Shown: positions 1 to 64,000 of the stretch, in pieces
How the letters are laid out: each line of letters opens with the position of its first letter
Position numbering within the stretch: the stretch's first letter is position 1
Assembly: GCF_018350175.1 (NCBI RefSeq)
Contig: NC_058368.1
Location: forward strand, 86,368,001 to 86,432,000
Direction of reading: 5' to 3'
DNA from: Felis catus
Lineage: Eukaryota
DNA length: 64,000 nt
Program-made: the position numbers and the translations under genes
The notes under the pieces: model-generated
Databases searched by the model: none
What the model was told of the DNA's origin: nothing
Seen by the model: the letters and a program-made list of their open reading frames with translations, nothing else

Positions 1-228
1 TTTTTTTTTTTAATTTTTTTTTCAACGTTTATTTATTTTTTTTGGGACAGAGAGAGACAGGGCATGAACGGGGGAGGGGCAGAGAGAGAGGGAGACACAG
101 AATCGGAAACAGGCTCCAGGCTCTGAGCCATCAACCCAGAGCCTGACGCGGGGCTCGAACTCACTGACCGCGAGATCGTGACCTGGCTGAAGTCGGACGC
201 TCAACCGACTGCGCCACCCAGACACCCC
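1..228 (-). mobile_element. Young felid Can-SINE (SINEC_Fc-like)
   Basis: tRNA-Lys-derived head, (CT)n region, aataaacgttgaaaa tail, many CpGs retained. Confidence 0.95.
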
Positions 229-254
229 TGTTATGTTCCAGTTTTACAACATCA

Positions 255-640
255 CTAGATTGAATAGCTGACAGTGGTCATACAGTCATTATATGAACAG
301 TTATTTTTATAAGCAGACACCTATGCATACTTTTCAGACAACTGTATACATTCATCACTTATCCCAGCACTTTTCATTTTAGATAATTTCGTAAAGACTG
401 AGGAACAACCATGATTGCAGTTCTTCTTTACCTAGACATTAAAGATAAGACTTCTCTTGTGTATGTGTGTTCACTTGGGAAAGTCCAGTGAGACTTGAAT
501 AATATAGTTTAAGTCACTAATAGAAGATGGCCTAAGGCCAAGATTTATTTCTTTACAAGTTTTCTGACATTTATTAAAGATCACTTTAGTGGGGAATCAA
601 AAATATATTTTCCATATTCTTCCAATATTATTATGTCTTT
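255..640. repeat. Diverged duplicated module, copy A (paralogue of 23320-23720)
   Basis: Collinear shared anchors: tgaatagctgaca, cttatccc.gcactt, attttagataa, ttcacttggga, tgagactt, atggcct.aggccaa, attatgtct. Confidence 0.8.
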
Positions 641-1049
641 TAACACATATGGAGTCATATATTTTATATATTGTTATTCCATAATTGCATAAAAATAGCC
701 TGTAAATATATTACTTTCTTTGGCATGTTGGAGGATATTGGCTAGAAAATTTGATACACTATAATGGAATATAATGAATTTAATACAAACAAATATTCGG
801 AAATTCTTATATTATCCCATAATAATTTAGGGTAGATACTGATTTTTGAATTTTTCCAATTCAATTGGAAATTACCATTAAATCATAAAATATATTTTAC
901 ATTTTAAAATAGGTTATAAAAAGACATACTACTGCTTTTGATAGACTACTATTTATAAAATATTCAATAATGCATTTTTTAATGCAGATAACCCGTTAAA
1001 TGTTCTTAGATTTCCTATGGTCTCTAGTAGTTTCACCAGTGATATGTTT

Positions 1050-1288
1050 TGTTTTTTGTTTTTTGTTTTTTAATTTTTTTTTCAACGTTTTTTATTTATT
1101 TTTGGGACAGAGAGAGACAGAGCATGAACGGGGGAGGGGCAGAGAGAGAGGGAGACACAGAATCGGAAACAGGCTCCAGGCTCTGAGCCATCAGCCCAGA
1201 GCCCGATGTGGGGCTCGAACTCACGGACCGTGAGATCGTGACCTGGCTGAAGTAGGACGCTTAACTGACTGCACCACCCAGGCGCCCC
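1050..1288 (-). mobile_element. Young felid Can-SINE with TSD
   Basis: TSD accagtgatatgttt at 1035-1049 and 1290-1304. Confidence 0.95.
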
Positions 1289-1339
1289 AACCAGTGATAT
1301 GTTTATCTTGCGAAGGAGTACTACAATTACTTTAGAGTT

Positions 1340-1645
1340 TTTTTCAAACTTTTTTCTGTGATAAAATATATCAAAACACAAAACACAAAACACAAAATTG
1401 TCAATTTTTAACCATTTTGACTGTACAATTCAGTGAAATTAAGTACATTCACATTTTGTTCAATCATCCTTATGATCCCTTTCTAGAATATTTTCACCAT
1501 CCCAAACTGAAGCTTCTCATCCTGCAATTCTAACAATTCTTTGTATCAGTTAATTTGCCAATTCTAATTACATCATAATTGGAAACACACAGTATTTTCC
1601 TTTTCTGTCTGACTTGTCTACCTTAGAAAAATGTTCCCATGTTTT
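1340..1645 (-). mobile_element. Old L1M (MB/MC-like) 3' end fragment
   Basis: tgtacaattcagtg..attaagtacattcacatt motif typical of old L1M 3' UTRs. Confidence 0.6.
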
Positions 1646-1649
1646 TTCT

Positions 1650-4600
1650 TTTATTATTAATTATTATTATTATTATTATTATTATTATTTATTTTAAATT
1701 CCAATATAGTTAACATAGAGTATTATATTATTTTCAGGCATGCAATGTAGTGATTTTACAATTCTATATGTTATTCAGTGCTTATCATGCCAAGTGTACT
1801 CCTTAATTTCCATCACCTGTTTCACTCATCCAACCCACATCTCCACTATGGTATTCTATACTTCACAGTCTGTTTCTATGGTTTATCAATTTTTTCCATT
1901 TATTTTGTTTCTTAAATTCCACATAGGAGTGAAATCATATGGAATTACTCTTCTCTGATTGACTTCTTTTGCTAAGCATTATAGTCTCTAGCTCTGCCTA
2001 TGTTTTACAAATGACAAAATTTATTTTTTATGGCTCTGTAATATTCCATTATGTATGTATATATGTCACTTCTTCTAATCCATTCATAAGTCGATGGGCA
2101 TTTGGGATCTTTCTATAATTTAGCTTTTGTATGTAATGCTACTATAAACATTGTGGTACATATATACCTTCGAATAAGTATTTTAGTATTATTGTGTAAA
2201 CACCAAAAGTACAATTGTTGTATCAGAGTGTAGCTGTATTTTTAACATAATGAAGAAACTCTGTATTGTTTTCCAGAGTAGTTGAACCAGTTTACATTTC
2301 CAAAAACAGTGTAAGAGTGTTCCCCATTCTCCACATCCTTGCCAACAACTCCTGTTTCTTGTGTTGTTGACTTTAGCCACTCTGACAGTGTAAAGTGATA
2401 TATTATTGAAGTTTTGATTATATATCCCTGATGATCAGCGATGTTGAACATCTTTTCATTTTTCTTGGTCATTGGTGTGTCTTCTTTGGGAAAATATCTG
2501 TTTATGTTTTCTGTTCATTTTTTAATTAAATTTTTAGTTTCTTGGGTGTTGAGTTTTGTAAGTTACATTTTTGGGATACTAACCCTTTATCAGAAATGTC
2601 ATTTGCAAATATCTTCTCCCATTCTGTATGTCACCTTTTAGTTGTGCAGATTGTCTCTGTTGTACAGAAGTCTTTGTTTTAATGAAATTCCAATGGTTTA
2701 TTTTTGCTTTTGTATCCCTTGCCTCAGGAGACATATCTAGTAAGAAGTGGCTAAGGCTGATATCCAAGAGGTTGCTGACTGTATTCTCTTTTAGGATTTT
2801 AATGATTTCCTCTCTCATATATACATATATAGGTTTTTAATCCATTTTGTATTTATTTTGGTGTATGATATAAGAAAGTGGTCTAGTTTTTTTCTTCTGC
2901 ATGTTTCTTCTTCAGTTTTCCCAACACCATTTGCTGAAAAGTCTGTCCCCTGTGCCACCATTGGATATTTATTCTTGCTTTGTCAAAGATTAGTTGCCCA
3001 TATATTTGTGGTTTCATTTCTGGTTTCTCTATTCTTTTCCATTGACCTGTGTGCCTATTTTTGTGTCAGTACCACACAGTTTCGATCACTAGCACTTTGT
3101 AATATAACTTGAAATTTGGAATTGTGATGTCACTAGATTTGCTTTTTTTCTTTTTCAAGATTGTTTTATCTATTCTGAGTGTTTTGTGGTTTCATACCAA
3201 TTTTAGGAATGTTTGTCCTATCTCTGTGAGAAACGCTGGTGTCATTTTGATAGAGATTGCATTAAATGTGTAGATTACTTTGGGTACTATAGACCTTTTA
3301 GTAGTATTTGTTCTTCCAAACCATGAGCATTGACTGCCTTTCCATTTCTTAGAGTTATCTTCAGTTTCTTTCATCCTTGTTTTATAGTTCTCAGAGTACA
3401 GATCTTTTTCCTCTTTGGTGGGGTTATCCTGAGGTATTTAAAGGTTTCTGGTGCAATTGTAAATGGGACTGATTCCCTGATTTTTCTTTCTGCTGCATTA
3501 TTGGTATATACAATGCAACATATTTCTGTACATTAATGGCTTATCCTGTGACTTTACTGAATTTATGTATTATTTCCAGCATTTTTATGGAGTTTTTTGT
3601 TTTCCAAATAGAGTACTGTTTCATGTGCAAACAGTGAAAGTTTTAATTCTTCCTTGCCTATTTTGATGCCTTGTTTTTTTGTGTGTTGTCTGATTTCTGT
3701 GGCTAGGAATTTCAATACTATTTTCAATAACAGGGTTAAGAGTGGAAATCCCTGTCTGGTTCCTGAGCATAGAGGAAAAACTCTTAGCATTTCTCCATTG
3801 AAGATGATATTATCTGTGTGTTTTTAATAAATGTTTTTTATTATGTTGAGTTTTGGTCCCTCTATGCTAACTTTATTGAATTTTTTAAAATCAAGAATGG
3901 ATGTTGTACTTTGTCAAATGCTTTTTCTTCATCTATTGAAATTATCATATGGTTCAAATCATTTCTTTTATTAATGTGGTGGATCATATTGATTGATTTG
4001 GGAATATTGAACGATGCTTGAAAACCAAGAATAAATCCCACTTGATCCTGGTGAATAATTCTTCGAATATACTGTTGTATTCAATTTTATGTTATTCTAT
4101 TGAGAGTTTTTGCATCCATATTCATCAGGGATATTGATGTATAGTTCACTTTATTAGTGGAGTCTTTGTCTGCTTTTTGTTACTAGGTTAATGCTGGCTT
4201 CATAAATGAATTTGGAAGATTTCCTTTCTTTTTTTATTTTTTGGAATAATTTGAGAAGAATAGATAATTAGCTTTTCTTCAAATGTTTGGTAGAATTCTC
4301 CCGTGAATCCACCTGGCCTGGACTTTTGTTTTTTGGGTGATTTTTTATTACTTATTCAATTTATTTGCTGGTTATCAGCTTGTTCAAATTTTCTATTCCT
4401 TCCTGCTTCAGTTTTTCTTTTCTTAAGATTTATTTATTTTTGAGAGAGAGCACAAGGCAGGAAGAGGCAGAGAGATAGGGGTACAGAAGATCCAAAGGGG
4501 CCTCTGTGTTGACAGCAGAAGCACCATGCAGTGCTTGAAGTCACAAACCATGAGATCATTGCTTGAGCTACAGTCAGACACACAACTGACTAAGCCACCC

Positions 4601-7587
4601 AGGTATCCCCCGTTTCAATTTTTATAGTTTATATGTTTCTAGGAAATTATCCATTTCTTCCAGGTTGTTTGATTTGTTGGCATATAGTTCTTGATAATAC
4701 TCTCTTATAATTGTTTTTATTTCTATGGTATTATTTTTTCTCCTCTTGAATTTGTGATTTTATTTATTTTGGTCTGTTTTCCTTTCTATTTGATAAGTGT
4801 AGCTATGTGTTTATCAATTTTATTAATTTTTACAAAGAACCAACTGCTGCTAAAATTGATCTGTTCTGTTGTTGTTGTTGTTTAGTTTCTATTTCATTTC
4901 TTTCTGTTCTAATCTTTATTATTTTCCTCCTGTTGACTTCAGGCTTCATTTTTTGTTCTCTTTCTATATCTTCTAGGTGTAACATTAGGTCTTTATTTGA
5001 AAATCTTCTTGTTTCTTAAAGTAGGCCTGTATGACTGTTTTCATCTTACTTAGGACCACTATTGCTCTGTCACCATTGCTTGGAAACTTGTGTTTTAATT
5101 TTCATTTATTCCCAAGCATTTTTTTTAAATTTCCTCTTTGATTTCCTAGTTTAACCATTCATTGTTTAGTAGCAATGTGTTCAACCTCCTAGTATTTGTG
5201 GTCTTTGCAAATTTTTTCTTACACTTCACTTGAATTTTGATAGTGTTGTGGCAGGAAAATATGCATGGTAGGATATAAATCTTTTTGTACTTCTTGAAGA
5301 CTATTTGTAACTTAATATGTGGTCTGTTGTGGGTAATATACCATGTGAACTTGAAAAGAATATGTATTCTGCTGTTTCAGGATAAAATGTAAATTTATCT
5401 CTTAAGTACCTCTGGTCCAGTGTATCATTTAAAGCCATTGGTTCCTTGTTGATTTTCTGCTTAGATGATCTGTTCATTGAGTTAAGCGGGGTGGTATAGT
5501 TCCCCACTATTACTGTATTATTATCAATAAGTTCCTTTATGCTTGTTATTATCTGTTTATATATTTGGGTGCTTCCATCTTGGTGCATAAATATTTTCAA
5601 TTGTTAGATCTTCTTGTTGAATGTTCCCATTTATGGGTATATAGTGTCTTATTTTGATTTTTGTTACAGTCTTTGTTTTATGGGCTAGTATGTCTGATAT
5701 AAGAATTGTTACTCTGACTTTCCTTTGACATTCATTTGAATGATAAATATTTCTCCATCTTCTCACTTTCAATCTTCAGGTGTATTTAGGTCTAAAATGA
5801 GTCTCTTACAGGCAGCAAATGTATGGAATTCCTCCCCCCATTCTGACACTTAATGTATTTTGATTTAGAGTAATTATTGATAGTAGGTATTCAGTGCCAT
5901 TTTATTACTTGTTTTGTCATTGTATCTGGAGATGCTCAAAGTTCTTTCCTTGTCTTTGTACTTTTGGTCTTTCCTTTCCACTCAAAGAGTTCCCTTAATG
6001 TATCTTGCAGGTCTGATGCAGTGGTTATAAACTACTTTAGCTTTTGTTTATCTGGGAGCATCTTTATCTTTCCTTCTATTCTGAACTACAGCTTTGCTGG
6101 ATAGAATATTCTTGGCTGCAGATTTTTCTCATTCAGCATTTTGAATACATCATGCCACTTCTTTCTGGCTTGGCAAATTCCTTTCAAATATCTGCAGCTA
6201 CCCTTATGGGTCCACCCTTATAAGCTAAGGATTTCTTTTGTCTTGCTCTTTTTAGAATTTTTTATTACTACTTTTTTTTTCAAATTTAATTGTCATATGT
6301 GTTTGTGTGGGCCTACGTTTGTTCTTGTTTTTTTTTTTTTTTTGAGGAGTTCTCTGTGCCTTATTGATATAGATGTTTGTTTCAATCCCCCATTAGGGTA
6401 GTTTTCACCTATTATTTCTTCAAACAGATTTTCAACCCCTATTTCTCTCTTTTTCTTCTGGAACTCCTATATTAAGATGGTTATTATTTTTGATGAATCA
6501 CTGAGTTCCCTATGTCTATAGTTGTGTTCCTTAATTCTTCTTCCTCTCTTTTGTTCAGTTTAATTTTTCCACTATTTTGTCTTCTATATCACTTATTCAT
6601 TCCTCTGCTTCTTCCAGCCTTGTGTTCATTGCATCAAATTGTTTCCATTCTCAGTTATTGCATTTTTCATTTCTGACTTACACTTTTTTAACTATTTTAT
6701 CTCTAACCAAGCGAGTATCCTTTTGATCATTGCTTTAAAGTTTCCATTCGGTATGTTACTATTATCTGTTTCACTAAAATCTCTAGGTGTGGACTTATCT
6801 TGTTCTTTCATTTGGAATGAACTCTTCCTTCTTGGCATTTTGTATATGGCATAGAAAAGCCAGTTATGTTTCCTGTTACTGAAAGTAATGGCTTTATGAA
6901 AAGTGGTCACATAGGGTCCAGGACCTGACACTTTGGGGAGTGTCTCTGGTGTGTGCTGCATGCACTCTGCTGCTGTGTTTTGGTTGCTCTGTCCTTCAGG
7001 CCAGTCATCTGCAGATGTTTTTCTTGCTTGATGTGGGAAGTTTGTGGTTCCTGGCCTGAAAGTGGTGAGTTTTAATTAGATGTGCTCTGGTCTGCATTTG
7101 AAGGAAACCTGACACCACTTCCATCAGAAGTGAGGCCCCAAAGAACTTTTATAAGAATTGTGCTGTGGGCAGGGTTGTGTGGTGGTCTTCCGGGGAAGGG
7201 TTCCACTGTGCTGAGGCTAAGGCAAGCTTGACTGAGTATGGTATTTATGCCACAGCATAATCAAGCTGTGGCACTTGATGTAAGCAAGACAGGCAGCTTG
7301 TGTGGACTCAGCACTACTTCTCACAAGTGGCTCTGTGTTTATGCTGAGGATCAGGGGAGACAAGTGACACTAACCAGGTACTTGTAACCACAGAGGCATT
7401 TCCAGGAACACTGTCTTTCAGTGACTTCCTCTAAGAAGAGGAAATTATCTCCCCCCACACACACCCTTGTGCTCAAGGTTTTTGTCAGGTGACTGTTTTC
7501 ACATTCCCTGCTTTCTATTCAGGAGTAGGGTAGCACCCACAGGGCTCTATTCCAGCCAAACACACTGTCATTTAAAACTCCAGTCTT
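1650..7587 (-). mobile_element. Near full-length decayed carnivore LINE-1 (3' UTR, ORF2, ORF1, part of 5' UTR)
   Basis: (TTA)n tail at 1650-1690, ORF2 fragments at 2189-3790, endonuclease at 5301-5772, ORF1 N-terminus MPRRKS..KEQDK at about 6840; many stops and frameshifts. Confidence 0.9.
4417..4610 (-). mobile_element. Older Can-SINE inside L1
   Basis: Diverged SINE body ending taagccacccaggtatcccc. Confidence 0.85.
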
Positions 7588-9292
7588 GATGAGGTCCCAA
7601 TAGTTCATGTTTGATTTTATTTCCCTTGCCTCCAGAGACATGTCAAGTGAGAAGTTGCTGCACCTGAGCTCAGAAAGGTTACATCCTGTCTTCTCCTCTA
7701 GGATTTTGATGGTCTCCTATCTCGTATTTAGGTCTGTCTTCCATTTGAATTTACTTTTGTGTATGGTATAAAGAAATGGTCCAGCTTAATTCTTCTGCAT
7801 GTTGCTGTCTGGTTCTCCCAGCACCATTTGCTAAACACTGTATTTTTCCATTAGATATTCTTTCCTGCATTGTCAAAGATTTGGCCATATATTTGTGTGT
7901 CCATTTCTGGGTTCTCTTTTGGATTCCATTGGTCTATATGTCTGTTTTTGTGCCAATACCATACTGTCTTGCTGATTATAGCTCTGTAATACACACTAAA
8001 TTCTGGATTTTGATGCTTCCAGGTTTGTTTTTCTTTGACTACATTACTTTGGCTCTTTAGGGTCTTTTGTGGTTCCATACAACTTTTAGGATTGTTTTTT
8101 GTTTGTTTGTTTGTTTGTTTGTTTTAATCTATGTGAAGAATGGTGGTGCTATTTTGGTTGGGATTGCATTAAAAGTGTAGATTGTTTTAGGTAGTATGGA
8201 CATTTTAACAATATTTGTTTTTCTAATCCATGAGCATGGAATGTTTTTACACCTTATCAAGATAAATAGATTCCACACAGGAAAGGAAACAGTCAACAAA
8301 ACTAAAAGGCAACCGACAGAATGGGAGAAGATATTTGTAAATGCCATTTTGGATAAAGGGTTAGTATCCAAAATCTATAAAAAATTTACCAAACTAAACA
8401 CCCTAAAGACAAATAATCCAGTGAAGAAATGGGCAGAAGTCATGAATAGACACTTTTCCAAAGAAGACATTCAGATGGCAAACAGACACCTGTCAAGATG
8501 CTCAACATCACTCATCATCATGGAAATACAAATGAAAACTACAATGATATACCACTTCACATGGTCATAGTGGCTAAAATTAAGAACTTAGGAAATAATG
8601 GATGTTGGCAACGATATGGAGAAAGGAGATCCCTTTTGCTCTGTTGGTGGGAATGCAAACTGGTGCAGCCACTCTGGAAAACAGTGTGAAGCTTCCTCAA
8701 AAAATTAAAAACATAATTACCTTATAACCCAGAAATAACACTACTGGGAATTTATCCAAAGGATACAAGAGTGCTGATTTATATCCCAATATTTACAGGT
8801 AGATAGATAAATAGATATCAAATAGAATACTACTTGGTGACCAGAAAGAATGAAATCTTGCCATTTGCATCAACATGGATAGAACTGGAGGGTATTATGC
8901 TAAGTGAAATAAGTCAGCCAGAAAAAGACAGATATCATATGATTTCACTCATATATGGGATTTACAGAGCTTAACAGAGGGCCATAGGGGAAGGGAAGGA
9001 AAAGTAAGTTATAAACAGAGAGGGTGGAAAACCCTAAAAGATTCTCAAATACATGAACAAACTGAAGGTTGATAGGGGTGGGGAGTTGAGGGGAGTTGAG
9101 GGGTGAGGGAGATAAGTGATGGGCATTTATGAGGGCACATTTTGGGATGAGCACTGGGTGTTCTATGTAAAGTAATGAATCATAGGATTCTATTACTGAC
9201 TCCAAGACTGTCCTGTATGTTAGCTCATTTGACAATAAATTTTAAAAAATAAAATAAGTAAAAATAAATAAAACTTAAAACAAAAAAAACCC
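7588..9292 (+). mobile_element. 5'-inverted (twin-primed) L1: antisense 7588-8250, sense 8251-9292
   Basis: Orientation switch at about 8250, A-rich tail at 9235-9290, TSD core ctccagtctt at 7578-7587 and 9293-9302. Confidence 0.9.
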
Positions 9293-9302
9293 CTCCAGTC
9301 TT

Positions 9303-9650
9303 TAACAAGTCCCACTAGTTGCAAGAACTCACAAAAATCAGCCCCTCTGGTTTTCCCACCCAGTGGCTTGTGGGAAATATTCTCCCCAGTGTGCTCCTGT
9401 CTCTCACCTTTCACTGCAATCAGGGCTCCAACCCCTCTGCAGAACCTGTAATCCCTTTCCCCAACAAACCACATTTTCACGCTTCCTTTCTTTTTCCATG
9501 TGGCTTCTTCTTTCCCTTTAGTTGTGGAGTTTGATCTGTCAGCCTTCAGAATGATTTCCAGGGTATTTACAATGATTTGATAGCTATCTAGTTTTCTTTA
9601 CTGGGAGGACATGGGCCTAGGTTTTTCTTACCATTTTTCCATCTTTCAGC
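9303..9650 (-). mobile_element. 5' end of the host L1 (continuation of 1650-7587)
   Basis: 5' UTR-like sequence resumes after the TSD and ends in ccatctt (aagatgg on the minus strand), a typical L1 start. Confidence 0.7.
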
Positions 9651-9935
9651 CCCATTCTCTCTTTCAATTTTTAAGACAGAAATTTGCAGAATACAGAATG
9701 CTAGGTTATTATTGTTGTTTTGTTTTGTTTTCCTCTCTCAACACACTAAATATTTCATTTCACTCTTTTCTGTTTAAATGTTTTCTGAGAAATCAGAAGT
9801 AATTTTTAGCTTTGGTCCTCTTTATGTAATATGTCCCTTCCCAAACTTCTTTAATGACTTTTTCTTTATCTTTACTTTTTGTAATTTGAAAATGATAAGC
9901 CCAAGTTTATTAGTTTTCTCACTTTTTCCTGTCCT

Positions 9936-9986
9936 TCTTTCCTTTCCTTTCCTTTCCTTTCCTTTCCTTTCCTTTCCTTTCCTTTT

Positions 9987-10026
<40 letters not shown>

Positions 10027-10030
10027 TTGT

Positions 10031-10069
<39 letters not shown>

Positions 10070-10077
10070 CTCTTTCT
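9936..10077. repeat. Compound microsatellite (TTTCC)n(TTTC)n
   Basis: Directly visible; explains ORFs 9778, 9822 and 9919. Confidence 0.97.
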
Positions 10078-10384
10078 ATGGTTGTGTGTTTTGTTTGTTT
10101 TGTTTTGCCTTGCATTTCTCCTGCTTGCCATTCTCTGTGCCTCCCTGATCCTTGGTTAGCTTTCACACATATATTATTTTTTCTTTGTTTTTTTTTCTTC
10201 CCATTTTGGTATTGTCATTATGCATGCGTTACACATTTTGTAGTGTCACACAGTCTTGAGTAATCTCGGTTTTGATGTTGTTTGTTTCGTTTTTGAACAT
10301 TCTATTGATACATAATCTAGCTCAGAGATTCTTCCTCCATCCATGTGTAGTCTAGTAATAAGCCCCACTCATTCATTATTTTTT

Positions 10385-10624
10385 TCAAATAGAAAAAATA
10401 TTTATTTATTTTTTGAGAGAGAGAGAGAGACAGCAAGCAGAGGAGGTGGAGAGAGACAGAGGCAGAGACACAGATAGAAACAGAGAGACAGAGAGAGAAT
10501 CCCAAGCAGGCTGTGCATTGTCAATGCAGAGCCCAACTCGGGCTCAATCTCACAAACTACAAATCATGATCTGAGCTGAAATGAAGAGTTGGACACTTAA
10601 GTGACTAAGCCATCCAGGTGCTTC
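10385..10624 (-). mobile_element. Can-SINE
   Basis: SINE body flanked by tcattcatt on both sides. Confidence 0.88.
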
Positions 10625-10817
10625 TCATTCATTCTTTACATTTGTTACTGTGTTGTTTCTTTTTAAATATGTAGAATTTTTTTTTAGTATTTCCATACTT
10701 CTGCTTACATTGGCCATCTGCTTTTGAATGCAGTCCACTTTATCTGTTACAAACCTTAGCATCTTAATCATAGTTTGTTTTTGTTTTTGTTTTTGTTTTT
10801 GTTTTAATTCCTGGTTT

Positions 10818-11339
10818 GCATGATGAGATACCACCCCACACCTCTCAAGTGTCTAAAATTAACAACACACGAAACAATAGATGTTGACAAAGATGGAGAG
10901 AAAAGGGAACCTTCATATACTGTTACCGGGAATGTGAACTGATGCATTTGTAAAACCACTTGCCATTTGCAAAACACTAATGGAGCTAGAGTATATTAGG
11001 CAAGGAAAAACAAGTCAGTCATAAAAAGATAAATACCAAATGATTTCATTCATATGTGGAATTTAAGAAATAAAACAGATGAACATAGGCAAATGGGAAA
11101 AAAGCGAGGGAGGCAAACCATAAGACACTCTTCAACTATAAAGAACAAAATGTCAGGTGCTGGAAGGGAGGTGAGTGGTGTGTAGGCTACATGGGTGATG
11201 GGTATTGAGGAGGACACTTGATGTGATGAGGACTATGTGTTGCATATAAGTGATGAATCACTAAATTCTACTCCTGAAACCAATATTTCACTACATGGTA
11301 AATAACTGGAATTTAAGTAAAAACTTAAATAAAAAATAG
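10818..11339 (+). mobile_element. Short L1 3' end with internal deletion
   Basis: TSD aattc(c/t)tggttt at 10806-10817 and 11340-11351; ORF2 end plus 3' UTR. Confidence 0.85.
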
Positions 11340-12115
11340 AATTCTTGGTTTAATAATTCTAACATCTCTGCCACATATAATTCTGATTTTTGTTCTGCCT
11401 CTTCCCAATTTTATTTCCTTCTAGAGTGTTTTGTAATTTTTTTGATGGGGAGAGATTATGCAACCATTAAAATAAATGGTATATAAAGCCCTTTAGTTAT
11501 TTGATGGTGAGGTAGGTATGTGGGGGAGGAGACAACATTTGATACTCTTATGATCTGTCTTTAACTTTTAATAAGCTTGTGTTTCAGGACTGTGAAATTC
11601 ACAAACATTTCTTATCTTGTCTCTTCATGGGGGGAAATATGTGTACTTAAGGTGGAGTTGGGGTGTTTTTCTTCTCCCATGTGGAAGGCTTCTTGGTGTT
11701 TGGGTATTTTTATTTCCACAGGTCAAGATGTGATATTAACCCATGTTAGGGCAAGTTAATATGTTAGGCTCTGGTTAACAGTTTCTCCCGAGGGCACAAC
11801 TTGGTAAAACTAAGAGTGTTCTGGAGTATTTATTTTTTTCTTGTTTTCCTTCTCCCTGCTGAAAACTTTAGTAATTTTTCCCCCTAGGATTTACTGTGGA
11901 AACCTGACCTCTAAAACCATAGGGACTCTTTATTTCAGGATTCTTCTGGAGATTTTAACCTTCAGAGTTGTCTACAATAAGACTTTAGCAATGAATCAAT
12001 TATAGTTCAGGTTGTCCTGTTTCAACACTGGTTCATGCTCTTATATCTGCTCTAATGAGTCATTGCTACAGTAAGATATGGAGCTCTATATTCACCTGAC
12101 AATATCTCTAATCTT

Positions 12116-12333
12116 TTTTTTAAAACGTTTATTTATTATTGAGAGACAGAGAGAGAGACAAAGCATGAGCATGGGAGGAGCAGAGAGAGGAGGAGACACA
12201 GAATCAGAAGCAGGCTCCAGGCTTTGAGCTGTTAGCACAGGAGCCTGATGCTGGGCTAGAACTCACAAACCCAGTGAGATCATGACTTGAGCCGAAGTCA
12301 AATGCTCAATCAACTGAGCCACCTAGGTGCCCC
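12116..12333 (-). mobile_element. Can-SINE with TSD
   Basis: TSD aatatctctaatctt at 12101-12115 and 12337-12351. Confidence 0.93.
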
Positions 12334-12379
12334 AAAAATATCTCTAATCTTAAGGCCCATGGTTACCCCTATACTTTTC

Positions 12380-12604
12380 TTTAACTTTAAATTTTTTTTC
12401 AATGTTCCATTTATTTTTGAGAGACACAGAGAGAGAGTACAATCTGGGGAGGGACAGAGAGAGAGGGGGACACGGAATCCAAAGCAGGCTCCAGGCTCTG
12501 AGCGGTCAGCACAGAGTCCAATGTGGGGCTCAAACTCGTGAACCATCAACTCATGACCTGAGTTGAAGTCTGACACTCAACCGACAGAGGCACCCATGTG
12601 CCCC
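12380..12604 (-). mobile_element. Can-SINE
   Basis: Typical SINE body. Confidence 0.92.
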
Positions 12605-13369
12605 TTTTCTTCTTTACCTTTTGGACATAAACAGAGTTCTCAATATTTAATTCTGTTTACATTTTTACTTGGCAAAATAACAAGTGATTCCCGGATTTAT
12701 TATGGGAATAACGAGAAACCAGATGTCTGAATAGATAGAAAATTTCTACCAAGAGTATTACTGAACATTTTTGGGCAGTAAATATTTGGAATTCTAGGCT
12801 ATGAAAAGTTAAAGTTTTATTTTTGCAAAGCTGAAAATAAAAACTTGCTTTTGAATGTAAGAGCAGACTATGCCTGGTGTACTCAGGCGATTGGGAATAT
12901 TTATTCTTTACAGCATGAAACACATGTGTGCAGCAAAATGAGGAAAACATTTTATTAGGTGTGTGGATATGGTTGTACTAATATAAATTTCTATAGGAAA
13001 TAAAGACATTTATGTTCATAACTCATAACTACCCAAAATATATATGGGGATTTAAGTTCACAATTCTGAAGAATTTTAACATTAGATACAATGGAACCTG
13101 TTGGTGCAATTTCAGGGCAGAATTATCCTTAGCAAACCACAACAACCATGGGTGAATACCAGATAATAGACATAGTGAGATAGGTCTGTGTTCAATCAGA
13201 GAAGTACTGAATCCTGATCAGCCCATAAAACTCAGATAATACAGGGATCCTAAAATACCTCTGTGCTTCCTGAACAGTGTAGAGAAGGTGTGGATGCATA
13301 CTTCTCCAATGATGCAAAACGGTGAGAATGGCATGGCACCATGGCATTCAATGTATTCTATAAGATGAG

Positions 13370-14585
13370 GGGAATAAGGAACCCCGGACCAGAAATAAAC
13401 CCATGAATATATGGTCAACTAATTTACAACAAAGAAGCTAAGAATGTACTATGGAGAAAAGACAGACTATTCAAAAAATGAATATTCTATATAATTCATA
13501 GTTGGGAAAACTGGATGGCCACATGCAAAAAAAAATTACATTACAACATTATCTTAAACCATACACACAAAAAATAGTTTAAAATGGATTAAACACAAAT
13601 GTAAGAACTGACACGATAAAATTTCTGGAAAAAATAAGTGGTTACCTTCTAGACAGAGGTATATATATATATATATATATGTATATATAAAACTAGTATA
13701 TATATATATATGTATATATAAAACTATATATGCATATATAAAACATATATATATGTATATATAAAACTAGTATATATATATAGTGTGTGTATATATATAG
13801 TATATATATATATAGTATATATATATAGTATAGTATATATATATAAAACTAGTATATATATAACTAGTATATATATATGTATATATATGTGTGTGTGTAT
13901 ATATATAAATATATATATATATACATATTTGAATCTTGCACTAAAGACAAAAAGAACAAAAGTAAAAATAATCAAGTGGGACTATTACAAAGAAAATCAC
14001 AGCAAAGAGAGCCATCAACAATATTAAAAGACAAACTACTGAATAGGGAAAAGTATACTTTCAAGTCATATGTGTGAAAAGGGGCTGGTATATAAAATAT
14101 AAAAAGAAAACATATAATTCAATAGTAAGAAAAAATGAGTAAAAATTGGCTGAGTTTCAAATAGAGGTCATTTTCTGAAGAATATTCAGATGGGCACAGA
14201 TTTAAAAAAATGATCAATGTCATTAATTATCATAGAATGCAAATACACCACAATGATCTATCACCTTACATATTTAAAACAGCTATTATCAAAAAGACAG
14301 GGAATAAGAAGTGCTGGTGAGGATGTGGGAAAATGGGAATCTCTTCACTGTTGGTGGAATGTAAACAGGTACAGCCATCATGGAGGAAAGTATGGAAGTC
14401 CTTCATTACATTAAAAATGAAACTACCATATTATCCAGAAATTCCACTGCTGGATATTTTTCCAAAAATACAAAAACACTATTTGGAAAAGATATGATAA
14501 TCTGTATGTCAATTGCAGTATTATACACAATATCTAAGAAGCTAAGTTAGGGAAACAACCTACATATCCTAAGTATCTGTTGATG
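13370..14585 (+). mobile_element. Old L1 ORF2 3' fragment interrupted by an AT-rich repeat
   Basis: cagaaataaaccca..atatggtcaactaatt and cactgttggtggaatgtaaac motifs. Confidence 0.8.
13659..13925. repeat. (TA)n-derived minisatellite with recurring aaaactagt units
   Basis: tataaaacta(gt)atata recurs about five times. Confidence 0.9.
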
Positions 14586-15018
14586 TATGTGTGTGTGTTT
14601 GTATGTATGTATATATTATACGTATAAATGTATATATTATAATATATATTATAAATGTTATAATGTTTCTTGTTCTTTTGTCCCATTTTATCTATTTGGG
14701 GAGATTTGCTAAATATATTAGAACTAGTATAATGGATAATACATCTAGTTGGACTGTTATGAATGTCATTTCAATGCTTTAATAAAATCTTATTACCCAC
14801 AAATTAAGGGAAAATATATGCCATTTACATTTATTGAAAAATTACCACGAATATAAAGTGATTGGGAATATAAATTTTTTAAAATCTCAATTATCTTAAT
14901 TTTCTAGATTAATATCATCTTTGTCTGGAATCTTGGAATGACATTGTTCCTTATGAGTGTAAAAGGTGAAAATGATGTATTTCTAAAGCAGCAGGATTAA
15001 TGAGAACTTTGTCGACAC

Positions 15019-15954
15019 TTATACAGAGCAGCAGATCCTCTGAATCACTCTTCTCAGGGCTCCCATCACCTCCTTGTTTCTCAAGCTGTAAATGATGGGG
15101 TTGAGCATTGGGGTCAGGATCGTGTAGAAGACGGCCAGAATTTTGTCCTCTGTTGGAGTTCTCAGTGATCTTGGGCGTAGGTAAGTGTAAGCAAAGGGTG
15201 CATAGTAGAAAGTTACCACAGTGAGGTGTGTGCTACAGGTGGAATAGGCCTTCTTCCTCCCTTCTGTTGAGTGCATGCGGCAGATGGTGAGGAGAACTCG
15301 GCCATAGGAACATGCAATGCCAAAGAAAGGTAACACAAGGAAGAGTGTGGTGCTCACAAACACCGTGTATTCATAGACCCAGGTGTCCATGCAGGCCAGT
15401 GTCAACATGGCCGGGAGATCACAGAAGAAATGATTGATGGTTCTGGATCGACAATAAGGGATATGGAGGGCATATACATTGTGGGCACAGGAGTTGATCG
15501 AGCTCATTATCCAAGATCCTGTAATCATCAACACAAGTACTCTTTTTCTCATATGAATGACATAGTGAAGAGGAAAGCAAATGGCCACATAACGATCATA
15601 AGCCATACAGGCCAACAGTAATCCTTCTGCACCAGCTAATGTAATGAAGAAGAAACTCTGAACTCCACACCCAATGAAAGAAATCGACTTATTTCCAAAG
15701 AGATAATTGGACGCCATCTTGGGGACAATGGTGGAGATGTAGTTCAGGTCCATGAGGGAGAGCTGACTAAGTAGAAAATACATGGGTGTGTGGAGATGAG
15801 TGTCCAGGAGGATGACGATGATCATGGACATGTTGCCAAAAAGAGCCATTAAGAAAATGAGAACAATGAAAATGAAGGAAAACAGGCCAATTTCTGATGG
15901 TGGGAATAATCCCAATAAGAAAAAATCAGTAGATGTTTGGTTATTATTTTCCAT
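15019..15954 (-). CDS. Olfactory receptor, family 2 subfamily L (OR2L2/L3/L5/L8-like), intact, 311 aa
   Basis: Single-exon ORF with the OR motifs NQTS glycosylation site, GN (TM1), LHTPMYFLLSQLS, MAYDRYVAICFPLHY, HFFCD, KAYSTCSTHL and PMLNPIIYSLRN. The N-terminus MENNNQTSTDF.LLGLFP is OR2L-type. The exact orthologue cannot be resolved by eye. Confidence 0.95.
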   Translation of the reverse strand: MENNNQTSTDFFLLGLFPPSEIGLFSFIFIVLIFLMALFGNMSMIIVILLDTHLHTPMYFLLSQLSLMDLNYISTIVPKMASNYLFGNKSISFIGCGVQSFFFITLAGAEGLLLACMAYDRYVAICFPLHYVIHMRKRVLVLMITGSWIMSSINSCAHNVYALHIPYCRSRTINHFFCDLPAMLTLACMDTWVYEYTVFVSTTLFLVLPFFGIACSYGRVLLTICRMHSTEGRKKAYSTCSTHLTVVTFYYAPFAYTYLRPRSLRTPTEDKILAVFYTILTPMLNPIIYSLRNKEVMGALRRVIQRICCSV

Positions 15955-15975
15955 GGGACATTAGTTTAGCTTTCC

Positions 15976-15990
15976 CTAAAGAGAAACACA
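15976..15990 (-). promoter_or_regulatory. Probable splice acceptor of the OR2L coding exon
   Basis: Minus strand reads tgtgtttctctttAG|ggaaagctaaactaatgtcccATG; the AG lies 21 nt upstream of the ATG, as is typical for OR genes. Confidence 0.65.
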
Positions 15991-17751
15991 TATTACATAC
16001 AAAAAAATTAGCTTTTATTAATTCCTTTTTTTGTTCCAAACTGATTTATTAATGAAACATTACAATGTTTCTTAAAAAAAACTTAACACATATTCTGATA
16101 AATCAAACCTGCCAGTTTTTGCCTCATAGATAAAATCTTTATAGGAAATGCATATATATACAAAATATTTCATAAAAATCTGTATATCTAAGAATAATAT
16201 ATTTCTGTAATGATTTTATTGAAATTTATATATATATATTATTTTTCTATATACATTTAGATATTATCAACATCAGAATTTATACATTTTATATATGCAC
16301 TGTTAATCAATGTAAATGCATACCTTACATACCATGTTTAATACATTTTATTACTCTTAGACAATTATTTCTTCTTATAATCAAGCACTAATAATTCTGA
16401 AAATAAATTAGCCTATCAGTTCATGCTAACAAATACATACCTTTTTTTTTTAAGTTTTCTCCAAAAAGCTTGCCAAATCAAGCTTTGTAGATTCCAAGTA
16501 TCATTATCTGATGATGGAGTGGTGGAAGGAAAAGTTTGATGATATAGGGATGGGTAAGATTTCATCCACAGTGGCCTAATTTACAAATCATGGTCTGGTA
16601 TTTGGGATTTAAGAATCAAGCATTAGAAGATAAGCATATTGTTTAAAATATATAGGAAGTATTGGAAAAAACTGTAAAATATTTTGAAGTATTAGCTTTG
16701 GGTTTCAAGAGGAGTGGGTTATGGGACCATCATTCAACTCTGTGGTTTGTTGATGCCATGCCCATACATTATTTGTATAAAATATTAAAGTGATATAAAA
16801 GTAATTTCAGTTCCTAATTTACATAGTAAAATTAGTGCAGATGTGAATCTCCAAATCCACTGTGAAGTACTTACAGCAGGGTTAGGGTCTATGTGAAACA
16901 ACTGATTTTCAATTATTGTGTGGTTACTGTCAACATGCAAAGGAAATACTGGGAGAGCAAGCTTTGTTTATAAGGTGGCATTTGGATAGGCATGAGGAGA
17001 GCATATTAAACTGATATCATGGGCTATAATTTATATTAGTAGTTTCAATTATCAACCAAATTGAAAATGTAATAATTGTAATTACCAAGGACATTAACAT
17101 TGTTACTACTTCTATCATTTATATTTATATAGGGCCAGTTATGACAAACATTCCATGAGGTAGTTAGTATTATTTCTGTTTAATCATGAGAAAAAAACAA
17201 CACAGAACAGAATAATGAATGGGACATCAGGTTTGTTCTTTGATGTCATATCACATGACTGCTAAGGCAGCGATTTTGATTATCTATGTTCCTCTGTTCT
17301 TACATGCTAAATGACTTGCCATGTGATATCATTGAAAGAAGCTTTGCATCTGACACGAAAGCCACCATAGCTATTAAATATCTGTTTCAAGATCTAAAGT
17401 ATATAAATATAATTTTTAGGTGAAAGTAATTAGATTATTTCCCTTTTATTTTGATTTTACCCAGTGAAATAATGAAAACTAATCTATTTACATACCATGT
17501 GGAAAAAATTGCACCTGCTTCAATCTTTTAAATTTCCCTAAAACTTTGGTTTGGGTATCAGCTTTACTGGCAATATACAGTGGAGGAAAAGGGAATGAGA
17601 TGGTTCCTAGGTGAGTTGGAGAACCAAGCCTTGAACCCAAACAAGATCCATACATGTCAGAGAAGATAGAACTGTACACTTTCAGTGACCATCTCCACTG
17701 GGTAGGACCTAACATGTGTCAAGATTTGTGCCAAGAATAAGTTTTCTTTCC

Positions 17752-17965
17752 TTCTTTTTTTTTTTTAAGTTTATTTATTTTTCAGAGTGAGAGAGACAGA
17801 GTGCAAGCCAGAGAGGGGTAAAGAAAGGGATACATAAAATCCAAAGCAGACTCCAGGTTCTGAGATGTCAGCACAGAGCCTGATGTGGGGCTCAAACTCA
17901 CAAACTGTGAGATCATGACCTGAGCCAAAGACGGACTCCCAACCTACTGAACCACCCAGGCGCCA
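17752..17965 (-). mobile_element. Can-SINE
   Basis: Typical SINE body. Confidence 0.9.
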
Positions 17966-19959
17966 CTAAATTTTCTTTAATCCTTCAACTTGAAGGATAT
18001 ATCAACTTGAAGTTGATATAACCATAAATATGGCTATAGATGTTTGCAGATGATAAATCAAGTTTCAGACATTTAAGTGAATTCCTAAGATTTTCTGCCT
18101 GAATTTAGATGCTTGGTAGATAGATGAAGATATTTATATATTAATGTTTATTTAAATTTAATCTCATCACTAAAAATTCAGGTAACAATTATCAAATGAA
18201 AAGTTGTTACTTTTAACTGCTCAAAACTAAAAGAGAAATAAAAAGAAAAATATAAACATTATTAAAATAAAAATTTACTATAGATGAAAGAGAGTCAAGA
18301 AGCTGTATAAGTTCCTTTAATGCCCAAATAACATGGATTAGTGCCTATATTTTTTTCATTTCAATATCTTCCCTCTTTCCTCTAATTTGATGTTTTAATT
18401 ATATTTCCAGTTGCTCCCTGCAGAATACAACTTTAATCCATGAGGTAGAGAACACCCACAGCACTCCCAGATCCTCTCAATCACTGCCAGGTCCTCTAAA
18501 TGAATTATAATCCATGTCTTGCCTCAATATCAGTGTCCTTGGGTGATTCTGTTTACAAAGAAACGTCCTTCTCTGTATTATCTCCCTTGTAGATCAAGTT
18601 ATAAATGTGTATATTCAGTTCATTCCTACATCATGATGAGGAAAATTCTCTTATTTATGTCCAGTTTAAAAATAAATTGCATATTATCATTTTAATTTAG
18701 TTTAATGTAATTTAATTAATTTAACAAACATTATTTAGCTTGGTATCATTCTTTTTCTCATGTTTCCCATGTTCCTATTCAATTGCAAACAAAATTTTAA
18801 AAGCATCTCACTTTAGCAATTCACATGCTTGCAGAATAAATAGATTTTCAATATAGGTTCATTATTATAAAGATGAAACACAGATTCCAAGTGATTAGAA
18901 GTAAATTATTTAAAACTATAGAGTGATCCAGTGGCAGATCTGGAAAAGTGTCCTCTAGATACTACACAATGTAGAATTTTCTTCTGAAGCAAAATAATCT
19001 CAAAGAAAGATCTTTCAGATCATTAAATTGTCTGGTCACATTAGATTTGATTTGGTTATTTGTATAGCTGCAGCAAGAATATACATTTACCAAAGAAGGT
19101 TTCCATTGCTTCTCTGAAAATTTTATAAAGAATCAGACTAAACTTTTAAAAGTATTTGAATGTAAAAAAATCTGCACCAGTTTTCATATAAATTTGGGTT
19201 GCTTTCTTCTCTTTTCAAGAACCCTGGAATAGTTTTGAGTGCTGAACTTTACCAAAAGGGAACTTCCTTACTTTACCTAAGGGAAGAGTTCTATAAAAGA
19301 TCAGATTTTTTTTTCCTCTGGAAAACCTGAACTTATGGGCTCCACAAAGTCTACCTTAGTTCTTTAAAAAGTTTGGATATACTTTTATCTCCATGTCCAT
19401 AGATTGTAATTGTTTTTTCATTCCTATCATTTATTTAGTGTTTACAGGATTGTGCAATGGCTTTCATAGACTAAATCATATGGCTAAAAAGAGAGTCTTC
19501 TAGAGTCCAGCCAAGCATAGATCTTTACATTATTTCTGCTTGGGTATATATATGAAGTTTTTATCCCTCCTAATGTTTCCACAACAGGTTCTACTAAAAA
19601 GGAAAAAAAAACATATAATTCATAATACTTTTGTGACTCAGGAATTAATAACCTAATTAAATATTTAAGCAGTGTGTATTTTTAGTTGTTTAGAATGTTA
19701 GAGAGCTTGTGATCCATGATGATTTTATTGTACCAAAAGATCTATAAAGCACAGTATTTGAATGTGCATATAACTGTATGCTTATATATATACTTTCATG
19801 AAATTCCGCAATGGCGAATCAGCAGTGATAGACAAATAGAAAAGTATGTAGACAGATATTTTGACAATTGTATGATTTATCAGTATATACTATGAGTTTG
19901 GATTCAGACCGAAGATATGTTTATTTTGCTTTACTGTAAAAACATGCTTCAGACAGTTT

Positions 19960-20050
19960 GGAGCCATTGCTAGATTTGATTCTAGTTCTGGCACTTACTA
20001 GAAATGTAATTTTGGATTAATTAATTCACCTCTCTGAGCCTGTACCTCCT
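19960..20050 (+). mobile_element. MIR fragment (remainder at about 21025-21120)
   Basis: cacttactag...cacctctctgagcctg core; gttattacaagattgaatgggataa resumes after the L1. Confidence 0.6.
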
Positions 20051-20054
20051 AGGT

Positions 20055-21015
20055 ATAGCAAACCAAAATCACCAGATATAATTTCACACCATTTAGAAAG
20101 GCTATAAGCAAAAATAAAGAAACAATACCGAATGTGGAGAAAATGGAACTCCTGAGCCTTATATTTGGAATATAAATTAGTACAACCATTATGGAAAATA
20201 GTATAGAAATTCTTCAAAAAGTTAAAAGTAAGTAAAACTACCATATGATGCAGCAAACCCACCTCTGATTATATACCAAAATGAAATGAAATGAAATGAA
20301 ATGAAATGAGTTACTTGAAGAGATACTTGCAATCCTTTAACCATTATTGCAGTGTTATTCATAATATTTAAAGTATGGGCATTAACTTTATATATCCATT
20401 GACAAATAAATGGATAAATGAAATATAATTAATATAATATAATATAATATAATATAATATAATATAAATGAATATAACAACAAAATGAAATATGTGAATA
20501 AATACATATATTTATGCATATATATACACATATATATGCACATATATATGCACATTATATGTATATATATATATTCACACAACAATAGCAACATGGATGA
20601 ACCTGGAAGACTTCAAGATAAGTGAAATTAAGCAGACACAGACACTGTTTCATTACAATGATATGTGGAATTTAAAATGGTCAACCTTTAAAATTAACGA
20701 ACAGAATCGTGGTTGTCAGTGGCTAAAGAGAGAAATGGGAAGATGTGGGTCAGATGCTACAGTTTCCATTATACCTGATGAATAAGTTCAGCAGATCTAT
20801 TGTACCGCAATTTAAATACAGTTAATAACATTTTATATTTGAATCTACTATTACAGCAGAACTCACCAGGTGATAGTATTCTCACAAGCCAAAATGGTAG
20901 GAGACTTGATGGATTTGTTAATTAGTAGTTTGTAGTGATTATTTTAATATGTATCTTAAATCCAGTTTACACCTTAGATACACACAATTTTCGTCAATTA
21001 TACCTCAATAAATCT
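20055..21015 (+). mobile_element. Old L1M (MA/MB-like) 3' end inserted in MIR
   Basis: acatggatgaacctggaagac and gtcaattatacctcaataaa terminus; internal (TGAAA)n and (ATATA)n. Confidence 0.75.
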
Positions 21016-21836
21016 GGGGCAAAAGATAAGAGTTATTACAAGATTGAATGGGATAACTTATACTGAATATTTCAACGTGAGCTTCATGAGTGATCAGTGA
21101 ACAGTAGCTGTGATATCTTCATCACACCATTGCCACTAAAATCTATATAGTTACCATTGTAAAATTTTTATCCACACACCTGCCATTCTTAGATTTCTCA
21201 GTGACATTTTTCCCAAAATGTTTCAATGCACTATTTGATTTTCAAAACAAACAAACAAGCAAACAAACAAAAATCCTAGGATGCTAACACAGATGTAATT
21301 ATTATTTAACTGGAAATTTAGTGGTATGCAAAGAGAAAGTAGTACAATTGGGAAAATTTGTGTTAAAAACAATCATAACACATCCACTCTACTTAGGAAT
21401 ACCTGAAATATTTCCAGAAGGTGGCATTTACATTAGAAAATAAGTTACTGTCTCCATAGACAGATATATTTCATCATTAGTATTTGACTTTTATTACAAA
21501 TTCTGATACTTTTGAATAAAATCTAGGCAAGAAATTATTTACTTAGAAATAACAGGTTCATATAAAGAAAAAAATGTGCATAAACAATAATAAGTTTACT
21601 TTGGGAACAATTTAACCATCTGTGCTCATTGGAAAAATAACAACCTCACCCCCAATCCAGGGAAGAAATGAGAAATGCTATTGATGATTTGGATGCCCAC
21701 ATGCTAGCTTTACTCATTTAGTTTCATGTGAGTCCTTCTAAAGCCTTTCCCAATATGACTCAAACCTGTCTTTTACAAAGACCCTCATTTCCTTCCTATG
21801 CAGCAAATATGTTTACAAACTAGCTCCAAAGTCACT

Positions 21837-22043
21837 TTTTAAAAAAATTAATGAATTTATTTTTGAGACAGAGAGTGTGTGAGCAGTGGAGGGGAGGAGT
21901 GGGATGGAGACAGAGAATCCCAAACAGGTTCCACTCTATCAGCATGGAGCACAACACGGGGCTCGAACCATAAACATTGAGATCATGACGTGAGCCTAAA
22001 TCAAGAGCCAGATGCTTAACTAATTGAGCCACCCAGGCACCCC
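21837..22043 (-). mobile_element. Can-SINE
   Basis: Typical SINE body. Confidence 0.88.
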
Positions 22044-22860
22044 AATATCACCCTGTATTCTAAAAAGTGCAACTATTCTCACTTCAACTCCACTTAAAAT
22101 CTTCTAATTCTGAACTTGGCCAACTCTCACATAGATTATGTCACTCATTTCCTAAACTGACAACTTTAAATCTGGAATGATTTCAATCCAGTCAATAATA
22201 TGCAATGCCAAAAGAATTAACTCAATAGGATTATCTATGTGACCTCATCATACACATGCATGAAAACAGCTCTATTCTTGTAGAATAAAATCTATGTTAC
22301 ATACAGTGTATTAAAACATTATTTATCTGCAATTTCCCCCATTGGTACGGAGTGCAGTATAGGCTCTAGACACAATGTACCTTTCCTTTGTCAATGGATA
22401 ATATATATCTTTCAAATTCAATTATTTTTCTAAAAATGTCTTGGTTCAGACAAAGTGTTCTCACACTTGTAGGCCCATTTGCATTCATATACATATTTAG
22501 AATGCATTTTATCACAGGAATTTACTATTTTTACAGTGGACATATTTTCATGAATTTAGTGTAGACTGTAGTTTTATTTACCATAAACCCAGAAAAGAAG
22601 TTCATAGATCTCATAGATAATATCAGCCAGTGATTATAATATCAATTCCACCATATTCTACCACCACTTCACAATACCTTATTAGGCATAACACCATTTT
22701 CTTTTTTTTTTACAAAAAAGATAATGTTTTATGCTTTAGGCTTAAAGAGAGTTTTATATTTTAAGTATAAGGGATCTCATAAGTGTATAAGCAACCTATT
22801 TTTTTCTTTCAATTATATATAAAATAAAAAATATATAGTAAATATGTAAAAATAAATCTC

Positions 22861-23083
22861 TTTTTAAAAAAAAATTAGTGTCTTTTATTTATTTTTGAGA
22901 CAGAGAGAGACAGAGCATAAGCAGGGGAAAAGCAGAGAGAAAGCGAGACACAGAATCTGAAGCAGACTCCAGGCTCCGAGCTGTTAGCATAGAACCTGAC
23001 ACGGGGCTCAAACCCACAGAACCGTGAGATCATGACCCGAGCCGAAGTCGGACACTTGACCGACTGAGCCACCTAGGTGCCCC
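22861..23083 (-). mobile_element. Can-SINE
   Basis: Typical SINE body. Confidence 0.92.
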
Positions 23084-23319
23084 AATATATAATATCTCTT
23101 AAACCAACTTTAGTCAAATAAAATTTTCCTTTGAAATTCCAAATTAGATGATTTAATGTATCAACTGCTTATTTATAGCTTACTAAGTAGTTTTTTCTTA
23201 ATTCTAAACAAAATTATGTTAAGCACTTGCAGAAGTACCTCAACTTTTAAATGATTAATAAAAATAAAAATACAATGGGGGCATGTACCTTTTATTATCT
23301 ATCACACTTACATACTTAC

Positions 23320-23720
23320 TGGTTTGAATAGCTGACATTGGTCCTCCAGTCTTCATACGAACAAAGTCATTTTTCTGAGTAGACTTCTTTGAATATTTTT
23401 CAAACCAGTGTTTATATTTATCTCTTATCCCTGCACTTGATATTTTAGATAACTCCATAACAACTCAATAGCAATGATGATTTCAGGACATCTTTGGAGA
23501 TTAAGGATAACACTTGGTGTTTTGCATGTGTTTTCACTTGGGAATGTCTACTGAGACTTTAATAATGTAAGTTAAATCACCAATAGCTCTGCATGGCCTT
23601 AGGCCAAAGTTTAGAAAGGAGTTTTAATAACTTGTGTAGATGTTTTCATAGCTGTGTTAAAGGTCAGTTCAGAGGGTTAACAAATATATTTATGCAGACT
23701 TTTTAATATTATGTCTCTTG
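23320..23720. repeat. Diverged duplicated module, copy B; candidate OR2L promoter region
   Basis: Collinear with 255-640 and located about 7.4 kb upstream of the OR2L start codon. Confidence 0.8.
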
Positions 23721-23775
23721 TATGTATGTTCTTTATATATTTATATATATATATATATCCTCTTGTATATATGTT

Positions 23776-23809
<34 letters not shown>

Positions 23810-24416
23810 TTATTGGATATATCATTTGCAAATATCTTCTCCCATTAAGATTGCCTTTTTATTTTGTTGATAATTTTTTTTCATGATCCATTTAAAAAAC
23901 AAAAACATTTTTTTGCTGTATTTCCAATAGTTTAATTTGGATCTTTATTTCCCTTGCCATAGGAGTCATATGTTTCTATGACCAATGCCATGGAAATTAC
24001 TGCCTATGTTTTTTTTTTAATCCATTTTTATTTTTATGTTTGTGTATGGTGTAAGAAAATGGTCCAGTTTAATTATTTTGCATCAAACTGTCAATTTTTT
24101 CCCAGCATCATTTACTGACTCAGTCTTGGTAGTATGCATATTTCTGAAAATTTGACCATTTATTCTAGGTTCCCCAATTTTTTAATGTATGATTATTCAT
24201 ATTCAATTCACATTAGTTTTATTTATATACAATTTATAATAATGTACCCACTCTCATTGCTGATATTGATATTTTGAGCCCTCTGTTTTTTTCTTTTTTT
24301 TTCTTTTTTGTTATTTGGTTAATACAGCTAAACTTTTGTAAAATTTCTAAGAATCATGTATTAGTTTCAATGTTTTATTTGGTGTTTTTCCTATACAATA
24401 TATTATTTATCTCCAT

Positions 24417-24749
24417 TTTTTTTTAAGTCATCGCACACCCAAAGTGGGGCTTGAACTCACAACCATGAGATCAAGAGTCACATGTTCTGGGGCACCTGTG
24501 TAGCTCAGTCAGTTGGGTGGCTGACTTCAGCTCAGGTCAGGATCTCACAGTTCATGAGTTAGAGACCCATGTTGGGTTCTACGCAGACAGTTCAGAGCCT
24601 GGAGCTTGCTTCAGAGTCTGTGTTTCCCTCTCTCTCTTCCCCTCACCCACTCCCATTCTGTCTCTCTCTGTCTCCCAAAAAATAAATAAACATTTAAAAA
24701 TAATAATAAAAGGTAGCATGTTCTACCTACTGATCCAGCCAGGTGTCCC
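24417..24749 (-). mobile_element. Short tRNA-Lys-like SINE split by a nested Can-SINE
   Basis: The joined minus strand reads cctggctggatcagtaggtagaacatgtgactcttgatctcatggttgtgagttcaagccccactttgggtg plus an A tail. Confidence 0.8.
24489..24710 (+). mobile_element. Can-SINE nested in an older SINE
   Basis: TSD core catgttct at 24481-24488 and 24717-24724. Confidence 0.9.
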
Positions 24750-26154
24750 ATCTCTTCTCTATATTATTTTTTATTGCCTTTCATTACTTTTGTATTTTGT
24801 TTTCAAGTTGATTAAGCTATAACATTTTCTTATTGATTTGAGACCTTTCTTATTTTTTAAATTTAAATGTTTACTGTGATAAATTCCCTTATAACACTGC
24901 TTTATCTAAACTTAATAAGTTTCAGTATTTTGTTTTTGTTTTCATATGCCTCAAGTTGTTTTTTGTGAATCTCCATTGTGATTTCTTAGCTTTCAACTAT
25001 TTCAACTATTTCACACTATTGTGTGTTAATTTCCATATAATTATAAGTTCTAGTTTTTCTTCTTTTATTTATTGCTTGCCTCATTATATTTTCATCACAA
25101 AATGTGCTGTATATGATTTCAACATTTTAAGCTTATTACAATGTATTTCATGATATCATCCAGAATATGGTCTATCCTGGATGTTGGTCCATATGGAATT
25201 AAGAAAATTGCATATTCAGATGTTGTTCAGAGAAGAGTTTTGTTTGTATCTATTAAGTCTGATTAGTTTACAAGTCCTTTTTTAGATCTTATAACTGGTT
25301 GTTCTATCCATTATGAAAGAGAGATATTGAAGTTTCAACTACTCCAATATTGAAAGAGGGATACTTGAAGTTTCAACTATTCGTATAGAGTAGTATCCAA
25401 TTATTTTTCCATTCAATTCTTTCAATATTTGCTTCAGATATTTTGGGAATCTGAGGTTTGGTGCATATATGCTTACAATTGTTATATAGTCTTAGTTTAA
25501 ATTCAACTGTAAATCATATATAATGTCCTTCTTTATCTCTTACGGATAATTTTGGACCTAAGTTCCACTTTGTCTGATACTAGTGTAACTCCACTTTTTT
25601 CTGGCTATACTTTTCATGGATTATCTTCTGTTTCACATGCTTTTATTTTCAAGCTATTGAGACTATTTTGTGACACTTTACATATATTAAGTGAATCTCT
25701 AGACCACATGCCCTTATTATATATGTATAATGTCTATATGGCAAAATTGGGATATTTAATCCACTTACATTTACAGTAATTTCTGATGAAGATAGACTAT
25801 ATTTTGCCATTTGGCATTTGTTTTCTGTATATATTATAGCTTGTATGTTACTTATTTTCCCCAGTACTGTCTTTGTTCATGTGTAGTTGACTTTATTCAT
25901 AGTGGCAAGTTTTGATTTCCCTTTATTTCCATTTGTATATACTGTATAGGTATTTTCTTTATGGTTTCCATTGGGATTACTTATGATATTTTAGAAATGT
26001 ATCAATTTAATTTGAATTGATACTTGCTTAAATTTAATCACATATAGAAACTTTGTTTCTATACATATTTCCTCCTCACTTCAGGTTATTGATGTCCCTA
26101 ATTAATTCTTTATATTTTGTGTATATACTAATATTATTCTTAAACATGTGTCTT

Positions 26155-26365
26155 TTTTTTTTCAACGTTTATTTATTTTTGGGACAGAGAGAGACAGAGC
26201 ATGAACGGGGGAGGGGCAGAGAGAGAGGGAGACACAGAATCGGAAGCAGGCTCCAGGCTCTGAGCCATCAGCCCAGAGCCCGACGCGGGGCTCGAACTCA
26301 CCGACCGCGAGATCGTGACCTGGATAAAGTCGGACGCTTAACCGACTGCGCCACCCAGGCGCCCC
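26155..26365 (-). mobile_element. Young felid Can-SINE with TSD
   Basis: TSD ttaaacatgtgtctt at 26140-26154 and 26366-26380; CpG-rich. Confidence 0.96.
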
Positions 26366-27700
26366 TTAAACATGTGTCTTCTAAATCCTTTTCAAAATTA
26401 AAATTAGGTTTGCAAATCAATATTACAGCAATATTTATTTTTATATTTTCCCATGTATTTAACTTAGTGGAGAATCTTATACAGTATAGCATCATATTAT
26501 TTCAACCTAAAGGTCTCCTTTTGACATTTACTGTAGGAAATATCTAGTAATAATAAACTTCCACTGATTTTGTATACCAAAAAATATCTTTGTTTCTCTC
26601 TTTCTTTTTTGAAGGGAAATTTTCCAGATATAATTTCCATTAACAGTTTTTAATTCTATCATCACTTTGAATATGTTTCTCACTGTGTTTACTTCTCAGT
26701 CTCTGCTGAGAACTTGGATAATCTTACACTTTTTTGTACCTGACAAGTTACTTATTTCTTGCTGTTTTCAATATTTTCCTTTCATCTGTAGGTAGTTTGA
26801 TTAATTGCATATGTTTGTGAGTTTGTTTTTTTTTTTTTTTTTTTTTTTTTGAGGTTATCCTACTTGGAATTTGTTGAGTTTCTTGGATTGTATATTCATG
26901 TCTTTCATCATATTTAAGAAGATTTACCCATTTTTTATTCAAGTAATCTCTCTGCCCCTTTTACTTTAATTTCCTCTGGGACTCCTATAATGCATGTATT
27001 GTTCCACTTGACCATGTCTCACTTAAACTAGTGGCTATGTACCCCTTCATTCTTTGGTGTCTCTGCTCCTCAGAATTTACATAAATGGTCCTAACTTTAT
27101 TCTCATTAATGTATTTTTTCTGACTGCTCAAATCTTCCATCTTGTCTCTCTAGTAAATTTTTCATTGTAGTTTTTGCACTTTCCAGCTTTAGAATTTCTG
27201 ATTTGTTTCTTATTTAGAAATCATACCTCCTTGTTGATATTCTCATTTTATTTATATGCAATTTAATAAATGTAAAAAAAATTAAAAAAAAAAAAACTAT
27301 GAAAGCTGAGGTGAACCAGAAGAACAAATTTGGAAAATGAAACAAATACATGGAGGTTAAATAATATCCTATTAAAGAATGAGTCGGCTAATCAGGAAAT
27401 TAAAGTAGAAATAAAAAAATTTTTGTGGAAACTAATGAAAAGGAAAACACCATAGTCCAAAACTTTTGAGATGAAGCAAAAGCAGTCATAAGAGGGAAGT
27501 ATACAGGTCTACCTCAAGAAGCAAGAAAAAATCCAAAAAGCAACCTAATCTTATGACTAAAGTATATAAAAAAAGAATACTTGAAACCTAAAGCCAGAAA
27601 AGGAAGAAATAATAAGCATTAGACCATAAATAAATGACATAAAAACAAACATGCAAACAAACAAACCAGTAGAACAGATCAATAAAACAGGAGCTGGTTT

Positions 27701-27938
27701 GGGGCTCCTGGGTGGTTTAGTTGGTTGAGCGTCCGACTTTGGCTCAGGTGATGATCTCACGGTTTGTGGGTTTGAGGCCCATTTCAAGTTCTGTGCTGAC
27801 AGCTCAGAGGAGCTTGCTTCAGATTCTGTGTGTGTCTCTCTCTGACCTTCCTTTGCTCATTCTCTCCATCTCTCTCTCTCCCTCTCTCTCTGTCTCTGTC
27901 TCTCTATCTCTCTCTCAAAAATAAATAAATATAAAAAA
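27701..27938 (+). mobile_element. Can-SINE with TSD
   Basis: caggagctggttt on both flanks. Confidence 0.9.
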
Positions 27939-28392
27939 ACCAGGAGCTGGTTTTTGAAAAAGCTAATAAAACTGATAAATCCCTAGTGAGGCCTATCAAA
28001 AAGGAACTGGAAAGGATTAAAATATAGAAAACCACAAATGAGAGAGGAGAGATAATAACCAACACCACAGAAATACAAACTGTAAGACAATATTATGAAA
28101 AATTATATGCCATCAAATTGAATAATCTGGAATAAATGAATAAATTCTTAGTAACATATAAATGACCAAAATTGAAATAGGAAGAAATAGAAAACTTGAT
28201 CAGACCAATAACCAGCAAACAAATTGAATAAATTATCAAAAGTCACCCAACAAGCAAAAGTCCAAGGCCAAATGGCTTCACAGGGGAATTCTACTAAACA
28301 TTTAGAGAAGAGTTAATACTTATTCTTCTCAAACTATCCCCAAAAATAGAAATGGAAAGAAAACTCAAACTCATTCTATGACACCAGCATTA

Positions 28393-29579
28393 TGAGAAAT
28401 CAAATAACTGTCCTGGTTAAGGAGATTACACTGCTTTTTGGCCTTGCTGAAAACAGCTGACCAGTGTCTAGTTAATGTGTGTAGAGGGTTGAGTCCTTCC
28501 TGTGATTATGAATTCCTTAGACCATGTTATCTATGGAATATCTTATCTTGTTCTTCACCCTACATGTGTTCTTTTGTACTCTGGAACACCTTGTTTTTTG
28601 CAAGCTTTCTATATGTTCTTATTGGCATTGCATGATGTTTTCCCTATAATGTATGCTTAATAAATACAGGAGCTTGAAAGTGGCTCAGGGAGACTTCCCT
28701 TAGCTTTTCTCTCACCTCTCTTGACTTGTGGGGTCTTAAGTAATCCTTTCTGCTGCCCTCAGCCTTGTTGGACAAAGCCAAAAGCTGAATCCACAACTGG
28801 GGACCATGACATGATAAGCTGAACTTGCAATTGGTGACCTTAAAGATAGTAAAAGAGAGGAACTCATGTCTAGGTTGATGTCTAGCAGTGGTAATTATGG
28901 GGAATGTATGAAACTCTCCAACCACATATCCGTCTTGTAAACATTGCTGGATAACTGATGACTTATGTCCCTCCAATATAGGTATTGGAATTAAGTGATA
29001 GGGAAGAATAGGGATAGGAGAAAGCTGGCAAGGTTGGTCATCCTTAATAGTAGGAGATGCTGTAGGAGAGGTAGGTGTTAGGCTTTCTTTCTTAATTTGT
29101 TCCTTCTTGGAGATACATGTAATGGACATAATCACGTACAGACTAAACTCCAGGTCACTAAAATGAAAGCAGGAAGCTTCTCTCCTTTTTCATGTTTTCT
29201 TTTTAAAAAATTTTCCACTTGTTCCCATAGATCTAAATAAACTGTACCATGGCTGCGAAACCAGAGACAGGTGTCTCATATTGTTCATAACAATTTACTT
29301 AATTGATCTTTCTTAACATTACACTGAACCCCATTAAAAACTGCTGTAAAGTTTTTAGACATAATAGCTATTCCTTTGTCATTTTATGGCCCATGGCAAA
29401 AAAAGAGAAAAGAAATGCTCTCAGTGAAACCTAGACATGTTGGCAACTATCCCAAGCAGGTACTTCTGTACCTAAGCCTTTCTCTCAGATCTCTTGACTT
29501 GTGGGGTCTTGAGTACTCCTTTCTGCCATCCTTGGCTTTGCTGGACAAAGTGAAAACTGAACCCACAATTGGTGACCCC
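28393..29579 (+). mobile_element. Rearranged ERV remnant: LTR (28393-28795), Trp-like PBS, inverted gag, second U5 copy (about 29457-29567)
   Basis: TG...CA LTR with AATAAA at about 28658; PBS tggggaccatgacatgat at 28798-28815; U5 duplicated; interrupts L1 ORF2. Confidence 0.8.
28840..29394 (-). pseudogene. gag: Betaretrovirus-like gag remnant (MA to start of CA)
   Basis: gccATGG start MGHKMTKE*; DTCLWFRSHGTVYLDLWEQVENFLKRKHEKGEKLPAFILVTWSLV resembles class II matrix (CPWFP..GT..L..W); FPIITTARHQPRHEFLSFTIFK resembles the CA N-terminus. Stops and frameshifts present. Confidence 0.8.
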
Positions 29580-30274
29580 AGCATTGTAAGCCAAACCTGC
29601 ACAGCAGGTTTGCACAGACAAAAACTCCAGTAAAAAAGAGAACTACAGGCTGACATGCTTCATGAACATGGATGCAAAAGTTCTCAACAAAATACTAGCA
29701 AATCAAATCCAATGTCTTTCATCACAACCAAGTGGAATTTATCCTTATGTTGCCAAGTTGGTTCAATACTTGCCGATCAACGTGGTACATGACCTTAACA
29801 AAAGAAATGATAAGAAGCATATGCTCTCCTCAATAGATGCAGAAAAAAACATTCGGCAAAGTACAATATCTATTCTTGATAAAAAAAAGAAAAAAAAACT
29901 TAGCAAATTAAGGATAGAGGGATCATACCTCAACATAATAAAGGCCATGTATGAAAACCACATTGCTAATATAATCCTTAATGGGTGAAAAACTGAGAGC
30001 TTTTCCTTCATGATCAGTAAAAAAAAGCTATCCGCTCTCACTCTCACCACTCTTATTTAATGTATTACTGGAACTCCTAGCACAGCAACACAAAGCAATA
30101 AAAGTCATCCAAATCAACAGAGAAGAAGTTAAACTTTCATTATTTGCATATGCTACTATACTCTATGTAGAAAACCTGAAACATTTCCCCCCCCAAAATA
30201 AATGTTATAAATGATACATGAAGGACATAAAGTTACAGAATACAAATTTAGTGTATAGAAATCAGTTGTACTTA

Positions 30275-30494
30275 GGGGTGCCGGGGTGGCTCAGTCGGTT
30301 AAGTGTCTGACTTTGGTTCAGTTCATGATCTCGTGGTTCGTGGGTTTGAGCCCCGCATCAGGCTGTGTGCTGACAGCTCAGAACCTGGCGCCTGCTTTGG
30401 ATTCTGTGTCTCCTTCTTTCTTCCCCTCCCCCGCTCGCACTCTGTCTCTGTCTCTCAAAAATAAATAACATTAAATATTAAAAAAGAAAGAAAG
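30275..30494 (+). mobile_element. Can-SINE with TSD
   Basis: agaaatcagttg on both flanks. Confidence 0.92.
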
Positions 30495-32419
30495 AAATCA
30501 GTTGCATTTGTATACACCAATGATGAAGCAGCAGAAAGAGAAATTTGATTTACAATGGACCCCAAAACCGTTAAGATACTTAGGTTAAATCTAACTAAAG
30601 AGGTAAAAGATTTGTACTCTGAAAACTATAGAAAGCTTATGAAATAAATTGAAGAAGACAAAAAGAAGTGGAGATACAATCCATGCTCATGGATTAGAAG
30701 GACAATTATTGTTAAAATGTTTATACTATCCAAAAATGGACATATTTAATGCAATCCCTATCAAAATACAAACATCATTTTTCACAGTAGTAGAAAAAAA
30801 CAATACTAAAGTTTGTATAGAACCACAAAAGACTGAGGATTGCCATAGCAATCTTGAAAAAGAAAACCAAAACTGAGGCATCACAATTCCAGATTTCATG
30901 TTATATTACAAGTCAGTAGTGATCAAGACACTATGGTACTGGCACAAAAACAGATACATAGATCAACGGAACATAACAGAAAATGGCCCTACAATGCTAT
31001 GGTCAAATTATCTTCAACAAAGCAGGAAAGAATATCCAATGGGAAAAAGACAGTGTCTTCAACAAATGCTGCTGGGAAAACTGTACAGCATATGAAAAGA
31101 ATGAAACTGGACTACTTTTTTACACCATAGACAAAAATAAATTGAAAATAGATGAGAGACCAAAATGTATGACAGGAAACAATCAAAATCCAAGAGGACA
31201 ATACATAGAGTAAACTTTGATATGGCCTTCACAACTTCTTACTAGATATGTCTCCTGTCACAAGGGAAAAAAAAGGAAAAATAAACTATTGGGAATTCAT
31301 GATACAAAATGCTTCTGCACCATGGAGGAAAAAATAAACAATGGAAGAAGGTATCCTTGGGAATGGAAGAAGATATTTACAAATGACATATCTGATAATG
31401 GCTTAGTATCCAAAATATATAAAGAACTTATAAAACTCAACACCCAAAGCCCAAATAATCCAATTAATAAATTAGCAGAATACATAAATATACATGTTCA
31501 ACATCACTTATCTACTAGGGAAATGCAAATCCAAACTACAATGAAATATCACTTCCCACCTATCAACATGACTAAAATTAACAGCAGATATTGGTGATGA
31601 TGTGGATAAAGGGGAATACTCTTATACTATTGGTAGCAATGCAAACTGGTGCAGCCACTCTGGGAAACAGTATGGAGGTTCCTCAAAAAGTTAAAAAAAA
31701 AATAGAACTGCCCGACAATACAGCAATTGCACTACTAGGTATTTACCCACAGAATACAAAAAATACTGATTCAATGGAATACATTCAACCTCATGTTTAT
31801 AGCAGCATTATCAATGATAACTAGATTATGTAAGGATCCTAAATATGCATCAATTGATGAATGGATAAATAATATATACATATATATTATATATATTCTT
31901 ATATTATAAATAAGATATGTAATATATATTATATATATTATAAATATATGTTATAAATATGTATATTTATATTTTATATTTAATATAATATATTTATATT
32001 ATAAATATATATATTATTCAGCCATAAAAAAGAGTGAAATCTTGCCATTTGCAACAACCTGAAAGAAGCAAGAAAGTGTTATATTAAGGGAAAGAAGTTA
32101 GTCAGACAAAGACAAATACCATATGATTTCACTCATATGTGGAATTTAAGAAACAAAACAGATGAACATAGGAATAAAAGGAAAAGAGGCAAATCATAAA
32201 GAGCTTCTTAAATATACAGAACAAACTGAGCATTGCTGGAAGAGAGGTGTGTGTGTGTGGTTTAAATGTGTGATTGGTATTAAAGAAGTCATTTGATATG
32301 AGAAATGGGTATTATGTAGAAGTGATGAGTTGGTAAATTCTACACTTGAAACTATTGTATTATTATGCTGTATGTTAACTAACTTTAATATAAATAAAAA
32401 CTTGAAAAAGAAAAAGATT

Positions 32420-32830
32420 TGAATATTTTTTGGCCTGAATATACATATATAGATACATATATTATACCTATATGCAATGTATATAATGAATATAATATAT
32501 AATGAATACATTATATACAATAAATATAAATATATAAAAATTATGTATATAAATTATATATATGTTAGGCATAAAATTCAGACATAAAAAAGAATGAATT
32601 TTTTCTGTTTCAAGTTTTATTTATATTCAAGTTAGTAAATATACAGTCTAATATAATAATATTTTAAATATATAATATAAAACATTATACATAATGAATA
32701 CATTATATATAATAAATATATCAAATTTAAATATTTTAAAAATACATAAATATTGTATATTCACTATATATTATATATTACTTTATGTAATATACATAAT
32801 AAATATGAATGATAAATATGAGAATTAGAA
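32420..32830. repeat. AT-rich low-complexity tract with small L1-derived pieces
   Basis: ataatgaatacattatata occurs twice; L1 3' motifs at about 32575-32650. Confidence 0.75.
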
Positions 32831-32869
32831 AGAAAGAAAAATAGGTAGCTAGCACTTCTTCATGCATTC

Positions 32870-35364
32870 ATCTATAAATGGGCACTTGGGCTGCTTCTAT
32901 AATTTGGCAATTGAAAATGTTTCTATAAACATAGGGGTGCATATATCACTGAATTAGGGTTTTTGTATTTTTGTGGTAAATTCCCAGTAGTGTAATTACT
33001 GGATTTTAGGGCAATTCTATTTTTAAATTTTGAGGATTCTCCATACTATTTTCCAAAGTGGCTGCACCAGTTTGCATTCCCACCAACAAGGTAAGAGTTC
33101 CCTTTCCTTGACATCCTCACCAACACTGTTTCTTGTGTACTTGCTTTTAGCCATTTTAACAGATGGGAAATGATATCCCATGGTAGTTTTGTTTTGTATT
33201 TCTCTAGTGATCACCGATGTTGAGCACCTTTTCGTGACTGTTACCAAATGTATATCTTCTTTGGGAAAGTATCTATTCATGTCCTCTACCCATTTTTAAT
33301 TGAATTATTCATTTTGGGGTTGTTGAGTTTTACAAATTATTTGCATATTTTGGATGCTAACCCTTTATCAGATATGCCATTCACAAATATCTTTAGCAAT
33401 TCATTAGGTTGCTTTTAGTAATGATTATATCCTTCAATGTGCAGAAGTGGCTTTTTTTGTTTCTTTTTTGTTTTGTTGTGGTTTTTATTCTGATGTAGTC
33501 CCAGCAGTTTATTTTAGCTTTTATTTCCATGCTTAAAAGACATATATAGATAAATGTCGCTGCAGTCGATGTCAGAGACATTAGTGTCTGTGCTCTTTTC
33601 TAGGATTTTTATGGTTTCATGTTTCACATTTAGAATAATCCATTTCAGTTTATGTTTGTGTATGGTTTAAAAGAGTTGTCCAGTTTTATTTTTCTGCATG
33701 TAGCTGAGCAGTTTTCCTAGCACTCTTTTTTGAAAAGGCATTATTTTTCCCGTTGGATATTCCTTCCTGCTTCGTCAAAGATTGATCATATTACTGTGGG
33801 TTTATTTCTGGGTGTTCTATTCCATTGATCTATGTGTCTGTTTGGTGTCAATACCATACTGTCTTGATGATTACAGCTTTGTAATACAACTTTACGTCTG
33901 GTAAAATTTTGATACCTTTAGCTTTGCTTTGCTTTTTCAAAATTTCTTTGAATATTCAGGGTCTTTTGTTATATTTCTGTGCAAAATGGCATCAGTATTT
34001 TGATAAGCATTGCACTAAATCTGTAGATTGTTTTGGTTAGTATACACATTTTAACAATATTTATTCTTTCATTCCATAAGCATGGAATGTCTTTACATCC
34101 TTTTGTGTTATTGTCAATTCTTTTAATGAATGTTTTATAATTATCAGAGTACAGCTCATTCACCTGTTTGGTTAGGTTTATTCTTACGTATCTTATTATT
34201 TGTGGTACAATTACTAATGGATTTTTTTCTTAATTACTCTTTCCTAATTTCTGCTGCTTAATTATTGATATATAGACATGTAACAGATTCCTGGACATGG
34301 ATTTATTTCTCTCTGTGACTACCAAATTAACTGATCAGTTTTAATAGTTTTTGGTGGAGTCTTTAGGGTTTTCTATACAATGTATTCTGCCATCTACGTA
34401 TAGTGAAAGTTTTACTTCTTCCTCACCGATTTGGAGGCATTTTATTTCCTTTTGCTGTCTGCTGTAGTTGGGATTCCAGTATTATTTTAAATAAATGTGA
34501 TGAGACAAATCCTTGTCTTGTTCCTGACATTTGAAGGAAAACTCTGTTTTTCTGTATTGAGTAGGATATTTCCTGTGGGTTTTTAATATATAACCTTTAT
34601 TATGTTCATGTATGTTCCCTCTAAACCTACATTGTTTAGGTGTCTTATTATAAATGAATGTTGTACTGTGTTGAATGCTTTTCTGCATCTGTTGAAATGA
34701 TCATATGGTGTGTATCTTTTCTTTTATTTATGTGATGTGTCATGTTAATTAGTGAATTTGAAACACCATTCCACACTGGAAACAAATCCCACATGACCAT
34801 GATGAATCACATTTTTAATGTATTGTTGGATTTTATTTGCTAGTATATTGTTGAGGATTTTTACATCTATGTTCATTAGAGATATTGGCCTGTGGTTCTC
34901 TTTTTAAAGGTCTCTTCATCTGGTTTTAGAATCATTGTGATACTAGTCTCATAGAATGAATTAGTAAGTTCTCCTTTTTGTTCTCCTTTTTTCTTTTTAT
35001 TTATTTTTCTTTTTTTTTGAGGGGGGATAGTGTTAGAGGAGTAGATATTAAAATGTTCTTCTTTAAATATTTGGTATAATTCAACTGTGAGGTAGTCTAG
35101 CTCTGGACTTCTGTTTACTGGAAATTTTTGATATTCATTCAAAATATCATTGCTGATAATTGGTCTGTTCAAACTTTCTATTTCTTCTTGCTTCAGTTTT
35201 GCTAGGTTTTATGTTTCTAAGAGTTTATCAATTTCTTCTGTGTTGTCTAAGTTGTTGGTATGTAGTTTTTAATAATATTCTCTCACATTTATTTTTTGGT
35301 TGTGTAATTGATTGTGATTGTTTCCTCTTTCTTTTGTGATTTTTCTTATTTGAGTCTGTTCTTT

Positions 35365-35407
<43 letters not shown>

Positions 35408-35730
35408 TCTGATGAACTGGATAGATGTTTATCAACTTTTATTAACTTTTCAAAAGGAAATCTCTTGCTTTCATTTATCTGTTCTATTGTTTTCAAGTTT
35501 TTATATATAATTTATTTCTGCTCTATTCTTTATTATTTCTTACTTCTGGTGGTTTTAACTTTTATTTGTCCTTTTTCTAGCTTCTTTGGTTACAATGTTA
35601 TGTTGTTTATTTGAAGTCTTGCTTGCTTGCTTTGAGGTTGTCTGCATTGCTCTAAACTTCCTTCTAAGGACAGCTTCTGCTGCAAACCAAGTATGTTTTA
35701 CTTTTTCTTTGATTCTATGTACTTAAAAAA
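32870..35730 (-). mobile_element. Decayed LINE-1 ORF2
   Basis: ORF2-like fragments 33023-35496; (CT)n at 35368-35410. Confidence 0.88.
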
Positions 35731-35734
35731 TGAG

Positions 35735-36151
35735 ATTTTTAAAATATTATTTATTTTAATTCAAGTTAGTTAATGTACAATGTAGTATTGGTTTCAGTAG
35801 CAGAACCCAGTGATTCATCCCTTTCATATATACCACCCAGTGTTCATCCCAACAAGTGTTCTCCTTAATACCCAGCACCCGTTTAACACACACCCCACCC
35901 ACCTTCCTTCCAGCAACCATCAGTTTATTTCTGTATTAGAGAATGTCATATGGTTTGCCTCCCTGTCTGTTTTTTCTTTTTCCTTCCCTTCACCTATATT
36001 CATCTGTTCTGTTTCTTAAATTCCACATGAGTGAAACCATATGATATATGTCATTATCTAACTGATTTATTTTGCTGAGAATAATACACTCCTATTCCAT
36101 CTATGTTGTTGCAAATGGTAACATTCCATTCTTTTTGATTGCTGGGTAATA

Positions 36152-36191
<40 letters not shown>

Positions 36192-39100
36192 ATGTGTGTG
36201 TGTGTGTGTGTACCACATCTTCATCTATCTAGTTGATGGACATTTGGGCTCTTTTTAAAATTTGGCTATTCGTGATAGTTCTGTTTTAAACATTGGGATA
36301 CATGTGCCCCTTTGAATCACAATTTTTATATCCTATGGAAAAATACCTAGTAGTGCAACTCCTGGGTTGTAGGGTAGTTTTATTTTTAATTTTTTGAGAA
36401 AACTCGTACTGTTTTCCAGAGTACTTTTATCAGTTGGCATTCGCACCAGCAGGGCAAAAATGTTCCTCTTTATCCACCCTTGCCATCATATGTTTATTGA
36501 GTTGTTAATTTAAGAAATTTTGACAGATGTGAGGTGGTACATCATTAAGGTTTTGATTTGTATTTTTCTGATGATGACTTATGTTGAGCATATTTTCATG
36601 TGTCTGTTAGCCATCTCAATGTCTTCTTTGGAAAAGTGTTTATTTGTGTCTTTTGCCCATTTCTTCTCAGGATTATTTGTTCTTTGGATGTTGATACGTT
36701 CTTTATAGATTTTGGATACTACACCTTTATCTGATATGCCATTTGCTAGATGGCCTTTTAGTTTTGTTGATTGTTTCATTCATTATGCAGAAGCTTTTTA
36801 TCTTGGTCAGGCCCAAGTAGTTCATTTCTGCTTTTGTTTCCCGCACCTTCAGAGACATGTCTAGAAATAAGTTGCTCAAAGAGGTTATTGCCTGTTTTCT
36901 CCTTACAATTTTGATGGTTTCCTGTCTCATATTTAGGTCTTTAATACATCTTGAATTTATTTTTATGTATGGTGTAAGAAAGCGATCCAGTTTCAATCTT
37001 CTACATGTTGCTGTCCAGTTCTCCTAGCACCATTTGCTAAAGAGTCTGTCTCTTTTCCATTGGATAGTCTTTCCTGCTTTGTCAAAGAGTAGTTGGCCAT
37101 ACATTTGTGGATCAATTTCTGGGTTCTCTATTCTGTTACACTGATCTATATGTCTGTTGTTGTGCCAGTACCACATGGTATTGTTGATTACAGATTTGCA
37201 ATACAGGTTGAAAACTGGAATTGTAATGACTCCAGCTCTGGTCGTCTTTTTCAGTGTTACATTGCATATTCAGTGTCTTTTCTGGTTCTATACAAAGTTT
37301 ATAATTCTTTGTTCCAGCTCTGTGAAGAATGCTCATATTATTTTGATAGGGATTGCACTGAATGTGTAGATTGTATTGGGTTGTATTGACGATTTAATAA
37401 TATTTGTTCTACCAATGCATTAGCATGGAATGTTTTTCCATTGCTTTGTTTCTTCTGAAAATTCTCTCATAAGCTTTCTGCGGTTTTCAGGGTACAGATC
37501 ATTACCTCCTTGCTTAGGTTTATTCCTTGGTATTTTATGATTTTTGGTACAATTCTAAATGGGATAAATTCTAAGTGGGATTAAATGATTTCTCTTTCTG
37601 CTGCTTCATTATTAGTGTACAGACATGCAATCAATTTGTGTACATTGATATTATATTCTGCAACTTTGCTGCATTCACATATCAGTTCTAGTTGTTTTTT
37701 TGGTGGAGTCTTTTGGGTTTCCCATGTAGAATATCATGTCGTCTGTTAAGAGTGAAAGTTTGACTTCTTCTTTGCCAATTTGTATGCCTTTCATCTCTTT
37801 TTGTTGTCTGATTTTTGAGGCTAGGACTTCCAGTACTATATTGAACAACAGCGGTAAGTGTGGACACCCTTGTCCTGTTCCTGGTCTTAGGAAGAAATCT
37901 CTCAGCTTTTACCCATTGAAGATATTATTAGCTGTGGGTCATTCATATAAAGCTTTTATGAAGTTAAGGTATGTTCATTCTTCCCTACTTTCTTGAGGTA
38001 TTTTATCAAGAAAGAACGTTGATGTCAAATATTTTTTCTTCATCTATTAACAGTATCATATGGTTCTTATCCTTTGTTTTATCAATGTTGTGTATCATGA
38101 TGATTGATTTGAAAAGATGGAATCAGCCCTGCAGCCCAGAAATGAATCCCACTTTAAAATTGGTGAATAATTCTTTTAAGGTACTGTTAAATTTGATTTG
38201 CTAGGATCGTGTTGAGAATTTTTGCATCCATGTTCATCAGGGATATTGGCCTGTAATTCTTATTTTTAGTGGGGGTTTTGGTTTTGGAATCAAAGTAATA
38301 CTGGCTTCCCAGAATGAGTTTGGAAGTTTTCCTTCCATTTCTCTTTTTTGGAACTGTTTGAGAAGAATAGGTATTAATTCTGCCTTAAAAGTCTAGTAGA
38401 ATTCCCCTGGGAGTCCATCTGGCCAAGGACTCTTATTTGTTGGGAGATTTTTGAATAACTGATTCAAGTTTTTTGTTGGTTATGGGTCTGTTCAAATTTT
38501 CTGTTTCTTCCCATTTGAGTTTTGATAGTGTGTGTCTAGGAATTTGTCCATTTCTTCCAGATTGTCCTGTTTGTTGGCACATAATTTTACTTAATATTCT
38601 TTTATAATTGTTTTTATTTTTGTGATGTTGTTTGTGATCTCTCCTCTTTCATTCATGATTTTATCTATTTGGGTCCTCTGTGTTCTCTTTTTGGTAAGTC
38701 TGGCTAGGGATTTATCAATTTTGTTTCTTCTTCAAAAAAACTTTTAGTTTCATTGATCTGTTCCGCCATTTTTTTGTTTGTTTGTTTCTATATTGTTTAA
38801 TTCTGCTCTAATCTTTATTTTTTCACATTTTCTGCAGGCTGTGGGTATCATATGCTGTTACCTTTTTCACTCCTCTAGTTGTAAGGTGAGGTTGTGATTT
38901 GGGGATTTTTCTTGCTTTTTAGATAGGGTTGAATTGCAGTGTACTTCCCCTTAGGACTGCCTTTGCTGTATCCCAAAGAGTTTGGACTCTCATGTTTGTG
39001 TTTTCATTTACTTCTGTGTATTTTTTTTATCTCTTCTTTAATCTCCTGATTAATCCATGGGGTGCCTTGGTGGCTCAGTTTCTTGGGCATCCGATTTCAG

Positions 39101-40925
39101 CCTAGGTCATGATCTCGTGATTTATGAGTTAGAGCCTCACATAGAGATCTGTGCTGACAGCTCAGAGCCTGGATACTGCCTCAGATTCTGTTTCCCTCTC
39201 TTCCTGCCCCTCCCCCACTCACATTTTATATATATATATCTCTCATAAATAAATAAAAATTTAATAGTTAAAAGAAATCTTGGTTAATGTATTCATTCTT
39301 CATAAGGATGCTCTTAAACCCAAATGTATTTGAGGGCTTTCCAATTTGTTTTTTCTTGTGGTGATTTAAGGTTTCCTGACATTGTGACCTGAAAATAAGC
39401 ATGATATGACCTTGATCAGTTAGTCCCTGTTGAGACCTGACTTGTGAACCAGTATGTGTTCTATTCTGGACAATGTTCCAAGTGCTCTTGGAAAGAATGT
39501 GTATTCTGTTGCTTTAGGATGAAATTCTCTTCATGTATCTGTTAAGTCCATCTGGTCTAGTATGCCATTCAAAGCCAGTGTTTCTTGTTGATTTTCTGCT
39601 TAGATGATCTGTCCATTGTTGTAAGTGATGCTTACTAATGATATAATTCTCTTATTCTGTTGTTACAGTCTTGTTTTAAAATCTAGTTTGTCTCACATAA
39701 GTATGGCTACCCTGGCTTTCTTCTGATGTCCATTAGCATCATAGATGGTTTTCCACCCCTTCACTTTCAATCTGCAGGTTTCCTTAGGTCTAAAGTGATT
39801 CTCTTGTAGTCAGCATACATGTGGATCTTGTTTTTTTAAATCCATTCTTATAACATTTTTAAGTTCATCTTAACTAGTCCTTATGTCTTTGATGTATGCA
39901 CAAAGGTTTCTCTGGTGCCTTCTTTGTTTTTTGGGGGGGTTTTTGTTGTTTTTTCAAGCTCAGCTAGTAGTCTTATGACTGTTGTTCTAAATTTTTGTTC
40001 AGATATATTGTTAATGTGTTTTGAGCAAGTACTTGGCCGTGATTTCTTCTTGACCTTTCTTTGGGAGAGAATTCCTCCTTTGTTTGTTTTTTTTTTGTTG
40101 TTTTTTTTTTTTTTCATTTTGGTTCAGTTTCTGTCTTTTTTGTGTGTTTTAACAGCTTGTTATGGTTTCTACACCTGAGAGTACTATTGTATTAAAAGGG
40201 GATCATACACTTTTGAGGTCCTGGCCCTCCAGGAAGTGTTTCTGGTACATGCTGTGTGCACTTTGCTTTTGCATGTTGGCTTCTCTTTCCCACTGGTCAG
40301 TCCTCTGCAGAGTTCCTTCTTGCTTGCAGTGGTGGAATGTTTGGACCTTTAAGTAGGTGTGCTTTCATTGTTTGTTGAAGTAGCCCTGGAAAATAAAAGG
40401 GTGGGGAAGTCTGAAACTATAAAAAGAAAAAAAAAGGGAAGGGAACAGACACAACAACAACAACAAACAGAGATTCAAAAATCTGTAAGGCTTATTTCCA
40501 AGGAAAAAGAAAAGAAAAAAAGGGGGGCAATAAAAGAGAAAAGAAGGAAAAATAAAAATTAATAACAATAATAATAATAAAGCCTGAACCACCCTCCCCA
40601 AAAAGATTAAATGACAAAAAAAAAAATCAGAAACTATGAGCCTGATTCCAAAAGAAAATAAGGGGAAAAAAAGAAAAACAAAGAGTTGTCTGTTGGTGCC
40701 TGGGGATGGTGGCTTTTCTGGTGTGGAGGAGAGGCTGGCTGAAGTGGCTGAGACTCAGTCTTTCCCCAGTAAATAAGCACTTGTTAGACACGGAGTAACT
40801 GGATTTGGTAAAAGTGGTCTTTCCTCCTCAAGGGCCACTATGTTGCTCTCTGAAGTCCCAGCATGTTGGTGTTGGAAGAAAATGGCATCCCCTCATCTCT
40901 CATTTCCAGACCAGGGATCTCAACC
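35735..40925 (-). mobile_element. Carnivore LINE-1 from 3' UTR to 5' UTR with internal deletions
   Basis: 3' UTR at 35740-36030, (TG)n at 36155-36210, ORF2, ORF1 N-terminus (INNISEQKFRTTVIRLL), purine-rich 5' UTR tracts; jumps at about 39630 and 39850. Confidence 0.88.
39059..39270 (+). mobile_element. Can-SINE
   Basis: Typical SINE body. Confidence 0.88.
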
Positions 40926-40970
40926 CTCAATGTACATCATAATTAATGGTATATTCATCAAGAAAATTTA

Positions 40971-41194
40971 GGGGCGCCTGGGTGGCGCAGTCGGTTAAGC
41001 GCCCGACTTCAGCCAGGTCACGATCTCGCGGTCCGTGAGTTCAAGCCCCGCGTCAGGCTCTGGGCTGATGGCTCAGAGCCTGGAGCCTGTTTCCGATTCT
41101 GTGTCTCCCTCTCTCTCTGCCCCTCCCCCGTTCATGCTCTGTCTCTCTCTGTTCCAAAAATAAATAAACGTTGAAAAAAAATTAAAAAAAAAAA
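40971..41194 (+). mobile_element. Young felid Can-SINE with TSD
   Basis: TSD aagaaaat(t/c)ta at 40960-40970 and 41195-41205; CpG-rich. Confidence 0.96.
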
Positions 41195-41981
41195 AAGAAA
41201 ATCTAACAACTGTAAATATTTATGCCCACAACTTGGAGCACAGAATGTATAAATAAATTAATAAAAAGCATAATGAAAGTCATTAACAAGAATACAATAA
41301 TTGTAAGAGACTTTAACACCCACTGATAACAATGGACAGATCATCTAAGCAGAGAATCAGCAAAAATCAATGGCTTTGAATGAAACACTGGACCAGATAG
41401 TCTTAACAAATATATTCAGAACATTCCACCTTAAAAGAGCAGAATAAACTTTCTTCTCTAGTGCACATGGAACATTCTCCAGAATACATCTCATAGTGGG
41501 TCACAGATCAGCCATCAAGAAGTACAAAAATATTGAGATCATATCATGCATATTTTAAGACCACAAACCTATGAAACTTGAAGTCAACCACAAGAATAAA
41601 TTTGGGAAGCCCATAAATATTTGGAGGATAAATAACATCTTACTAGGAAATAAATGGGCTAAACAGGAATTTAAAAGGAAATAAAAAAAGTACATTGAAG
41701 CAAATAAAAATGAAACTATGGCAGTCCCAATTTAAGATGCAGCAAAGGCCCAAGAGGGGAGTGTATTGCAATACAGACCTCCCTAAAGAAGCTAGAAAGA
41801 TCTTAAATACACAACCTAAACTTACATCTAAAGGAGCTAGAAAAGGAACAGCAAATAAAGCCTAAAGTCAGCAGAAGAAGGAAAACAATAAAGATTAGAG
41901 CAGAGATAAACAATATAGAAACAAAACAAAAGGAAAAAAAACAGTACAAAATATCAACAAAATTAAGAGATAATTCTTAGA

Positions 41982-42190
41982 GGGGCACCTGGGTGGCTCA
42001 ATTGGTTAACCACTGGACTTCAGCTGCAGTCATGATCTCATGGTTCATGGGTTCAAGCCCCACTTTGGGCTCTGTGCTGACAGCTCAGAGCCTGGATTCT
42101 GCTTCAGATTCTCTGTGTGTGTCTCTCTCTGCCCCTTCTCAGTTCATGCTCTGTCTCTTTCAAACATAAATAAACATGTAATTTTTTAAA
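41982..42190 (+). mobile_element. Can-SINE
   Basis: agagat..ttcttaga on both flanks. Confidence 0.9.
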
Positions 42191-43214
42191 GAGATGGTTC
42201 TTAGAAAGAATTAATGAAATTTGTAAACCCTTAATGAGACTTATCAAGCAGAAAACAGAATAGACCCCAATAGATAAAATCACAAATGAAAAAGAGATCA
42301 TAACCAACACCATAGAAGTACAAAAGTATAAGAGAATACTATGAAAAATTATATGCCAACAAACTGGACAATCTGTAACAAATGGACAATTTCCTATAGA
42401 CTGACAGACTACCAAAACTGAAATCAGAAGAAGTAAACAATTTGAACACCCATAAACAACAAATAAATTGAATCAGTTATCCAAAATCTCCCAAGAAATA
42501 AATTTCAGGGCCCGATGGCTTCCCAGGAAAATTCTACCAGACTTTTAGAGAAGAGTTAAAAGAGGTTCTTCCCAAACTAGTCCAAAAAAAAAAAAAAAAA
42601 AAAAAAGAAATGGAAGGAAAACTTCCAAACTATTAGATCCAGCATTATCTTGATCCAAAACCACAAACCCCCACTAAACAGGAGAATTAATTACAAGACA
42701 ATATCCCTGATGAATATGGATGCAAAAATTCTCAACAAGATACTCCCAAATTGGATCCAGTAGTACATTAAAAGACTTATTCACCTTGATCAAGTGGAAC
42801 TTATACCTGGGAATTCAATAGATTCAGAAAAAAGCACTAGATGAATGTAGTATCCTTTCATGATTAAAAAAAAGTGTTAAGTATAGAAGTATCATAACTC
42901 AAAACAAATTTATATAACAATCTCACATATAACTTTATATTCAATAGTGAAATATTTTTCTCTAAAATCAGAAACAAAACAGAGGTGCCCATCCTTACCA
43001 ATCCTATTCAAAAGGTAATGGAAATCATAGCCAGAACAAACAAACAAGGGGGAAAAAACATCCTATTTGCAACAGAATACGTAATATTTTATTTGTTTGC
43101 GTATGTTGTAAACTTATATACAGAAAATCCCAAAGAGTCCACCAGAAACTTATTGGAATTAATCAACAATTATAGCAAAGTAGTTGAATACAAACCAACG
43201 TAGCGAAAATATTT

Positions 43215-43390
43215 GGGTGCCTGGGTGGCTCAGTCAGTTAAGCATCTGTCTAGATCATAATCTCATAGTTCGTGAGTTTGAACTCCATGTTGGGTAGCAC
43301 AGAACATGATTGGGATTTTCTCTCCCTCTCTCTGCCCCTCCATAGCTTTCTTGCTTTCTCAAAATAAATAAATAGAATTAAAAATAAATT
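43215..43390 (+). mobile_element. Can-SINE (older)
   Basis: gggtgcctgggtggctcagtcagttaagc head. Confidence 0.85.
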
Positions 43391-43554
43391 ATTTGTATTT
43401 GTATAAACAACAGAACATTAAAAAATAAAGAAAAAATCTGATTCATAATCGCATCAAAAAGAATTCAAACCTTTGAAATACACTTAACCAAGGAAGTTAA
43501 AGGTCTACATATAAATGAATGTAAGAGCTTTATTTAAAAAATGATGAATATACA

Positions 43555-43676
43555 GGGGCTACTGGGTGTCTCAGATGGTTAACTGTCTGATTTTTGGCTC
43601 AGGTCATGATCTCCCAGTTCCTGAGTTCAAGCCTCACATTGGGCTCTACGCCGAAAGTACAGAGATTGGTTAGGAA

Positions 43677-43711
<35 letters not shown>

Positions 43712-43806
43712 TTCTCTCCTTCTCTGCCCCTACCCCACTCACACATGATCTCTTTCTTTCTCTCTCTCTCAAATAAACATTAAAAAATTAAAAATTAAAA
43801 AAAAAT
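43555..43806 (+). mobile_element. Can-SINE with TSD
   Basis: aaaaatgatgaatataca on both flanks. Confidence 0.92.
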
Positions 43807-45260
43807 AAAAATGATGAATATACAGAAAAATGAAAACATTTCATTTTACTGGGTTGGAAGAATTAATATTGGTACGTATTCATCATACTAATAGCTATCT
43901 ATAGATTGAATGCAATTCTTAAAAATTCCAATGGCATTTTTCATAGAAATAGCATAAGTAGTTCTAAAATTTGTATGGAGACAGAAAAACCAAATAGCCT
44001 AAGCAATCCTGAGAAACAACAAGAATGAAGGTATCATAGTTTCTGATTTTAACCTATACTACAAGTTTGTTGTAATTTGTATTTGTAATTTGTAATGTGT
44101 TGTATTTGGAAATACAAATAATGCTATAGTCACAATAGGGCACTGGTATAAAAATAGAAACATAGACCAATAGAACAGAATTGAGAGTCTAGAAATAAAC
44201 CCTTACATATATGGTCATCTAATATTTAGCAAGGATTCCAAGAATATTCAAAGGAGAAAAAAGAGTCTCTTCAATAAATAATACTGAGAAAAAATTATAG
44301 CTTTGAGTAGAAGAAATTGGACCCATATTATGCCAGCCATAAAATTTAACTCAATACATGTTAAGGGTTGAAATATACTATTCCAAACCATAAAACTCCT
44401 AGAAGAAAATATAAGACAAAAAGCTCTGATCTTTGGCAGTGTTTCCTGGGTACAATACCAAAAGTCCAAGCATCAAAACAAAAAATGAATGTGATTACTG
44501 AAACCCTTTTGCATAACAAAAGAAACAACCAAGAACATAAAAAGGCATCCTACAGAATGGGAGCATATATTTGCTAATCATGAATAATAGGTAATATACA
44601 AATTATTTAAAAAAAAAACTAATTCAGCTCAATGGCAGAAATAAATCTGATTAAGAAGTTGGCAACAGAAGTGAGTAGACATTTTCCAAAAATGACATAC
44701 AAATGACCACCAGGTGCACAAAAAGATGCTTAATCACTAGTCGTTAGTATAAGAAATGTATAGCAAAACTAGAATGAATTTCACTTCACATGTGTTAGAT
44801 TGGCTATCATCAAAATGACATGAGATAACAAGTGTTGGCAAATATATGGAAAAGGAAATCCTGGTGCTGTGTTGGTGGGAATGTAAATTGGTTCAGCTGC
44901 TACATTATGATCCAGCAATCCCAGTTCTGGGTTTGTATCAAAGGAAAACAAAAACAGAATATCAAAGATATAGACCTCCCATGTTCACAATAGCCTAGAT
45001 AATAGAGACAACCTAAGTGTCTATAAATGAATGAATGAATGGATGATGGGTGGATGGATGGATGGGTGCATGGATGAATGAATGAAGAAAGAAGATGCAG
45101 TATATGATATTTATGGTGTGTGTATATAGAATACTTATTTAATATAAAATATTCAGTTAATTTGATATAGATATAATAAAATGAATACCTCATTATATGT
45201 AGTCTAATTTTCATTACTGATAAAATCATATGAATTAATTTTTCATTAAGAAACTTTTGT

Positions 45261-45470
45261 GGGGCACCTGGGTGGCTGAGTCAGTTCAGTGTCAGCCTTC
45301 AGCTCAGGTCATGATCTCACAGTTCATGGGTTTGAGCCCTGTGTTTGGCCCTGTGAGTATAGCTCAGAGCCTGTAGCTTGCTTAAGATTCTGTGTTTCCC
45401 TCTTTCTCCCTGCCCCTTCCTCACTCACACTCTGTCTCTCTCTCTCAAAAACAAGTAGACATTAAAAAAA
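45261..45470 (+). mobile_element. Can-SINE
   Basis: Typical SINE body. Confidence 0.9.
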
Positions 45471-46289
45471 TGTTCCTTTGCAATAATTTTTAGAATAAAA
45501 TGGTAAAAATTTTATAAATATAAATCTATGTGCATATATAAGACATAATTTTAAGGATTCACTTATTTAATACTATGTATTTCCTTCTAGCACAGGATGA
45601 GTACTTTCATTTTACCACAATTAATGTATATATACAAGTGTATGTATATATATTTCTCACTTCAGTAACAAAGGTTTCAAAACAAACTATTGAATGAACA
45701 TTGAATATTTAAAGTAACGTTTGGAAATTTTTCATTCGTTTTTAGAAGCTTCCAGGAGAGGGTAAAGTGATACATATAGCTGTATTAGTTGTTGATTTAA
45801 TGTAATGATGAAATTTTGCTTCCCAAATTCCCTCTTAATTAAGCTTGAAAGGAAGCGAGAACAAAAGTTGCTTGTGCTTGCTAGACTGTTTTTTGGTCCC
45901 TCTCTACATCTCTTTCTCTGTACAGAGGCATAACCCTCTGTCTCAGGTTTTCACAATAAAAAATGATCCAGAAGTACTAAGACAAAGATGTAATGGGTGC
46001 ATGGAGATTCTTACATGCAGTACTTGCTAACATTATTGTGTAAGAAAACATGGGTCATGGATTTCAAAATTAAGTGTTTTCACTATTTAGAATCCATATT
46101 AATAGAAATTGAATGCTATTTTTAAATAACTTTTAATAAATGTTATTCATAGTAATTTTGTTAACTAAATATTTAATGCATGAAGTATATTAAATGTATT
46201 ACATATGTATTCTTGTATTAAATTACACACTTAGTAATATAAATAATACACACTGAAACAATACTTTAAATTATAAAAATGCATTAATT

Positions 46290-46640
46290 GATTTTTCTGT
46301 TTTGAGACATAGTTGATATAATTATACTATACTTAGGTGTACAGCATAATAATTCAATATATATATACATATATATATATAATATGTATATAGTAAAATA
46401 TTATCACAAAAAGTTTAGTTACCATCTATAATCACCCATAGTTACAATTCATTTTCTTCTGATGAGAACTTCTAAAACCTACTCTCTTAGCAATTTCCTA
46501 TGTACAAATGTACAATAGAAAATTGTTAACTAGAGTCACCATGCTGTTCATTACATTGCAGAACTTACTTACTTTTTAACTTATAAATTTTATAACTAGA
46601 AGTTTTTACCTTGTGAACACTTGCACCTATTTTGTCTACA
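46290..46640 (-). mobile_element. Old L1M 3' end
   Basis: ctactctcttagcaattt and gttaactagagtcaccatgctgt motifs. Confidence 0.7.
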
Positions 46641-46722
46641 TTTTTATGCATTTTTGATAGCAGGTTGTAATATTGGAATTATATTTTACTCTTTCATGAA
46701 ATACAAAAGTTCTATGAAAAGG

Positions 46723-47469
46723 TGTCATAGACTCTGGGTCTTCAGTTCTTTCTTGTCCAGCAAGAAAGTGGGACACAGGATTAAAAATGCAAGAGATGGC
46801 TAATGTCCAGGAGAAGACAGAAGCCCTGATTAAGGGTCTTTGCTCCGTTTTTATTAGGATCAGAAGGGTTATAAACATGGTGATGGACATGCACAAAGAA
46901 ACAATGAAACTGAACATTAACTCATGGGCATGAGGGAAAGAGGGTTTTGAAAATATGTGGGATTAGAGGTTTGGGTTAATACAAAACAAAATCCTGGCAC
47001 CTGGGAGAAGGTTGTTTACAGCACATTCAGTGAGGCCCTATGTCTTTTTACCTAAACTGGCTTAGGGGAGGAGATATACAGAGCATACTACTTCAGAGTC
47101 AGCAAGGCATCATTCTTTAGCTCCACTATGGGCAACTTTGCCCTGCAGTCACTATAGCCCTATTTACCTGTTTACCTAATTTTATCCTCCCTTCCTGTGA
47201 AAGCAGCTTTCTGCTATAGTACTAAGTTGGGGGGCACTTCTGCCCTGAATACCTAATCTTGTTTACCTCATCTTGGATGTTTTGATCATGAGACTCCCTA
47301 TTCCTACACTTTTGTCCTACACTGGGATCTTTGCCTCACTTTACCTATTCTTATTTACCTAATCTTGTTTACCCAAACTTGGGTGTGTACACCCTATGAC
47401 TTTCTAATTCTTTATGCCTTTTTAACCCATCAATGCAGGCTCAGGGAATTCCTAAGCTTATTCCCGACA
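46723..47469 (-). mobile_element. Solo LTR, 747 bp, probably class II
   Basis: tgtc...gaca inverted termini, 6 bp TSD aaaagg/caaagg (46717-46722, 47470-47475), minus-strand AATAAA at about 46850. Confidence 0.85.
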
Positions 47470-47578
47470 CAAAGGTAGGTAGATCCCATAAAATGTGACT
47501 GTATTATAAAAGATAATTTTTTATAATTTCTTAGAATTTTAGAGGGAAGACACAATATATTTTTAGATGTATGTGTTT

Positions 47579-47789
47579 ATTAAAAAAAATTTAAATGTTT
47601 ACTTATTTTTGAGAGAGAGACAGATGCAAGCAGGTGAGGGGCAGAGAAAGAGGGAGACACATAACCCAAAGCAGCTCCAGGCTCTGAGCCATCAGCACAG
47701 AGTCTTATGTGGGGCTCAAACCCACAAACCACAAGATCATGACCTGAGCCGAAGTCAGACACTGAACCAACTGAGCCACCCAGGTGCTC
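47579..47789 (-). mobile_element. Can-SINE about 140 bp downstream of the OR2AJ1 stop
   Basis: TSD ttagatgtatgtgttt at 47563-47578 and 47790-47805. Confidence 0.93.
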
Positions 47790-47929
47790 TTAGATGTATG
47801 TGTTTGTGAAACTTTATTATTATCAGGGTTTTGGAGATAACCACTTCTTTCCATGCTTAATGGTATAGAAACTTTTTTGTTTCTATATTAATATAGAAAA
47901 CACACACTTCAAGTATTTTTCTTACTATT

Positions 47930-48868
47930 TTAATGGAGAAAGTTACTTTTGAGCATATTTTTCATTGCCTCAAGGACATCTTTATTCCTAAAGCTGTAGA
48001 TTATAGGGTTGAATGTAGGTGTGAGGATGGTATAGAATATTGCCAAAGACTTGTCCTGGCCTGGAGTGTGGTTTGATTTGGGTCTCATGTATGTGAAAAT
48101 AAATGGCCCATAATACATTGTGACCACCATCATGTGGAAGGAACAGGTAGAAAATGACTTTTTCCGTGCTTCTGATGATTTCATTTGAAATACAGTAATG
48201 AGAATTTGGACATAAGAAGCAATGATTAGGGAGAAAGGGACAAGCAGAAAAATTAAGCCACTTACATAAATTCTTCGTTCATACAGTGTTGTGTCCACAC
48301 AGGACAACTTCAACATGGCAGGGACTTCACAGAAAAAGTGATCAATAGCTCTTGAGGCACAGAAGGGAAAGTGGAGTGCATAAGCTGTGTGGACTATGGA
48401 GTTGACAGTCCCAATAAGCCAGGACCCTCTAGCCATGACAATGCAGACATAGTCATTCATAAGAATGGGATAGTGCAATGGATGACAGATGGCTACATAG
48501 CGATCATAAGACATTGCTGCCAGGAGAAGGCACTCGCCACCCAGGAGAGTGAGGGATAGAAATACCTGGAAGCCACAACCTACAAATGAAATAGTTCTGC
48601 TGCCTGACAGAAAGTCAGTGACCATTTTGGGAACAATGTTGGAAATATGCAAGATGTCCATAAAAGAGAGATGGCTCAGCAGGAAATACATCGGAGTGTG
48701 GAGTCTTGAGTCCCTGAGGATAAGGAGGATTATGACTGTGTTTTCTGTTACAGTCATAATAAAAATGATGAATATAAAGGAAAAGAAAACTAGACTTGAT
48801 TGAGAAGAAGAGAAGAGTCCCAAAAGAATAAAATCACTGGTGAAAGTGTGATTTTCATGTCCCATCAT
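47930..48868 (-). CDS. OR2AJ1: Olfactory receptor OR2AJ1-like, intact, 311-312 aa (start at 48868 or 48865, not 48940)
   Basis: MGHENHTFTSDFILLGLFSSS, TEN in place of GN, LHTPMYFLLSHLS, MSYDRYVAICHPLHY, KSFSTCSFH and PTFNPIIYSFRNKDV..MKNMLKSNFLH closely match human OR2AJ1 as I recall it. The first 24 codons of the track ORF span a splice acceptor. Confidence 0.88.
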   Translation of the reverse strand: MMGHENHTFTSDFILLGLFSSSQSSLVFFSFIFIIFIMTVTENTVIILLILRDSRLHTPMYFLLSHLSFMDILHISNIVPKMVTDFLSGSRTISFVGCGFQVFLSLTLLGGECLLLAAMSYDRYVAICHPLHYPILMNDYVCIVMARGSWLIGTVNSIVHTAYALHFPFCASRAIDHFFCEVPAMLKLSCVDTTLYERRIYVSGLIFLLVPFSLIIASYVQILITVFQMKSSEARKKSFSTCSFHMMVVTMYYGPFIFTYMRPKSNHTPGQDKSLAIFYTILTPTFNPIIYSFRNKDVLEAMKNMLKSNFLH

Positions 48869-48885
48869 GAACGTCTCTTTTTTTC

Positions 48886-48902
48886 CTAAAGTAGAAAATA
48901 AA
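48886..48902 (-). promoter_or_regulatory. Probable splice acceptor of the OR2AJ1 coding exon
   Basis: Minus strand reads tttattttctactttAG|gaaaaaaagagacgttcATGATG, the same layout as the OR2L gene. Confidence 0.65.
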
Positions 48903-49196
48903 ATAGAGCTAAAATAGAGTAGTATAAATATTAAACTCATTTACATTTAGATGCACAATAAAATGAGAGTTAGTGATGCATATTTTGCAATTAAAGTTAA
49001 TGGAATGTCAACCAGTTTTTGAAGTGGGCTTGTTTCACAACATGGTCATTTATTTGTTTGAATCAACTTATGATATTGAGTACATTGAGTGAGCTATTTA
49101 CTCCATGTAGTCTCATAGTCTCAATTCCATATTCTTTATTTTGGTTCAATCTTTGTCAAGTGTCATCTTTTCCAGGAGACCTAACTGTAAACACTG

Positions 49197-49201
49197 TTTT
49201 C

Positions 49202-49296
<95 letters not shown>

Positions 49297-49316
49297 TTTC
49301 TTTCTCTTTCCTTCTT
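49197..49316. repeat. (TTTC)n microsatellite at an L1 tail
   Basis: Directly visible. Confidence 0.97.
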
Positions 49317-49657
49317 AATTGTGTTTCAAATTTTTATTTAAATTATAGTTATTTAACATATAATGTAATACTGGTTTCAGGAGTAGAAATTAGCGATTCA
49401 GCACTTACATATAACACCCAGTGCTCATGATAACAAGTGCTCTCTTATTGCCAATCACCCATTTAGCCCACTCTCTATTCACCTCCCCTCCAGCAACCCT
49501 CAGTCTGTTCTCTATATTTAGGAGTATTTTATGGTTTGCCTCCCTCTCTCTTTTTTTTCCCCTTCCCCTATGTTCATTGTTTTGTTTCTTAAATCCCACA
49601 CATTGGTGAAATCATATAGTACTTGTGTTTCTCTGACTGACTTATCTTGCTTAGCAT
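49317..49657 (-). mobile_element. Carnivore L1 3' end
   Basis: acttacatataacacccagtgctcat 3' UTR motif. Confidence 0.9.
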
Positions 49658-49987
49658 ACTAAATTTGGGGTGCTTTCACCCTGAATATCTAATCTTGTCA
49701 CTCCTATGTATTGGGTACCTTTGCACCATTTCTATTTTAGGTCTTTGCCTCTCCTTCTCTATTTTGGGGTCTCTATACCCCTCCCTATTTTGGGGTACCT
49801 TTGCACCTCACTATTCCTGGCACCTTTGTGCCTCCCTATTCTCCAGGTGTCTTTGCACCCCTCTATTCTTGGAGTGCCAATCTGGTTCACCCAAGCTTGG
49901 GTGTGAGCATTTTATGACTTTGTATTTCTTTATGCCTTGTTTTTCCATTGATGTAAGCCCAGGATATTCCTAAGTTTATCCCCCACA
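49658..49987 (-). mobile_element. Partial LTR (U3 end) related to 46723-47469, with ~25 bp tandem repeats
   Basis: Aligns to about 47220-47469 (ccctgaata.ctaatcttgt, acccaa.cttgggtgtg, ttcctaag.ttat.ccc.aca). Confidence 0.8.
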
Positions 49988-50624
49988 GGGAGAAATAAAA
50001 ATAATTTGGAAAAATGTCAGTTATTAATCAGTTTCTGAAAATGTATGATTATTACTAGGGTTATTGTTTGGCTTCCCTTATTTTTAGCAGGGATCGTGGT
50101 CTGACTTAGAACTTATATCAGATTGACTTCTTAATTTAATTACTGAAAATTGTACACCCAAATTCTATATCTACATATGACTTGGCTGTTTACCACATGT
50201 TCATTCTTATATGTATATTTTTATATATGAGAAAAGTGAAAGATATCATTTCAAAGTGATAAAGTGCATGCATATGACAGAAAAAGTAAAATATTTAAAA
50301 TGATTTTGTATGCTTAAAATTTTAAATATAGTAATTACCTGTACATAAATTACTTATGAAGGTTAAAGAAATAAATATAAATGAAAATAAAAATATAAAT
50401 ACAATTTTGAAAGACTAAATATTAGAGGTAAAAATCCATAGAATGTTTCAAAAATGATTTGATAAAAAATTGAAATGTAAAACTTAAGCCCATTCCCAAA
50501 ACAATAAATTTTTTAAAAATGAATAACCTATACTATTTAAAAGAATAATCAAAACTATCTAACTCCCCAAGCTTGCACATCCAGTCAGTTGGCACCAAGT
50601 TTTATAAAATGCCTTTCTTTCTAA

Positions 50625-51515
50625 GTGCAGCCACTGTGGAAAACATTATGGAGGTTCCTCAGAAAGTTAAACATAGAACTACCATATTACTCAGTAATTG
50701 CATTACTGTCTACCCCCCGCAACCAAAAACCCACAAAAAACTAATTCAAAGTGATATATGCCTCTATATGTATACAGCAGCATTATATATAATAACTAAA
50801 ATATGGAAACAGACCAAGTGTCCATCAGTAGATAAGTGGATTAAGAAGATGTGGTGAGGGGCACCTGGGTGGCTCAGTCAGTTAAGTGTCCAACTTCAGC
50901 TCAGGTCATGATCTCACAATTTGTGAGTTTGATCCCTGGTCAGGCTCTGTGCTGACAGCTTGGAGCCTGGAGCCTGCTTTGGATTCTGTCTCCTTCTCTT
51001 TGCCCCTCCCCCACTTGTGCTCTGTCTCTCTAGGCCTATCATAAATAAATAAATGTAATTTTTTTAATTAAAAAAACATGTGGTGTGTGTGTGTATCTTA
51101 ATATATATATTATATATATATACAATGGAATATTACTCAGCAATAAAAAATGAAATCTTGCCATTTGCAGGAACATGAGTAGAGCTGGAGAGTGTAATGC
51201 TAAATGAAATAAGTCTGTTAGAAAAAGACAAATACCATATAATTTCACTCATGTAGAATTTAAGAAACAAAGAAAAAGAAAATGAGAGAGAGAGAAGGGC
51301 CAAGAAACAGAATCTTTATTATAGAGAACCAACTGATGGTTACCAGAAGGAAGGTGAATAGAGGGATGGCTGAAATAGGAGGACATCGATTAAGGAGTTC
51401 ACTTGTAATGAACACTGGGTGATGTATGAATTTTTGAATCACTATATTCTATACCTGAAACTAATATAGCACCATATGTTAACTATACCATAATTAAAAT
51501 TAAAAAAAAAAAAAA
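50625..51515 (+). mobile_element. L1 3' end with nested SINE
   Basis: gcagccactgtggaaaac motif through the 3' UTR and A tail. Confidence 0.88.
50858..51075 (+). mobile_element. Can-SINE
   Basis: atgtggtg on both flanks. Confidence 0.9.
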
Positions 51516-51517
51516 TA

Positions 51518-51735
51518 GGAGCGCCTGGGTAGCTTAGTCGGTTGAGTGTCTGACTTTGTCTCAGGTCATGATCTCTCCATTCATGAGTTTGAGCCATGCA
51601 TTGGGCTTTGTGCTGACAGCTCAGAGCCTGGAGCCTGCTTTCGGATTCTGTGTCTCCCTCTCTCTCTGTTCCTCCCCTACTCACACTCTGTCTCTCTCTG
51701 AAAAATAAATAAAGATTAATTTAAAAAAAATACAA
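51518..51735 (+). mobile_element. Can-SINE inserted at an L1 A-tail
   Basis: Typical SINE body. Confidence 0.9.
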
Positions 51736-51899
51736 AAAATAGTAAAAGTGAAAAAAATAGATACTCCATTTATTAGTAATTATCAGATAATAGAAAATCA
51801 GATATGATTTACCAAATACTTAAAAGATTATGAAACATTGACAAAAAAATGAGACAAGGTCTCAAGAAGAAACAACAGAAAAATGTAAAATATGCACTC

Positions 51900-52175
51900 C
51901 TGACCTGCCTAGATTCCCATATTTTATGTCCTAGAGTTCAAACTTCCTGGATTGCATCAATCAGGTTCACTTCCTGTAACTTTGAATTGGGCATGGCTAA
52001 TGAAGAGTGTTTTAAGTAGATCAGACAATAGGAATTATACAGTCTAGTGTTTTTTGTTTGCTTGCTTGCTTGCTTGCTTGTTAGTTTTGCTTTGTTTTGT
52101 TTTTTCTTCACTTAAGCTTTCATTTTGTAGAAGTCCCTCTTGCTGGTTGAATATTCTGAAGATCACAGCTGTGTT
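51900..52175. mobile_element. Possible ancient ERVL LTR (LTR33-like) fragment
   Basis: ggattgcatca..ttgggcatggctaatg..agatcaga..gaagatcacagct resembles LTR33 from memory; highly diverged. Confidence 0.4.
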
Positions 52176-53269
52176 AATCATTTCTTTGTTCATCTTATCC
52201 TTTTCCTATTTTGTTTTAATTCTAAAGTTAAACATACAGTGTAGTCTTGGATTCAGGAATTGAACCCAGTGATTCATCTCTTACATATAACACCCTGTGC
52301 TCATCCCAAAAAGTGACCTTAAAGCTTGTCACTCATTTAACCCACCCCCACCACATCTCCATCAACTCTCAGTTTGTTTTCTATATTTAAGAATCTCTTA
52401 TGGTTTGCTTCCCTCTGTTTTTATTTTTCCTTCCCTTCCCCTATGTTCATCTGTTAAATTTCTCAATATCCACATATGAGTGAAATCATATTTGTCTTTC
52501 TCTGACTGGCTTATTTTGCTTAACATAATACACTCTAGTTTCATACATATTGTTGAAGATGGCAAAATTTCAATCTTTTTTTATCACCAAGTAGCATTAT
52601 ATTGTATATTGTGGAGTTATTTCTAGAGAGTGTATCGTAAGCCCTGGGAAAGTGAATATGAAATAAAGGCTATGTGCAGTTTGCTGCTGCTGCTTTTTCA
52701 TTTGCAGAGGCAGCCCTGCATGTCTGCTCAGTCTAAGTGCCTGAGAACTGTTTCTTCAGTAAGAGGTTACAACTGTCGCCGAAACAGGGACCAGCAAAAT
52801 CGACTGTGTAGCTCATCTCTCAAGCCCCAAAAAGGGAAAGGACCACTGCTCATCCAGGTAGGAACTACCAGCACTCAATAACCATGACAAGATGAGAAAA
52901 ATATCCCTAATCTTTTCTGTTTCACTCAGGCATGCAGACCCCTCATCTTCTTGTTTCTTTTACATTTGTTTTCATGTTCGCTTGTCATTGGGGATTTCAC
53001 TATCTAAACAGGAAGATATACATAAGGAGCAACTCTGTATGCTTTTGTTCTAAGGAAGTAAAATCCCAAAGATTAAACCAATTGCTTTCCATAATGTATC
53101 AGCAATGCCCATGGTCCCCTGTGGTGGTCCATTGAAATGGACGATTGGAAGTACATAGGGAACTGCTTAAAAAATGGTCTTGGCCCATTAAAGATCTCTC
53201 ATTTACACACTTGGAACTTATGCTGCATTGTCATTTCTGCTTTACAAGAAAAACCTGATAAAAAATAGT

Positions 53270-53500
53270 TGGCAGGACTCTCCCATGTAATTTAACCCAC
53301 TAGAGTAAATTTGGATTGCAAAATTTAGAAAAGGACTGATCTTCTGTAAAACTGCATGTCCTTAATACAATCTACCAGTTTTATTTCTTCTGCAAGAAAC
53401 AGGATAAATGGACTGAGGTACCCTATGTCCAGGCTTTCATGGCCCTATTCCAGGATCCAGAACTGAGGGCCTCTTGCAGAATGTGTTTGGCCACCAACTA
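53270..53500 (+). pseudogene. gag: Class I (HERV-W/ERV9/HERV-H-type) gag matrix remnant
   Basis: From 53373: YQFYFFCKKQDKWTEVPYVQAFMALFQDPELRASC, matching the class I motif FC...GKWSEVPYVQAF; upstream LIFCKTACP*Y. Confidence 0.75.
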
Positions 53501-54480
53501 GGCTAATAAACTCTCTCCTGATATATTGGATGATTGTCTTAACAAGCCTCCTCCTAATAAACCCAGGTTGCTGGAGAAAACACAGGCTATCCCTAATGAA
53601 GGGGACGCTGACACTCTGTCACTGTTCCTCTTTCCTAATAGACTCAGGTTACTCTAGCTGCATGTGGGGGCTTCTCCCTCATTCATTTCCTAAGTTAATG
53701 ACTATGATAATTGGAGCAATTGTCTATGGTTAGTCTACCTAGGGAAGGAGACTTTAAGGAATATTCACAAGGAGCTGCTGAAATGCCTTTTGTTTCATGG
53801 AAATTCCCTGTCTTCTTTGACTCGACATGGACTGCCCATTTCCAGTTGTGGTGGGGAAAAAAATCTGTCTCTATTCATAACTGATAGGGTTTAGAACTGG
53901 GAGACCTCTTTCTGTCCTCTGAGCTTTAATCCATCTCCAGCCTCCTTGGAAGTACCTCACCTCTTCTGCCCTTCTTTCCCTCCTCCTACTTCTACACAAC
54001 TTTGGATGCAAACTACGTGACAGACTTCCACACTTTCAGGGCACCTCCAGCACCATCGGCTTCTCCTCCTTCCCTCACTGTCCAAGGATCAAAGAACACC
54101 CGTTTTAGACTTTGATTCTCCACTTCAGATTTCCTCACTGGTACCCCAGGTAAAAATTGAGCATGGTAAACAAATTGCTTCACTTTTAAATGGATCCAGA
54201 TAAAAGATATTTGGTATTTTAATAAAATTAAGTTTATTGTTTTAATTAAGATAGACTTGTCTTTAAAATTGTCTACATTAAATTTACAACTTTTTCTACC
54301 TAGGTTTACTAAAGATCAAATAAGCTCATGTAATCTCTGTTGCAATTTGTTAACAAAAAGACAATTTAAAATAATGTCTACTTCTGTCTCAAAAGTTTTC
54401 ATGGGTAACTGTTAAGATAGCTTTCAAGGTCTTTGATAACCTAAAACTTTAAAGTTTTTTCTGGATGATAAAAGTTTTGT

Positions 54481-54690
54481 CTGGGTGGCTCAGTAGGTTA
54501 AGCATCCGACTTCAGCTCAGGTCATGATCTCATGGTTCATGGGTTCGAGCCCCATGTCGGGCTCTGTGCTGACAGCTTGGAGCCTGGAGCCTGCTTCGGA
54601 TTCTGTGTCTCCCTCTCTCTCTGTTCCTCCTCTGCTCTCTCTCTCTCTCTCTCTAAAAAATAAATAAAGATTTAAAAAATTAAAAACAAC
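54481..54690 (+). mobile_element. Can-SINE inside the provirus
   Basis: Typical body lacking the first few bases. Confidence 0.92.
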
Positions 54691-55043
54691 AGAAAAGCAA
54701 AGGATATTTAAATCTGTTAAAAAATTATTTGTGCTTAATTGATTCATAAATTTTCCATCTAAAAAATTCTGATATAACAGTTCACAATTGGTTACTACTT
54801 AATTTTTACTGGAAACTAAGGTTTCTGAGAGTTAAAATTCTGCTAAATATAATTAAAACTGATGAAAATAAGAAAAATAACTCTGTATGTAAAAAATTAA
54901 GATATAGATTTATATATTTTTTTATATTTATATAAAATATATAATATGTATAATATAAAATATATAATATATGTTTATATGTATTTATATATATTTTATA
55001 TATATTTATATATATATTTAATTTTTTACATACAGTTATGTAA

Positions 55044-55087
<44 letters not shown>

Positions 55088-55731
55088 CATTTTTGTTAAA
55101 GGTAAAAGAAAATAATTTTGTCCAAAATGAGACTGGTTATTAAAAATAATGGCTTGGGAAAAAATCTAAATGCAAAGGAAAGTTGTAAATGTTTCGTGAA
55201 TGGAAATCTTTGGGAAAAAATGTGTGGTTAAGACAGACTAAAGTTAAAATAAATGGATTTTAAAAATACACTAACACAAGGTTAAAATTCTACTTTTCTC
55301 TCTATTCAAAAAGCAGTTTTCTTGGATTGTGGATCTGCTCTTGAAAGAAATGTAAGCAAAGGTTTTTTCTCTTTGTCTGACAAAAGAAAAAAAAAAGCTT
55401 TATGTTTTGTTTTTATCAGGTCTTTAATTACTTAGTAAAAACTTCTCAATGTTAAAGGAACTAGGTTTTGCTAACAACTATATAAACCTACATATTTGCC
55501 TTTAAAATCTCTTATCGCTACCTTGATTAAATAAATAAGATTTATAACGATCTGTAATCCTATTGACGTTACACTTTATAACTTTCTAAGATTTTAACAA
55601 ACTTCCTAGGATTTAAAATTGTAAATAAAGTCTTTGTAACCAATTGAGTCTTTTTATTTAATAAATAGTCTTGGAAAGCCCAAATAATTGGAAACTTTAG
55701 GGTGTATTGCTTGGGTAAATACTATTAACTG

Positions 55732-55775
<44 letters not shown>

Positions 55776-55960
55776 CACAATTCCTAAAGCTTTAATATGT
55801 TTTAATATATAGTCATCACTTGATATTCTGATTATCAAAATGTTATATGTCACACACTAAATTTCCTTCTCAATTACATCATAATAAACTCTCATCAAAA
55901 TAAATTCTTATATCAAAATTTTAACCATGTCCATTTTTAAGTCTTTTGTCATTTATAGTG

Positions 55961-57900
55961 ATGGCAGTAACCCCTCCCAGCAGGATGTGGAATCCAAAGA
56001 AGAGGACGATTGATCACTCAGCCAACTGAATCATCTTCTGGGTAATGTTAGAAATTGAACCTCAAAGGTTAATGAGGTTTTAATCAACACAGGCACACCC
56101 GAGACCCCTAAAAATATGTTTCTACCCATCATCTCTTGCCTTGCTGCCAACTCAGCTAAGGTAATACTCCTGCTAACGTCTCTGCTTTATTTACCTGTTG
56201 CTTCTATTCACCCACCCTTTACTTTTACCTACTGGGCTCATCTTCTTAGCTCTCCTATTTGTATTTAGTCTCTTGGAAAGATCCTAAAATTCCTGTCTCA
56301 TCTAATGACTCCTCCATTACCAGAAGACACTGGGTTCCCATTAATGCTAATGATTTGCCTAACTATCCATCACATAGAGTCTCAATAAATTGGACTTTTT
56401 CTCACTTGGGCATCTCTCTATGTTTCTGTTATAATCCTAACACTTGTAATACTAACCAAAGCCTCTGTGTCCCTCTTCACAAACAATGGTATGCTTAAGA
56501 CACCAAAAAATGTATTCCAGGTAAGTACTATCCAGTATCTTATTTTGTTCTCAAAATAGAAATATGAGGAAACCTAAATGAGGGAAACTGAGTACCCAAA
56601 ACTTCAATGCCAGTATATACCAAACCCTGGCTGGAGATGGGGCCCTATGATGGCTTCTCATGGGACCTCTGCCATTCTTGTACTTTAACCAAATATCCGT
56701 AGTAAACAATAAAATCCTTGAAATTTGGGGACCTCAAGGAAAGTAATGGATGGAGAAGTAATAGAACCTAGGAAGGACATATCTGGAATCAGTCACTTCC
56801 TTTCCTATGACACTTTTACCCCCATATGGAATCCTGGACTTGTCATTCCAATACTTTGAGTCAAATATTCCACTAATGCTTATTCTTCTATTAAAACTTC
56901 CTTTTGGAGGATTGACCTGCCATTTATTCACAGAAAATTTATACATGATCCCACTACATTTATACATGACAAATATAATTGGTCCTATACCAATGAAATC
57001 AACAGTACTCTTATATGTACTACAAGGCCATATATTTTACTACTTGCATCTGCAGCTCCAAATTTTAATGAGAAACACACTATTTTAATAGGGAACAAAA
57101 CATGGGTGACCACTTTGTTTCTCTCCTACAAATATATCACATTTATATGTACCCTTTATTCACATCACCAAAGTCACAACTGTAGTCACTGGTTCAATTT
57201 AATCGGCCTTGGCAAGGGGGCGGTGCCCATTGCAACAACTTGTCTCTGAATTATAGGAAAGAAAGAGAACCAAAAGATTTCTAGGCATTGTGTTGGTGGC
57301 TATTTGGGCCATTACAGCATTTGCAGCAATAGCACGCTCGGCAGTCACCTATCCAACTCCTTACAGACCACACACCAAATAAACCAATATATGTAAAATA
57401 CTACACTAGATTTGGGGGAACAAGTGAGAATTGATCAACATATCTTTGCCCAACTTCAGGCATTAGAAGCTGCTCTTGTGTGTCTAAGAGAACATCAACA
57501 GGTATTGTGGACTTTATTACGACTTACGTGACACAGGTTTCACAACCTACTGTATCACCCCCACTTTACACAATGAGTCCTAGAATTAAATGCATAGACA
57601 TCTTAATCAGGCATTTGACTTGCCCTTAAATGTCTCCATTAACAACTTAAAAATCAGATTGCAAAAATAATTACAAGAACTTCAACCAAAAAAGGCAATA
57701 ATTAACACTCTCAGTATTTCTAACTGGATCAAACCAAAAAATTGGTTCTCTGGGTTCAATCTACAGTCCTGATTTAACAAATATAATATTGCTAATAATA
57801 TTGGGTTTTTGTTTGTTTTGTTTTGTTTTGTTTTGTTGTCAAAATGATGATGTCTCTTTGCTCCTCTAACAAGTCACCCAAGGTGTTCTTCACCATACCC
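55961..57900 (+). pseudogene. env: Betaretrovirus-like env remnant
   Basis: TPKNMFLPII signal region; FTYWAHLLSSP / VSWKDPKIPVSSND (SU N-terminus); RTKR-FLGIVLVAIWAITAFAAIA furin site and fusion peptide at 57266; QVRIDQHIFAQLQALEAALVCL; YCITPTLHNES. Multiple stops and frameshifts. Confidence 0.85.
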
Positions 57901-60900
57901 AGATACTCACCACTTCTGTGACAATTCCTGATTCTGTTAACTGAAAAAAAGAGGGGGGGAGGGGGAGATGTAGAGTTATTTTTATAGAGTGTATTGTAAG
58001 CCCTGGGAAAGTGAATGGGGTAATTTATGAAATATCAGCAATGTTCTGGTTTCAAGATTGTCTGATGTGCTAGCACTATGAGATCCAGAGCCTCATGATC
58101 TTCCAGGAGCCAGTTGGGGAACAGACCCACTGTAATTGTCTAGCTGTCCTTGAGACTGCATCTTTCCTGCATGCTTTCACATAAACACCGTTTGTGTGTT
58201 TGGTCTATGTCTGGAGGCTCTTCGTGTTTTCCTACAATACTTTGGCATTCTTTGATGTTTATACCTGTTGAACATGAAATATAAACTATGTGCAGTTCAC
58301 TGCTGCTGCTGTCTTTGCTGGCAGAGGCACCCTGCACGTCCGCTCAGTCTTAGTGTCTGAGAACTTTTTCTTCAGTGTGTGGCTACAGTATATACACATA
58401 CCACATCTTCTTAATCCATTCATCAGTTGATAGACATTTGGGCTTTATGCACAATTTGGCTATTGTTGGGAGCACTGCTATAAACAATGGGTTGCACGTG
58501 CCTGTCGAATCAGCATTTTTGTATCCTGTGAATAATTCCCAGTAGTGCAATTTCTGGGTCATAGGGTAGTTCTATTTTTAATTTTTAGAGGGATCTCCAC
58601 ACTGTTTCCCAGAATAGCTGCACAAGTTTGCATTCCCACCAAAAGTGCGATAGAGTTCCCCTTTCTCCACATCCTTACCAAAACCTGTTTCTTATGTTGT
58701 TAATTTTAGCCCTTCTGGTTGGTGTGAAGTGATATCTCATTGTGGTTTTGATTTGTATTTCCCTGATGATGAGTGATGTTGAGCATCTTTTCATGTGTCT
58801 GTTAGCCATCTGGATGTCTTCTTTGGAAAACTGTCTACTATGTCCTTCGCCCATTCTTCACTGGATTGTTTGTTTTTGGATGTTGAGTTTGGTAAGTTCT
58901 TTGTAGATTTTGGATGCTAACCCCTTATTGGATAAGTAGTTTGCAAATATCTTCTTCAATTCTCTTAGTTACCTTTTAGTTTCCTTGATTGTTTCCTTTG
59001 TTGTGGAGAAGTTTTTATCTTGATGAGGTCCCAACAGTTCATTTTTGCTTTTATTTCCCTTGCTTCCAGAGATATATCAAGTAAGAAGTTGCTGTGGGTG
59101 AGGTCAAAGAGGTAGCTGCTTGTTTTCTTCTCTAGGATTTTGATGGTTTTCTGTCTTATATTTAGGTCTTTCCTCCATTTTAAGTTTATTTTTGTGTATG
59201 ATGTAAGAAAGTGGTCCATTTTCATTTTTCTGCATGTTGCTGTCCAGTTCTCCCAGCACCATTTGCTGAAGAGAGTTTCTTTTTCCCATTGGATACTCAT
59301 TCCTGCTTTGTGAAAGATTAGTTGGACATATATTTTTGGTTTCATTTCTGAATTCTCTATTCTATTCCATTGACCTATTGTCTGCTTTTGTGCCATTACC
59401 ATACTGTCTTGATGATTGCAGCTTCATAATACAGGTTACAGTTCATGACTGTGATGCCTCCAGCTTTGTTTGGTTTTCTTTTTCAATTTTACTTTGTCAA
59501 TTCAGAGTCTTTTCTGCTTCCATAAACATTTTTGAATTGTTTCCTCTTGCTCTGTGAAGAATGCTGGTGTTATTTTGATAGGAGTTGCATTGAATAGTAG
59601 GTTGCTTTGGGGAGTATCAAGATTTTAGCAATATTTGTTCTTCCAGTCCATGATCATGGAATGTTTTTCCATTCTTTATGTCTTCTTCAATTTGTTTTGT
59701 AAGCTTTCTATAGTTTTCATTGTATACATTTTTCACCTCTTTGGTTAAGTTTATTCCTACATATTTTATAGTTTTTGGTGCAATTGTAAATGGGATAAGT
59801 TCCTTGATTTCCCTTTCTGCTGTTTCATGTGGTGTATAGAAATGCAACTGATTTCTACACATTGATTTTTATATCCTGCAATTTTGCTGAACACATGTAT
59901 CAGCGCTAGCTGGTGGAATCTTTTGGGTTTTCCACTTAGAGTATCATGTCCTCTGTGAAGAGTGGAAGTTTGACTTCTTCTTTGCCAATTTGGCTGCCTT
60001 TTATTTCTTTTTGTTGTCTGTTTTTTGAGACTAGGACTTCCAACACTATATTTAACAACAGTGGTGACAGTGGACATCACAGTCATGTTCCTTATTTCAG
60101 GGGAAAGCTCTCAGCTTTTCCCTACAGAGGATGATATTAGCTGTGGGCCTTTCATATATGTCTTTTATGAGGTAAGGTATCTTCCTTCTATCCCTACTTT
60201 CTTCAAGGTTTTTATCAAGGAAGGATGCTGTATTTTATCAAATGTTTTTTCTGCATGTGTTAACAGGATTGTATGGTCCTTATCCTTTCTTCTATTAATG
60301 TGGTGTATCACACTGATTGATTTGCAAATATGGAACCAGCCTGCAGCCCAGGAATGAATCCCACTTTATCATGATAAATAATTCTTTTAATGTACTGTTG
60401 AATTCAATTTGCTAGTATATTGAGAGTTTTTGCGTCCACGTTAATATGGATATTGGCCTGTAATTCTTCTTTCTTGTGAGGTCTTTCTGTGGTTTGGAAT
60501 CAAGGTAATGCTGGCTTGATAGAATGAGTTTGGAAGCTTTCCTTCCATTTGTATTTTTTTTGGAAATGTTTCAGAAGATTAGGTATTACCTCTGCTTTAA
60601 ATGTCTGATAGAATTCCCCTGGGAAGTCATCTATCCCAGGACTCTTGTTTGTTGGGAGATTTTTGATAACTGATTCAATCTCTTCATTGCTTATGCATCC
60701 TTGTCAAATTTTCTATTTCTGCTTGTTTGAGTTTTGGTAGTGTTCGTCTAGGAATTTGTCCACTTCTTCCAGAATGCCCAGTTTGTTGGCATATATTTTT
60801 TTCATTCAATTCTTTTATAATTGTTTGCATTTCTGTGGTGTTGGTTGTGATTTCTCCTCTTTCATTTGTGATTTTATCTAGTTGTGTCCTCTCTCTTTTT

Positions 60901-61149
60901 TTTTTTAGAAGTCTTGCTAGGGGTTTATCAATTTTGTTTATTCTTTAGAAAAACCAACTCTTATATTCATTGATGTGTTCTACTGTTTGTTGTTGTTGTT
61001 TGTTTGTTTGTTTTATTCTATGTTGCTTGTATCTCTTCTAAATTTTATTTCAGATTATGTTTCAGATTATGTATCTCACTCTCTCTCTGCCCCTTTCCTG
61101 CTGTCATTCTGTCACTCTCTCTCAAAAAAAAAAAAAAAAAAAAACTTTG

Positions 61150-61378
61150 ACAAGACCAAAATTAAGAAGTTTCTATCATATGCTTTCTAGAAATTTTATG
61201 TTATCAAGTGTTACATGTAAAAATTTAATCCATTTTAAGTGAATTTATGTGAACGATGTAATGTAGGGGACCAATTTTTTATTTTTTTCCACATAGTTAT
61301 CTATTTCCATTTATCTTACATTGAAGATATTATGTTCCTATTATATCTTCCTTGTTTTTCTTGATAAATATTAGTTGA

Positions 61379-61423
<45 letters not shown>

Positions 61424-62310
61424 GGTTCTTTTCTTGGCAGTCAATCAGTCCCATTGATGTGTCCATTTTTACCTTGGTTATGTATGATTTTAATTACTAT
61501 AATTTTGTAATTAAGTATGCAATCAGGAAGTGTGATGACTCCAATTTTATTTCTCTTTTCAAGATTGTTTTTGCTCATCTAGGTTTTTGTGGTTTTGTAT
61601 TAACTTAGAGATAGCTTTTATTTCTGTTTCTGTGAAAAAAAGGTAACAATCATAATTGAGATTTTTAAAATTTGTTTTGGGATAGAAAAAGAAAGAGAAT
61701 GTACAAGCAAGGGAGGGCCAGAGAGAGAGGGAAAGAGAATCTGAAGCAGGCTCCACACTGAAAGCACTGAGTCCAATGCAGGGCTTGAACTCATGAGCCA
61801 CAAGATGATGACCTCAGCTGAAAACAAGAGTCAGATGTTCAACTGACTGAGCCACCCAGGTGGCTCTGTAATTGAGATTTAAAAAAAACATATTTTTCAG
61901 GGAGTTTGTTGTTTGTATATAGAAATGAAACTTTCTTAATATTTATTTTGTATCCTGCTATTTTTCTAATTTTGTTTATTGGTGTAAATTTGCAATCGTA
62001 TCATCTGCAAACAGAGATATTTTAAATTTTCCTTGCCAAGTTTGATGTTTTGTATTTCTTTCTCTTACCTAATTGCTTTGGCCATGTCTTCCAGTACTGT
62101 TCAATAGGATTGTAACTGTGTGTATCCTTGTGTTATTCCTGCTTTTAGAAGAAAAACTCAGCTTTCAATTTTTCTCCTTTCAATTTTGTGTTTGTTGTGG
62201 GTTTGTTCTTTATTTTATTGAAGTACTTTATTTCCATACTCAATTTTGGAGAGTATCATGAAAAGATGTTGGCATTTATCAAATGTTTTTCTGCATCTAT
62301 TCAGTTGATC
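61150..62310 (-). mobile_element. Older L1 ORF2 fragments
   Basis: atcaggaagtgtgatg and tcatctgcaaacagagata motifs. Confidence 0.7.
61663..61865 (-). mobile_element. Can-SINE with TSD
   Basis: taattgagattt on both flanks. Confidence 0.9.
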
Positions 62311-62319
62311 ATATATTTT

Positions 62320-62620
62320 AATTAATTTATTATTTTTATTGAAGTATTTTTGACAAAAATATTACTTCAGTTTCAGCTGTACAACATATTGATTCAACAC
62401 CTTTATATTTAATGCTATATTTGCAAGTATAGCAACCATCTCTCACCATAAAATGCTATCACAATATCATTGACTATATTCCTTAAGCTTTATCTTTCAT
62501 TTGCATAATTGAAAACTTGTATTTCCTTTTCCCCTTCACCCACTTTGTCCAATCCCCCACCAACCTCCTCTCAGGTAACACCAGTTTTATTGTATATAAT
62601 TGGGTCTGTTTATTTGTTTT
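62320..62620 (-). mobile_element. Old L1MA-like 3' end
   Basis: accatctctcaccata..ttgactatattcc motif. Confidence 0.7.
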
Positions 62621-62865
62621 GTGTGTGGTGTCTGGAAGAGATACAGTTTCATACTTTTGAATGTGGCTAAACAATTTTCCCAACATTTATTCAAAAGACT
62701 TTTACCCATTGTAATTTGTTGTCTCAATTTTTGTAGATTTTATTTATTTATTTATTTATTTATTTATTATGTAATCTTTAGTTTATTAGTGTTTAGTATC
62801 ACATTTATTGATGTATGTATGATAAGCCATCCGTACATCACATTTACAAATTCTACTTAATCATT

Positions 62866-63069
62866 TTATTTATTTATTTATTTTTCAGAGAGAGACAGAG
62901 AGAGCAAGTCAGGGAGAGGCAGAGAGAAAAGGAGAGAGAGAATCCCAAGCAGTGTCTTCACTGTCAGCACAGAGCTCGATGAGGGGCTTGAACCCACAAA
63001 CCGTGAGATCAGGACCTGAGCCGAAAACAAGAGTCAGACACTTAACCAACTGATCCACCCCGGCGTCCC
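62866..63069 (-). mobile_element. Can-SINE with TSD
   Basis: TSD tctacttaatcatt at 62852-62865 and 63070-63083. Confidence 0.93.
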
Positions 63070-63094
63070 TCTACTTAATCATTATGTGTGACAC

Positions 63095-63516
63095 TTTTAT
63101 TTATTGTTTCTTTGTTTCAAGTTTTATGTAAATTCTAGTGAGTTAACATATTATGTAATATTATTTCCAGGACTAGAATATAGTGATTCATCACTTTCAG
63201 GTAACTCTGGAATGTTCATCACAAGTGCCATACTTTACACCTATGATCCATTTAGCCTGTCCCCTGCCTATCTCCCCTCCTGCAACCCTCAGTTTGTTCT
63301 CTATTGTTAAGTGTCTCTTACTGTTAGGGTCCCTGTCTTTTTTTTTTCCTCATTCCCCTACGTTTATCTGTTTGTTTCTTAAATTCCACATGTGAGTGAA
63401 ATCATATGGTATTTGTCTTGTATATGTATGTATGTATGTATGTGTGTATATATATATGTATACATACATACATACATATGTGTGTGTATATATATATATA
63501 CATACATACATACATA

Positions 63517-63552
<36 letters not shown>

Positions 63553-64000
63553 CATTTATACAAATAGCATATGATTTCACTCATATATATATACACACAA
63601 TCAAATACCATATGATTTCACTCATATATGTATATACACATATATATATATATATATACATTTAAACAAATAGCATATGATTTCACTCATATATATATAC
63701 ACACAATCAAATACCATATAATTTCACATATATATATATGTATATATACATACAATCATCCCTTAGACATTTGAGCTCTTCCCATAATTTAGCTATTATT
63801 GATATTATTGATAATGTTGCTATAAACAATGGAATACATGTGCCCCTTTGAGTTTGTATTTTTTATTCTTTCAGTAAATACCTAGTAGCGCAATTGCTTA
63901 GTCTTTGGTTTGTTCTATTTTTAGCTTTTTGAAGAACCTCCAAACTATTTTCCATAGTGGCTGCAACAATTTACATTCCCACCAACAATGTAAGAGGGTT
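63095..64000 (-). mobile_element. Carnivore L1 3' end with a complex internal repeat at 63420-63755
   Basis: 3' UTR and ORF2 C-terminal motifs; runs off the window end. Confidence 0.88.

Follow-up and report, generated by a model that had tools for sequence, protein, structure and literature searches.

recKoRV, a recombinant of KoRV and PhER, has been described as a non-autonomous element in which the 5′ LTR, leader and truncated gag come from one virus, as do the 3′ part of env and the 3′ LTR, and in which the non-coding interior comes from an abundant older ERV; it is bounded by TSDs and occupies multiple loci (passages of PMC5696478 and PMC6112702). The provirus described here is built in the same way, and contig joints suggest that mosaics occur at other loci as well. 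However, the frame of recKoRV is a recent and polymorphic gammaretrovirus, and recKoRV1 includes the donor's 3′ LTR, whereas the frame here is betaretroviral (beta) with LTRs that are 14% diverged, and it retains all of the env region without a donor LTR. Harlequin and other mosaic HERVs likewise place a MER57/MER4-type middle in an ERV frame, and they spread after recombining (passages of PMC4724089 and PMC10536682). Harlequin is a class I by class I product, whereas the provirus here crosses classes.

Most known exchanges that link class I with class II gave a gamma env to a beta genome (passages of PMC3758190), as did 390 of the 391 bat recombinants in the passages of PMC12402889. The type D viruses (M-PMV, SMRV; PMC3758190) are replication-competent env swaps with beta gag-pol and gamma env. 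Our provirus resembles them as a class I/class II recombination with a beta genome, but its beta env was kept and its gag-pol was lost. The remaining bat recombinant, M.lyra-ERV100, paired a beta env with class I pol and thus also holds class I sequence and beta env in one element; however, it is a single incomplete locus with a HERV-W/H-like pol, whereas here no pol was found and a beta matrix (MA) remnant is present. Three felid class II clades are defined by RT in the passages of PMC4373062, and our provirus, being without RT, cannot be placed among them. We found no published description of such an element in a search that had subscription papers and repeat databases outside its range, and none in the passages of the felid (PMC4373062) and dog (PMC3093408) surveys, PMC5753468, PMC12584738 or bioRxiv 2024.10.28.620668.

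Here, we analyzed a window of 64,000 nucleotides from Felis catus (assembly GCF_018350175.1, contig NC_058368.1). A sequence-only reading had described the provirus in this window as a non-autonomous class I/class II chimera with a gamma-type gag remnant, a beta-type env and no pol, mobilized in trans by a class II helper.

Results

The provirus spans positions 52610-58387 on the + strand (Table 1). Both of its LTRs have TG...CA ends, and they agree at 138 of 161 aligned bases (14% diverged; K2P distance of 0.16 over 161 sites), which corresponds to a rough age of 32-81 million years if the rate per site and year is taken as 2.5 to 1.0e-9. The perfect 6-bp TSD claimed in the sequence-only reading was confirmed along with the two LTRs, and a random 6-mer match has a probability of ~6e-4 at the flank composition. 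Both flanks match adjacent segments of other dispersed-repeat copies (e.g. 35876-36136 and 36211-36591). They are neighboring parts of one dispersed repeat, which we take to be the 3′ end of L1, and the provirus therefore interrupts a single repeat copy. The PBS is of the Lys type, as the reading had it, and presumably that of Lys3 tRNA. By eye, 15 of its 18 bases are those of the PBS of the class II HML6 chain in Table S1 of PMC4724089. Lys priming is a weak class marker, with K also used by 19 of the 532 HERV-H chains in the passages of that paper. Apart from the polypurine tract before the 3′ LTR, neither strand of the element has a PPT-like tract.

Table 1. Features of the provirus and its target site (window positions).
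Feature	Position	Strand	Remarks
TSD, left copy (GTATAT)	52604-52609	.	same 6 bp at both ends
5′ LTR	52610-52771	+	257 nt shorter than 3′ LTR
PBS, Lys-type	52774-52791	+	match to HML6 chain PBS
Leader of low-copy (beta) family	52792-52987	+	relative depth ~2-9; between PBS and beta MA
Betaretroviral MA/p10 remnant	~52988-53262	+	Pfam Gag_p10; 5′ start by eye
Class I MA remnant, HERV-W/HERV30-like motif	53271-53510	+	tblastn to P0001
Sequence continuous with class I MA in high-copy family	53511-53839	+	contig pieces 53386-53867; relative depth ~30-170
Low-copy proline-rich stretch	53840-54087	+	relative depth ~1-12; contig joints to 53881, 53954
AT-rich non-coding interior, high-copy family	54088-55958	+	GC 15-37%; depth from 54088-54450
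SINE within interior	54481-54700	+	24 blastn matches elsewhere in window, 66-83% identity
Beta-type env	55961-57940	+	many stops and frameshifts; 5′ limit by eye
Polypurine tract	57943-57968	+	sole PPT-like tract
3′ LTR	57969-58387	+	419 nt
TSD, right copy (GTATAT)	58388-58393	.	same 6 bp at both ends

The gap of 257 nt in the 5′ LTR (at 52657-52658) is absent from related LTRs, whose reads continue like the 3′ LTR, and loose read ends behind 52657 in X1, X17 and X24 represent related copies with the missing LTR part. The gap probably arose at this locus. At the other end, the contig P0003, which matches 57805-57996, continues from its env end through the PPT into a similar LTR start, and is therefore a close 3′-end relative in another sample. 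The LTR pattern was found in no viral contig and no metagenome contig searched; one bacterial MAG gave 20-21 matching bases only, which we ascribed to chance. An Rfam search returned no matches, and the scans for related loci confirmed none.

A 6-bp TSD marks ERV2 and a 4-bp TSD marks ERV1 (passages of PMC6523648). Like HML/HERV-K-like ERV2, the element combines a 6-bp TSD and TG...CA LTRs with a Lys-type PBS, a Gag_p10 MA and a beta-type (GP41-type) TM. None of the ERV2 enzymes (class II RT, protease, dUTPase, integrase) was found by Pfam in the frames and interior pieces; the enzyme region is replaced, and the filing as ERV2 therefore rests on the frame, the MA and env. Of the marks of a class I provirus, the element has the MA, whereas a 4-bp TSD, a gamma-type env and LTRs, PBS or PPT of class I were not found. 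The LTR pair is the sole repeat within it, and no internal PBS-like site, PPT-like site or TG...CA-bounded duplication was detected, in agreement with the earlier statement that no internal LTR points to a nested insertion. Short repeats at the junctions were tried as a TSD or microhomology and rejected, as 365 and 1095 of ~5000 random pairs scored equally well.

The sequence-only reading had treated the gag remnant as simply gamma-type. This had to be revised, since the gag of the element starts with a beta MA and the class I MA follows it. The beta MA remnant is spread across three frames. With an X at one break, it matched Pfam Gag_p10 at E=9.2e-5 and 22.8 bits, just below the cut-off of 23.9, and a single-frame piece of 25 aa matched at E=0.0046 (two of six pieces matched). 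Among its 11 PDB matches, the top one was the Gag of 8c9m (E=7e-4), which we take to be HERV-K, followed by the MA of M-PMV in six sequences (E=0.047-0.17). The rest, comprising three designed barrels and a Fic protein, were discarded as chance, and the single-frame pieces gave chance matches only. Longer relatives of the beta MA were found in none of the five candidates.

The class I MA remnant has an internal deletion and is without its first residues. Its tblastn match to P0001, one of three candidates found, had E=5.7e-24, and P0001 in turn matched Gag_MA (PF01140) at E=2.2e-5, under the cut-off, and MLV p15 (1mn8) at E=0.0036. Two window pieces of this MA gave no Pfam match on their own, and the class I call thus runs through P0001. 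The KWTEVPYVQAF peptide that had been noticed before lies at 53406-53438, and the motif also occurs in HERV-W and HERV30 Gag in the supplement of PMC4724089. The class I MA begins ~10 nt 3′ of the beta MA end, which therefore leaves no space for a class I LTR or leader. Judged from its sequence, the element carries a beta MA directly before a class I MA.

The proline-rich stretch downstream had no retroviral Pfam match and may be beta gag after the MA or diverged class I. The AT-rich non-coding interior was as described before, with a GC content of 15-27% over 54600-55999, and it additionally contains a SINE, presumably of the CAN-SINE type, which is taken as a later insertion. The interior presumably resembles MER4-group class I internals, a likeness that would parallel the middle of the mosaic HERVs. 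From this likeness, the high depth at its 5′ end and its position, we infer a class I origin of 54088-55958. Six short interior words had no match in a version of the PMC4724089 consensus text in which long sequences are cut.

The claim that pol is missing also held. For pol, protease and capsid, none of 12 whole frames matched Pfam and none of 21 shorter interior pieces matched a retroviral Pfam family, in scans that are insensitive to badly broken genes (the whole-frame scan missed env as well). Although the scan is weak, pro-pol does not fit an interior this short and AT-rich. With no pol, protease or capsid found, the description of the element as non-autonomous stands. The interior ends at 55931-55960 in a pyrimidine-rich run and AG, similar to a 3′ splice site, directly before env, and this sequence might have supplied the env splice acceptor. 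A search of the ESM Atlas gave no usable match.

All of the env peptides in the earlier reading were present (YWAH at 56230, RTKR-FLG at ~57266-57286 and YCITP at 57548). Of ten relatives of the TM frame, seven belonged to Pfam GP41 and two to no family; the tenth, P0006, is a repetitive unrelated protein and was dropped. Against the PDB, the TM profile found three TM entries (E=6.6e-25 to 6.7e-19), one labelled HERV-K and the other two of the same sequence, and the TM is nearest to HERV-K among solved structures. No gamma TM was among the seven PDB matches of the profile at E≤1, and the env TM showed neither ISD nor CX6CC. Beta-type and gamma-type TM do not find each other in searches (passages of PMC3758190); therefore, these matches sort the class of env, and env and the class I MA are indeed in different classes, as had been proposed. 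Collinear matches to P0009 extend from SU through TM. P0009, a GP41-like turtle protein (Pelusios, UniRef), has the greatest length among the env relatives; as of 2013, beta-type TM had been found in mammals only (passages of PMC3758190). One env frame compared with the PDB and the protein collection gave nothing relevant.

In 20 of the 24 runs listed (12 studies, one organism), 93-95% of the words in 52600-54450 were present. Reads or contigs of four whole-genome runs were aligned to this interval at 80% likeness, and depth was divided by that of the exact-match contig or, for raw reads, by an assumed 0.79x. Summed depth covers only copies at least 80% alike and does not give a true copy number. 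The relative depth was 14-44 over the LTR, 1-9 over the leader and beta MA, 24-168 over 53282-53839, 1-12 (mean ~6) over 53840-54087, 15-27 over 54088-54273 and ~90-380 over 54274-54450. The mean was 3-6 over the leader and beta MA compared with 58-71 over 53282-53839 in all four runs. Depth thus rises at the junction of the two MAs, by ~six- to ten-fold there, which indicates that the insert belongs to a much larger family.

Among the 15 of 90 joints listed, two distinct contigs join the leader (at 52933 and 52936) to 53619, a position that overlapping contig pieces assign to the family of the class I MA. Both contigs are present in both contig runs, one also with a raw read, and their depths were 32.8 and 29.5 compared with 31.6 for the exact-match contig, and 22.1 and 24.8 compared with 24.9. 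They read as two further loci rather than alleles. Two more contigs among the joints listed join the beta MA end (53264) to 53881 and the beta MA end to 53954, the intervening letters being unread in both; the latter appears, by identical depth, to continue to 54145. The junction at 53262-53271 was crossed by 31 letters on both sides in only the exact-match contig among the contigs listed. These joints suggest that the low-copy 5′ part and the interior are also combined at other loci, in mosaics shorter than this copy.

Elsewhere in the window, a second beta gag fragment of ~900 nt in all lies at 29601-28698 on the − strand (Gag_p10, E=2.8e-9). It is bounded by 130-nt direct repeats (29601-29471 and 28829-28698, 79% identity), has no DNA similarity to the provirus, and may represent a gag-only mini-element whose LTRs are very short. 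Two open frames of olfactory receptors on the − strand, at 15019-15960 and 47930-48940 (Pfam 7tm_4, E of ~1e-46 and 2e-45), make the window look like part of an olfactory receptor cluster.

Discussion

The element is a beta provirus in which the capsid-to-integrase middle is replaced by class I-derived sequence, presumably including the AT-rich part, and it is probably a member of a small family. The idea of a class I/class II mosaic is upheld, with a class I MA within a class II frame (6-bp TSD, Lys-type PBS and beta env). Building on the anatomy, the class of both MAs and of env, the depth step and the joints in other contigs, we consider it probable that the provirus is a non-autonomous recombinant that arose by template switching and was integrated by a class II helper. 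In this model, an ERV2 (betaretrovirus-like) genome would have been co-packaged with RNA from an abundant endogenous family of class I, and template switches in reverse transcription would have put class I sequence in place of the beta capsid-to-integrase region, starting at the class I MA and continuing into the AT-rich non-coding interior. The recombinant would have kept the beta cis-signals (LTRs, Lys PBS, leader, gag start and PPT) and lost all enzymes, and a class II helper would have reverse-transcribed and integrated it in trans, causing the 6-bp TSD. Retrotransposition would have yielded a handful of copies, some with further deletions, and the provirus would then have decayed over tens of millions of years.

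This model is supported by the beta MA and beta env that flank the class I MA, and by the presence of one LTR pair, one PBS and one PPT with none internal. Passages of PMC4724089 characterize a replicated recombinant by the same LTR at both ends and no third, unrelated LTR, which is what we found. The criteria of that paper also ask for like mosaics at several loci, all in sense and each with its own flanks; here, the observation is the read joints in other contigs, which suggest that the mosaic was mobilized, as the sequence-only reading had assumed. However, the shared joint at 53619 is not the junction of this copy and the junctions show no significant microhomology, which counts against the template-switch model, as does the Gag_p10 score just below the cut-off. 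Segmental duplication, rather than replication, may have produced the siblings.

A single-locus history would need no mobile mosaic: a class I provirus inserted in a beta provirus, and both of its LTRs were later lost, along with the beta gag-pro-pol, by deletions or gene conversion. Mosaics are documented to arise by secondary integration (passages of PMC4724089), deletions also occur elsewhere in this copy (257 nt of the 5′ LTR and one inside the class I MA), and its exact junction occurs in no other contig among those listed. Nevertheless, we regard this history as unlikely, because it calls for two deletions, each of an entire LTR, insert and frame have the same orientation, no internal LTR, PBS, PPT or TG...CA-bounded TSD was found, and the class I block is joined to the low-copy leader in other contigs. 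Somewhat less likely again is a mosaic of more than two switches. The basic family would then consist of the beta 5′ end, the AT-rich interior and beta env, with 53840-54087 as the beta gag downstream of MA and with the class I MA block (53265-53880) inserted separately. The stretch 53840-54087 is as low in depth (mean ~6) as the beta leader and MA and continues in the beta MA frame, with stops, and one contig joins 53264 to 53881. However, this stretch is without a family match, and at 80% likeness diverged class I sequence would look low in depth too. Moreover, the 6-nt repeat found at both ends of the block is not significant, and two other contigs connect the leader to a portion of the block (from 53619 onward). 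Such a mosaic is a variant of the template-switch model and compatible with it in mechanism.

The sequence-only reading had also presented the layout as the mirror image of type D viruses, which our data do not bear out. A class I element that acquired beta env and beta LTRs would explain why class I MA and beta env share one provirus, but the beta MA, which occupies the gag position immediately behind the PBS and leader, already contradicts such an origin. Moreover, the class I MA is without its own start and leader, and class I pro-pol was not found by Pfam in the 12 frames and 21 pieces. We therefore consider this origin very improbable: the frame is beta at both ends, so that this is no case of a class I virus acquiring a beta env. 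Since nothing here was a working class I virus, the rule against beta env use by class I viruses stands.

For annotation, such elements call for caution, because they escape surveys based on RT and would be broken up into ERVK and ERV1 pieces by repeat masking. We tentatively raise a further idea, which we think has a minority chance of being correct: carnivores may have an undescribed family of non-autonomous elements that are beta-framed and carry unrelated matrix genes as a tandem pair, and in which a class I (MER4-type) AT-rich cassette, once captured by a betaretrovirus, hitchhikes across classes, is amplified by class II machinery and recombines repeatedly. If true, such a family would point to a selected cis-function of the AT-rich cassette in export, packaging or stability. 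If the template-switch recombinant was copied as such, beta particles would have taken up class I RNA in the carnivore germ line, and the route of viral decay known from recKoRV would extend to cross-class pairs.
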